64,000 nt of DNA from Heterodontus francisci. Taxonomy: Eukaryota. This document shows, in pieces, positions 1-64,000 of this stretch (position 1 is the first letter of the stretch; the number at the start of each line of letters is the position of its first letter). The position numbers and the translations under genes are program-made. The stretch is taken from contig NC_090382.1 in assembly GCF_036365525.1 (NCBI RefSeq), positions 34,145,298 through 34,209,297 of the forward strand, given 5' to 3'. The notes below the pieces were generated by a model, which was given only the letters and a program-made list of their open reading frames with translations, was not told the DNA's origin and searched no databases.

Positions 1-140
1 TGGAACTCCCTCCTTAAAAACTTGGTGTACCTACACCACATTTTCTGCAGTGATTCAAGAAGTTGGCTCACCACCACCTTCTCAAGGGAAATTATGGCTG
101 GTCAATAAATGCTGGCCTTGCCAGCAACATCGCATGAACA
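1..140 (+). mobile_element. 3' end of a LINE (family of the 32866-35804 element)
   Basis: caccaccaccttctcaaggg...caataaatgctggccttgccagc tail, shared with 20462-20780 and the 3' end of the - strand copy at 32866. Confidence 0.7.
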
Positions 141-281
141 AATGGAAAAATACAGGTTTGGGTCATATGCTTGCTATCTAAAGAAAGTTGAAAGCTGCTA
201 GTTTGAAAGAAGTAAAATGTCATCTTCATTGCTGACGCTTCTTATTATACAGTATGTAAGTTTTGCCCTTACTTTTTACAG

Positions 282-506
282 GGCTCCAATTTCCATGCCT
301 CTAGAAGGAAGCAACATGGAAACGTGTTCAAGACGCATTTGCTTGGGCGACCAGTGGTGCGTGTCACTGGTGCGGAACACCTGCGTCGGCTGCTGCTCGA
401 AGAGCACAATTTAGTTGGTGCCAACTGGCCACAGAGTGCCCAAGCCATCCTGGGTTCCACCAGCCTGGCAAACTCCACTGGGGACATCCACCGTCACAGA
501 AGAAAG
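282..506 (+). CDS. CYP26: CYP26 coding exon 2 ([24 protein letters not shown]...GDIHRHRRK)
   Basis: tttttacag acceptor ends at 281, AAG/gtac donor at 507; 225 nt open. Confidence 0.95.
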
Positions 507-3500
507 GTACTGATTCGACTAGAAAACTTCAAACCTCTACCTCCAAAAGGATATTAATTGTCAGGTGAAATACACAAACAAAGATTTGATGTTGTGGACA
601 ATAAAGTTTAAATGCTAAATTAATTGAAACATTTACTTCATATCCTTGAGCCAAATGATTTGTAGTTTGACCTTTGACTGTCTCTATGTGAGTGTTTGCA
701 TCTCTTCCAAGCTAAACGAGGTTCATCACAAAGGTATGTTATTCAATGTACTGTCAGTTCCAACACTGCCTAACCAGGACTGCCATTAACTCGGGGTAGG
801 GGCATCATCTGTAGCAACTGGGAATTCTCTTGCTTGAGGCTAGAAAGTAATGACTTCAAACTGTTCCTAAGGGAAGAGTTACTCATTCATGGGTATTTAT
901 ATGCCAAAAAAGACGAAAAAGTGTTTTGTTAAATGCTGTTAGCAAAACTTCGATATAAATTCTATATAATATAATATTTCATCAGCCTCCCCATTGCGCA
1001 TTCAATTATAGTGAAATTCACCACATAACCACTTAGGTTAACAACATCTGAGGAAAAACATTTCTGAACTTTTATTAGCACCATTAAATTCATAATATTT
1101 TGTAGAGACATCCCAGTCACTCCATATGTAAATGCAGCACATAGCGTGATTCTGAGTAATGAGACCATGAAAATGCCTGGCTATTTCTGTGGTCTGTGTT
1201 GGGGCAGCAGAGGGAATGTTACAATTAGCATCAGCACGAATCAGCCACTAAAAGGTGTACACATATGAAGGTCAGGTGAGAATAGAATCAGGCTCCATTG
1301 TGATGCCATTGCTGTTGAATAGGCTGCAGACACTCAATTCCCTGGCCACACAAGTGCCAGGCAATGGCCATCTTCAACAAGAGAGAATTTAACCACTTTC
1401 CCTTGACATTCAACAACATTACTATCATTGAAATATGTCACATCGTCATCTTTAGGGTCTCCATTGACCAGAAACTTAACTGAACTGCTGTCCAGTGATT
1501 GCTATCAGTTCTCAAACCAAACCCCAGCAAGACTGAAGAAAAGGAGGAGGGGAAAATGTTTTGTGATTCTCAACATCTTATATCATAATCATACTTTTAC
1601 CACTCTGGGCTTCATGATTTTTCCAGTAATCTAATGTTGCAGCTGAGAATCAAAACAGAATCAAGAGAGGAAAATAATGATCCAAGATGCCTGTAAATGA
1701 GAAAAGTAACTGATATAAAATATTTAGAATACATTTTTCTCCTCACCTGAATTTTTCTCTTTAATTTTCTGCCTGTCCATTTTGATTTTCCCATTTTCTG
1801 TCACATTTATTTTCATTGTGTTGTTTTTAAGTAGTTTCGTTTTCAAAAATTAACTGCCTTTCACGCAAAAGCAAAATACTGCGGATGCTGGAAATCTGAA
1901 ATAAAAACAGAAAAGGCTGGAAATACTCACCAAGCCTGGAGCGTCTGTGAAGAAAGAGAGTGAACAAAAGGTGATCGACCTGATATGTTGACTCTGTTTC
2001 TCTTTCCATTGATGCTTTTTAAGCTTTCCTGTCAAGCTGATCTCTGAGAGATGAATATGCATTTTTTTTTTAAATGAGTGTATGAAAGCAGAAATAGAAT
2101 CTTGCAGCTAGCACTGAAAGAATTTGCCTGTCCTCATCCTCTCTATAACAGCAAGGCTATATATTGTCCTACAATGATCACCTCATGAAGAATTAAAATA
2201 TGGTGCATTGTGTATGCTGGTAAATAGCTTTACTGCCATGTCTGAATAAAAATGGGGGTTGCACCAGCACATATTAGAGAATCACCTTGTCCAAGGTGAA
2301 AGACTCCTGTTTATCAATAGGGTTAATGTATATGGATCCATTTTAAAGTATATTTTGCAGTGTTTGAGAATGGTGTTTTCACCATGAAAATTGTACACTC
2401 ATTTTTCTTTTCCTATCAAACAGCTGATGTTCATAGAAATATTTATTCACATGGAGGAAAAAATTCAGACAATGGATAAATAATTACTAATGTGAAAAAT
2501 ATCTACTTCTGTGATATTTATTGTTTCACAATCTGATCTATAAGGCACACCTTCCCATCTCCTTGAACTTTATACACTGGTGCAACTTTATAGTGTTTAT
2601 ATGGTACTGGCAACTGTAGAATAAGGGGCAACGTATGTTTCAGATTTTATAGTAAATGCTAGACTCCAGTCTGCTGAGTGTTCCTTAATCCAAACCGTAT
2701 CCCTTCAACATCATTTTGATTTGTTGACAGGTCTACGCAAGAATTTTCAGCCATTCTGCTTTAGAGAGTTACCTGCCACGAATCAAGCAGGTGGTGGCAG
2801 AGACAGTGAGGGACTGGTGTGCCAGGGAATGCCCTGTCACCGTATACCCAGAGAGCAAGAAGCTCATGTTCCGCATAGCGGTGGCAGTACTGCTGGGATC
2901 CTCGCCAAGCGACAAGGAGCTCACCGACCTGTTCACCATCTTTGAGCAACTTACCAAAAACATTTTCTCGCTGCCCCTGGATGTCCCAGGCAGTGGCTAC
3001 AGAAAGGTATGCTTAATTCTTGCCATCCACCACATTCTCCTGTGATTCGGGCAATGTTGCTGAAGGGCCTCTTCGATAGTGATGCAACTTCAGAAGGTTC
3101 TTACTGTAATGTCAACTGTAAAATAGTTCTGTGCCAAGATAATACAAGGCATTTGAGCACAGCTTCAGGAGCATGTTGTTCTCCAATTATCCAGTGAGCC
3201 TTCCCTTCCTTTCTCCTTGTAGGGAAATGCTAGACCTACTTGGCACCTCTCCTGATGATGTGACTGAGAACTGGAAGTCACTATATGCGTTCTACCCCTT
3301 CAATGTGCAGTCTGGTGGAACCATAACACACAGCATCTCTTGCACATCTTGATTGCCACTGCTCCACCTTTGGCAGCCATACCTTCAAATACCTAGCCTC
3401 CAAACTCTGAAATTCTCTGCTAAAGTTCTCTGCCTCTCTATTTCTCTCTCTTTCTTTAAGACACTCCTTGAAATCTACCTCTTTGGCCAAGCTTTTGGTC

Positions 3501-6500
3501 ACCTGTCCTTATATCTCCTTATGTGACTCAGGGTCAAATGTTGTTTGATAACGCTCTTCAGAAGTGCCTTGGAATGTTTTACTACATTAAAGGCGCTATA
3601 TAAATAAAAGTTGTTGTGCTGTCCTTGCACTTGCTGCTGTTCCACCCCCATTTTAATGCAAAAGAAATCCTCCTCCCTGTGGTTGAATTCAGTATGTACA
3701 ACATATGTTATTAAGATATTATAGGAAGATCACAAAATACATACTGATGAGAAAGGGCATTTAGCCTGTCTCAGATTGGTAGGTGCAATTTGGGTACCAG
3801 CCAAGCGGAACACTGCTTAGTTCCTACCTGTCTGGATCTTAAACTGTTTAGGAGAGAGCATGTTTGGATAGATGCATGTATGGAGCTATCTCCCAAAATG
3901 TGAAGAGAATTCACACTCTGTAAACATTTAATGGACAGTCAGATAGGTTTACTTAAAATGTCCAGATGTCCCACCAAACTTTGTAAACCAGGTTTGAGAC
4001 TAGACTGGATTTATACTCCATGTAGTGACAAAGCAAAGGAGTGTGAGTCTGTCCCCTCATTGGACGCTCACTGCGAAATCCCAGTTTTCCGAGGCAAAAT
4101 AGGGAATTCCAACCTCTGGACGGACTGGAAAATTTTAATGTGGCAGTAATGCATTATGTAAGTGCGCAAGCACTTACTTTATCACTGCAATATCAACCCT
4201 GTATTATAAAATTAAATATATAATACCCAATCTCTGTAACAGTCTCCCCCCCACTTCAGTCCTGCAACCCTCCAGGATAGCTGCACTCCTCCAATTCTGG
4301 CATTTTGCACAGCCCCAATTTTCATCGCTCCACCACTAACATAATGTACCGCGCTCTATCTATTGTACAGCATTTTTCTTTAAAAACAATGTTTCAAGTA
4401 CCTCATTCCTTGTTTTCTACTGTCTCCAGGTCCCACTGTTCATTTTGGAGGTGGGACACATATCGCAAAAACTGACTCTTGAGCAGTGGTTCTCATAGTG
4501 TGGTCCACAGACCACTGGTGGTCCACAAGGATCCTCCAGGTGGTCCCGGGCTAGTCCAAAATGCAAGTCAGTGATGCACAACTCTACGGCCAAGGCCAAG
4601 GCCATGTACAAGAGAACAAGAAAGAACCCTCAGTCCCATCACCTCATGTGATGTTAAACAACCAGACCGGCTCCCCTGTGTGCGGCATGAGTTGTCATAA
4701 GTGCGAGCAACAACAATAGTCTTGTAAGCATAATTTATGTTACTGTTGATTTTGTTTGATTAATATAGATGTAAGATAAGTATTAGTTTCTCAGAAGATT
4801 ATAGGATGTTTCAAATAAACCTGTTCTCTTGTAGTATTAATGTTTACAATATTAAAATATCTATACTTATGTTTCTGGCATGAATTAATAATTTACTTAC
4901 ACTTCATAAAAATATAATGCACATTAATTTATTATATATATTAACGAAAAGCAGAAAAATATTTATAGTTTCCATAAGTTCCATTAATTCAGATGAGCTT
5001 TTTTGTGGTGGAAAGTAAAAGCGGGTGGGGTAGGACTGGTAGGTGGTCCATGGGGCCTTTTGCCCCACCTAAGTGGTCCGCAAATGAAAACGTTTAAGAA
5101 CTACTGCTTTAGGGGTCACTTTTGCAGTCACATGAGGCTACGGCAAATAATTGGACTATGTAGCGCCCCTAAGGAAATCCGAAACTCAAAAATGTCGCCC
5201 GAGTCATTTCTGACCACTTCCGACATGAGCCACGCAGTGCCCCCTGACTGATAGGACATTAACATAGGCATTCCATGTGTGCACCAGAAGCATGCAGATT
5301 GAGTGAATTGTAACGTCAAAAAATCTCTAAAGCTGACTTGGCGCATGATTACCATCTTGGATTATGCAGTTCCTGTTAACGCCCTCTCTTATTCAATCCC
5401 GTGAGAGGGCGGCACAGTGGCGCAGTGGTTAGCACCGCAGCCTCACAGCTCCAGCGACCCGGGTTCAATTCTGGGTACTGCCTGTGTGGAGTTTGCAAGT
5501 TCTCCCTGTGTCTGCATGGGTTTTCGCCGTGGGTACTCCGGTTTCCTCCCACCACCAAAGACTTGCAGGGAGTTATGCGTGGAGTCAGAGAAAATGGGTG
5601 AGATTCTAAACGAGTACTTTGCATCGGTATTCACCGAGGAGAGGGACATGACGGATGTTGAGGTTAGGGACAGATGTTTGATTACTCTAGGTCAAGTCGG
5701 CATAAGGAGGGAGGAAGTGTTGGGTATTCTAAAAGGCATTAAGGTGGACAAGTCCCCAGGTCCGGATGGGATCTATCCCAGGTTACTGAGGGAAGCGAGA
5801 GAGGAAATAGTTGGGGCCTTAACAGATATCTTTGCAACATCCTTAAACACAGGTGAGGTCCCAGAGGACTGGAGAATTGCTAATGTTGACCCCTTGTTTA
5901 AGAAGGGTAGCAGGGATAATCCAGGTAATTATAGACCGGTGAGCCTGACGTCAGTGGTAGGGAAGCTGCTGGAGAAGATACTGAGGGATAGGATCTATTC
6001 CCATCTGGAAGAAAATGGGCTTATCAGTGATAGGCAACATGGTTTTGGGCAGGGAAGGTCATGTCTTACCAACTTAATAGAATTCTTTGAGGAAGTGACA
6101 AAGTTGATTGATGAGGGAAGGGCTGTAGATGTCGTATACATGGACTTCAGTAAGGCGTTTGATAAGGTTCCCCATGGTAGCTTGATGGAGAAAGTGAAGG
6201 CGCATGGGGTCCAAGGTGTACTAGCTAGATGGATAAAGAACTGGCTGGGCAACAGGAGACAGAGAGTAGCAGTGGAAGGGAGTTTCTCAAAATGGAGACG
6301 TGTGACCAGTGGTGTTCCACAGGGATCCGTGCTGGGTCCACTGTTGTTTGTGATATACATAAATGATTTGGAGGAAAGTATAGGTGGTCTGATTAGCAAG
6401 TTTGCAGACGACACTAAGATTGGTGGAGTAGCAGATAGTGAAGGGGACTGTCAGAGAATACAGCAGAATATAGATAGACTGGAGAGTTGGGCAGAGAAAT

Positions 6501-9500
6501 GGCAGATGGAGTTCAATCAGGGCAAATGCGAGGTGATGCATTTTGGAAGATCCAATTCAAGAATGAACTATACAGTAAATGGAAAAGTCCTGGGGAAAAT
6601 TGATGTGCAGAGAGATTTGGGTGTTCAGGTCCATTGTTCCCTGAAGGTGGCAACGCAGGTCAATAGAGTGGTCAAGAAGGCATACGGCATGCTTTCCTTC
6701 ATCGGACGGGGTATTGAGTACAAAAGTTGGCAGGTCATGTTACAGTTGTATAGGACTTTGGTTCGGCCACATTTGGAATACTGCGTGCAGTTCTGGTCGC
6801 CACATTACCAAAAGGATGTGGATGCTTTGGAGAGGGTGCAGAGGAGGTTTACCAGGATGTTGCCTGGTATGAAGGGCGCTAGCTATGAAGAGAGGTTGAG
6901 TAGATTAGGATTATTTTCATTAGAAAGACGGAGGTTGAGGGGGGACCTGATTGAGGTGTACAAAATCATGAGAGGTATAGACAGGGTGGATAGCAAGAAG
7001 CTTTTTCCCAGAGTGGGGGTTTCAATTACAAGGGGACATGAGTTCAAAGTGAGAGGGGAAATGTTTAGGGGGGATATGCGTGGAAAGTTCTTTACGGAGA
7101 GGGTGGTGGGTGCATGGAACGCATTGCCAGCGGAGGTGGTAGACGCGGGCACGATAGCGTCTTTTAAGATGTATCTAGACAGATACATGAATGGGCAGGA
7201 AGTAAAGAGATACAGACCCTTAGATAATAGGTGACAGGTTTAGATAGAGGATTTGGATCGGCGTAGGCTTGGAGGGCCGAAGGGCCTGTTCCTGTGCTGT
7301 AATTTTCTTTGTTCTTTGTCTTTGTTCTTTGTTGCTAGGTAAATTTGCCATTATAAATTGCCCCTAGTATAGGTAGGTGGTAGGGGAATATAGGGACAGG
7401 TGGGGATGTGGTAGGAATATGGGATTAGTGTAGGATTAGTATAAATGGGTGGTTGATGGTCGGCATAGACTCGGTGGGCCGAAGGGCCTGTTTCAGTGCT
7501 GTATCTCTAAATAAAAAAAATAAGACACCCCCCCCCGCCCCACCTCCACATTCGTGCTGTTTAAGGGTTTGACCATCGAACTTTCAGGCGAGGTGCTTTT
7601 GTCTTAATTTTGCTGGTGCAGAGTTCGTGGAAGTACTGTGTTCTGTGTTATTGGAGTTTTGCTAACTTTTTGGATTTACAAGGGAGTGGCATTGGATTTT
7701 GACAAGGAAGCCAGTGGAGTTGAAAGGCCTGTCAGGAAAAAGCTTGCTTCAGTAATGGAGGCTATAGTTGCAGTCCTTCTTGGACTGTAGCATGACTTGG
7801 AGATGGAGCAGAGGCAGCAGAGAGGGGAAGCTGTGCACTGGGAGTGGAGGAAGAGGGATCTCAAAAGAAGGCTTCCCAAGGGTAGGAAGCATTTCTCCTA
7901 CCTCCACCTCAGCCAGGAGCAGTGACTGAGATTCCTATATTTCACCAAGTAGGTGGTCACTGAATTGTGCCATCTCCTACAACCCTACCTGTATCCGCAC
8001 AGCAGGGCAAGGATGACAATTAGAGTGGCCGTCGAGATCTACGCCAGCGGGATTCTTCCAGGAGGGAGTAGATGATGTTAGTAACATCTTGCAGTTCGTT
8101 GCTCATTGCTACATTGGGGAGGTGACAGAGGCCCTGTACAGAAGAAGAGGGACTTCATTGTTGCCAAATATTTGGGTTCTGTATGCTTGCCGCTGTATTG
8201 AGTCTACCAGAGAGGGCCTTAGACTGTAGAATTTAAACATTAATATTTATTTCATAACACCTATATACACTGCACCTTCGCCGATGTGTCTCTGTCCTCG
8301 AGTCTCTCCCACATGATCTCTTAGCTCATCATGGTGAGCAGTCATCTTCACAGTCTCTCAAGACTTACCCTTTCATACCCTTATACTACGTCTAACCCCA
8401 AGTCTTTATCCCAATGTATATTTACATACATTCACTTTTTTATTTACATACTACCCCATTTCCCCCAAGTCTTTGCCTTCATAGATTCAACCTATCAAGG
8501 AGGCTTCACAACTCTCCCTGATCTTGTTGTCGTCAGATGTGGAAGATTGGTAGTCTTTTTCTGAACTCTTGTGTCTTTACTTGGATGGCCTTCATTGAGG
8601 TTTGTAATATTTGGTGCTTTTTGAATATTCAGTTTATCATCTAAGTCGTCTAAATGAATGACTGATTGACATATTTGCTGCAAAGAAATGATTCCTTCTA
8701 TTTCTCTGTATAGAACCTCTTGAGTTCGTAGTTTATAAGATCGCTGTTGATTCTCATCTTTCTGGAAAATTACCCCCTTCTCTATTTGGGTCTCATATCC
8801 ATATCTTTTGCCCTTCTGATGACATTGGTAGGTTTCTTGTACAGTATCTTCTGTTATAATTATGGGTCTGTTTGTTTCGATATGACTTTTCTTTGTCTTG
8901 TACTTTCTGGTAATTCTTGCTTTGTAATCCTGGAGGTAATTTCTTGGGTAGTTGCATTCGAAGTTTTCTTCCCATTAAGAGTTCTGATGGCTCTAATCCG
9001 CATAATAATTGCGTAGTGTAGTAGGTCAGTAGTGCTAATTGGAAAACTTGATTTTTCTTCCACATAGCTTTAATGGTTCTGACTGCTTGCTCAGCTTCTC
9101 AATTTGATTGTGGATACTTAGGAGAACTTGCTAAATGAACAAATCCACATTGTTCCGCAAAATGCATGAAATAATCCTTTGCAAATTGTGGTCCGTTATC
9201 GGATACTATCCGGTCAGGTATACCATGTGTTGTGAAAACATCTTGCAAAACTCTGATGACTACTTCAGTTGTTGTTGTGTACATCCATTTAACTTCGATA
9301 CATCTTGTGAAGTAATCAGCTATGATTAGATAGGATCTCCCCTCAAAGAACAATAATGCAATCGCCAACTGTTCTCATGGTCTAGTTGGGAACTGGGTTG
9401 AAATGAGAGCTTCTTTTTGATCTTGTCTGTGTACCTGACAAATTTGTTGTCTTTGCTTCTTCCCAAATTCTGTTTGTGTAGCACTTGCTGTGTTTCTCTT

Positions 9501-12500
9501 TCTCGCGCTGGTAGTCTTTGAGCAGCATGGCGAGCTGCACTGTGTTTTGTGGGTTCTCTCTCCATTGGATGGGCTCTCTGACAGAGTCCAGACTCCCTGC
9601 AGTGCTCAGATTGGGGTGGGAGGCTCTCCTTCTGTCCTGGCTCCTGGATTCCTCTTGTTTAACTTTTTTAACTTTCTCTCTAAGGTGACGGTCAAACAAG
9701 CTCTTCTGCTTCAGAGGGAGAATTCCTGATTTCTTAGGACAATATCTGCTTTCCCTTATACTGAAGTGTTGCCTGTAACTTCCCCTTCACTTCAAGTACA
9801 ACCCTTCCTGGGCCAAGTAACTGAGTTTCCATTGGTTGTAGAAATTGTGTGGAAAGTCAGGGCTCTTTGTCTGATAAGACTGTATCATGAAAACCCTATC
9901 TGCCAAATGGGAAATATTAATTTCATCGGTTGGAACATTGCATTAGATTTTTACTGGAACTTCTTCCAAGTAGCTTTTTAAAAAAAAGTAGATTGGCAGC
10001 CAAGATGGCCACTGCAATTTACATTTGAAACACCAAAAGATCAGACTGAAGATGACAAGTCTGAGTCAACCTAGTTCGATCAATAGGGTGCTCTTGGTTA
10101 TTAAATTACCTGGAATGGCCTTATCAGCACGGTCGTCAGGAACCTTCTACACCCATTGACTTTAAAAGAGCCAACTCCCCACCCCCGCTCCAAGTGCTAC
10201 TGGAAAGCTTGAGGTGTAGCTCAGTGAATCTCAGAGAAGATTCCAGAAAGACCTCATTAAAACAACTAAGGGCTGTTGTTACAATTGCTCCGGTATCGAG
10301 TTTGAAATTAGTGATATGTCCGTTGACATATATGTCTGCTGACTAAAATGCTTGATTCGGATCATTGATCCTGCCCAGAAAATATTTCAATTGGTCTGCT
10401 ACAGGAGGTTGTTTAACTTCATTTACCTCTGTATTCTTAACGACTCCTACTTTTCATTTAGAGCTTGAGGTAATTGAGATTTTATTTTGGCACATCTTGC
10501 TGAAATGCCCTATTTTTCTGCAATAAAAGCATTCTGCTCTATTGGCAGGACATTGTTGACACCGATGGGAACTTTTGGCGCAACATTCCTGTTAGGGTTT
10601 AAATGTGTCTTTCGCTTCCCTGTCACCTCCCCCCACCGCACCACCCCCCAACCCAACCCCCCCGCTCCCCCACCCCCTAGGGCATCTTTTTTCCTGATGC
10701 CTCTTTTTCATCCCTCTGGTGAAGGATCTGAACAGTTGCAGGAGCTGTCCTGATCCAAGGTCTTTCTTCACCCCGCAGGATTGGTCTGTGCAGACTGAAG
10801 TAGGAATCACAAGCTTTTAACCCTGTCAAATTTGGCTAATGTTTCCTTGATACCTTGTCTTGCTATTATATCATCAAACATAGCACCAATTAAATATAAT
10901 AATGTATTCACTTGCTCTGCTTCCAACCTGCTGTCCAATTTCAATGCAATTCTATATCTGAGAAATGTTTCCTCCATAGTACCCAGTTTTGAGTCTGATT
11001 GGGTCCCCCTCTTTAAAACTCTGCAGTATTCCCAATTCATTATCCATGTTTTTTTAATTTCACTGACTTTTTTTAGTGTTCCCCTTTAAGGAACTCTTTT
11101 TCAGGCTAGCTTCCTTTAATGGAGTATAGCAGGTGCTTTCAAGTGTCCCTTGCTTTTTTTAAGTTATTCTAGGTGTTTTCCCTTTGCTTAAGCACTCTCA
11201 CTATATTTGTTTGCACAGTTGCCTAATGGAATTGACATAGCTATTTGATAGACAGTTCAAGGGTTTTCCCCTTTTTTTGAGCTGCAGCTTATTTTTTATT
11301 TCAAGTTTGGCTGACTTAATGTGCAGGTTATTTATTTTTCTTCTTCATGCTTGGCTACAATAATGGAGTCTCCCTGCTGTGTTCGGAGGTTTCTCACATT
11401 TTTTTGCAGTTCGTATGCTCGTAGGGAGTTTCCTGCTCTTTGCCCTCATATTCAGTCCGAGTGAGACATTCAGTTTTCCCCGTTTTTTTTTCACTGTTGC
11501 CTTTAGGAAATTAATTTAAAACTCTTCAAAGGATTTTTTTTCTCGGGATTCCTCGACCATCAGCACAATGACTCACCCGATCAATTGATTTGCAGGCAGC
11601 CACACTTTCGCTCTATGGAGCTTCTCTCAGCCTTCTAAGGTCTGTAGTCTATTTTTCAGCTAGTTATTTTAAATTCTCTCTTCTGGTTGGAGGATGCTAG
11701 TTACTTCAAACTTTTTCTTTGGGGTGTATGCTCCCACGGCTGATCACCATGTTATATGTTTGGGTTCTGTATGCTTGCCACTGTATTGAGTCTACCAGAG
11801 AGGTTCTTAGGCTGTAGAATTTAAACATTCATATTTATTTCATAACACCTATATACACTGCACACTAGCCTGTGTGTCTCCTTCAAAAGCCGTGCTGTAA
11901 CTGTCCTCGAGTGTTTCCCACATGATCTCTTACATTGTCATGGTGGGCGGTAATCTTTACAGTGTCTCAAGATTAACCCTTTGACACCCTTATACTACAA
12001 TTGTCTTGTCTCTGATCAGAGGAAAGCAGGAGGTGAGAGTGCATGGATGTGCCAGGCTAGCGGCATTCCTAATGGTGCAGGGTGCAATCGACTGCACACA
12101 CATTGCTCTGCTGGCTCTTCATGCGAACAGGGGGATGTTTGTAACTGCAAGAGGTACCGCTCCATTAATGTCCAGTTGGTGTGTGACCAGACGATCCTCT
12201 CAGTGAATGCCTGCTGTCCTAGCAGCAGTCACAACACGTTCATCATGTGGCAGTCACCAGTACCTGCCTTCTTTGAGCCACCATGAAGAACCAGAGGCCG
12301 GCTGCTGGGTGACAAGGGATACCTACTATACACCTGGGTAATGACTCTCCTCCGCTAGCCAACCAGGAATGAACAGCACACCTATAATGAGAACTATGCA
12401 CCAATCAGGAATGTTGTGGGCAAACCATCAGTGTCTGGACGCAACAACTCTACTGCCTGGAGCACTCGGCAGGGGTGGGGGGTGTGTGGGGGGACACCCT

Positions 12501-15500
12501 CCAGTACTCACCAGAGTATGTGTCAAAGTTTGATGTGATCTGTGGTCACATTCCACAGCCTTCCTATTATGAGGGTGCAGTCCTTGGCACAAGGCCTTCG
12601 GAGACCACCGCAGGAGGAGGAGGAAGCAAACAAGGAGGAAGAGGAGACAGGGTGGATGCATCCGAGATGCCTTCACTCTGGTCAGACTCTCTGCAAATGA
12701 GTACTCAGACTCCGGTTCCCATACTGGGCTGGATTTTAAGATCCCACTGCCGATTTTGAGGCAAGCTCAAAAAATGGCAGCCCGTAAGGCAAAGAGCCAC
12801 CACGATCTCCCTCGCAGCGGCTCATTTAAATACCAAGGGTGGCCCACCCACCAATCACGCGGAGGGGGCAGGCTGTCCGCCCCCGGCATTGGCGCAGCTG
12901 CCTGTGCACAGGCACTGGCGCCATTTTTAAAGGGCACCCAGCCATGCCAGCTCATTTAAACTTTTATATAAGTATGCCCCAAAAGATATGTAATAAATTT
13001 CTAACACCCCTTTCCCACCCCCAATAACATTTACGTTAATAATTTGCGCTTTCCCCACAAAACAATTACCTTTTAAATTTGACTTCCCCCCCTCAAGACT
13101 GCACAAAGTTTCATGTTCACCCCTTCCCACCATCCCCTACACCCATTATGTTTATTTGATCCCATCTCTCCCCTCCCCTACGGAAAGTATTAACTCCTCC
13201 CCCCTCCCCACCAATGTCACGCCGCCTTTCCCTGGGTGGGGAATTGAAGACGTGGGAATGCTGGCCGCTGCGCCGAAGATCACGGCGGGCCCAGCAGATT
13301 GCAGGTAAGTCCATTTAAATGTATTCATTTTATTAATTTGAATATTTAAATTCAGGTCCCGTCGCCCAGTGGCAGGGGGGCCGCCACGGAGCCTCGCCAC
13401 CACCGGGAGGATCGGTCCGGCCTCTCTTGGCATCAAAGTCCGTGGCGGGCCTCTTCCAGACCCATCTTCAGGCCTCCCCTGCCACAAATCATAATGCCAG
13501 GGGGACAATAAGATTCAGCACACTGATCCTGTCTCTATATTACCCGCTAAAGTCCATGCAGTGCCAGTATCTGAGCTAGCAGCTGCAATTGCCAAGTCAA
13601 GTGACAGTGCTTCGGTTGCAGCTCTCGCCCATCCTCATGAGGGTGCAATGGCAGACCAGGCAGTAGTTCTTGGGTATCTGAAAGCAGAAAAGCAGATTGG
13701 GAGTGTTGGGGTGAGAGAAGGGTGGGTGGAGTGGAAAGCAAGAGGTCCCTGATCACACCATCTGCATTAAACTTCATGTCAGATAGCAGGGTAAGGGTGA
13801 GGTGGGTTTTGAGAAAGGGAAAAAGGCAGGAACATATCAGCATCCCGAATGTTCTCGGCACATCGGATGAAATGGCCTCAGTCGCAGCCATGCCCATGAT
13901 GCAGAGCACTAACTCCTCCAGAGGGCTCAGGTAGTGCAGCATTGCCTGTGCCCTGCTGGTTCTATGCTTCTCCCTGCAATTAGGGGCCACCTTATCCTGA
14001 AAGATAGATGGATGTTGGGATGATGTGCCTGCCAAAGCTGAATAACTAGAGGTATATGGAAGCAGTGAGAGGTGGGTGTATGGCTGGCAGCATTGGTACA
14101 TGAGTGAGGGTGAGGTGGAGTGTCTGAAAGTTCAGCATCAGTCCTGATTGCTAGAGATTGCTGATGAGTGGGTGATTGGCGTGTGGTGCATTGAGCAGTG
14201 TGAGAGGTTAACGGTGCAATGGGTAGGAGATGTCATTTTAATGATGTATTCACTGACCTTGTAAGGTCATTGGTCTTCTTGCGGTACTGCAGTCAGATCT
14301 TTGGGGCCAGACTCTGGGAATTGACCTCCCTGTCAACCTGATCCCATTCCCTTCTCAGGGTGTACCTTGAGGGTCTCCTGGCTCCCTGCAGAAACATGGC
14401 ATCTCTCCTCCTTTCCACCTCCATCACTATTACCTCCAGCATGCATTCAAAATCCTGGGAGCTGCTCTCTGACCTGTTGCTCCATTATCCTTCCAGCTAA
14501 GTCTTCCAGAGACAGTTGCAGCAGCTTCTGTTAAAAGCTTACAGCTCCCCTTTAACAGGGGCAGACTGCCATTAAGAGGTCCAGGCTAGCTGTGTACCAT
14601 GTCAGCTATGCATGCACCTGGAGCCCCTGCTTAGCATGCAGCCAGTCAGCAGTGTATTTCACGCTGGGCTACGTCATTTGTTGAGCACTGTCTGCCTCAC
14701 AGGGTAATCAGGCATCGTGATCCCCGCATCCAATAGCAGGCCTAATTCAATTTTTCCCCCCTACAACTCTGAAGATGGGCAGAGTCGACATGACAAACTG
14801 ATGTGATTTTCTAGCATCAATTTACTTTTGTATCACTGCAAGATGGGTGATTTAAATAGGCAGCTGTAACCCAAGGGTGTAGGCATGAGATAGCCCATCC
14901 TGGCACAATTTGGGTTAAATACTCATGTCAAGATGTGCAGGAGGCAACATGATGCTATCCATATGTAGGGGAGATGGTGGCATAGTGGTAATGTCATTGG
15001 ACTAGTCATCCAGAGGCCCAGGCTAATGCTCTGTGGCCACAGGTTCAAATCCCACCACAAGAGATGGTGGAATTTAAATTCAATTAATTAATAAAAATAT
15101 AGTCTGGAATTGAATAGTGCTACTATGAAATGATCATCAATTGTAAAAATGCATTGGGTTCACTAATGTCCTTTAGGGAAGGAAATCTGCCATCCTTACC
15201 TGGTCTGACCTACATGTGACTCCAGACCCACAGCAATGTGGTTGACGCTTAACTGTCAGCAAGCCACTCAGTTGTCAAGGGCAACTTGGGATGAGCAATA
15301 AATGCTGGCCTTGCCAGCGACACCCACATCCTATGAACTTTTTAAAATATTGAATTGTACTTGTAAACTTCCCAAAGGACTCAGCCTGGGAATGTACCAT
15401 ATCCTATGGCAGCAGGGAGACAGATTCCTGGCAGAAGCTGACTGAACTGATTTCAAACATTCCCATAGTGAGTTGGGGCAATGGCTTCACTATCAAAGGT

Positions 15501-18500
15501 TAAGAAGAAAAACAATAGCCAGGGTTCCCATTCCCAACTGCTGTTCAGTTAGTCCTGTGAAAGTGTATGTATATTGACGGAATTGGATACTGTTCTGAAT
15601 ACCCTTCCTGTCAATGGTCTGCCAGTGCCCAAGATCCAGGCTCACAAGTGGAAAGAGAGAGTTGATCAGCTACTGGAGGGCTGTCAGACCATGGAGAACC
15701 ATACATATGTGAAGAGTACATAGAAAAGTGAGCCTCCAGGACTGGAACATTTTCATGTTGCTTCAGTAACTGCCTCCTGCCAGCAGGTCACAGCAGAACC
15801 TGAGTACTGCAAAATATAGCAGTCCACTACTTACTCTGCATTCAACCAATTTAAATTTTTTGGAACTTTATACTGGCATATATTACAGGCAGATGAATGG
15901 AAAATTCCAAAAAGGACTAACAGAATCAGACTTTGCCTCAAAGTCAGAAGATTGTGGGTTCCTCACTCTAGTGAAATTGGGCCTCGTTGCACCTGTATTA
16001 TGGGCCTAATAGGGGTACAGGGGTCAGCAACATATCCATACACAGACACCAGTGGTCGTCGTAAAAGTTTTTGACAGCTGTGACTGGTAATTTCAGGGAT
16101 GAGAAATTTCCCATTGGCTTCTTCTTTCTGACCAGACTCGCTTTTTAAAAAAGAAAATCGCAAGTGTCAGTTTCACAGTTGAATTGGAATTTCTAAGCTC
16201 AGATCATTATCTAATGTTCATTAACACTACTTTCCATATTCACAGCTGACAGGTGCTAAAAGTGGGATCAGCAGTTTCTGGACTTTGGACAGATTCGAGG
16301 TTTCCTGGCGGGCTTTTAAAAAATTCGGAACCTGCTGGAAAACGCCAAATCTGTTTGAAGTTCAGAAACCGCTTTTTTCAATCTCAGCAATGATCAGAGA
16401 GAGTGAGAGAGGGACGGCAAGGGCAGAGAGAGAGGGGCAGAGGGAGAGAGGACAGAGAGAGAGAGGGCAGAGAGAGAGAAGCGAGAGCAGGAGGAGAGGT
16501 GGGGTGCAGAGAGAAAGAAATTATCTCACCGGTCCCCATGTAAGACAAAAATTGGAATGTGGCCCTCCAAGTGAAAAGGTTGGACACCCCTACTCCAAGC
16601 CTTTAATCTAAAGTTTTTAAATAACCTAGCAGCTAGGTAATTTTAAAACACAAGTCTAAAGGCTTGAGTTATGTAAACTCATTTTAAAATGGCAAAAGTC
16701 ACTTAGGGAATGTCTCTCTTGCTACACTCTGGCACGCATTACTTTCACTTGGGACACAAGTTCAGTGACATGTTTAAAGTTGCTGGACTTTTACTTCTAT
16801 ATAAATGTCCGCTGCATCCATTTGGAATCACATTGTCCCAGAACTTGTATTGAGGGGAAAACAGACAAGAAAATCCAAGGAAGCTCCAGAAGTCAGCACT
16901 ATATGTTCCTCATGAATGCAACAGTGAGGTGTAATGGGGCTGAGCAATATTGGCAAAAATAGGATGCTGCTGACCCCTATATAATAGGTAGTAAATACAA
17001 TGTAACAGATAGCTTTAATAAACCTTAACCTATGATGAACTGTCTACTATTCTGCAACAAAATCCATGCTGTATTTGCAGTTTTAAAAACTATCAGGAAA
17101 GACATAGCAGAAGTGTATTATGTTTCAGTGGACATGTTAGAAACAGTCATTGACTGATTTTGTTTTGCTGTGAATTGTATTAAAGGACAAGTGGGCGGCA
17201 CAGTGGCGCAGTGGTTAGCACCGTAGCCTCACAGCTCCAGTGACCCAGGTTCAATTCTAGGTACTGCCTGTGTGGAGTTTGCAAGTTCTCCCTGTGTCTG
17301 CGTGGGTTTCCTCCGGGTGCTCCGGTTTCCTCCCACATGCCAAAGACTTGCAGGTTGATAGGTTAATTTGCCATTATAAATTGCCCCTAGTATAGGTAGG
17401 TGGTAGGGAAATATAGGGACAGGTGGGGATGTGGTAGGAATATGGAATTAGTGTAGGATTAGTATAAATGGGTGGTTGATGGTCGGCACAGACTCGGTGG
17501 GCCGAAGGGCCTGTTTCAGTGCTGTATCTCTAAACTAAACTAAACATAATGTCAAAGAAGAGTAACTGCATGTGCATCATTTACTATCATGTGCATGTGC
17601 ATGTGCATCATTTACTATGTGGTTAGCACCGCAGCCTCACAGCTCCAGGGACCCGGGTTCGATTCCGGGTACTGCCTGTGTGGAGTTTGCAAGTTCTCCC
17701 TGTGTCTGCGTGGGTTTTCTCCGGGTGCTCCGGTTTCCTCCCACAAGCCAAAAAAAGACTTGCAGGTTGATAGGTAAATTGGCCATTATAAATTGTCACC
17801 AGTATAGGTAGGTGGTAGGGAAATATAGGGACAGGTGGGGATGTTTGTTGGGAATATGGGATTAGTGTAGGATTAGTATAAATGGGTGGTTGATGTTCGG
17901 CACAGACTCGGTGGGCCGAAGGGCCTGTTTCAGTGCTGTATCTCTAATCTAATCTAATCTATCCAGTTTGAGGGCAGATAACCTGAGTGACCAATGTCAT
18001 TTACAAGTTGTCTATATCGTATAATTACATTACATTAAAAGTGTACCTTTGCTAACAGGTAAGAGATTTGGCTTGGACATAAATTGGTTAATCTGGAGTG
18101 CAATCTTACAGGTAGTGACTAAAAATTCTGCAACTGAATAATACATGCAGTAACAACTGCTCAACCTTTTGCAGAAAAGCTTTTTGTTAATAATTACCTT
18201 GTCAGAGCTGAATCGGAACCAATACTGAAAGACTGAGATTATAGACATAAGTGAATTTAAGAAAATCGCTTTATTGGAGGAACTGAAGGGCGCTCTTTAT
18301 TTGTAATTGTGTGTATCTAATTTTTTCACTAGCTTTGGTGAATAAATGACATTTTGTCCATGAGAGATGCTGTTGTTTCTGTATTTTAGAATCCAGGACC
18401 TAGTTCAACAGAATGTCAAGATGAATAAACTAGTCTTGGCTATCTACCATTAATCTCTCTGTCCCTTCCTGTCCCACTATGTTTTTCTCTTTTATTTGAC

Positions 18501-21500
18501 TCTCCTGAAGTACTATCTGCTCCATCCTATAAAATTCTCCTGCTTTGGAGATCACTGCCCTTTTATTGGATGCCCTGTCTTCGGACACATATTGCAAACA
18601 GGTGGAGAAGTTGCACAAACCTTAACCTTCATGGTTTGATTGTCTTGTGACAACAGCAGTGTGAGAAATGGTCTGTCTTTCTGTTGCTGATTTTCCTACC
18701 GCCTTGCCTCATAACCACAATAACAATCCTCTCCTTGAGTTTCATGGTTTATTAGATGAATTTGTACTCCTGACACAGTGTGAATCCACAGAGGTCATAC
18801 AAAAAGGTCCATCTACCACCCCGTGCTATGATGTAGCTAGCTCTAATGTTAACAAAAGAATTTGCATTGGCATTGCATACTATTTTGCTTGCTAGCTAGC
18901 TAATACAGTTGTGCTGCTCTCCATTGATGTTTTTATGCTTAGCTATTTTATCTATAGGGAGAAATATGTTTTAAATTGGACTGTGTTTTGATGGTATTAG
19001 ATTGGCTATAAACTTTATATACAGCTTAATTGCCCCCATGTCCGTGGCAGAATCAATAATTTTGTTTAATGTCCGCAGATGTTGGTGCCTATCCCTGTTT
19101 GGGCACAAAATTGGATTTTTGGGATCCTCTGTCCCAAAAGTGCCAGCCCTGACCTTGTTTAATAATGAGGGGCGTAGCAAAGGTTTTAGGGTTCCTCTGC
19201 CAAATTAGGTTGCCCCGTGCAGAGCAGTTGTCAAGTGTGGATGTGGCCTCGCCAGCAGCCACCACCAAAAAGGTAAGCATAATCCTCTTGATTCCCCACT
19301 TCCAGGACTTACCTGAGGTCTGCTGCCAGTGAGGCAGTTGGCCTAAAATTGGATTTCCAATTGAACTAACTGTCTGCAGAAAAACAACAAGTGCTCACCA
19401 CAAATATGTAGATAAGGCCAGAGAACAAAACTGCAGCAAACCTTCAGCCTGCATCTATTCCCGAATAATCTACTTCAGAACTGTTCCAAACTACTTTCTA
19501 ATCTAGGCTGACATTTCAGTGTAGTATGTGAGAGTGTGCTGCACTGTTTCATTTGAGACATGTAACTGAGGCGCTCTCTGCTCTCCCAGAGTTGATGTAA
19601 AAGATTTCATGGCACCATTTGACAAAAAACAGGGTGTTTGCCCAGTGCCCTGGCCAAGATTTATTCCTCAGCCACCAAAAACAAATTCTACCAATAAAGC
19701 CATGCTGATGCACCTCAAGGTATATCTGACACATCTTCACTTTGTCAGGCGAATTCTCTGGTGCCGCACAGAACCAAAAGCAATTATGAAAATCCTGTTT
19801 TTTTCACACTGCTGCAGAATGGGTTTGCATTGCCAGTGAGCTTAATGTTAGTATTAGTTGTGCGTCAGCTGTGTTTCAGTGGTTGCACTCTTGCCTTTGA
19901 GTTAGTCGATTGTGGTTTCGAACCCCCCTCTAGGGACTTGAGCACAAAGTCTAGGCTGGTACTTCAATGAAGTACTGAGCAAGTGTTGTGCCTATTTTTA
20001 GATGAAATGTTAAACCAAAACCCTGCCTATCCTCTGAGGTGGACACAAAAGATCCGATGACACAATTGGAAGAAGAGCAGAGGAGTTATCCCTTGTGTCC
20101 TGACCAATATTTATCCTTCATCCAACATACCAAGATAGCTCTCATTGTTGTTTCTGGGAGCTTGCTGTGTACAAATTGGCCACTGCATTTCCTATATTAC
20201 ATCAGTAACTCGTCTTCAAAAGTACTTCATTGGCTGTCAAGCACTTTGGGACGTCCTGAGGATGTGAACAGGGCAATGTAAATGCAAGTCTTTCATTTGT
20301 TTCTTCTTATTGCTGCTGAAAAATTGTACCTATTCTTCAAAGTTCCCTTTATCACTAATGGTCAAACAATAACATTACAGACAGTGAAGCTTAGACTGAA
20401 ACATCAACATTGAGCCCTCACTGACAGAAAGAAGAAAAATGACAAGGGCCTTCTTATTTTCTTCGACAGCACCTTCCAAACCCATGACCTCTACCACCTA
20501 GAAGGACAAGGGCAGCAGATGCATGGGAACACCACCACCTGCAAGTTCCCCTCCAAGTCACACACCATCCTGACTTGGAACTATATCACCGTTCCGTCAC
20601 TGTTGCTGGGTCAAAATCCTGGAACTCCCTGCCTAACAGCACTGTGGGTGTACCCGCACCAAATGGACTGCAGTGGTTCAAGAAGGCAGCTCACCACCAC
20701 CTTCTCAAGGGCAGTTAGAGATGGGCAAAAATTCTGGCCTTGCTAGCGATGCCCACATCCCATGAATGAATTTTTTTTTTAATTCTGGAAAGTATAGCGT
20801 CTGTTTGACAGTACTTGGCACTTTCAGTGTTGGCTGTGCTGGTCTATGACCAAAATTATACCAGGATACCCAGCTGGAGAATATGGAAGCAGAATAAATA
20901 AGCAGTAAAAATGTGAAAATTCATGAATCGCTCTTTTACTCCAGGGCATACGAGCTCGGGACAGGCTGCATCAATACTTTGAAAAGGTCATAGAGGATAT
21001 GCTTCAGTCTAGTTCCTACAAAGAGTACTCAACTGCCCTCAGCATCCTGATAAACAGCAGCAAAGAACATGGAACGGAGATGAGCATACAGGAACTGAAG
21101 GTAAGAATTAATGAACTTGAAAGCCAAAGTTCATAGTCAGATTCTTTTTTAGGGGAAGTGGAGGAGATTTTGATCTCATCAAGAGCAGATGATACAAAAC
21201 ATGGAAGCATTGTGAACTGTGAGGAGGATAGTGTCCAAAAGTACATAGACAAGTTGGTGGAATGGGTAGACAGGTGGCAATTGAAGTTCAATGCAGAGAA
21301 ATGTGAAGTGATTCATTTTTGCAGGAAGAACATGGAAGGACAATATAGAATTAAGGGTACAATTCTAAAGGGGTGCAGGAGCAAAGGGAACTAGATGTAT
21401 ATGTGCATAATTGAAGGTGGCAGAACAGGCTGAGAAGGAGGTTAATAAAGCATATTGTTACGACCAGGTGAGAAAGGGGTCTAAGCTTCCCTCTCAGTCT

Positions 21501-24500
21501 TCACCTGGTCTTACCGTAACAGGGTTTTAATTTTAAACACACTATATTTTTAGTTCCCGCTTGGTGAATCCCTGTTCATCGCTTTCCAATTATAAGGCAA
21601 AGAAACCAGCACAAACCGGTTTTCTTAGGTTTAAAGAAGAAAGGTTGAAATTTATTAAACTTCAACTTAAATGCTAATTTCGTTAATGCCCATGGATACA
21701 CAGCACGACCATGCTAGCATGCAAAGGCGATGCACACATGCAGATAGAGACAGAACAGAGCAGAAGAAATAAAGTGGAAAAGTTTGAGGCAATATCTGAA
21801 GAGGGTTTTTGTTATGGATCTTGGAGCTCACTGTAAAGTCCTTGATTGTAGGTAGATCTTGCTTTTCGTTATGGCCCAGTATTCTTCTTAAACCATGTTC
21901 GCTGAAGGAGGCTTTTCTCTCTTGCGGTTCATGCGTCTTCAGTGGATTTGGAGTCCCATGAGAAAGAGATGAAGAGCCAGACAGGAGAGGCTATGGCGAC
22001 CCAGCCAGGAGAGGAGGTCCTTTCAGTTCAGGAGCAAACAGACACTCTGAGTTCAAACTGTTTGTAAAATTCAGCAAAACCCAGGTTGCCAATCAGGATA
22101 GTCATGTGACAAGCTGGTCTGACCATGTCTGTTTGTGGATTCTCTGGTCTTAGCTGACCCTGGAATGTCTCTTCTTAGGCAAAATACCTGGTGCTCAAAG
22201 TCTATTGTGGGTTAAATTGGAGCAGGGAATAGCCCTTTTGTCCTTCAAAGCAGTGGCTGTTGGTATGCAAAAATGTTTTTCCAGCCAAGGGCCTGGTGAT
22301 TTTTTAACAAGCCCTTTCTACACTTCAGCAACAGTTTGAAATTTAATGTCCATATGGCGAAATTAATATGCCTCATTCTTGGCAGGTGGGGGTCTAGCAT
22401 GACAATCCAGTATCCTGGGCTTTATTAATAGGGGCATAGAGTACAAGAGCAAGGAAGCCATGTTGAACTTGTATAAGACACTAGTTCGGCCTCAGCTGAG
22501 TATTGCATCCATTTCTGGGCGCCGCACTTTAGGAAAGATGTACTTGTGGAGACAGTGCAGAAAAGATTCACAAGAATGGTTCCACGGATGAGGAATTTCA
22601 GTTATGAAGATAGATTGAAGAAGTTAGGACTGTTTCCTTGGAAAAGAGAAGGCTGAGAGGTGATTTGGTAGAGGTATTCAAAATCATGAGGGGTCTAGGC
22701 AAAGTAGATAGAGAGAAACTGTTCCCACTCGTGAAAGGATCGAGAACGAGAGGGCACAGATTTAAGGTATTTGTTAAGAGAAGCAGAAGTGATGCGAGGA
22801 AAAACTTTTTCACGCAGCGAGTGGTTGAGGTCTGGAATGTGCTGCCTGAGAACGTGGTGGAGGCAGGTTCAATTGAAGCATTCAAAAAGGAATTAGACAG
22901 TTATATGAAAAGGAAGAATGTGCAGGGTTACAGGGAGAAGGCAGGGGAATGAAACTGAGTGAATTGTTCTTTCAGAGAGCTGGTGTGGACAAATGGGCCG
23001 AATGGCTTCCTTCTGCACTGTAACGATTCTGGATTCTGTGAGGGCAACTTTACCAGGTTAGGAAATAGACATTTTGCACACATTGCCAGAAGATACAGGT
23101 CAAGCCTAACACAGGGGTTACACAGAGGGTAAAGCTGTATCTTCTTTTCTGTCCTTAGATGAATTCCTCCCCCACCATCCCTTGAAGCTATGTGTGATTA
23201 TTAAAAAGTGAAACTCGTACCAACAACAGTTCACATTTGACTCTGTTTCATTTATCCTTGAAAATGAGCAGTGTTCTATCTGGTCCTCTGCCCTGGTTTG
23301 CTCCCAGTAAAGTGAGTGGAATTGATGCAACTCTCACTGAGACAACTGCCTTAACTGCTGCTGTCTAGTGACCTCTACTGGCATAAAACCATTGGATTAT
23401 GTGAACATTTATAAATGAAACCTTTGACGCATTCCTGCTAAAATAAATGGCAGGTTCCACTATTAAGAACAGAAGTGTGCCTATCGATGCATTACAATTT
23501 CAAAGGGGTCAGCTGCCCTCCTGGTGCTGAAAAGTCAGATATTTCATTGCAGGAAGCCATGGTAGAGCTGATGTTCGCCGCCTATGCCACCACTGCCAGC
23601 GCTTCCACTTCCCTTATCCTGCAGCTGATGAAGAATCCAGCCGTCCTTGCCAAGCTGAGGATGCATCTCCAGACCAATGGTTTCTGGCCTGAAAGTAACA
23701 CAAGGGAGGACTTGCTGCATCTTAGTGACGTCACCCATCTGCAGTACCTGGACGGTGTAGTAAAGGAGGTGCTGAGGCTGCTGCCCCCTGTATCTGGAGG
23801 ATATCGGGTGGCACTCCAGACCTTTGAGTTGGGCGTAAGTTGGTTCATTTAAATTTAACTATATTTCCTATTCCTACTGAATAACATCTTTTTTGGGAAT
23901 TATACTGATTTTTGTCTGATAACTCTCCCATGGGAACACGTTACTGTGTTAAAGGTCCAAGTTATTGTTGTTGATTCACAGATGATTGAAACTGGAATTC
24001 AAGTATAACTTGATTTCGTGAGTATTTAGAAAATTTGGAATGTTGATTCTGTGCCATCTCCCTCATTCCTTGACATACAGGGCATGAAAGTGATGTCATT
24101 ACTCTCCACCCATGTTCTCGGCAGTACAAGAGAGCATGACCAGGTTGACTCATCCTTTGAGTTTCTTGCTCTTTCTTCACTCGCCAACTTCCTCCAGTTG
24201 CCTGACCAAAGTCATTAATTGTTTGTGGAGCGTTGTGCCAATAATCAAAATGCTACCATCCCATTAATGACACTTGGTGCCTCCAAGATCTTTTTTCATT
24301 ATGTTTCATCAAGGTATCACAATCTCTTAAAGTATGTCCACTTCATACAGAGAGTATTACTGTGTTCACTAAAATAAGCTGAATGCATTTAGCAGAATTC
24401 ACCATCCCTGAGTTTAGCATTCTGTTCACATTGTTAACTGGGAGTTGTAGCTAATTCAAATTCTTAATTTGCTGGTGAACAGGAAGAGAACAGAATCATA

Positions 24501-25812
24501 CTGGGGCTTAGAGGGTTAAATTATGAGGACAGGTTGCAGAACCCTAGTTTTTATTCACCTTGAGTATAAAAATTTGAGTGGTGATCTGATCAACAAGTTT
24601 GAAATGTTAAAAGGTTTTGATAACTAAAAGGTAGATACAGAGAAACTATTTCCTCTGATGGGGGAATCATGAATGAGGGAACATAATTTTAAAATTAAAG
24701 TTACGCCAGTTAGGAGGGAAATCTTTTTCACACAAAGGCTGGTAGGAATCTGGAAGTTTCTCTACCAAAAGGCTATGGATGCTGGAACAATCGGTGCTTC
24801 CACGACTGAGATAGATTTTGTTAGGAATGGGTTATCAAGGAATTTGGAGCCAAGGCAGGTCAATGGAGTAGAGCTACAGATCAACCCTGATCTATGTGAA
24901 TGGCAAAGCTGACTCGAGGGGCTGAATATCCTACTTCTTTTTCTATGTCTCTATGTTCCTAGAAAGGAAGTTTTATTTTTGCCCAGCATGTATTCATCAA
25001 TTTGTATTTGATGTGTGTGTCTAGTGTGCATGTGTCACTATGAAAAAGGACCATTATTTTGTATAACCAGCAGGGAACTGGACCTTGTATTCAGTTCTCC
25101 TTCACTAAGATACACCACAGTACTGCCCTATTTATGTATAAATATATCTAAGGCCTCTCCCAGTTTGCCCCTGCTATACCATGACACAGCACCTGGAGAA
25201 ATTGGACCTTTTTATTCAGTCAACCCATGTTCACTGATAGGGTTTAGTGACACCAGTCATCTCCAGTTTCAGAGCTATAATTTAATGGGGAATCACGCAA
25301 TGTCAATTTTAAAATACATCAGTGGCTTTATTACAAAAAGAATACCATGAATGAAGTAGACATTGATGATGTATTTGTACGAGAGAGAGAGAGAAGTGGT
25401 TAAATATATAATTATGGCAATACTTTGTTTCTGACAGGGTTTTCAGATCCCCAAAGGATGGAGTGTGATGTACAGCATCCGAGACACACATGACACTGCT
25501 CCTATATTTCAGCATCCCGAAATATTTGATCCAGACAGATTTGCCAAAGATCAAATGAAGGACAAGAATGCACGCTTTCAGTACCTGCCATTTGGTGGAG
25601 GTGTTAGACGTTGTCTTGGCAAAGAGCTTGCCAAACTTATCCTCAAAGTCCTTGCTATTGAGTTGGCCAGCCTCAGTCATTGGGAACTGGCCACCAAAAC
25701 ATTCCCCAAGATGCTGATGGTGCCAATCGTTCACCCAGCTGATGGACTAAAAGTGCAGTTTTCAGCTCAGCTTTGCAACAAGAGTAAAGTTGCTGAGGTT
25801 AGTCTAGAATAG
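282..25812 (+). CDS. CYP26: Cytochrome P450 family 26 (CYP26B1/C1-like retinoic acid hydroxylase), 5'-partial; join(282..506,2731..3006,20945..21100,23553..23834,25438..25812)
   Basis: Five AG/GT-bounded phase-0 exons splice into one open frame of 437 codons plus TAG. Motifs: [11 protein letters not shown]-helix [15 protein letters not shown]-helix KEVLR, PDRF, heme signature [10 protein letters not shown]. Exon sizes 225/276/156/282 fit the CYP26B1/C1 exon layout. Confidence 0.96.
1865..2070. mobile_element. Penelope-type short repeat, two degenerate copies in inverted arrangement
   Basis: aaaagcaaaatactgcggatgctggaaatctgaaataaaaacagaaaa is the reverse complement of the 3' end of the 30400-30617 copy; it is followed by a + strand remnant (ggtgatcgacctga...ttgactctgtttctctttcca). 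Confidence 0.6.
2731..3006 (+). CDS. CYP26: CYP26 coding exon 3 ([18 protein letters not shown]...[14 protein letters not shown])
   Basis: ttgttgacag acceptor, AAG/gtatg donor; 276 nt open. Confidence 0.95.
3330..3617 (+). mobile_element. L2-like LINE 3' end fragment
   Basis: ctccacctttggcagccataccttc...ccttgaaatctacctctttggccaagctttt...aaaggcgctatataaataaaagttgttgt, a typical L2-clade tail. Confidence 0.55.
4484..5106. mobile_element. hAT-superfamily non-autonomous DNA transposon (MITE)
   Basis: Terminal inverted repeats CAGTGGTTCTCA / TAAGAACTACTG, subterminal GTGGTCC repeats at both ends, degenerate 8-bp TSD (ctcttgag / ctttaggg). Confidence 0.75.
5407..7523 (+). mobile_element. HE1-type tRNA-derived V-SINE split by a CR1 insertion (5407-5569 and 7331-7523)
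   Basis: The two halves rejoin to match intact copies at 17193 and 28159 (aagacttgcagg / ttgataggtaaatt). Confidence 0.9.
5569..7333 (+). mobile_element. 5'-truncated young CR1 LINE (complete RT domain + 3' UTR)
   Basis: Open RT ([36 protein letters not shown]) to the stop at 7234; (TCTTTGT)n tail; near-identical to 45175-46927. Confidence 0.95.
8162..11999 (-). mobile_element. Gypsy/Ty3 LTR retrotransposon, internally deleted (no RT seen)
   Basis: Direct LTRs at 8162-8390 and 11750-11999; perfect 5-bp TSD ATTGT (8157-8161, 12000-12004); PBS-like TGGTGATCAGCCGTGGG next to the 5' LTR; gag ([11 protein letters not shown]), protease FKLDTGA (about 10290) and integrase core (IADYFT...VSDNGPQF...SSPKYPQSN). 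Confidence 0.9.
9883..10270 (+). mobile_element. Fragment of an LTR related to the solo LTR at 62540-63588
   Basis: atgaaaaccc...tgccaaatgggaaatattaatttcatcg...gatggccac...catttgaaa.accaaa colinear with 62540 onward. Confidence 0.6.
12726..13521. mobile_element. Harbinger-type MITE
   Basis: TIRs GGGCTGGATTTTA / TAAGATTCAGCAC, 3-bp TSD ACT on both sides; related inverted copy at 29631-30300. Confidence 0.8.
14968..15345 (+). mobile_element. tRNA-derived SINE sharing both its 5' body and its 3' tail with the LINE at 32866-35804
   Basis: A box-like tggcatagtgg, B box ggttcaaatccc, body ending aagccactcagttg, then LINE tail tcaagggcaa...caataaatgctggccttgccagcgacacccacatcc. Confidence 0.8.
16395..16520. 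repeat. Imperfect (AG)n microsatellite, probably inside a hAT-like remnant ending near 16592
   Basis: GA-rich tandem run; aaaaggttggacacccct resembles a hAT terminus. Confidence 0.7.
17193..17545 (+). mobile_element. HE1-type V-SINE, full length
   Basis: tRNA-like head (gtggcgcagtggtt; ggttcaattc), V-domain gggtttcctccgggtgctccggtttcctcccac, CR1-shared tail gggccgaagggcctgtt and (TAAAC)n. Confidence 0.92.
17619..17960 (+). mobile_element. HE1-type V-SINE, slightly 5'-truncated
   Basis: Colinear with the 17193 copy; (TAATC)n tail. Confidence 0.92.
19861..20295 (+). mobile_element. DeuSINE (SacSINE1-like)
   Basis: tRNA-like head; Deu-domain-like gatgaaatgttaaacc...aaagatccgatgacac...gaagaagagcagaggagttatcc; L2-like tail. 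A partial copy lies at about 19500-19680. Confidence 0.7.
20462..20780 (+). mobile_element. 3' end of a LINE (family of the 32866-35804 element)
   Basis: Reverse complement of about 32880-33185; same tail. Confidence 0.8.
20945..21100 (+). CDS. CYP26: CYP26 coding exon 4 ([14 protein letters not shown]...[14 protein letters not shown])
   Basis: cttttactccag acceptor, AAG/gtaag donor; 156 nt open. Not in the ORF track; translated by hand. Confidence 0.95.
21150..23040 (+). mobile_element. Old 5'-truncated CR1 fragment interrupted by a solo LTR
   Basis: ADDTK...[15 protein letters not shown] and [13 protein letters not shown]...FFTQRVV.VWN remnants; CR1 3' UTR. Confidence 0.85.
21456..22404 (-). 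mobile_element. Solo LTR, same family as LTR 60514-61432
   Basis: TG...CA ends; reverse-complement colinear with 60514-61432; degenerate 4-bp TSD (atat/atcc). Confidence 0.88.
23553..23834 (+). CDS. CYP26: CYP26 coding exon 5 ([16 protein letters not shown]...LQTFELG)
   Basis: tttcattgcag acceptor, GGC/gtaagt donor; 282 nt; contains the I- and K-helix motifs. Confidence 0.95.
24500..24960 (+). mobile_element. Old CR1 3' fragment
   Basis: [10 protein letters not shown] remnant and tail ggggctgaat..cctacttct...tctatgtctctatgttcct. Confidence 0.7.
25438..25812 (+). CDS. CYP26: CYP26 terminal coding exon 6 ([20 protein letters not shown]...[10 protein letters not shown]...stop)
   Basis: tttgtttctgacag acceptor; in frame with ORF 25465..25812; carries the heme-binding Cys. 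Confidence 0.96.
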
Positions 25813-26691
25813 TTAGTAAACCTCACAATCAAAGCGGAAAAACATTTATCTTGTTCTGTGATTGATAATTGATATCCAATGATATGATAATTAATACACT
25901 GCTACATTAGTGGTTTAATTTGCTAGCAACATTTCTCAGTTCCAGTAGGATTCACAAATGTAATATTGTGCTATTCAGTGTACATTTTTAATGATGTGTT
26001 GCTCATACAAAATTACTATCACGAATCCCACTCATTGCCATGGAATGCATATGATAAAGGCATTAAACACTTTTTTTCTGGGGAGAAAATTTTTTTTAGA
26101 CCCAGTGTCAACATTGAGTACTCCCAAGGTCAGAGGTAGCCCAAGTTAGATGCAGAGTACAGCTCCCACCACACTTTCCCAAGCATGTACGTTAACACAT
26201 TCCTAAGATTACCCCATTGTACAGTGTGATTTTTAGATTTTACACATCAGCCAGGCTCATAAATTGAAAATTCTAATTTAATGCCAAATTATGAACAGTT
26301 TTGTGCTGTAGACCCTGAGCTCCACACCAGGAACTGGGTTAAGACCTTCCAAATTGATTCCAGGTCAGAGCCTGGCAACCAATGGAGAAAAACAATGTTT
26401 ATCTCAGCATATTACCTAATCCAATTCTTTCACCCTTTTCTAAGAACTGTTTAATGTCCTCACTAACAATGCTGTAGCCTATGTCTCAATCAGCGGAGTG
26501 AATCAGGCTGCAGGAAGAATTAAAAATTATTGAAACCTTGCTTCAACTCACATCCCAAGAATGAATATCACACCGCAGTAGTTGTGTCTGTTTCCTTTGA
26601 ATACACTTGTGAATGTCAAGCATATTTCATACAAGAAACTTACACAACTGTAGTTGGATATTTCTTTTTGCACTGTACAGCAGAATAATTT

Positions 26692-26894
26692 AATAAATGT
26701 TCAATTATATAAGGTTATAGATATTTGATTATGCTTGGTACCCAGGTTAATTGTGATGGACAGATTGCCTACTTTTATCTATTTGTGATGTTAATTTATT
26801 TGTATGATGTTAGGAAGATTAAACTTTTTTATCTGTAAGATTCTTGTCTCATTATTTCAGTATAAAGTATTTAACCATATCAAATTGAAATAAA
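26692..26894 (+). other. Candidate polyadenylation signals of the CYP26 3' UTR (AATAAA at 26692 and 26889)
   Basis: AATAAA hexamers in AT-rich unique sequence about 0.9-1.1 kb after the stop. Which one is used cannot be told from sequence; another lies at 27934. Confidence 0.3.
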
Positions 26895-28158
26895 AACTGG
26901 ATGACACTGAAAGATAAAATAAGGTTAAAAATTAAAAAAAACAATGAAAATCTAATTCTTCCATCTAGCTCACTTCCCTCCAGGTTCATGTTTCCAGAAT
27001 CTGCATAGATTATCTTCATCCCTTCCTGTGTTGTTGTCATGCTTGTTCATCCTGTTTATTGACTTTGAATTGGAGCAAAAGTTCAAAAGTCTTCCTCATC
27101 AACTAAGCATAGTGATAAGCAGAATGCAAGAAAATTGAACATCTTGTAGGGGACATTGGTAAAGTTTAGTCAAGAAGTCTATATAAAAAAATATGATCGT
27201 GGTGATGCAAATCTTTCTTTTCTATACAGTAAAGGGACATATTTACAAATGAATCGATAGAAAATCATTGGCACTACATCCTTTATCTCCTAACATGTCC
27301 AGCGGATGAGTAAAGCTTGGCTGTATACATATCATAAACTCGCTATACACTCAGAATATCCCCGTACAACCTATATATATCCAATATACCCCCACATCCT
27401 TCGATACTCTTCGTACACCCTTGTACACTTCTATACACCTCATATGTGCTCTATACATTCCCATACCCTCGTAGATCTTGTACACACACCTTGGACCCCA
27501 AATACCCTCATATACTTCATATACTCAGTATTCCCTTGTGCAGCCTCCATGCACTTGATGTTCTGCATCCTAGAGGATAATGGACCAAGAACTGGAAAGT
27601 GGGATTAGGCTATTTAGCTCTTTTTCAGCTGGCACTGACACAGTGGGCCAAATGGCCTCTTTCCGTTCTGTAAATCTTCTATGTTTCTATGTTGCTTTTA
27701 TTAATTGTGCCTCCTTAAAACAAATGGGTACATGCAAATTTGTTTCTCTGGGCAATCCAGTGTCATCTTTCTGGATCATTTAAAAAATCAGCATTGCTAA
27801 TCTGGGAGAAAAGTAACTTAAAGTGATGAAGCTAAACAAAGAGGCTGCACAGACTTTATCCACAGATGTAAAAAAAGGTTGTCCTTTTAAAAACAATTGT
27901 ACCCATAAGTTTACATTTATCGTTGTCGATTGAAATAAAAGCCACAATTTGTGCCTGTTTTGTTCTTAATGTGTTTTAATTTAAGGTGCTAAATTAAAGC
28001 AAGTTGTTTTTGTAAAGAGTGGGGCACATGTCTTCATGTTCTTCCATTATCTTTTGCATAGACTCTCCTCACTCTACTTCTGCAATATAGTTCCATTTTT
28101 ATACATCCTTAATTACAACCAGTTTCTCCTTTTATTACTAATGCAGGAAATCTAACAA

Positions 28159-28512
28159 GGGGCGGCACAGTGGCGCAGTGGTTAGCACCGCAGCCTCACA
28201 GCTCCAGCGACCCGGGTTCAATTCTGAGTACTGCCTGTGTGGAGTTTGCAAGTTCTCCCTGTGTCTGCGTGGGTTTCCTCTGGGTGCTTCGGTTTCCTCC
28301 CACATGCCAAAGACTTGCAGGTTGATAGGTAAATTGGCCATTAGCAATTGCCCCTAGTATAGGTAGGTGGTAGGGAAATATAGGGACAGGTGGGGATGTG
28401 GTAAGAATATGGAACTAGTGTAGGATTAGTATAATTGGGTGGTTGATGGTCGGCACAGACTCATTGGGCCGAAGGGCCTGTTTCAGTGCTGTATCTCTAA
28501 ACTAAACTAAAC
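28159..28512 (+). mobile_element. HE1-type V-SINE, full length
   Basis: Colinear with the 17193 copy. Confidence 0.92.
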
Positions 28513-29630
28513 CAATATAACACAACTTAGGCATATATCTGATATGATTAGAAACTGTGATATGCCAGCACCCAATATCATATTATCTTTTGGACAAGTA
28601 TACTTCTTACTATTCTACATCCTAAAATTGTTCTTTCTTTTGCTGTTTCAGTATAAGTAATTAAAATAGTTTAAAATCCAGCTATTATGTACAATCAATA
28701 ATAGACTTTTTGCCTTAAAGGGGACCTGAATTACATCTGTGTTTCTTGCTCTGAGTTTCCCCTACCCCTCCTGCCTCATAACTCATACTTGCTTTTGACT
28801 TCCTGTGTGCAATGACTTGTATTTGCTGTGTTTGTAAATGTTATTTTCTTCCTAAGCTTAAAAGAACATGGACATTTCTCATAGGCTGAGGCTCAATTAA
28901 AAATTGACCTTTCAACACTTCTGTTAATTCTTTGTAATATTTTTAAGCAGGAGAACACCTTTGGTCCATCTGTTTCACCTATCCACAGTATTTCTTTAAT
29001 GATCTTCATGTTGCTCTCGGTTATCACTAGCCCCCATGCCACCACACCGCTCTCCCCCTCCCCTAACCGTACAGGTTTTAAATGGTCAAACATTCATTGG
29101 TAAACCAAACATACAAAACTGCCAAACATGTGCACACTTTGGACAAACACTCTTTTCATTAATGTGGGGGATCTCCTTTAGTTTTAGCAGGACTCCTTGG
29201 TGTCATATTTGGTCGAATACTGTCTTGATGTTAAGGGCAGTTGCTCTCACCTCACTGCTGAAATTCAGCTCTTGTTTGCATTGGACCAAGACTGTAATGA
29301 AGTCTGGAGTTGAGTGATCCTGGTAGATCACAAACCTGCGTGATGTTATTGGTCAGTAAGTGCCACTTGATAAATTGTTGACTACTCCTTCCATCACTAT
29401 AGTGATAGTTGGGAATAGGCTGATAAGACAGCAATTGGCTGAGTTGGATTGTCCTGTAGACAGTGTTGTATGTTTGTTTGGTAGACTGCCGCCTTAATTA
29501 GTCTAGCTGATAGAGATACTTCAGTCTGGGGGAGTTAGAACGTTGGTATTTATTATATTAGAACTATATATAGTATGTGTGACTCCACCAAAGCCATGCT
29601 GCATCTAGCTTCAAGTCTCTCTCACATGTG

Positions 29631-30300
29631 GGGCTGGATTTTAAGCAGTCCCCGACATCGTGATCCATGGGGGTGGGGGGGAGGGGCCTGATGATGGCTC
29701 CGGATGAGTCCCGCCACGGACCTGGACGCCTGCAGGGCCTGGCCTGATCCTCCCGGTGGCGGCAAGGCTCCATGGTGGACTCCCACCGCTGGGTGACGGC
29801 ACCACAATTTGAATATTTAAATCAATAAAATTAATGAATTTAAATATACTCATCCACAATCTTGAGGGCCTGCTGTGATCTTCGGGGCAATGGTCGGCAC
29901 TCCCGTGCCTTCAGATTCCTGTCCAGGGAAACGAGGCACAACACAGGTGGGAGGGGGGAGGAAATAAGTTTATCAGTGTGGTGGTGGGTGGTGGGGGGGT
30001 GGAAATAGGGTGAAATAGATGTCATGGGTGTAAGGGATGGTGGGAAGGGTTGTACTTAAAACTTTGTGCACTTTGGGGAGGGGAAAGGTCAGATATTAAA
30101 GGTAATTTAAATATCCAGCAGGGGTGACTGCCCCTTAAAAATGGCTTCAGCGCCTGCTCACAGGCAGCTCCACAGGATTGGGGGGTGGGCCTCCCCGGCT
30201 ATTTAAATGAGCTGCTGTGCTTAAGATTGCGTCGGCTCTTTGGCATGCAGCCCGCGCAGGCGGGCCACCATTTTCTGAGTTCGCCCATAGAATCCAGGTA
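29631..30300. mobile_element. Harbinger-type MITE (inverted relative of 12726-13521)
   Basis: GGGCTGGATTTTA left TIR and TAGAATCCAG at the right end; shared internal blocks in reverse orientation. Confidence 0.7.
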
Positions 30301-30399
30301 AGTGGAACTAGCTAAGTTGGTCCTGCAGAGAGCCAGCACAGACATGACAGGTCGAATGGCCTCCTTCTACTCTGACCATTTCTATGATTCTATGATTAC

Positions 30400-30617
30400 C
30401 ACTCCTTTTGGTGCTGGGCCACCAATTCTTTTGTCATGTAATCACTCCTATCTTCCACCCTGTCACAGACTTTCCCTTATCTTCTGTTTCCACCCTCCTT
30501 CCTTTCACTTGCTTAAAATCTATTACATTACTAACTTTTCCCAGTTCTGATGAAAGGTCATCAACCTGAAACATTAACTCTGTTTCCCTCTCCACAAATG
30601 CTCCCTGACCTGCTGAG
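30400..30617 (+). mobile_element. Penelope-type repeat with degenerate hammerhead motif
   Basis: agtt-CTGATGA-aaggtcatcaacct-GAAA-catt-aact at 30543-30579, followed by the family tail ending gcatccacagtattttgctttt. Confidence 0.7.
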
Positions 30618-30699
30618 TAGTTTCAGCAATTTCTATTTTTATTTCAAATTTCCAGCATCCACAGTATTTTGCTTTTGTACTTAATTTGAACTCTTCATT

Positions 30700-32702
30700 C
30701 TCCTGCCATCTACTTTGTTGTATCCCGAAATTCAAGTGGACAATGGGATAACCAGGTTGGAAGATGAGGAAAAGGTGTGAATTTAATGGTTGGACTTTGC
30801 ACTATGTGGATGATTTGTGTTTGGGGGCGAGGAGGGGAAATGCCAGAGGGTTTATGATTGCTGAACCATGTGGCTTCACACACTCAGGTTATCTAAACTG
30901 TGCCTGTATGAGGCTGTTGCAGGCTTCTCTGACAGCCAAGTGAGTGGCTGCAGGCACACAGGCCACATCCTCATGCTCCTCCTCCTCTTCTTCCTCCTCC
31001 TTCTGCTCCTCCTCGGATGCCGAGTGACATGCACCTTTTCCTCCTGCCGCTCTAGTCTTCGCTACAGTACAATGTTGAGCAAGACACAGTAGACCACTAC
31101 CATTCTGGAGACCCATGCTGGTACATACTGAAGGGTTCCCTCAGATCTGCCCAAGCTTACTGGATGATTGTCGCTGTGGCTCTTGTTCTACTTTTCCTCG
31201 ACGTCATTGGCAGGGCTCCTCACAGGAATCATCAACCAGGTCCTTAGAGGGTAGCTGTAGTCTCCAAGGAGCCACCCATTTCTACTTGGAGATGCAAAAC
31301 CTATGGGAGATGTGACTGGCGCAGAATGAAAACATCATGGCAGCTTCCAGGATATGTTTCACAGCCAATGGGTGGCACAGTGGCGCAGTGGTTAGCACCG
31401 CAGCCTCACAGCTCCAGCGACCCGGGTTCAATTCTGGGTACTGCCTGTGTGGAGTTTGCAAGTTCTCCCTGTGTCTGCGTGGGTTTCCTCCGGATGCTCC
31501 GGTTTCCTCCCACATGCCAAAGACTTGCAGGTTGATAGGTAAATTGGCCATTATAAATTGCCACTAGTATAGGTAGGTGGTAGGGAAATATAGGGACAGG
31601 TGGGAATGTGGTAGGAATATGGAATTAGTGTAGGATTAGTATAAATGGGTGGTTGATGGTCGGCACAGACTCGGTGGGCCAAAGGGCCTGTTTCAGTGCT
31701 GTATCTCTAAACTAAACTAAACTAAACTAGCTGAACATTGATGGAAGAATCCATTCCAATTGATGAATATCATTGGTTGATCTGAGGGCGCCTTGATTGC
31801 CACATATGTGCAGTCTATGATTCACTGTCGCAAATCCGAAAGCCCTCTGTGTCTGATTGGCCTCATCAGTGTCAAAGTGGGAATAAGTGAAGGCCTTGGC
31901 AAATATGGCATTGGTCACCTGGGAGATGCATTTGTGAGGAGCAGATGTGAAATTCTGAAGATATCACCAGCAGACCCCTGGAAGGGGCCGGAGGTGAAGA
32001 AATTCAGGGCTGTAGTGACCTTAATGCCAATGACAATACGTATGCACCTGGTCCACTGGGAAGAAGGTCTTGTTACAGGAGGCTCAGATGTCAGAAATGA
32101 GTTGCCATGAAAGCCTGACCCTCCCGAGGTGCTGTTGCTCTGTTATGTCGAGGAAGCTGATCCTCTGCCTGTATACCCTGTGCTGAGGGCTATCGCCTCC
32201 TTTGAGCTGGAGCTCTATGGCCATCCCTTCTGTCTTGTAAGCAACATGTGGCTATAACTGCATAAACTGCTCCCATGCTGCAGTGAAGGCTGGCTACAGG
32301 GAAGTTCAGATCAAGGAGAGTAAAGTCCAAAGGAGGTGCAATGACTTCGAAAAGTTGGAAATCACCTGTGATGTAGTGAAGTCAGGCTCTCGAAACACAT
32401 CCTGTGAGCACAAGCCTTTCACATAGGCAGTGAATCAGCTGTGTGGTTTCAATCTTTAAAGGCTTTCCAATTTCATTGAACAATGGCTATCTGCTGTGTT
32501 CTCACCTGGTTCACCACGAAGAGTTCCACACAGTTCGGGAAACCTTTATGCTGGCTGTTAAAGGCAGAATCCTGGGTTGCAGCCGCAATTAATTACTTGT
32601 TTGAATATTTAAATCACTATCGGGATCGGTTTCCAACATGGCAGCATTTTTCGGCCCATGCCTGCAGCCGGACCTGCCCCCTATGCAGTTAAAATTCTGC
32701 CC
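30700..32702. mobile_element. Second degenerate Harbinger remnant
   Basis: - strand nuclease C-terminal-like acidic tract (CLAQHC...EEEEEEE) and a TIR-like end aaaattctgccc. Confidence 0.45.
31370..31729 (+). mobile_element. HE1-type V-SINE, full length
   Basis: Colinear with the 17193 copy; (TAAAC)n tail. Confidence 0.92.
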
Positions 32703-32865
32703 ATGTATTTTAAGGAGACTTTTCAAGATAAAAGAAGGAATCGTATTTTTTATATAGCCCCTTTCACATCCTGAAGTGCTTTACAGCCAATTAAGTACTT
32801 TTGAAGAAGTCCTTCAAAGTATCGTAACTGTTATGAAGTAGGAAACATGGCCGTCAGTATGATTT

Positions 32866-35804
32866 TTTTTCCTTTAATTTGTCCGTGGGATGTGAGCATC
32901 GCTGGCCAGGCCAGCATTTATTGCCCATTCCTAATTGCCCTTTAGAAGTTGGTGGTGAGCTGCCTTCTTGAACCGCTGCAGTCCATGTGGGGTAGGTATA
33001 CCCACAGTGCTGTTAGGAAGGGAGTTCCAGGATTTTGGCCCAGCGACGGTGAAGAAATGGTGTTATAGTTCCAAGTCAGGATGTGTGACTTAGAGGGGAA
33101 CTTGCAGGTGGTTGTGTTCCCATGCATCTGCTACCCTTGCCCTTCTAAGTGGTAGAGGTCGCGGGTTTTGAAGGTTCTGTCGAAGGAGTCTTGGTGAGTT
33201 GCTGCAGTGCATCTTGTAGATGGTACACACTGCTGCTGTGCACCGGTGGTGGAGGGAGAGAATGATTAAGGTGGTGGATGGGGTGCCAATCAAGTGGGCT
33301 GCCTTCTCTTGGAAGATGACGAGCTTCTTGAGTGTTGTTGGAGCTGCACCCTTCCAGACAAGTGGAGAGTATTCCATCACACTCCTGACTTGTCTCTTAT
33401 TGATGCTGGACAAGCTTTGGGGAGTCCAGAGGTGCGTTAGTCACTGCAGATATCCCAGACTCTGACCTGCTCTTGTAGCCATAGTATTTTGATTAATGGT
33501 AATACCCAGGTTATTGATAGTGGGGGTTCAGAGGTGGTAATGCTGTTGCACATCAAGGGGAGATGGTTAGATTCTCTCTTGTTGGAGATGTTCATTTCCT
33601 GACACTTGTGTGGCATGCCTGTTACTTGCCATTTATCAGCCCAAGTCTGAATGTTGTCCAGGTCTTGGTGCATGCAGGCACAGACTGCTTCGGTATCTGA
33701 GGAGTTGTGAATGGGACTGTACACTGTGCAAACATCAGCAAATGTCCCCATTTCTGACCTTATGATGGAGGGAAGGTCATTGATGAAGCAGCTTGAGATG
33801 GTTGGGCCTAGGAGACTGCCTTAAGGAACTCCTGCATCAATGTCCTGGGCCAACCATGATTGGCCTCCAACAATCACAGCCATCTTCCTTTGTGCTAGGT
33901 ATGACTCCAACCAGTGGAGAGTATTCAGTTCTGATGAAAGGTCACTGACCTGAAACGTTAACTCTGCTTCTCTTTCCACGGATGCTGCCAGACCTGCTGA
34001 GTATTTCCAGCACTTTTTGTTCTTATATTAGTGGAGAGTATTCCCCTGATTCCCATTGACTTCATTTTTGATAGGGCTCCTTGATGCTACACTCAGTCAA
34101 ATGCTGCCTTGATGTCAAGGGCAGTCACTCTCACCTCACCTCTGAAATTCAGCTCTTTTGTCCATGTTTGGACAAGATTGTAATGAGGTCTGGAGCTGAG
34201 TGGCCCTGGTGGAACCCAAACTAAGCACTGGTGAGCTGGTTATCGTTGAGTAAGTGCCACTTGACAGCACTGTCAACAACATCTTTCATCATTTTGTTCC
34301 AGATTGAGAGTAGACAGGATGGGGCAGTAATTTGCCAGATTGGAATTGTCCTGCTTTTTGTGGACAGGACATACCTCGGCAATTTTCCACATTGCCAGGT
34401 AGATGCCAGTGTTGTAGCTTTACTGGAACAGCTTGGCTAAGGGCACAGCTAGTTCTGGAGCACAAGACTTCATACTACAGCCAGGATGTTGTCAGGGTCC
34501 ATAGCCTTTGCTATATCTGGTGCTTTCAGATGTTTCTTAATATCACGTGTAGTGAATCGAATTGTCTGAAGTTTGACATCAGTGATGCTGGGGACCGCAG
34601 GAGGTGGCTGAGATGGATCATCCACTCAGCACTTCTGGTTGAAGATGGATGCAAATGCTTCAGCCTTGTCTTTTACACTGATGTGCTGGGCTCCCCTATC
34701 ATTGAGGATGAGGATGTTTATGGAGCCTTGTCCTCTGGTTAGATGTTTAATTGTCCACCACCATTCACAACTGGATGTTGAAGAACTGCAGATCCTTTGG
34801 TTGTGGAATTGTTTAGCTCTGTCTATAGTCTACTGCCTCCAATGTTTAACATGCATGTAGTCCTATGTTGTAGCTTCACCAGGTTGGTACCTCAGTTTTA
34901 GTTATGCTTGCTGCTGCTCCTGGCATGTTCTCCTATTAAACAAGGGTTCATCCCCTGGCTTGATGTTAATGGTAGAGTGGGGGACATGCCAGACCATGAG
35001 AGTACAGATTGTGTTTGAATGCAATTCTGCTGCTGATGGCCTACAGCACCTCATGGATGCCCAGTTTTGAGCTGCTAGATCTGTTCTGTATCTATCCCAT
35101 TTAACATGATGGAAATGCCGCAAAACATAATGGAGGTTGTCCTCAGTGTGAAGATAGATGTATCTGTGACTGGTAGATTGGTGAGAACTAGGTCAAGTAG
35201 GTTTTTCCCTGGTGTTGGTTCTCGCACCACCTGCCATAGGCCCAGTTATGTCCTTCAGGACTCGGCCAGCTCAGTCAGTACTAGTGCTACCATAAGGTCA
35301 AATAAGATTGGGTGAGAATGACTATATCAGGTGGTTGCTTGAATAGTCTGTGGGATAGCTCTCCCAATTTCAGCACATGTCCCCAGATATTAGTGAAAAG
35401 GACTTTGCAGGGTTGCTGAGCTGGATGTGCTTTTGTCATTTCTAATGCCTAGCTTGATGCCGGATGGTCCATCCAGTTTTATTCTTATTCGACTTTTCTG
35501 TAGCGGTTTGATACAACTGAGTGACTTGCTAGGCCATTTCAGAGGGGAGTTAAGAGTCAACCACATTGCTGTGGATCTGGAGTGACATGTGGTCCAGACT
35601 GAGTAAAGATGGAAGATTTCCTTCTCTGAAGAACATCATTGAACCAGATGGGTTCTTATGACAATCTGGTAGTTTCATGATCATTATTAAAGAGACTAAC
35701 CTTTTATCCCAGCTGTTGTGATGGGATTTGAACTCTTGCCTCTGGAGTATTAGCCTAGGTCTCTGGATTACTAGTTCAGTAATATTACCACGATGCTAGC
35801 GCCC
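32866..35804 (-). mobile_element. Degenerate single-ORF LINE with a tRNA-derived 5' head
   Basis: - strand: tRNA-like head (35804 to about 35720), about 300-nt SINE-shared body, APE N-terminus KVLFTNIWG...PDIVILTQSYL (about 35405-35295), RT remnants (FADV...QDLDNIQTWADKWQV; QVRSVMEYSPLVW) and the 3' tail. Confidence 0.8.
33927..33963 (+). ncRNA. Minimal type I hammerhead ribozyme motif inside a 103-bp Penelope-type insertion (33927-34029)
   Basis: AGTT-CTGATGA-A-AGGTC/act/GACCT-GAAA-CGTT-AACT: stem I AGTT/AACT, stem II AGGTC/GACCT, palindromic AACGTT in place of stem III. Insertion flanked by the 14-bp TSD AGTGGAGAGTATTC. Confidence 0.7.
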
Positions 35805-36159
35805 ACACCCACCTCCCCGCAACCTACCCCCCACTCCCACCCCCCACTACCCCACTCACCGAATGCACAGCAGGGTCTCACAAACAGCAGTGAGATAATG
35901 ACCAGATTATCCGCTTCACAGATGTTGCCGGAGGGATAAATATTGGTGAAGATAATGCATTGAACTCCCCTTCAAATAGTGTCATGGGATATTTTATATC
36001 CATCTGAGAGAGCAGGCGGGGCCTTGGTTTAACATCTCATCCGAAAGATAGCACCTCCAACAGTGCAATACTCCATCAATACTGCAGTGGAGTGTCAACC
36101 TAGATCATGTGTTCAAGTCTCTGGAGAGAAAGAGACAGCAGACAGAGAGAAAAAGATAA

Positions 36160-36505
36160 AGGGCTATCAGATAGTAAATTGTGATAGATTGCTTCCATTG
36201 GTCAATAAGACGTTAATGGGGGACACAAATTAAAGACAATCACAAAAAGAAATAAAGAGGATATTAGAAAAAGTTCTACACATGAAGGGTGGTTAGAACA
36301 TGGAATTCGCTGATACAAACGTTTGTTGAAACTAAGTGCATAAATTGTAATAAACAGGGAGGCGGACAGCAGCTTGAAAGAGGGGAATATTAAAGGAGTG
36401 CAAGCAGGAGAGTGGGATTAGACTAGGTTGTTTATATAGAGCAAAACACCAGTAAGATTTAATGGGCCAAATGGTCTCTTTCTGTGTTTTAGGGTTCTGT
36501 GACTG
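36160..36505 (+). mobile_element. Old CR1 3' fragment
   Basis: agggtggttagaacatggaattcgctg...atgggccaaatggtctctttctgtg, a CR1 3' pattern. Confidence 0.55.
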
Positions 36506-36731
36506 TAACTCAGGCCATCTTAGGTACAATTTTTGTCTTTGTAGTTAGACCAAGGTGTTCTGAGAACTGCTGTGATCTAATTTTATGATATGATTCCAAT
36601 CTGAGTTACAAACAATCAAGTGCAGTCGTTCATTGATTTGTGTTTGTCAACAATGTATTGAAAAGTCACCATCTTTGAGCAATTCCATTTTATTTATACA
36701 AATGCAATGTACAAATCCAGAGTGTTAAAGT

Positions 36732-37079
36732 ACAGTGGCACAGTGGTTCGCACCGCAGCCTCACAGCTCCAGCGACCCGGGTTCAATTCTGGGTACTGCC
36801 TGTGTGGAGTTTGCAAGTTCTCCCTGTGTCTGCGTGGGTTTCCTCCGGGTGCTCCGGTTTCCTCCCACAGCCAAAAGACTTGCAGGTTGTTAGGTAAACT
36901 GGCCATTATAAATTGCCCCTAGTATAGGTCGGTGGTAGGGGAATATAGGGACAGGTGAGGATGTGGTAGGAATATGGGATTAGTGTAGGATTAGTATAAA
37001 TGGGTGGTTAATGGTCGTCACAGACTCAGTAGGCCGAAGGGCCTGTTTCAGTGCTGTATCTCTAAATCTAAATCTAAAA
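36732..37079 (+). mobile_element. HE1-type V-SINE
   Basis: Colinear with the 17193 copy; (TAAATC)n tail. Confidence 0.9.
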
Positions 37080-38139
37080 TCATAATCACTAGCAATGGGA
37101 AAACCCTGTCTCCAAAAAACAATGCTACTGCAAAACGAAAACAGATAATGCTGGCAATGCCCTGATTACTGCCCTTGGCCTTCTGTACTATTAATTACTG
37201 TTTCAGTACACAGTAAAATTATATTTAAAAGCTTCTACAATATTCATTACTCCCTACAAACACACACGGAGCTTGTGAATGGAATAGGCATGAGAAGGTA
37301 ATGGGGCAATATTCATTGCTCCTCCTCAACAAACGCTGCAGTCTGTTGGATTGTTTTCAACACTGAGAGGCTATTCCTCCCATATTTCATCAATCAGTTC
37401 CCAGGTCAGGCTCTCTCCTGCAGCCCACAGTGAATTCTCTAGACTTTCAAATTGCTTTCGTTTTTAGCAGTTCACCAAGCACCGCTTTATTGTACAAATA
37501 TTATTAAAAAAGCAGACAATTAAAAACGGAAATAAACTGGCACTTCAGTATCAAGAGTTTCGGAGGCAAGCAGTCTGTGGTTCATATTTACAATAAGCTG
37601 GCTGATGAGAGCACTGGATGGTGGGAGGACACGAGCAATTCTCCTTAACATATTAAAAAATGTAAAGAAATCACGAGCCCTGAATGAGGCAAATAGTTTA
37701 GGTGCTTTCAAAAGGAAACTAGATGAGTACATGAGAGAAAAAGGAACAAAAGGATATCCTGAAAAGCTGAAATTAGGTAGATAAATTGGGAGGAGATTTG
37801 TGTGGAGCACAGACTAGTTGGGCTGAATAATCTGTTTCTGTGCTGTATATTCCCTGTAGTTCTACGTTAAATTCCAAACTTATCTAAAAATAGGGTGTTA
37901 ACCCATCAATGCCTTGGAATATTTCCATCATAATGTGAGTAAATGACCAATAACAACAGGTGATAAGAAATCAGCAAACATTTCTATAGTTCCCGCTGAA
38001 CTTTAACAGGTAAACACAGTGTATTTGCAAAATATGATTAAGTCAGTCCATCCTTTGTTATTCCCTCAAATGAGTTTCACTGAAATACAAGAAAGATCTT
38101 TAGAAGTAAACCCAGGAAACAATAATTGTTGCAGAGATT

Positions 38140-38335
38140 AAAACAAAAGCAATAATTGCTGGAACTCTGAAATAAAAACAGAAAATGCTGGAAATACATG
38201 GCAGGTCAGCCACTGTAATGAGAAAAAGAAGATAGGTTCTCAGTTTCCAGGAAGCTGATACACCCGAAACATGAACCTGACTTCTCTTTTACAAATGCTG
38301 ACTGGCCTACTGTGATTTTCCAGCATTTTCTGATT
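38140..38335. mobile_element. Penelope-type short repeat, inverted pair
   Basis: cagaaaatgctggaaa at about 38180 and its reverse complement tttccagcattttctg at about 38317; remnant gaaacatgaacc between them. Confidence 0.55.
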
Positions 38336-38789
38336 AATATTGCACCAAAATGGTTGAAAAATGTGTCAATATCAATTACATTTACTGGATATTTTATTAG
38401 TAAAACTACTTTAAAAGACAAGAGGAAGAAACTGTTGTCAGCAACAGAAGCATATGGGGGCTATCATGTTTTTAGGTTTCTACGCTAACTTTACTGAGTT
38501 TCCTCAGAAAATTCCTGCAAGTAGTCCTCATATTCCCTACGATCTGGAGTGTACTTCCCCTTGCCAATATCTAAGTAAACAATAGACAGACCCAGGAATT
38601 GTAACCGAGAATCTTATGCTGTACACTGACTACTGGAAGGTATCACATGCCACCCCTTGATGTTTCCCTTTTCCAAAAGCAGAGTGAACATGCACTTTCA
38701 ACCGACTGTTCATCAGATTCTGAACCAACAACTGATTTTATTTACAATCAAAATGGGAGTGTAACAGCGAGACCATTCTCACCTTTATC

Positions 38790-39150
38790 TACAGTTAGGA
38801 TCATACAATCATACAGCACAGGAGACCATTCAGCCCATCTTGTCTCTGCTAGCTCTTTGTAAGGGCTATCCAATTAGCCCTACTACCCTGCTGTTTCCTT
38901 ATCACCCTTCCAATTTCTCATTTTCAATTATGTATCCAATTCTCTTTACCAAGTTATTTTTTAATGTAACGTCACCACCCTTGCAGACACTGCATTCCAG
39001 ATTGTAACAATTTACTGCATTAAAAGAATTATCCTTATACCCCTACCTTGCATATTTTGCCAATTATCTTAAATCTGGGACCTCTAGTTCCTCACCCTCC
39101 TGCTAGTGAAAACAGTTTCTCCCTTTCTACTCTATCAAAGCTCCTCAATA
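38790..39150 (-). mobile_element. Old CR1 3' fragment
   Basis: atcatacagcacaggag.ccattcagccc, the reverse complement of a CR1 tail. Confidence 0.55.
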
Positions 39151-39184
39151 AGGATTCAGTGGTCTCTCTAAGAGCGGAGGAATA

Positions 39185-39828
39185 AAAGAAAGACGTGCAT
39201 TTATACAACACCTTTCACAACTACAGGGTGTCCCAAAGAGCTTTACAGCAAATGAATTACTTTTGAAGTGTATTTGATTTTTTTGATTTAGAGATACAGC
39301 ACTGAAACAGGCCCTTCAGCCCACCGACTCTGTGCCGACCATTAACCACCCATTTATACTAATCCTACACTAATCCCATATTCCTACCACATCCTCACCT
39401 GTCCCTATATTCCCCTACCACCTCCCTATACTAGGGGCAATTTATAATGGCCAATTTACCTATTGTAGTTGTAATGTGGGAAATGCAGCAGCCAATTTGT
39501 GCACAGCAAGCTCCCACAAGCAGCAATTTGATAATGACCAAATAATCTGATTTTTTTGTGATGTTGATTGAGGAGTAAATATTGGCCAGGACACCCTGCT
39601 CTTCTTTGAAATAATGCCACGGGATCTTTTATGTCGACCTGGGAGGGTAGATGGGACCTTGGTTTAACGTCTCATCTGAAAGACGACACTGCAGACAATG
39701 CAGTGTTCTCTCAGTACTTCACTGGACTGTTGGCCTAGATTTTTGTGCTCAGGTCCTAGAGTGGGACTTGAACCCACAATCTTCTGACTCAGGGATGAGA
39801 GTGCTACCAGCTAAGTGATGGCTGACAC
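39185..39828 (-). mobile_element. DeuSINE (SacSINE1-like) containing the 3' half of an HE1 SINE (about 39275-39463, -)
   Basis: tRNA head at about 39828-39760; Deu-like domain; internal HE1 tail (tttagagatacagcactgaaacaggcccttc). Confidence 0.8.
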
Positions 39829-39923
39829 AGTTCCACTGCTGTTGGTGCCAACAGTGACGGAATTGATAATGGATGTAAACTAATATCTAGACTTCTCAAG
39901 GTGATAGCTGTGAACCAAAAGTG

Positions 39924-40009
39924 CTACTCTTGTCCATGTGCCATGCAATTGGTGTTTGCATAGGTGGATTCCGGTCTGATGTCCAGGTTCGGAGCCTCCC
40001 TGAAATTAG
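39924..40009 (-). CDS. Putative terminal cytoplasmic exon (ANFREAPNLDIRPESTYANTNCMAHGQE*)
   Basis: Strong pyrimidine tract tgtttttgttctttgatgcag; phase-1 continuation from the TM exon; ends in TAG at 39926-39924. Confidence 0.65.
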
Positions 40010-41715
40010 CTGCATCAAAGAACAAAAACACAGATTCTGTAATCATAATTTGTTCTGTCTCATTCTGTGGAAGTTGTTCCAATAACTTGTAACTTTGTCT
40101 ATAGAATTAATTATCAAAACAGTTGGCTGGATTATCTTCTTTAAACAGCACATGAGCCACAGCAAATACAATTAGGCAATGAGAATTGTACAGAACCAGT
40201 CCCATTTTCCATCCATTGATTTACATGGAAACAAAATCAGGCAGGCTCTGTTTCGGAAGTGTCATCCTCCCCTCCCGATATTTCTCTCTTGGCTCAGCCC
40301 AGGTAAGCTTTACCACTGGGGGGTAAAGACAAAAATCCCTGCCAATGGGTATTATTTAAATATAATATATAACGGACCAGGAAGGCAGTGAAGCCAAACT
40401 TACCGGTCTTGGTGTGGGAGGAACAAGTGGTTTTCTTGTAGATGGCAATAAGAACAACAATAATTAAAAGCAGGCCTCCCAATACAGCAACAATCCACAA
40501 TGAAATTATCATCCTCAGGGTTCCACCAGACTTCACTGCTTTAAATACAAGTAATGAAGATATCAGATCTCTTTGAAACAGGGCAGAGGTACCAGAGCAT
40601 AAAATAACATAGTGCAATATGTATTCCTTATTTAGAAGTAGGTTTTTCTTTGGGTGGTGTACAGCATATGTCATCTAACCCACCTGGAGGCATAAATACT
40701 AGAACTCAACATTGCCCAGAATAAGGAAGCACTTACTGCAGATTTCCTAAAGTTTGCACAGCTCTTATTCAATATCTATCCATTGGCACTCTGTCTGTGT
40801 TAATTACATTCGTGTGAGAATGGTTCTCTGTGTAAGTGAATGCAATTCAACCTGAAATGAGCCATGAATCTCGGCTGTTCCAGTTTGTTTTTAGATTTAA
40901 CTCTTCACAGCTGTGAAAATGCCTTCTCTGAAACCACCCTGGGATATTTCCAAGGGGTTACTGATTGACTGCATGTAACCTCATAAACATACACCCAACA
41001 AACACACACCCNNNNNNNNNNNNNNNNNNNNNNNNNNNNNNNNNNNNNNNNNNNNNNNNNNNNNNNNNNNNNNNNNNNNNNNNNNNNNNNNNNNNNNNNN
41101 NNNNNNNNNNNNNNNNNNNNNNNNNNNNNNNNNNNNNNNNNNNNNNNNNNNNNNACATCACCCACAGCCCACACATACATCCACAATTCCCTTTCCCACA
41201 AACACACAGCCAACCCAGGCCAAAACACCACATCCCAACACACATAAACCCTCCCCAAGCATACACCATACCCACACACCATGCACACCCACACCCAAAC
41301 ATGTTCACCCCACCCATACGCCCCTACATCCCTCCTACACACACACCCATACATATAAGCACTCCATTTACACACATACTAATGTCAAACTTACCCAGAT
41401 CCTTACTGACTGCTCTGTATATCGGCTGTCCCAGGGACACGTGTTTCACCTCACACCAGTACATGCGATTACTGTCCCACTCTGCCCTCAGCACAGTGAG
41501 CTGGCTGACAGTCCGGTAGCTGCTATTACTGCCCAAAGCCACTGCAAATGGCATCACTCCCATATCCACTGGACCATTCTCATCTCTCCAAGTCACAGAA
41601 ATATCAGCAGGATAAAAGTCTGACACCAAACAATTCATTGCAACAGTTTGCCCTGCCGAGGCAGCGTCAAGTGGGGGAGAGATCAGATAGATCACAGGCT
41701 CCCGAATGTAACCAT
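39924..41715 (-). CDS. Immunoglobulin-superfamily type I membrane protein, 3' part: C1-set domain + TM + Tyr-containing tail; complement(join(39924..40009,40404..40538,41395..41715))
   Basis: Exons joined by phase-1 introns with canonical splice sites, in one frame ending in TAG: ...YWCEVKHVSLGQPIYRAVSKDL-AVKSGGTLRMIISLWIVAVLGGLLLIIVVLIAIYKKTTCSSHTKT-ANFREAPNLDIRPESTYANTNCMAHGQE*. Confidence 0.8.
40404..40538 (-). CDS. Transmembrane exon of the C1-domain receptor
   Basis: Tandem AAGCAG (NAGNAG) acceptor and G/gtaagttt donor; encodes hydrophobic IISLWIVAVLGGLLLIIVVLIAIY followed by a KK stop-transfer; phase matches the C1 exon. Confidence 0.85.
41012..41154. other. Assembly gap (143 N) inside CA-rich low-complexity intron sequence
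   Basis: Run of N flanked by (CA)/(CCCA)-rich repeats. Confidence 0.99.
41395..41715 (-). CDS. Ig C1-set (constant-type) domain exon
   Basis: 321 nt, phase 1-1 (ctgtag/AT...G/gtaagttt). EPVIYLISPP, MNCLVSDFYPADISVTW, YRTVSQLTV, AEWDS and YWCEVKH give both Cys, the Trp and the C1-set YxCxVxH signature; one N-glycan sequon (NSS). Confidence 0.93.
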
Positions 41716-42280
41716 CTACAGCATAGACAGGAACATATCATTAGATAAGAGATTAAATAAATATTTACAGCTTTATCACATGCATTAGGTCAAATGTATT
41801 TAAACCATGTTAAGTGAAGGCAGAGAGCAGTGAGTATCCAGGTAAAACAGCATCAATAATTCTGTAATAAAGCAGAATGATCAATTAGATATTCAGACCT
41901 CTAGATTATGGAAAATGATTGCATTAGGGCTCCTGATTACTCTAACAGCAAGTAAAACATTCAGTAATTCATAAACTGTTACAGCACAAGATAGCACAGT
42001 ACAAGCTAACACCACTGTCACATATATGCATGGAGAAATTATGAAATTATAAAACAAACCCCAAACGGACACTTATCCTGAAAAACAAGATGGAGTCGCG
42101 AGGTCAAGCGATCTTATGCTGTACTGCCAATACACATGGAAACTACTAGAACCCTGAGTCAATCTTCATGTCTGGACCAGCCTTGGAGAAGGCATTAAAA
42201 TGTAAATGGCCCATTCTGTGTTAATGTCTACCGCGTTTCAACAAATTGGGTTGATAATGGCATGGCAGACATGATGTCTC

Positions 42281-42502
42281 CAACTCCCTGTCCCACAAAC
42301 ACACAGCCAATCTAGGCCAAAACACCCACAGCCCAACACACATAAACCATCCCCAAACATACACACACATCCAATCCAACCAAGCACCCCCACAGCCCCC
42401 CTACACACACCCATACATAGAAGCACTCCATTTACACACATACTAATGTAGAGCTGACCCAGATCCTTACTGACAGCTCTGCATATCGGCTGCCCCAGGG
42501 AC
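42281..42502 (-). pseudogene. Diverged duplicate of the 3' end of the C1 exon plus adjacent intron, embedded in an LTR
   Basis: Aligns to about 41183-41438 (e.g. cccagatccttactgac..gctctg.atatcggctg.cccagggac; aagcactccatttacacacatactaatgt). Confidence 0.85.
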
Positions 42503-43140
42503 TCAAATGAATGGGTGTGAAAAGACTACACTTTATCAAAATGGAATGAAGATTGGTGGCACCCAGACCCCATTGTCTAACAATGGACCCACTATCAGAC
42601 ACCATTTATCAGGACAATGGTAAGGACACCAGGGGTCTGATAAGGAACTTAATATGCTGTGCAGACAAAGGCAGAGAGCCAAAGGGAGAGATTCCATCTG
42701 CTCCAGCAGAAGAAGAACAGGGAGAGCGAGGTGGCAGCTGGGTAAGTGAGTTTCAACTCATATAAACTTACCTTTTTGTTTCGGCAGTTTCTTTTTGCAG
42801 CAGCGATAGGGAGAGCGAGGTGGCAGCTGGGTAAGTGAATTTCAATTCATATAAACTTACCTTTTTGTTTCGGCAGTTTCTTTTTGCAGCGGCGACAGGG
42901 AGAGCGAGGTGGCAGCTGGGTAAGTAAGTCTTATATATTTGGGCAGCGGCTGAACCCAAGACACTACACCTGTAGTGTCTCCCACCCGCCCTCCTCCTCT
43001 AACCAAAAAAAAAGGACTCGGTGGTGTGTAGATAAGGTAAGGCTTTTTCTATTTCTTTTTTTTTTCCGTGTGATTGGTAAAAACTTTTCGTTCCTTTTTC
43101 ATTTATCTAAGTTAAGACTAAGTTAAGCTTAAGATTAAAA

Positions 43141-44076
43141 ATGGCAGGAGATCTCAGACCCGTGTTATGCTCCTCTTGCTCAATGTGGGAGCTCAGGGAC
43201 ACGGCTGATGTCCCTGACTCCTTCACGTGCTGGAAGTGTGTCCAGCTGCAGCTCTTGTTAGACCGCATGACGGCTCTGGAGCTGCGGATGGACTCACTTT
43301 GGAGCATCCGCGATGCTGAGGAGGTCGTGGATAGCACGTTTAGCGAATTGGTCTCACCGCAGATTAGGATTGCTGAGGGAGAAAGGAAATGGGTGACCAA
43401 AAGGCAGAGAAAGAGCAGGAAGGCAGTGCAGGTGTCTCCTGCCGTCATCTCCCTCCAAAACAGGTATACCGTTTTGGATACTGTTGGGGGAGATGGCTCA
43501 CCAGGGGAAGGCAGCAGTAGCCAGGTTCATGGTACCGTGGCTGGCTCTGCTGTTCGGAAGGGTGGGAAAAAGAGTGGAAGGGCTATAGTCATAGGGGATT
43601 CGATTGTAAGGGGAGTAGATAGGCGGTTCTTTGGTCGAAAACGAGACTCCCGAATGGTATGTTGCCTCCCAGGTGCACGGGTCAGGGATGTCTCAGATCG
43701 GCTGAAGGGGGAGGGTGAACAGCCAGTTGTCGTTGTGCACATAGGCACCAATGATATAGGTAAAAAACGGGATGAGGTCCTACAAGCAGAATTTAGGGAG
43801 TTAGGAGCCAAGTTAAAAAGTAGGACCTCAGAGGTAGTAATCTCAGGATTGCTACCAGTGCCACGTGATAGTCAGAGTAGAAATGAAAAAATAGTCAGGA
43901 TGAATGCATGGCTTGAGAGATGGTGCAGGAGGGAGGGGTTCAGATTTTTGGGACATTGGTACCGGTTCTGGGGGAGGTGGGACTATTACAAATTGGACAG
44001 TCTACACCTGGGCCAGACTGGAACCAATGTCCTTGGGGATGCTTTTGCTAACGCTGTTGGGGAGGGTTTAAACTAA
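43141..44076 (+). CDS. CR1 ORF1p: Cys-rich zinc finger, coiled coil and SGNH esterase (311 aa)
   Basis: CSSC...CWKC, heptad LLLDRMTALELRMDSL, IGDS, HIGTND, DSLHL. Confidence 0.9.
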   Translation: MAGDLRPVLCSSCSMWELRDTADVPDSFTCWKCVQLQLLLDRMTALELRMDSLWSIRDAEEVVDSTFSELVSPQIRIAEGERKWVTKRQRKSRKAVQVSPAVISLQNRYTVLDTVGGDGSPGEGSSSQVHGTVAGSAVRKGGKKSGRAIVIGDSIVRGVDRRFFGRKRDSRMVCCLPGARVRDVSDRLKGEGEQPVVVVHIGTNDIGKKRDEVLQAEFRELGAKLKSRTSEVVISGLLPVPRDSQSRNEKIVRMNAWLERWCRREGFRFLGHWYRFWGRWDYYKLDSLHLGQTGTNVLGDAFANAVGEGLN

Positions 44077-46848
44077 TGTGGCAGGGGGATGGGAACCAAA
44101 TGAGGAGGTCAGTGGACAGTAAGGAGGTAGTAACTAAAGCCTGTAATGAACTAGATAATGAAGTCAGCGTGACTAAGGGGAAGAGTAGGCAGGGAGCAGA
44201 TGATGAACGCAAAGGGACTGGTGGTCTGAGGTGCATTTGTTTTAATGCAAGAAGTGTAGTAGGTAAGCAGATGAACTTAGGGCTTGGATTAGTACTCGAG
44301 CTGTGAGGCAATATGGGCAGAACTCAGAAATAGGAAGGGTGCGGTAACAATGTTGGGGCTGTATTACAGGCCTCCCAACAGCGAGCGTGAGATAGAGGTA
44401 CAAATATGTAAACAGATTATGGAAAGATGTAGGAGCAACAGGGTGGTGGTGATAGGAGATTTTAATTTTCCCAACATTGACTGCGTTTCACTTAGTGTTA
44501 GAGGTCTAGATGGAGCAGAATTTGTAAGGAGCATCCAGGAGGGTTTTCTAGAGCAGTATGTAAATAGTCCAACTCGGGAAGGGGCCATACTGGACCTGGT
44601 GTTGGGGAATGAGCCCGGCCAGGTGGTTGAAGTTTCAGTAGGGGACTACTTTGGGAATAGTGATCACAATTCCGTAAGTTTTAGAATACTCATGGACAAA
44701 GACGAGAGTGGCCCTAAAGGAAGAGTGCTAAATTGGGGGAAGGCCAACTATACCAAAATTCGGCAGGAGCTGGGGAATGTAGATTGGGAGCAGCTGTTTG
44801 AAGATAAATCCACATTTGATATGTGGGAGGCTTTTAAAGAGAGGTTGATTAGCGTGCAGGAGAGACATGTTCCTGTGAAAATGAGGGATAGAAATAGCAA
44901 GATTAGGGAACCATGGATGACAGGTGAAATTGTGAAACTAGCTAAGAGGAAAAAGGAAGCATACATAAGGTCTATGCGGCTGAAGAAAGACGAAACTTTG
45001 GAAGAATATCGGGAATGTAGGACCAATCTGAAACGAGGAATTAAGTGGGCTAAAAGGGTTCATGAAATATCTTTAGCAAACAGGGTTAAGGAAAATCCCA
45101 AAGCCTTTTATTCAAATATAAGGAGCAAGAGGGTAACTAGAGAAAGGATTGGCCCACTCAAGGACAAAGGGGGAAAATTATGCGTGGAGTCAGAGAAAAT
45201 GGGTGAGATTCTAAACGAGTTCTTTGCATCGGTATTCACCGAGGAGAGGGACATGACGGATGTTGAGGTTAGGGATAGATGTTTTATTACTCTATGTCAA
45301 GTCGGCATAAGGAGGGAGGAAGTGTTGGGTATTCTAAAAGGCATTAAGGTGGACAAGTCCCCAGGTCCGGATGGGATCTATCCCAGGTTACTGAGGGAAG
45401 CGAGAGAGGAAATAGCTGGGGCCTTAACAGATATCTTTGCAGCATCCTTAAACACAGGTGAGGTCCCGGAGGACTGGAGAATTGCTAATGTTGTCCCCTT
45501 GTTTAAGAAGGGTAGCAGGGATAATCCAGGTAATTATAGACCGGTGAGCCTGACGTCAGTGGTAGGGAAGCTGCAGTAGAAGATACTGAGGGATAGGATC
45601 TATTCCCATTTGGAAGAAAATGGACTTATCAGTGATAGGCAACATGGTTTTGTGCAGGGAAGGTCATGTCTTACCAACTTAATAGAATTCTTTGAGGAAG
45701 TGACAAAGTTGATTGATGAGGGAAGGGCTGTAGATGTCGTATACATGGACTTCAGTAAGGCGTTTGATAAGGTTCCCCATGGTAGCTTGATGGAGAAAGT
45801 GAAAGCGCATGGGGTCCAGGGTGTACTAGCTAGATGGATAAAGAACTGGCTGGGCAACAGGAGACAGAGAGTAGCAGTGGAAGGGAGTTTCTCAAAATGG
45901 AGACGTGTGACCAGTGGTGTTCCACAGGGATCCGTGCTGGGACCACTGTTGTTTGTGATATACATAAATGATTTGGAGGAAAGTATAGGTGGTCTGATTA
46001 GCAAGTTTGCAGACGACACTAAGATTGGTGGAGTAGCAGATAGTGAAGGGGACTGTCAGAGAATACAGCAGAATATAGATAGATTGGAGAGTTGGGCAGA
46101 GAAATGGCAGATGGAGTTCAATCAGGGCAAATGCGAGGTGATGCATTTTGGAAGATCCAATTCAAGAGTGAACTATACAATAAATGGAAAAGTCCTGGGG
46201 AAAATTGATGTACAGAGAGATTTGGGTGTTCAGGTCCATTGTTCCCTGAAGGTGGCAACGCAGGTCAATAGAGTGGTCAAGAAGGCATACGGCATGCTTT
46301 CCTTCATCGGACGGGGTATTGAGTACAAGAGCTGGCAGGTCATGTTACAGTTGTATAAGACTTTGGTTCGGCCACATTTGGAATACTGCGTGCAGTTCTG
46401 GTCGCCACATTACCAAAAGGATGTGGATGCTTTGGAGAGGGTGCAGAGGAGGTTCACCAGGATGTTGCCTGGTATGGAGGGCACTAGCTATGAAGAGAGG
46501 TTGAGTAGATTAGGGTTATTTTCATTAGAAAGACGAAGGTTGAGGGGGGACCTGATTGAGGTGTACAAAATCATGAGAGGTATAGACAGGGTGGATAGCA
46601 AGAAGCTTTTTCCCAGAGTGGGGGATTCAATTACTAGGGGTCACGAGTTCAAAGTGAGAGGGGAAAAGTTTAGGGGGGATATGTGTGGAAAGTTCTTTAC
46701 GCAGAGGGTGGTGGGTGCCTGGAATGCGTTGCCAGCGGAGGTGGTAGACGCGGGCACGATAGCGTCTTTTAAGATGTATCTGGACAGATACATGAATGGG
46801 CAGGAAGCAAAGAGATACAGACCCTTAGAAAATAGGCGACAGGTTTAG
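44076..46848 (+). pseudogene. CR1 ORF2 (APE endonuclease-reverse transcriptase), disrupted
   Basis: Frameshift near 44265, internal deletion near 44300 relative to family B, in-frame TAG at 45577-45579; motifs YRPP, GDFN, SDH, FADD. Confidence 0.9.
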
Positions 46849-47096
46849 ATAGAGGATCTGGATCGGCGCAGGCTTGGAGGGCCGAAGGGCCTGTTCCTGT
46901 GCTGTAATTTTCTTTGTTCTTTGTTCTAAAGACACTGATGTGTCTGAAGAACTGATCTAACTCTCCCCAAAGGAAAGGAACTAGCTGAGAATATTACCAT
47001 TCTCCAGATAGCCTTTTTAACAAGTTTTAGCCAGATTATAACAATCCAGATATTATAAGGGTCTGGGTATCTCTCCCCAATAATGTACCTCCCCAC

Positions 47097-48105
47097 TGAA
47101 GAATGTACAGAGATGGGTTCTCGAGTTTGCGATACAGAACACTATATGAGACAATAATATTCTAAATGATATAAAAGTTTACTAAAGAACTGAACATGCA
47201 ATTCACATATGATGGGAAGTCAATCGCAATGTTAATAGTTCTCGGAAAAAAAGAAAGTATAATCTTATTTCTAGTACAGAATCTAAGTTTTAAGTCTAAA
47301 TATTGCTACAGTAAAATATTTGAGATATCCATCAATATTTGAGGCAGCATTTACCTTAAATCCCTATGTAGAAAGCTACAGAGTTTAGTGAGATACCTCT
47401 ATCCCAATTAAGGGGAGAACTATCATTACCACACCACAGTAGCTCATACCTTTACCATGAGAAACACTGGAGTGAGTCCAACTAATCTGAAGATCCACTG
47501 TATGCTTCCAATATTTATACTGTTTCTAAGCTGCATAACTAAGTTTTTACATAAATGGATGTTACTTCGTTTGCAAGTAGGTTCATCCCCTTCTATTTCC
47601 CAGATAAGGCTGGATAACTGTTAATTTTTGGCTAAGGTCCACCTTCTTTGATTTCTAAGAAAGGCGAGGCCAACAGCAAGGTGGCCTCTGTTGGTGGTCA
47701 ATTTCCTTCGTCACCTAACTGTGTTTCAAGATTATAATTCAGTTTCCTGGGCTTGGTTAGTTTTGTCAAATTTCATTTGACGGTGGTTTAGGGCTGTCTG
47801 CATAAGACTATCTTATCAATTATTACACTGTTTTAGCTTATGTGATCGATTGTAAACTGTGTTATCAAGGTGTTACTGTGTGATGAGGTTTGTGACTTTT
47901 TAGGAGTGAATTCCTTTTATCAGAAGCTGCCTCTATGCTGTCAGATGAGGCAAGCCCTTCACCACAGAGACATGTCCAGAGACATGCCTATGAACTTCTT
48001 TTAACATTTTAGGAAGATGAAACCTGATTTTAATTTTTATACCCTAATTCATAGAAAAATAACTTTTTAAAACTTATAACCCCTTATTATGGCCGAATTC
48101 CTTCA
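47097..48105. mobile_element. Probable unrelated solo LTR nested in the Gmr1 5' LTR
   Basis: About 1-kb AT-rich block bounded by inverted TGAAGAAT / ATTCCTTCA; no TSD found. Confidence 0.35.
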
Positions 48106-51100
48106 CAGGAAAACCATCCTAATCATTTCCCACCTATCCGTAACAGATTGGGGCTTGTGAGCCGGGATTTGAAACATTTGATTAAACGAGTAATTTGGAA
48201 GCAAATTGATTGTAAATTATAAAAGAATAAATCATCAGGTTTTCTCATATTATTTTTACTGTCCTAAAAATCTTAAGACATGGCCACATTCGACGCCAAA
48301 GTATTTGTAGAACAGAGAGCGTTATCTTGGGGTGCATTAAATTCATTAAACTTTGAGGACCTAAAAGTTGTAGCTAACTAGGTGGGAGTAACTTTAAAGC
48401 AAGAACGCCTGAGAACCTTAAAACTCTAGCTAATCATTTTAATCTTGACCTAGATTCAGAAGAAACAGGCGTGGACCCTGAGGCTGATAAAGCAGCTTCG
48501 GCTAGAATTCAAATGGAAATGCAGGGAATGGAATTAGGGTTTCAAAAGGAAAAAGAAGAAAGAGAGATGAAAAGGGAAGAAGAGAAAGAAGAAAGAAAAA
48601 TGGAAAGGGAGAGAGAGGCAAGGCAGCTTGAATTAGATAGGAAAAAGTGAAGGCACGGCCAGCAATTCAAATACTGACCCCAATTCAGAGCAAAGCTTTG
48701 ATTTTATGAAACATTTACAATTAGTGCCAAAATTTAATGAGGATGAGGTTGAATCAAATTACAAGAAAAATTAATGGGAAGAGCCTATAAATCTTACCCT
48801 ATGTGATCAGATTATGAGATTATGAGCAAACCAAAGCTGCTATATTAAATGCCTATGAGTTAGTTCCTGAGGTTTACTGCCAAAACTTGAGAAATGCTCG
48901 TAAAAGGCCTGCTCAAGCCTTCATTGAATTTGAGCAAGCTAAACATATGGCTTTCAATCGCTGGATGAAATTTCTGAAGTTAGAACCCTTGCATGAGAAC
49001 TTACGAGAGTAATCACATCACAAGAATTTAAAAACAGTATTCCAATTAATATAAAGACGCATATTGAGGAACCATGGGTCACAAAGGTGAGGGACACTGC
49101 TACAATGACAGACGATTATGAATTCACACACAAACCCTTTCAGCAGGGAAAACCCTTTCCTAATAATTCCCAGAGGTCTGGGAATGGCAGCAAATGGGAT
49201 AGTAATAGCTGATAGGGTGGTAGTGAAAGGGAGAATAGAAATGAGAATGCAGGGGGCCCTCCACAAGTCAGGAAAGAAGGCGCAGAGGGTAGAAGACCTG
49301 TGTATTCCCTCTGTAGTAAGCAGGGCACGTGAGAATCGACTGCTGGAAATGGAAGGGGAAGCCAGTGGGTTTTGTTGGGATTCACAAGGCCAGTCCAAGA
49401 AAGCATGACCTAACAGGTGGAAAGATAGACCAGACCATGGCCCTAACCACAGTGAGTGGCCTCCCTAAGAATACTGCCACGGGTGCAGTAGAAACTGACA
49501 AAATCCCCGAGGGTTACCAGGATTTTGTCTTAAAGGGAAAGGTGTCCCTGAATCCCTCTAATGAGGCAAGCAAGCCAATTGTCCTGCTTAGGGATACAGG
49601 GGCCACTCAATCCTTAATGCTGGCTAAAGGCATGACCTTCCAACCAGAGAGCTCGATGAATGCGAAGGTTCAGGTAAAGGGCATTGAAGGTGGGTACATG
49701 CCCGTACCCTAATATCGGGTCCACTTACAGTGCAAACCTAGTGCTGGACCAGTTCCAGTAGGGATTGTCCCTAGTCTGCCTGTGGCTGGAATAGATTTGT
49801 TGTTGGGTGATGATTTGGCTGGGGGTAGAGTGATAGCCTCCCCAGTAGTCTTAGATAAACCAAACAAGGCGAGGGAGATGGAACAGTTACAGGAAGAAGT
49901 CCCTGGAATATTCACTGATTGTGTAGTGACCAGGTCCATAGCTAAGCGAGCTCCGCTGGAGAGAGTTGAGCCAGTAATGCAGACAGATGAATCAGAGGTC
50001 TGGCTGGCAGAAACGTTTTTCAGAGATTTCAAAGAAGCGAAGGAGGTAGTCAGCAGATCCTCCTTGATTGAGGCTCAACAGGCAGACCCCGATTTAAAAA
50101 GAATAGCCCAGATCGCCTGTCCTGAGGCAGAGGCAGAAGCAGTTCCTGAATGCTATTCCTTTAAAAATGGGGTAGTGATGAGGAAATGGAGACCTCTGCA
50201 GCGACCTACAGAGGAGGAATGGACAGTGGTCCACCAAATTGTAGTTTCTCCCAACCATCATAGGGAAATCTTGAGGATTGCCCACAAAATCCAAATGGCT
50301 GTGTACATGGGTATCCAAAAGCCCCAGGCCTGGATAAGCAGGCACTTTTATTGGTCTCACCTCCACAAAGATGTGGGTGAATTTTGTAAGACCTGTCATA
50401 CTTGTCAGGTTTTTGGGAAACCACAGTCTGCAATCAAGCCCGCTGTACTAATACCTATACCTGCTTTTGACAAGCCCTTTAGCAGAGTTCTGGTAAATTT
50501 TGTGGGACCCTTACCTAGAACTGGGACAGGTTTTCAGTAACTCTTAACAATCATGGATATGGCCACTTAATTCCCAGAAACTATATCCCTCAGGAAAATC
50601 ACAGCAAAAGCCGTGGTCGAGGGACTGACCCAGGTTTTCACCCGCTACAGACTGCCCAAAGAGATCCAATCAAATCAAGGATCTAATTTTATGTCCCGGG
50701 TATTCCAAGAGGTTAAGCATAGCCTCGGCATCGAACAGCTAAAATTCTTGGAATATCACCCACAGTCACAAGGGGCTCTGGGGCGTTTTCACCAAGCCTG
50801 AAAACCATGATCAGAGCCCACTGCTGTGAACATCCTCACAATAGGGATAAAGGATTAACTTTTCTGCTGTTCGCTACTCGAGATTCACCCAATGAATCAA
50901 TGGGCTTCATTCCATTTCAATTGGTCTACGGGCATGAGGTGAGAAGCCCCCTTAAGCTGACCAAAGAAAAAATTCTAGATCAGAGGAAATTTTGTTGTTA
51001 AATTATGTATCAGCCTTTCGTGAGCAACTTTTTAAAGCATGCTTTGCAGCTAGGGAACAACTTAAAGTCTCTCAGCAGAGCATGAAAAGGCAGGCAGACA

Positions 51101-53176
51101 GATATGCTCAGGCTTGGACATTTAAACCAGAAAATCAGGTCCTGGTGCTGTTTCCATTGCACAGCGAACCCCTGGAGGCGAGATTTAGTGGCCCGTACTG
51201 TGTGGGGAAAATGATCTGTGAGGTAAATTACTTGATTAACTCCCCAGACTGGAGAAAGAAACAATGACTGTGCCACATAAATATGTTAAAGAGATATCAT
51301 AATCGGGAACAGGACAAAGCAGTGAATGCATGCCAGGTAGTGAGAACAGAGGAGGATGGAGACAATAGTGAAGAGGAACTAGGGGGAGAAGGGAACCCAG
51401 AAAATTGTCAGATTCAACCCCTACTGTGAAATTAGCCAACACAGAAATCTTAGGGACACTAGAGACAGTACTTAATTATTTAAGTGACGAGCAGAGGAAA
51501 AGATTAGTAACATTATTAAGAGAGTTAGGGGGAGTGTGTAGGGACAAACCAGGTCATACCTCTTTGACCATTCATGATGTGGATGTAGGGGAGACCCCAC
51601 CTATTAAACAAAATCCATACCCAGCAACCTTTCCAAGGTTGTTGAATCAGGTGGTGACTGGTTAAACAATTGTGCCGTCTACCTTGATGACCTGCTGGTC
51701 TCGAGCAACATCTGGGAAATCGCTTAAGAGCATTATTCAAGGATCTCAAAAATGCTAACCTAGTGGCCAACTTAGCTGAAAGCAAGTTTCCTAAAGCCAA
51801 AGTGACCTATTTGGGACGTGTTGTTGGTAAAGGTCGAGTGTTGCCAAGGGCAGCAAATGTACAAGCCCTCCTGGGAATGTGTGGTTTTTATAGAAAATTT
51901 GTCCCCAATTTCAGAAGCCTTGCTGCCCCATTGACCAACCTACTTCAGAAAAACATCAAGATAGTATGGTCAGAACCGTGTCAGATGGCTTTCGAGAAAT
52001 TGAAGGCTATCCTAACAAATGAACCCATATTAGCAGCACCAAATTTTAACAGGTCCTTTAAGTTGGCTGTTGATGTGAGCGATGTAGGAGCAAGAGCTGT
52101 CTTACTGCAGGAAGATGACTCCGGTATTGCGAGACCAATTGGCTATTTTTCAAAAAAAATTAAATAAACATCAGTGTAAATATTCCGCAATAGAAAAAGG
52201 AGGCATTGGGACTTCTGCTAGCCCTTCAGCATTTTGAGATCTATGTTAATAACAGAAACAGGAAAATTTTAATATACACTGACCACAACCTAATAACCTT
52301 CTTAGAGAAATTCAAAGTTAACATTACTGGGCTGTTCAGATGGGGTTTACTCCTCCAGTCTTTTAATTTAAATAACATGCACATTGCTGGAAAAAATAAT
52401 GTCATTGCAGACGCACTGTCCAGAGTTTGAATAGACAATACCACCAGCAGCTGTGGAAAGTCTAGTGACAGAGACTGAGGAATGTATGTGAATGAATGCT
52501 TGTGAATGTCTACTATTGTGGGTTTACTTTTCTTGCTGTCTGAAAAACAAAAAAGAATGAAATACCAAGGGATTCAATTTTTTTCCCTTTTTGAAGGGAG
52601 GTGTCAAGCTCATGCACAGAGAAGTTATGAATTATATAATGAACTTATAAAACGAACCCCAAATGGACACTTTTCCTGAAAAACAAGATGGAGTTGAGAG
52701 GTCAGGTGACCTTATCCTATATTGCCAATACACATGGAAACGACAAGAACCCTGAGTCAACCTTCATGTCTGAACCAGCCTTGGTGAAGGCATTAAAATG
52801 TCAATGGCTCATTCTGTGCTGTTTGTTCTGTTTGTGCTGGTTTCTCTGCCTTATAATTGGAAAGCGGTGAACAAGGATTCACCAAGGGGGACCTAAAAAC
52901 ACGGTGTGTTTAAAATTAAACCCTGTGATGGTAAGACCAGGTGAAGGCTGAGTGGGAACTCTTGACACCTATCTCACCTGATCACAACAGAAATTTGGGG
53001 GCTCATCCAGGATTTTACCCACAAACGAGAGAAATTGGAAGTGGGAAGCCAAATTGTTCCCAATCAAAGAAGAGCAAGATTCCAATACAGGTTTTAGAAC
53101 ATAGAACATAGAACATTACAGCGCAGTACAGGCCCTTCAGCCCTCGATGTTGCGCCGACCTGTGAAACCATCTGAC

Positions 53177-56100
53177 CTACACTATTCCATTTTCATCCAT
53201 ATGTCTATCCAATGACCACTTAAATGCCCTTAAAGTTGGCGAGTCTACTACTGTTGCAGGCAGGGCGTTCCACGCCCCTACTACTCTCTGTGTAAAGAAA
53301 CTACCTCTGACATCTGTCCTATATCTATCACCCCTCAACTTAAAGCTATGTCCCCTCGTGTTTGCCATCACCATCCGAGGAAAAAGGCTCTCACTATCCA
53401 CCCTGTCCAGCCCTCTGATTATCTTATATGTCTCTATTAAGTCACCTCTCCTCCTCCTTCTCTCCAACGAAAACAACCTCAAGTCCCTCAGCCTTTCCTC
53501 GTAAGACCTTCCCTCCATACCAGGCAACATCCTAGTAAATCTCCTCTGCACCTTTTCCAAAGCTTCCACATCCTTCCTATAATGCGTGACCAGAACTGCA
53601 CGCAATACTCCAGGTGCGGCCGCACCAGAGTTCTGTACAGCTGCAGCATGACCTCGTGGCTCCTAAACTCGATCCCCCTACTAATAAAAGCTAACACACC
53701 ATATGCCTTCTTAACAGCTCTATTAACCTGGGTGGCAACTTTCAGGGATTTATGTACCTGGACACCAAGATCTCTCCGCTCATCTACACTACCAAGAATT
53801 TTCCCATTAGCCCAGTATTCTGCAATCCTGTTACTCCTTCCGAAGTGAATCACCTCACACTTTTCCGCATTAAACTCCATTTGCCATCTCTCAGCCCAGC
53901 TCTGCAGCCTATCTATGTCCCTCTGTAACCTACAACATCCTTCGGCACTATCCACAACTCCACCGACCTTCGTGTCATCCGCAAATTTACTAACCCACCC
54001 TTCTACACCCTCATCCAGGTCATTTATAAAAATGACAAACAGCAGTGGCCCCAAAACAGATCCTTGCGGCACGGTGGCACAGTGGTTAGCACTGCAGCCT
54101 CACAGCTCCAGGGACCCGGGTTCGATTCTAGGTACTGCCTGTGCGGAGTTTGCAAGTTCTCCCTGTGTCTACGTGGGTTTCGTCCGGGTGCTCCGGTTTC
54201 CTCCCACATGCCAAAGACTTGCAGGTTGATAGGTTAATTGGCCATTATAAATTGCCCCTAGTATAGGTAGGTGGTAGGGAAATATATAGGGACCGGTGGG
54301 GATGTTATTGGAATATGGGATTCGTGTAGGATTAGTATAAATGGGTGGTTGATGGTCGGCACAGACTCGGTGGGCCAAAGGGCCTGTTTCAGTGCTGTAT
54401 CTCTAAACTAAATCTAAACCACTAGAAACTATACTCCAGGATGAACATTTACCATCAACCACCACCCTCTGTCTTCTTTCAGCTAGCCAATTTCTGATCC
54501 AAAGCACTAATTCACCTTCAACCCCATACTTCTGTATTTTCTGCAATAGCCTACCGTGGGGAACTTTATCAAACGCCTTACTGAAATCCATATAGACCAC
54601 ATCCACGGCTTTACCCTCATCCACCTGTTTGGTCACCTTGTCAAAAAACTCAATCAGGTTTGTGAGGCACGACCTACCCTTCACAAAACCGTGCTGACTA
54701 TCGCAAATGAACTTATTCTTTTCAAGATGATTATAAATCCTATCTCTTATAACCTTTTCCAACATTTTACCCACAACCGAAGTAAGGCTCACAGGTCTAT
54801 AATTACCAGGGCTGTCTCTACTCCCCTTCTTGAACAAGGGGACAACATTTGCTATCCTCCAGTCTTCCGGCACTATTCCTGTCGACAATGACGACATAAA
54901 AATCAAGGACAAAGGCTCTGCAATCTCCTCCCTGGCTTCCCAGAGAATCCTAGGATAAATCCCATCTGGCCCAGGGGACTTATCTATTTTCACACTTTCC
55001 AAAATTGCTAACACCTCCTCCTTGTGAACCTCAATCCCATCTAGCCTAGTAGTCTGTATCTCAGTATTCTCCTCGACAACATTTTCTTTCTCCACTGTAA
55101 ATACTGACGAAAAATATTTATTTAACACTTCCCCTATCTCCTCCGATTCCACACACAACTTCCCACTACTATCCTTGATTGGCCCTAACCTATCTCTAGT
55201 CATTCTTTTATTCCTGATATACCTATAGAAAGCCTTAGGGTTTTCTTTGATCCTATCCGCCAATGACTTCTCGTGTCCTCTCCTTGCTCTTCTTATCTCT
55301 CCCTTTAGATCCTTCCTGGCTAGCTTGTAACTCTCAAGTGCCCTAACTGAGCCTTCACGTCTCATCCTAACATAAGCCTTCTTCTTCCTCTTGACAAGCT
55401 CTTCAACTTCTTTAGTAAACCACGGCTCCCTCGCTCGACAACTTCCTCCCTGCCTGACAGGTACATACTTATCAAGGACACGCAGTAGCTGCTCCTTGAA
55501 TAAGCTCCACATTTCGATTGTGCCCATCCCCTGCAGTTTCCTTCCCCATCCTACGCATCCTAAATCTTGCCTAATCGCATCATAATTTCCTTTCCCCCAG
55601 CTATAATTCTTGCCCTGCTGTATATGCCTGTCCCTGCCCATCGCTAAGGTAAACCTAACCGAATTGTGATCACTATCACCAAAGTGCTCACCAACTTCTA
55701 AATCTAACACCTGGCCGGGTTCATTACCCAGTACCAAATCCAATGTGGCATCGCCCCTGGTTGGCCTGTCTACATACTGTGTCAGAAAACCCTCCTGCAC
55801 ACACTGGACAAAAACAGACCCATCTAAAGTACTCGAACTATAGTATTTCCAGTCAATATTTGGAAAGTTAAAGTCCCCCATAACCACTACCCTGTTACTC
55901 TCGCTCCTGTCAAGAATCATCTTTGCTATCCTTTCCTCTACATCTCTGGAACTATTCGGAGGTCTATAGAAAACTCCCAACAGGGTGACCTCTCCTCTCC
56001 TGTTCCTAACCTCGGCCCAGACTACCTCAGTAGACGAGTCCTCAAACGTCCTTTCTGCCGCTGTAATACTTTCCTTGATTAACAATGCCACACCCCCCCC

Positions 56101-56412
56101 TCTTTTACCCTCTTCTCTGTTCTTAGTGAAACATCTAAATCCCGGAACCCGCAACATCCATTCCTGTCCCTGCTCTACCCATGTCTCTGAAATGGCCACA
56201 ACATCGAGGTCCCAGGTACCAACCCATGCTGCAAGCTCACCCACCTTATTCCGGATGCTCCTGGCGTTGAAGTAGACACATTTTAAACCAAGCTCTTGCT
56301 TGCCAGTGCCCTCTTGTGTCCTTATAACCTTATCCCTGACCTCACTACTCTCAACATCCTGCACACTGGAACTACAATTTAGGTTCCCATCCCCCTGCTG
56401 AATTAGTTTAAA
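53177..56412 (-). pseudogene. CR1 ORF2, interrupted by an HE1 SINE and one frameshift
   Basis: Open from the ORF1 junction to SSG/, resumes /VPQG after the SINE; 1-nt deletion near 53585 (FWSPHY motif broken). Confidence 0.9.
54066..54417 (+). mobile_element. HE1-type V-SINE inserted in the CR1 RT domain
   Basis: Colinear with the 17193 copy; removing it restores SSGVPQG. Confidence 0.93.
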
Positions 56413-57344
56413 CCCCCCCGAAGAGCACTAGCAAATCTCCCCCCCAGGATATTGGTACCCCTCTGGTTCAGGTGAAGACCATCCTGTTTGTAGAGGTCCC
56501 ACCTACCCCAGAAAGAGCCCCAATTATCCAGGAAACCAAAACCCTCCCTCCTACACCATCCCTGCAGCCACGTGTTCAACTCCTCTCTCTCCCTATTCCT
56601 CACTTCGCTAGCACATGGCACGGGCAACAACCCAGAGATAACAACTCTGTTTGTTCTCGCTCTAAGCTTCCACCCTAGCTCCCTGAATTTCTGCCTTAAA
56701 TCCCCATCTGTCTTCCTACCTATGTCATTGGTGCCTATGTGTACCACGACTTGGGGCTGCTCCCCCTCCCCCTTGAGGATCCCAAAAATACGATCCGAGA
56801 CATCACGTACCCTGGCACCTGGGAGGCAACACACCAACCGTGAGTCTCTCTCGTTCCCACAAAACCTCCTATCTGTTCCCCTAACTATGGAGTCCCCAAT
56901 GACTAATGCTCTGCTCCTCTTACCCCTTCCCTTCTGAGCAACAGGGACAGACTCTGCGCCAGAGACCTGTATCCCATTGCCTACCCCTGGTAAGTCGTCT
57001 CCCCCAACAGTATCCAAAACGGTATACCTGTTGTTGAGGGAAACGGCCACAGGGGATCCCTGCACTGCCTGCTGGTTCCCTCTCCTTCCCCTGACGGTAA
57101 CCCATCTACCTTCTTCTTTTACCTGAGGTGTGACTGCCTTCCGATGACTCCTCTCAATAATCCCCTCTGCCTCCCGAATGATCCGAAGTTCCTCCAGCTC
57201 CAGCTCCAGTTCCCTAACGCGGTCCTCGAGGAGCTGGAGCTGGGTGCACTTCCCGCAGATGCAGTCAGCAGGGACACCCTTGGCGACCCTTACCTCCCAC
57301 ATTCTGCAGGAGGAACATTCAACTGCCTTAACCTCCATTCCCAC
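56403..57344 (-). CDS. CR1 ORF1p: zinc finger, coiled coil and SGNH esterase (about 311 aa from ATG 57338)
   Basis: CSSC...CGKC, LLEDRVRELELELEEL, IGDS, HIGTND, DGLHL; uninterrupted. Confidence 0.9.
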   Translation of the reverse strand: MGMEVKAVECSSCRMWEVRVAKGVPADCICGKCTQLQLLEDRVRELELELEELRIIREAEGIIERSHRKAVTPQVKEEGRWVTVRGRRGNQQAVQGSPVAVSLNNRYTVLDTVGGDDLPGVGNGIQVSGAESVPVAQKGRGKRSRALVIGDSIVRGTDRRFCGNERDSRLVCCLPGARVRDVSDRIFGILKGEGEQPQVVVHIGTNDIGRKTDGDLRQKFRELGWKLRARTNRVVISGLLPVPCASEVRNREREELNTWLQGWCRREGFGFLDNWGSFWGRWDLYKQDGLHLNQRGTNILGGRFASALRGGLN

Positions 57345-60300
57345 TATTCTAAATTCCCAAGTTTTTAACCAATCACACGATAAAACAAGAAGAGAAATAG
57401 AAAAAGCCTTACCTTACCTACACACAACCGAGTCCTTTTTTTGGTAAGAGGAGGAGGGCGGGTGGGAGACACCACAAGAGTAGTGTCTCGGGTTCAGAAA
57501 CAGCCCAAATAGAGAGGTTTCTACTTACCCAGCAGTCCCTGCTCCACCGAAACTCCCGATGAAATTGACTTCCCAGCTGTTCACTCCTCGCTCGCAATGC
57601 CTGTGCTCCTGGAAAAGCTGCACAACGAAAAGCTTTTCTTGTGGTTGTATGTGCTTGAGTACTAACATGTCTGCAACTGAAGCTAGTAACTTGGGATAAG
57701 TTAAAAGCACTGTCTATGGAGAAGTTGAGGAAAATGACTGAGCAGTGTAGGATCACTCTATGTGGAAAAGCTAAGAAGTCTGAACTCCTAAGGCTAGTGG
57801 CCAAATATTTTTCCCTTGAATCTGAAGAAGCAGAAATAGACTCAGACAGGGTATTGCTAACAAAAATACAATTGAAACAGAGGAAACATGAATTTGAGGA
57901 AAGAGAGAGACAGAAAGAAAGAACCTTCCAGAAAGAAAGTGAAGAGAGAGAGCTGAAGCGGCTTGAGTTAACTAGCGGGCGACAGAGTAACCCTAGTGAA
58001 AGCATGGCCAATATGGAGGAGCATAATTCAGGGCTGGGTACAGAATTGTTAAAACTAACTCAACTATTTCCAAAATTCATTGAGGAGGATGTAGAAATTT
58101 TTTTTGTGTCCTTTGAGAAACTGGCAAGGCAGCTAAAATGGCCTCTTTTATTACAAAGCAAGCTAAGCAGAAAAGCCCATGAGGTTTATTCCCTGTTGTC
58201 AGATGAGAGTTCATCAAATTATGAATTGACAAAAAACGCTATCCTCAGGGTAGATGAATTAGTACCTGAAGCCTATCACCAACAGTTTAGAAGCAAGCTA
58301 ATCAAACTTATCTGGAGTTTTAAAAAAGTAAGCAGCTGGCTTTTGACCAGTAGCTGAGGGCTCTTAAAGTACAGCTCAGCTATGAGAATCTCAGAGAAGT
58401 AATTCTGTTAGAGGAATTTCAATACTCTCTCCAACATTCCATAAAGACCCATGTAGAAGAGCAGTGGGTTCAGAGACCCCGTTCTGGCCAATGTGTTTGC
58501 TGTCATTTATAAGTCAGTCTCCCAGGGGAGAAACTTTCCTAGTCACCCCCACAAATCTGAAAAGGACAAAAGGTGGGAAGGTGATAGTGCCCAAGCAGTC
58601 CTGAGAAAGGAAAGCAGGAGACACGGGGGGCCCTCCTCCAGCCAAAAAGGAAGGTGCTAGAAGCAGGAATGAGACCCAGAGAGTTGTGTGCTTCCATTGT
58701 AATACAGCAGGGCATTTAATAGCTGACTGCTGGAAGCTAAAGTGAAAACCGGTAGGGATAATCAGGGCACACCAGCTCAGTGAAGAAGCAAACCTGATGG
58801 AAAGAACAGCAGAACAAGCTGTGGCTTTAACTTCAGTAAGAGTGCAACCCAGCAAGCTTACTACTGCAAGTGCAGCAAAAATTAATAGGATTCCTGAAAG
58901 TTATCAGGGTTTTGTGTTTGAAGGGAAAGTAACCCCATACCCCTCAAGTGGGGCAAGCAAGCCCATAGTAATCCTCAGGAAATAGGGGTCACTAGATCCC
59001 TTTTACTGGGAAAAGACCTGACATTTCCCCCAGAGAGTGTAGTGAACATCAGAATGGTGGTGAATGGTATTGGAGGGCAGTGTATGCATGTACTTTCCCT
59101 GAATATGTAGCGGATCAGGCCATGATCAAACCAGCTCCCCCAGAGGAGACTGAATTAGCACTGCAGGCAAATGACCAGGTCTGTCTGTCCAAGACTTTTG
59201 TTGGGAAATTAGAAGACCCAGGGAGTGAATTAAATAAATTTTCCCTAGCTGAGGCTCAGCGAGCCGACCCAGTATTGCAAGAGTTAGCACAGGTTATCCA
59301 GTCTGATAGTGAAGCAGAGGGAGTTCCTGATTGCTACTATTTAAAGAATGAGGTACTGATGAGGAAATGGAGTTCTCCTCGCAGATCTGAGAGCAAGGAG
59401 TGGACAGTAGTTCACCAGTTAGTGGTGCAGCAGAGGTACTGGAGAGAAATATTAAGAAGGGCCCATCAGACTACAGTGGCTGTACATGCCAGTATACAAA
59501 AGACCAAAGCCCGCATAAGACAGTGTTTTGACTGGGCAAAACTCCACAAAGATATGGTGGAGGACTGCAGGAGTTGCCACATGTGCCAGGTTGAGGGGAA
59601 ACACCAACTTACAGTGAAACCTGCACCCCTAAGTCCTGTACCGGTGTTAGGAGGACCCTCCAGCAGAGGGCTGGTGAACTGTAAGGAACTCCTGCCGAGA
59701 ACAAAAGGGGACAGGCAGGCACAAGGCTGGCAAAAGGTCAGAAAGGGAATGGGAAAAAGTGACCAAGAGGGCAGGTTAAAGGAAGTCCGGGAGGAATTCT
59801 GAATGAAAACCCTTGCTGTCCAGACAGCCAAACCAGAAAAATTTGAAAAGGTAGATCCCACACCTCCTATGTAAATGCAGATACTAGAAGCAACCCACCA
59901 GACTTGCTAACAGCATTTACAGGAACCTGCAGAGACAAAGAAAGACCTCTAAGTGGCACAGAAACCATGAGGTTGATGCCTCACCTTGTCAAGGTGCCAC
60001 AGGGGAGTGCAGTAGAGTCTGCACAAATACCTGTGGGCAGGAATGTCCCAGAGGACAAAGGGGATATTGGCAAGAAATCCTCCCCCACAGTCAGAAGGAA
60101 AGAGAGCCATGCATCCCCTGAGGTCAAAGGCCTTTGCATGACTCAGCAAGGCACTGAAAGAGAGTTCAGGATAGACCCGCCCACTACTGACTCTCCTGAA
60201 AAAAAAATTCCAACTCAGGGCTAATTAAACCAAACCATGTCAGAGACCCTAGGCAGCCATGGAAATGGGAAAACTGAAGAAAAACTTCCCCAAAGAACCA

Positions 60301-62539
60301 CATGCTTATTGGGATACCAAAACAGGGGCAATTAAAGCAGCACTGGCACTAAGAAAAGACAGGCTGTAATAAGTTTTTAGGATTTATGAATAAATGTGAA
60401 TGAATGAGAGAGAGAGACCTGTGTTTCCCCCTGTATCTTATATATTCTCTTTCGACCCTTTTTAGTGAAATGCTCTTTTCTCAAATCGCATTTCATTCCA
60501 CTGGGTGTGGAGGTGTTATGCTGGGTCCCCACTTGCCACGAATGAGGCAAATTAATTTTGCCACATGGACATTAAATTTCTAATTGTTGCAGGGAAGAGA
60601 AGGCCTGTTACAAGAGCTGCCAGACACTTGGCTGGAAGACAAGAGAGATTACTCCCCTTATCCATTTAACCCACAATGGACTTTGAGCACCAGACATTGA
60701 AGGCAGGGAAGTATATTCCAGGCCCTGCTAAGATGATACAATCCACAGAGCCAAGACGTGGTCAGACCAGCTAGTCACAGGACTAACCTGCTTGGCAACC
60801 TGATTTTTTAAGAATTGCACAAAGAGTTTGAACTGAGAGAGTGTCTGTTTGCTCCTGGACTGAAAAGACTTCTCCTGGCTGGGTCGCCACAGCCTCTCCT
60901 GTCTGCTCCCATCTCTTTCTCACTGAAATCCAAATCCACTGAAGACACATGAACCCCAAGAGAGAAAAGAGTCCTACAGTGAACAAGGTTTAAGAAGAAT
61001 ACTGGGCCCCAACGAAAAGCAAGATCTACCTACAATCAAGGACTCTACAGTGAGCTCGATGATCCGTAATAAAAGCCCTCTTCAGAGATTGCCTCAAACT
61101 TTTCCAATTTATTTCTTCTGCTCTGTTCTGTCTCTATCTGCATGTGTGTATCACATATGCATGCTGACGTAGGCGCATGGTGTATCCATAGGCGTTAACC
61201 AAATTAGAGTTTAAGTTTAAGAAATTTCAACCTTTCAATTTCAACCTTTCTTCTTTAAACCTAAGAAAACCTGTTTGTGCTGGTTTCTTTGCCTTATAAT
61301 TCGAAAGCGGTGAACAAGGATTCACCAAGGTGGAGTTAAAAACATGATGTGTTGAAAATTAAACCCTGTTATGGTAAGACCAGGTGAAGGCTGAGAGGGA
61401 ACCCTAGACCCCTTTCTCACCTGGTCATAACAATATTAAGTATTCATAGATGGAGGCGCCAATTATTGACTTAAAAATATCCACTGCTAAGGTTGAATTT
61501 AGGATCTGAAGCAAGGTTTGGCTTGTTTCCTTTGTTGAAGAGGAATCTTGAAATTTCAGAGATTATGAAGAGCATTGACAAATTATTAGGGGACAAAAAT
61601 TATAAATTAGGAGTAAGAAGGGAAGTCATGTAGAACCTTTTCACCCAAAAGCATAACAGAACTGGGAAACATTGTAATCTATCGGAGAAGATCATTAAAG
61701 CAAACAAAAGTCAAGAGGAAATTCAGAGTGCATTTTGGATGGAGAAGGGTTTGAGTCAATTGGTGAGCTTGTTGAAATTTAGCTACTAAAAAGGAAACAT
61801 AAGAACACAAGAAATAGGGGCAGGAGTAGGCTATTCGGCCCTTCGGGCCCGATCTATCATTTAATGAGATCATGGTTGATCTTCTACTTCAACACCATTT
61901 TCCTGCACTATCCCTGTATCCCTTGATGTTTTTAATATGTAGCAATTTATCGATCTCAGTCTTGAACATACTCAATGACTGAGCCTCCACAGCCTTTTGG
62001 GGTAGAGAATTCCAAAGATTCACCACCCTCTGAAAGAAGAAATTCCTCCTCATCTCAGTCCTAAATGGCCTGCCTCTTATTCTGAAACTGTGTCCCCTGG
62101 TTCTAGACTCCTCAGCCAGGGGAAACATCCTTGCTGCATCAACCCTGTCAAGCTCTGTAAGAGTTCTGTATGTTTGAATGAGATCACTTCTCATTCTTCT
62201 AAACTCCAGAGAATAAAAGCCCAGTCTATTTAATCTTTCCTCATAGGACAATCCTTCCATCCCAGGAATTAGTTTGGTGAACCTTCATTGCTCTCCCTCT
62301 ATGGCAAGCATATCCTTCCTTAGGTAAAGAGACCAAAACTTCACACAATACTCCTGGTGCAGTCTCACCAAGGTTCTATATATTTGCAGTAAGATATCTT
62401 TACTCTCATGCTCAAATCCTTTTGCAATAAAGGCCAACAAACCATTTGCCTTCTTAATTGCTTGCTGTACCTGCATGTTAGCTTTCAGTGACTCATGAAC
62501 AAGGACACCTAAGTACCTTTGAAGTTCAATACTTCCCAG

Positions 62540-63260
62540 TGTTATGAAAACCCCACATGCCAAATGGGAAAATATTAATTTCATCGATCAGAACTTTGCC
62601 TGAGACTTTTGCTGGAAATTGTGACAAATAACTTTTCAAAAAGAACAGCTAACAGCCAGGATGGCCACGAACACCTGCATTTGAAATACCAAAGGATTAG
62701 ACTGGAGACAAACATGATTGACTCAGCCTAGCCAGAACAATGGGGTGCTCTCTGATTCAATTACTTGCTATAACCTTGTCAATGTGGTTGTCAAGAGCCA
62801 GCGACACTCGCTGACTTTGAAAGAACCAACCCCCCACCAAGTATGTCTGGAGAGCCTAAGGGGAGAGCCTTGAATTTCAGAGAAAATTCCAGAAGAGCTT
62901 CATTAAAACACAAAGAGGTGGTCATGTCATGTGACCACTTGTGCAACTCTGGGAGATTGTGAGTTGTGACTCAGAGAACAGACTGTAACTGGAAGTGAGC
63001 AAGAGAGCAGCTCTCTCTCTCTCCTTCTCCCTTTCTCCAGTAGAGATCCAGAGAAGCCTCAAGCTGCAGATGATAAAGCCAAGACCACAGACTCCTACAA
63101 CCAACAACCAGAATACAAGCAAGTCTGCAACCATGCACATGGCCCGGTGAGGATTTCAGGACTACAATTTCAACTAAAGACTCTGAAATTACTGAACTCT
63201 ATTTAAGTTCCATTTATTACAGACTCTACTCCAACCACCCAACTCTATTTCCCTCTGTAA

Positions 63261-63315
<55 letters not shown>

Positions 63316-63588
63316 CTCTTGTGTGAATGTGAGTGTGGGTGCGTAGTGTATTTTAGTAATTTTAACCAATTTAGAGTGATAAGGATAATAAACTTACATT
63401 TTTCTTGTTTAAACTCAAGAAAACCTGTCTGATTGGTTCATTTGCAATTATATTAGAGGAACAGGAGCAAGCACTTACTGAGGTTGTAAGTTCAATCACT
63501 GTTTTAGAAAAGAATAAACCCTTTTGTGGTGAAACCAGAAAAGGGGCGAAAGGGGAGCCTGAGACCTCTTTCTCACTTGGTCGCAACA
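62540..63588 (+). mobile_element. Solo LTR
   Basis: TGTTATG...GCAACA ends resembling those of LTR 60514-61432; AATAAA at about 63388; interrupts the CR1 reading frame. Confidence 0.8.
63268..63314. repeat. (GT)n microsatellite
   Basis: Perfect GT dinucleotide run. Confidence 0.97.
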
Positions 63589-64000
63589 CAAACTTTTCAG
63601 CATTTATCCTATTCCTACCAAAGTGGATAACCTCACATTTCTCCACGTTGTATTCCATCTGCCAGATTTCTGCCCACTCACTTAGCCTCTCCAAATCCTC
63701 TTGAAGCGACTTTACATCCTCCTCACAATTCACGCTGCCACCTAGTTTTGTGTCATCTGCAAACTTGGAAATATTACTTTTATTCCCCACATCCAAATCA
63801 CTTATATAGATTGTGAATAGCTAGGACCCAAGCACTGATCCTTGAGGTACCTCACTAGTCACAGCCTACCAATCCAAAAATGACCCATTTATTCTTACTC
63901 TCTGTTTTCTGTCCGCTAACCAGTTCTCAATCCATGCCAGCATATTCCCCCAATCCCATGTGCTCTACTTTTCTTACCAACCTCTTGGGACCTTATCAAA

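Follow-up and report, generated by a model that had tools for sequence, protein, structure and literature searches.

The question raised by this locus is how the second open reading frame (ORF2) of a LINE is reached when its first in-frame AUG lies downstream of catalytic motifs. The element concerned, here called element B, occupies the minus strand of a 64,000-nucleotide stretch of the Heterodontus francisci genome (contig NC_090382.1), the whole of which is referred to as the window; unless a strand is given, coordinates of element B are on the minus strand. Element B belongs to the vertebrate CR1 LINEs and has an esterase-type ORF1. This ORF1 (56403-57338, 311 aa from the first Met) encodes a Cys-rich N-terminus, a long helix, a disordered linker and an SGNH/GDSL esterase domain (PF13472, E 3.7e-14) and ends in Gly-Leu-Asn-stop; its profile matches the zebrafish LINE esterase 4c1b (E 4e-42), and its nearest named homologues come from sharks and rays. 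In ORF2, an APE endonuclease (PF03372) is followed by a reverse transcriptase (RT, PF00078). The 3' tail is a short tandem repeat with no poly(A), a feature of CR1 elements. The same combination of an esterase ORF1, an APE and RT ORF2 and a short-repeat 3' tail is described for canonical vertebrate CR1 LINEs in the consulted parts of PMC13343379 and PMC3905857, and the junction of element B resembles, by eye, the consensuses labelled CR1 in the PMC13343379 supplement (first 400 nt of each).

Upstream of ORF1, a part of the 5' UTR (57414-57533) contains exact blocks of 26 and 24 nt, one of them C-rich, in common with a second family of the window, family A. ORFs of 213 aa (minus strand) and 232 aa (plus strand) at 57418-58357 adjoin the element upstream and apparently belong to another repeat. 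The 5' part of ORF2 (54420-56427), in the -1 frame, covers the endonuclease and the start of the RT. It is split from the 3' part by a SINE-like insert of 354 bp (54066-54419), to which other copies in the window are 89-94% identical; the region 53093-54065 then holds the rest of the RT with a later frame break, the 3' UTR and the short tandem-repeat tail. Because of the insert and the frame break, this copy is dead. The family is abundant, with a depth of about 3,000-fold in sequencing run X23. The SINE-like insert and the CR1 3' tail have 44 bp in common. Repeats of about 350 bp of the same kind also occur at 17195-17545, 17619-17957, 28162-28520, 31374-31722 and 36732-37078, and together with the CR1 tail carrying the shared 44 bp they resemble the elasmobranch HE1/HER1 pair.

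At the junction, the last two ORF1 codons form part of a slippery heptamer U_UUA_AAC in the ORF1 frame (T TTA AAC, 56406-56412), and the stop codon TAA (56405-56403) stands directly behind it, overlapping an ATT (56403-56401; the two together span 56401-56405). A second in-frame heptamer of the X_XXY_YYZ type, G_GGU_UUA (56409-56415), overlaps the first; it is present in families A and B and missing from amniote-type loci. A sequence-only reading of this DNA had pointed to an open -1 frame running from GGT TTA AAC TAA, and this frame is indeed open from 56427 to 54403, with ORF2 open for 674 codons. Element B thus combines an open -1 frame with an in-frame heptamer of the X_XXY_YYZ type, as a -1 frameshift site would. 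The same reading had noted ATT where family A has ATG, which the sequence at 56403-56401 bears out; the UAAUG stop-start overlap of A is therefore absent in B, which has UAAUU. The family-specific linker in the ORF2 frame (56281-56381) holds no in-frame AUG. The first in-frame ATG, codon 91 (56157), lies 69 codons after a GTG at 56364 (codon 22) and past the endonuclease motifs YFNARS (codon 52) and AISETW (codon 78), exactly as had been claimed.

Reads from 4 of the 24 listed runs, aligned to 56150-56750, bear on whether the lack of an AUG is a trait of the family. Among the 40 best-supported of 222 variant rows (each at about 52% or more in some run), positions 56399 and 56400 show family-A-type letters, and 56401 does not appear. 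In run X1, which may be the source sample, about 65% of the depth at the junction is B-like, so that a majority of ATG within family B should have appeared among the variants. In a related protein, P0131, the linker is as long as that of B, the residue corresponding to ATT is Thr and no Met precedes the endonuclease. The reads of other copies, which are indirect evidence, do not favour ATG, and ATT is in agreement with being the family-B state; the consensus ATG that could have undone the sequence-only argument does not appear to exist in this family. The GTG at 56364 is copy-specific, with GTA in 2,446 of 2,813 reads of X23 (approximately 87%), and was rejected as a start of ORF2, which also removes one candidate site for reinitiation. 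In ORF2 codons 22-87, ahead of the first AUG, the majority of reads departs from this copy at eight places; seven of these changes leave the amino acid of the -1 frame unaltered, indicating that this region is coding in that frame.

The same data weigh on the proposal that family B begins ORF2 at Met91 or leaves it untranslated, the family being non-autonomous and the junction an inherited relic. The death of the copy through the SINE insert and the later frame break would suit such a relic. Met91, however, lies past two endonuclease motifs, the differences upstream of it are mostly synonymous, and the family is abundant with an ORF2 open over its 674 codons. This proposal is largely refuted and we regard it as extremely improbable.

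The junction of family A (44061-44097, plus strand), in a copy whose ORF2 is broken, contains the heptamer (44067-44073), the UAAUG overlap and a G-rich 17-mer (44081-44097). The two elements align with 65.5% identity and ten exact runs of at least 17 nt, the longest of 35 nt. Judged from this alignment, A and B appear as distinct homologous lineages with one ancestral junction, and the description of B as an independent family was too strong. The 35-nt match (57032-56998, minus strand) falls in the disordered linker of ORF1 (N-R-Y-T-V-L-D-T-V-G-G) and could possibly reflect a cis element or recombination. In the 5' UTR, blocks of 26, 16 and 24 nt are identical between A (about 42975-43056, plus strand) and B (57472-57393, minus strand) and comprise a C-rich tract, an A-run and a splice-donor-like motif. 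The 5' UTR of A also contains a 118-bp unit that is repeated with 96.6% identity (42719-42925, plus strand).

Comparison with further elements was based on at least 80 metagenome loci taken by ORF1 protein motifs, six of which are vertebrate-type with a junction; no shark copy is among the loci listed. T TTA AAC followed by a stop was found in seven of the eight vertebrate-type DNA junctions (A, B, L001-L004 and L010, with L006 degenerate), a set that is small and related and in which two metagenome junctions, from frame-broken copies, were placed by eye. As a control, none of 17 internal Leu-Asn pairs is encoded by T TTA AAC, codon usage predicting about 2-4%. Across five elements, the codon is invariant in 3 of 27 amino-acid-invariant esterase columns and in both junction codons (Fisher p 0.025), and the third base is invariant in 8 of 140 esterase columns and in 3 of 3 at the heptamer (Fisher p 0.0003). 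Relative to the esterase columns, the codons and third bases of the heptamer are thus fixed, and the heptamer is conserved beyond the need of the protein.

Published consensuses extend this result. In the PMC13343379 supplement, covered for the first 400 nt of each consensus and with matches read by eye, 17 of the 20 matches to the heptamer plus stop are ORF1/ORF2 junctions, with labels read as shark, ray, chimaera, bowfin, coelacanth, frog and crocodilian; the shark and ray CR1 consensuses have the same junction as B. Most of these junctions were located through the heptamer pattern itself and form a biased set. When the G-rich motif alone was the query, nine CR1 junctions were obtained from these same first 400 nt, eight with the full heptamer and one beginning inside it, and three patterns with synonymous variants of the heptamer matched no CR1 junction there. 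Synonymous variation of the heptamer between families, named beforehand as a possible refutation, was consequently not encountered in any DNA locus or published consensus examined. The 10-nt arrangement of heptamer and stop is conserved at the nucleotide level across jawed vertebrates. The viral contigs searched yielded nothing and the prokaryote genomes no relative, two further pattern matches being from outside CR1, and supplement file 2 of PMC4316615, as far as it was covered, gave matches to 3' ends only. In two SquAca CR1 consensuses of PMC13343379 (first 400 nt), an extra heptamer plus stop followed by a G-rich stretch occurs in the 5' UTR, upstream of ORF1.

At the protein level, 86 of the 89 ORF1 homologues that extend to the last helix end in Leu-Asn, and these span sharks, rays, coelacanth, frogs, turtles and squamates. 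The residue preceding Leu-Asn can be any of nine amino acids, yet an NNT codon could encode it in 85 of 87 proteins; one position further upstream, 40 of 87 have a residue that NNT cannot encode. In a model of ORF1, position 332 closes the last helix and the pLDDT is below 50 at residues 334-336, and the solved chain of the zebrafish esterase stops about two profile positions before the Leu-Asn end. On the ORF2 side, 11 of 159 other proteins extend back to F-K-L; only one of the 11 continues with Met, and three of them have no Met before the endonuclease. Longer, fused forms of ORF1 (four proteins, one esterase-endonuclease gene model) are weak evidence. In two stingray gene models, P0040 and P0127, the latter named as a hydroxyacid oxidase isoform, esterase and endonuclease are linked by G-F-K-L-x-x-Q-G, which is what the junction encodes in its -1 frame. 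P0010, deposited under a bacterium and 74% identical to P0001, and P0087, deposited under a frog parasite, are vertebrate-type CR1 ORF1 proteins, and their depositions are probably contamination.

A constraint that is not translational (internal promoter, splice acceptor, DNA target or recombination site, with ORF2 made from a processed or shorter RNA) could also preserve nucleotides. An AG stands before the G-run in the shark and several amniote-type junctions, two published consensuses start at the heptamer (PMC13343379, first 400 nt), and A and B have other long blocks in common at the nucleotide level. A splice acceptor is nevertheless weak, the AG being missing from two alligator consensuses in the same material and no pyrimidine tract being present, and in B even a shorter RNA would offer no AUG ahead of the endonuclease. 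Such a constraint also leaves aside that the heptamer is always in the slippage phase with the stop right behind it, and we consider it very improbable.

Taken together, the data suggest that ORF2 of element B is probably reached by programmed -1 ribosomal frameshifting, which would yield an esterase-endonuclease-RT fusion. The part of PMC5009743 consulted counts U_UUA_AAC with the most shift-prone -1 sites in mammals. Most ribosomes would stop and release the 311-aa esterase ORF1p, and a minority would slip back by one base, the Leu and Asn tRNAs re-pairing on UUU AAA; alternatively, the Asn tRNA could shift during slow decoding of the stop. The product would be an ORF1p-linker-endonuclease-RT fusion of approximately 1,300 aa, with ...GGLN/LIQQGDGN... 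at the junction. As no hairpin was found, the pause may, more speculatively, be ascribed to the adjacent stop together with an unstructured G-rich element 7-10 nt downstream, which could act in the mRNA entry channel or bind a protein.

The main competitor of frameshifting is termination-reinitiation, that is, a restart at the codon overlapping UAA (AUG in A, the near-cognate AUU in B) or nearby, giving a free ORF2p. UAAUG is found in A and in 3 of 19 published junctions (first 400 nt of the PMC13343379 consensuses), and both B and one ray consensus have AUU in that place. The other 16 of the 19 have no UAAUG. Over the 19 junctions the stop may be UAA, UAG or UGA, and the codon overlapping the stop in other families reads Gly, Asp, Asn, Ser, Val or Thr. 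In-frame AUGs occur in the linkers of A, L001, L002 and L004; with UAAUG in A and in three consensuses, they make reinitiation possible in many families, and where an AUG stands at or after the junction both routes may coexist. In B itself a frame-0 AUG at 56390, 13 nt after the stop, opens a 3-codon ORF inside the 17-mer and would divert scanning subunits. Above all, reinitiation leaves the fixation of U_UUA_AAC at synonymous sites unexplained: the invariant feature is the heptamer plus stop in the slippage phase, whereas the AUG wanders or is absent. Besides SART1, L1 probably reinitiates as well, and translation of L1 ORF2 is AUG-independent. The consulted part of PMC2951350 speaks of an "unconventional mechanism" for it, that of PMC3708506 offers SART1 as a precedent for reinitiation, and the latter describes how LINEs translate ORF2 as unclear. 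We regard reinitiation as unlikely in B, without dismissing it. The preference for frameshifting over reinitiation at an AUG, put forward in the sequence-only reading, survived both of the tests that could have refuted it; it does not reach as far as a non-AUG restart at AUU, with which the data are still compatible.

The UAAUG overlap of SART1, as described in the part of PMC3708506 consulted, is present in family A, but B has UAAUU, and a downstream RNA structure of the SART1 type was not found in B. Several features of B are those of -1 frameshifting at U_UUA_AAC in coronaviruses such as IBV and in the gag-pol of retroviruses and LTR retrotransposons, as treated in the part of PMC5009743 covered: the heptamer, the downstream ORF in the -1 frame and, as in gag-pol-type systems, the fusion of a structural-type protein to a polymerase. 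Unlike these sites, B belongs to a non-LTR element, has a stop in the 0 frame immediately after the heptamer and shows no hairpin in pseudoknot-free folding. Reinitiation of the calicivirus type (TURBS) relies on a UGGGA motif shortly upstream of the stop. In B, UGGGA lies 96 nt upstream of the stop, and similarly in A, on Trp-Asp codons that differ in amniote-type loci.

What could stimulate frameshifting was sought in the G-rich 17-mer (56382-56398), which encodes Q-G-D-G-N in the -1 frame. As claimed from the sequence, it is identical in A and B and begins 7 nt after the heptamer, and the linker beyond it has diverged. This identity was rejected as evidence in itself, nine other exact runs between A and B being as long or longer. 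The 17-mer occurs twice in the window (0.01 expected by chance). The depth of raw reads is about 7,000 over 56381-56422 and 2,960 in the linker, a doubling which indicates that this stretch, and not the linker, is common to other families; at 56382, 3,255 reads part from the sequence, and their consensus is mixed. The 17-mer is a real island of conservation. It is not invariant, with G>A at 56391 in 2,048 of 7,139 reads of X23 (29%) and in 52% of the depth of X1; amniote-type loci retain only a G-run pattern, and one esterase consensus of PMC13343379 (first 400 nt) has the heptamer without the G-rich element.

The sequence-only reading had taken the spacing of the 17-mer as typical of a frameshift stimulator; that it acts as a structured one is unsupported, and a G-quadruplex is doubtful. 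In pseudoknot-free folding, the downstream regions of A (z +1.34) and B (z +1.18) are less stable than shuffled sequences and L004 is neutral (z 0.03), so that a local hairpin was rejected as stimulator; a 3' stem-loop 5-9 nt downstream, usual but not universal for -1 frameshifting, was not found in B. L001 (z -2.09) and L002 (z -1.64) fold better than shuffles, with hairpins that are further downstream and not common to the others. G4Hunter gives 1.08-2.4, at least the top 5% of scores of the respective element, but there are just two GG tracts in B. In a search for long-range pairing no best partner was common to the elements, the C-rich 5' UTR block ranking weakly (fourth in B, second in A), and Rfam returned two sub-threshold chance matches and no frameshift element. 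By analogy, the 17-mer could possibly contain a linear stimulator. Linear 3' stimulators are described in PRRSV and Semliki Forest virus in the consulted part of PMC5009743, and the likeness of B to them is a resemblance only: the motif of PRRSV nsp2TF is C-rich and bound by nsp1beta and PCBP, whereas that of B is G-rich, 7-10 nt away and has no known binder.

In the open-access literature searched, no paper was found that proposes frameshifting for vertebrate CR1. None of the main texts of PMC13343379, PMC3708506, PMC3905857, PMC4120745 and PMC13708176 contains the word "frameshift", and in that of PMC13343379 "overlap", "start codon" and "translation" do not occur either. The first 300,000 of the 449,034 characters of PMC5009743 do not name CR1, their sole non-LTR passage concerning HeT-A and TART. 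Papers of the 1990s on chicken, turtle and mosquito T1 elements, as well as Repbase notes, reportedly describe overlapping ORFs in the CR1 clade, and an earlier suggestion of frameshifting is thus possible. According to the part of PMC13343379 consulted, CR1-group elements account for 22-34% of the genomes of sharks and rays and dominate among the retrotransposons of most vertebrates. If frameshifting operates, the enzyme would be attached to ORF1p, the lipid-binding esterase, this attachment would fix the ORF1p:ORF2p stoichiometry, and the design of CR1 constructs for assays would change. It would also account for the wandering annotations of ORF2 starts and for the fused gene models; the catalogue of recoding would gain a -1 frameshift signal that is possibly structure-free. 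The fixed heptamer permits a direct and cheap test.

Other esterase LINEs may have taken a second route to the fusion. Stop-codon readthrough is favoured when UGA is followed by C. Among 27 non-vertebrate-type loci hand-picked from the metagenome loci (L012, L013, L016-L018, L022, L025 and L028 included), ORF1 ends with UGA then C in 24, which looks like candidate stop-codon readthrough joining ORF1 to ORF2. A broader view, to which we would give slightly less than an even chance, is that all canonical esterase vertebrate CR1s have for more than 400 million years made a Gag-Pol-like fusion through a structure-free -1 frameshift on a coronavirus-type heptamer, with the adjacent stop and a G-rich element bound by a protein as stimulators, and a second esterase-LINE lineage does so through UGA-C readthrough, recoding fusion being the general route of esterase LINEs, unlike that of L1 and SART1. 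In 18 of the 27 loci the endonuclease follows in the same frame with no further stop, and L022 contains no Met in 200 codons.
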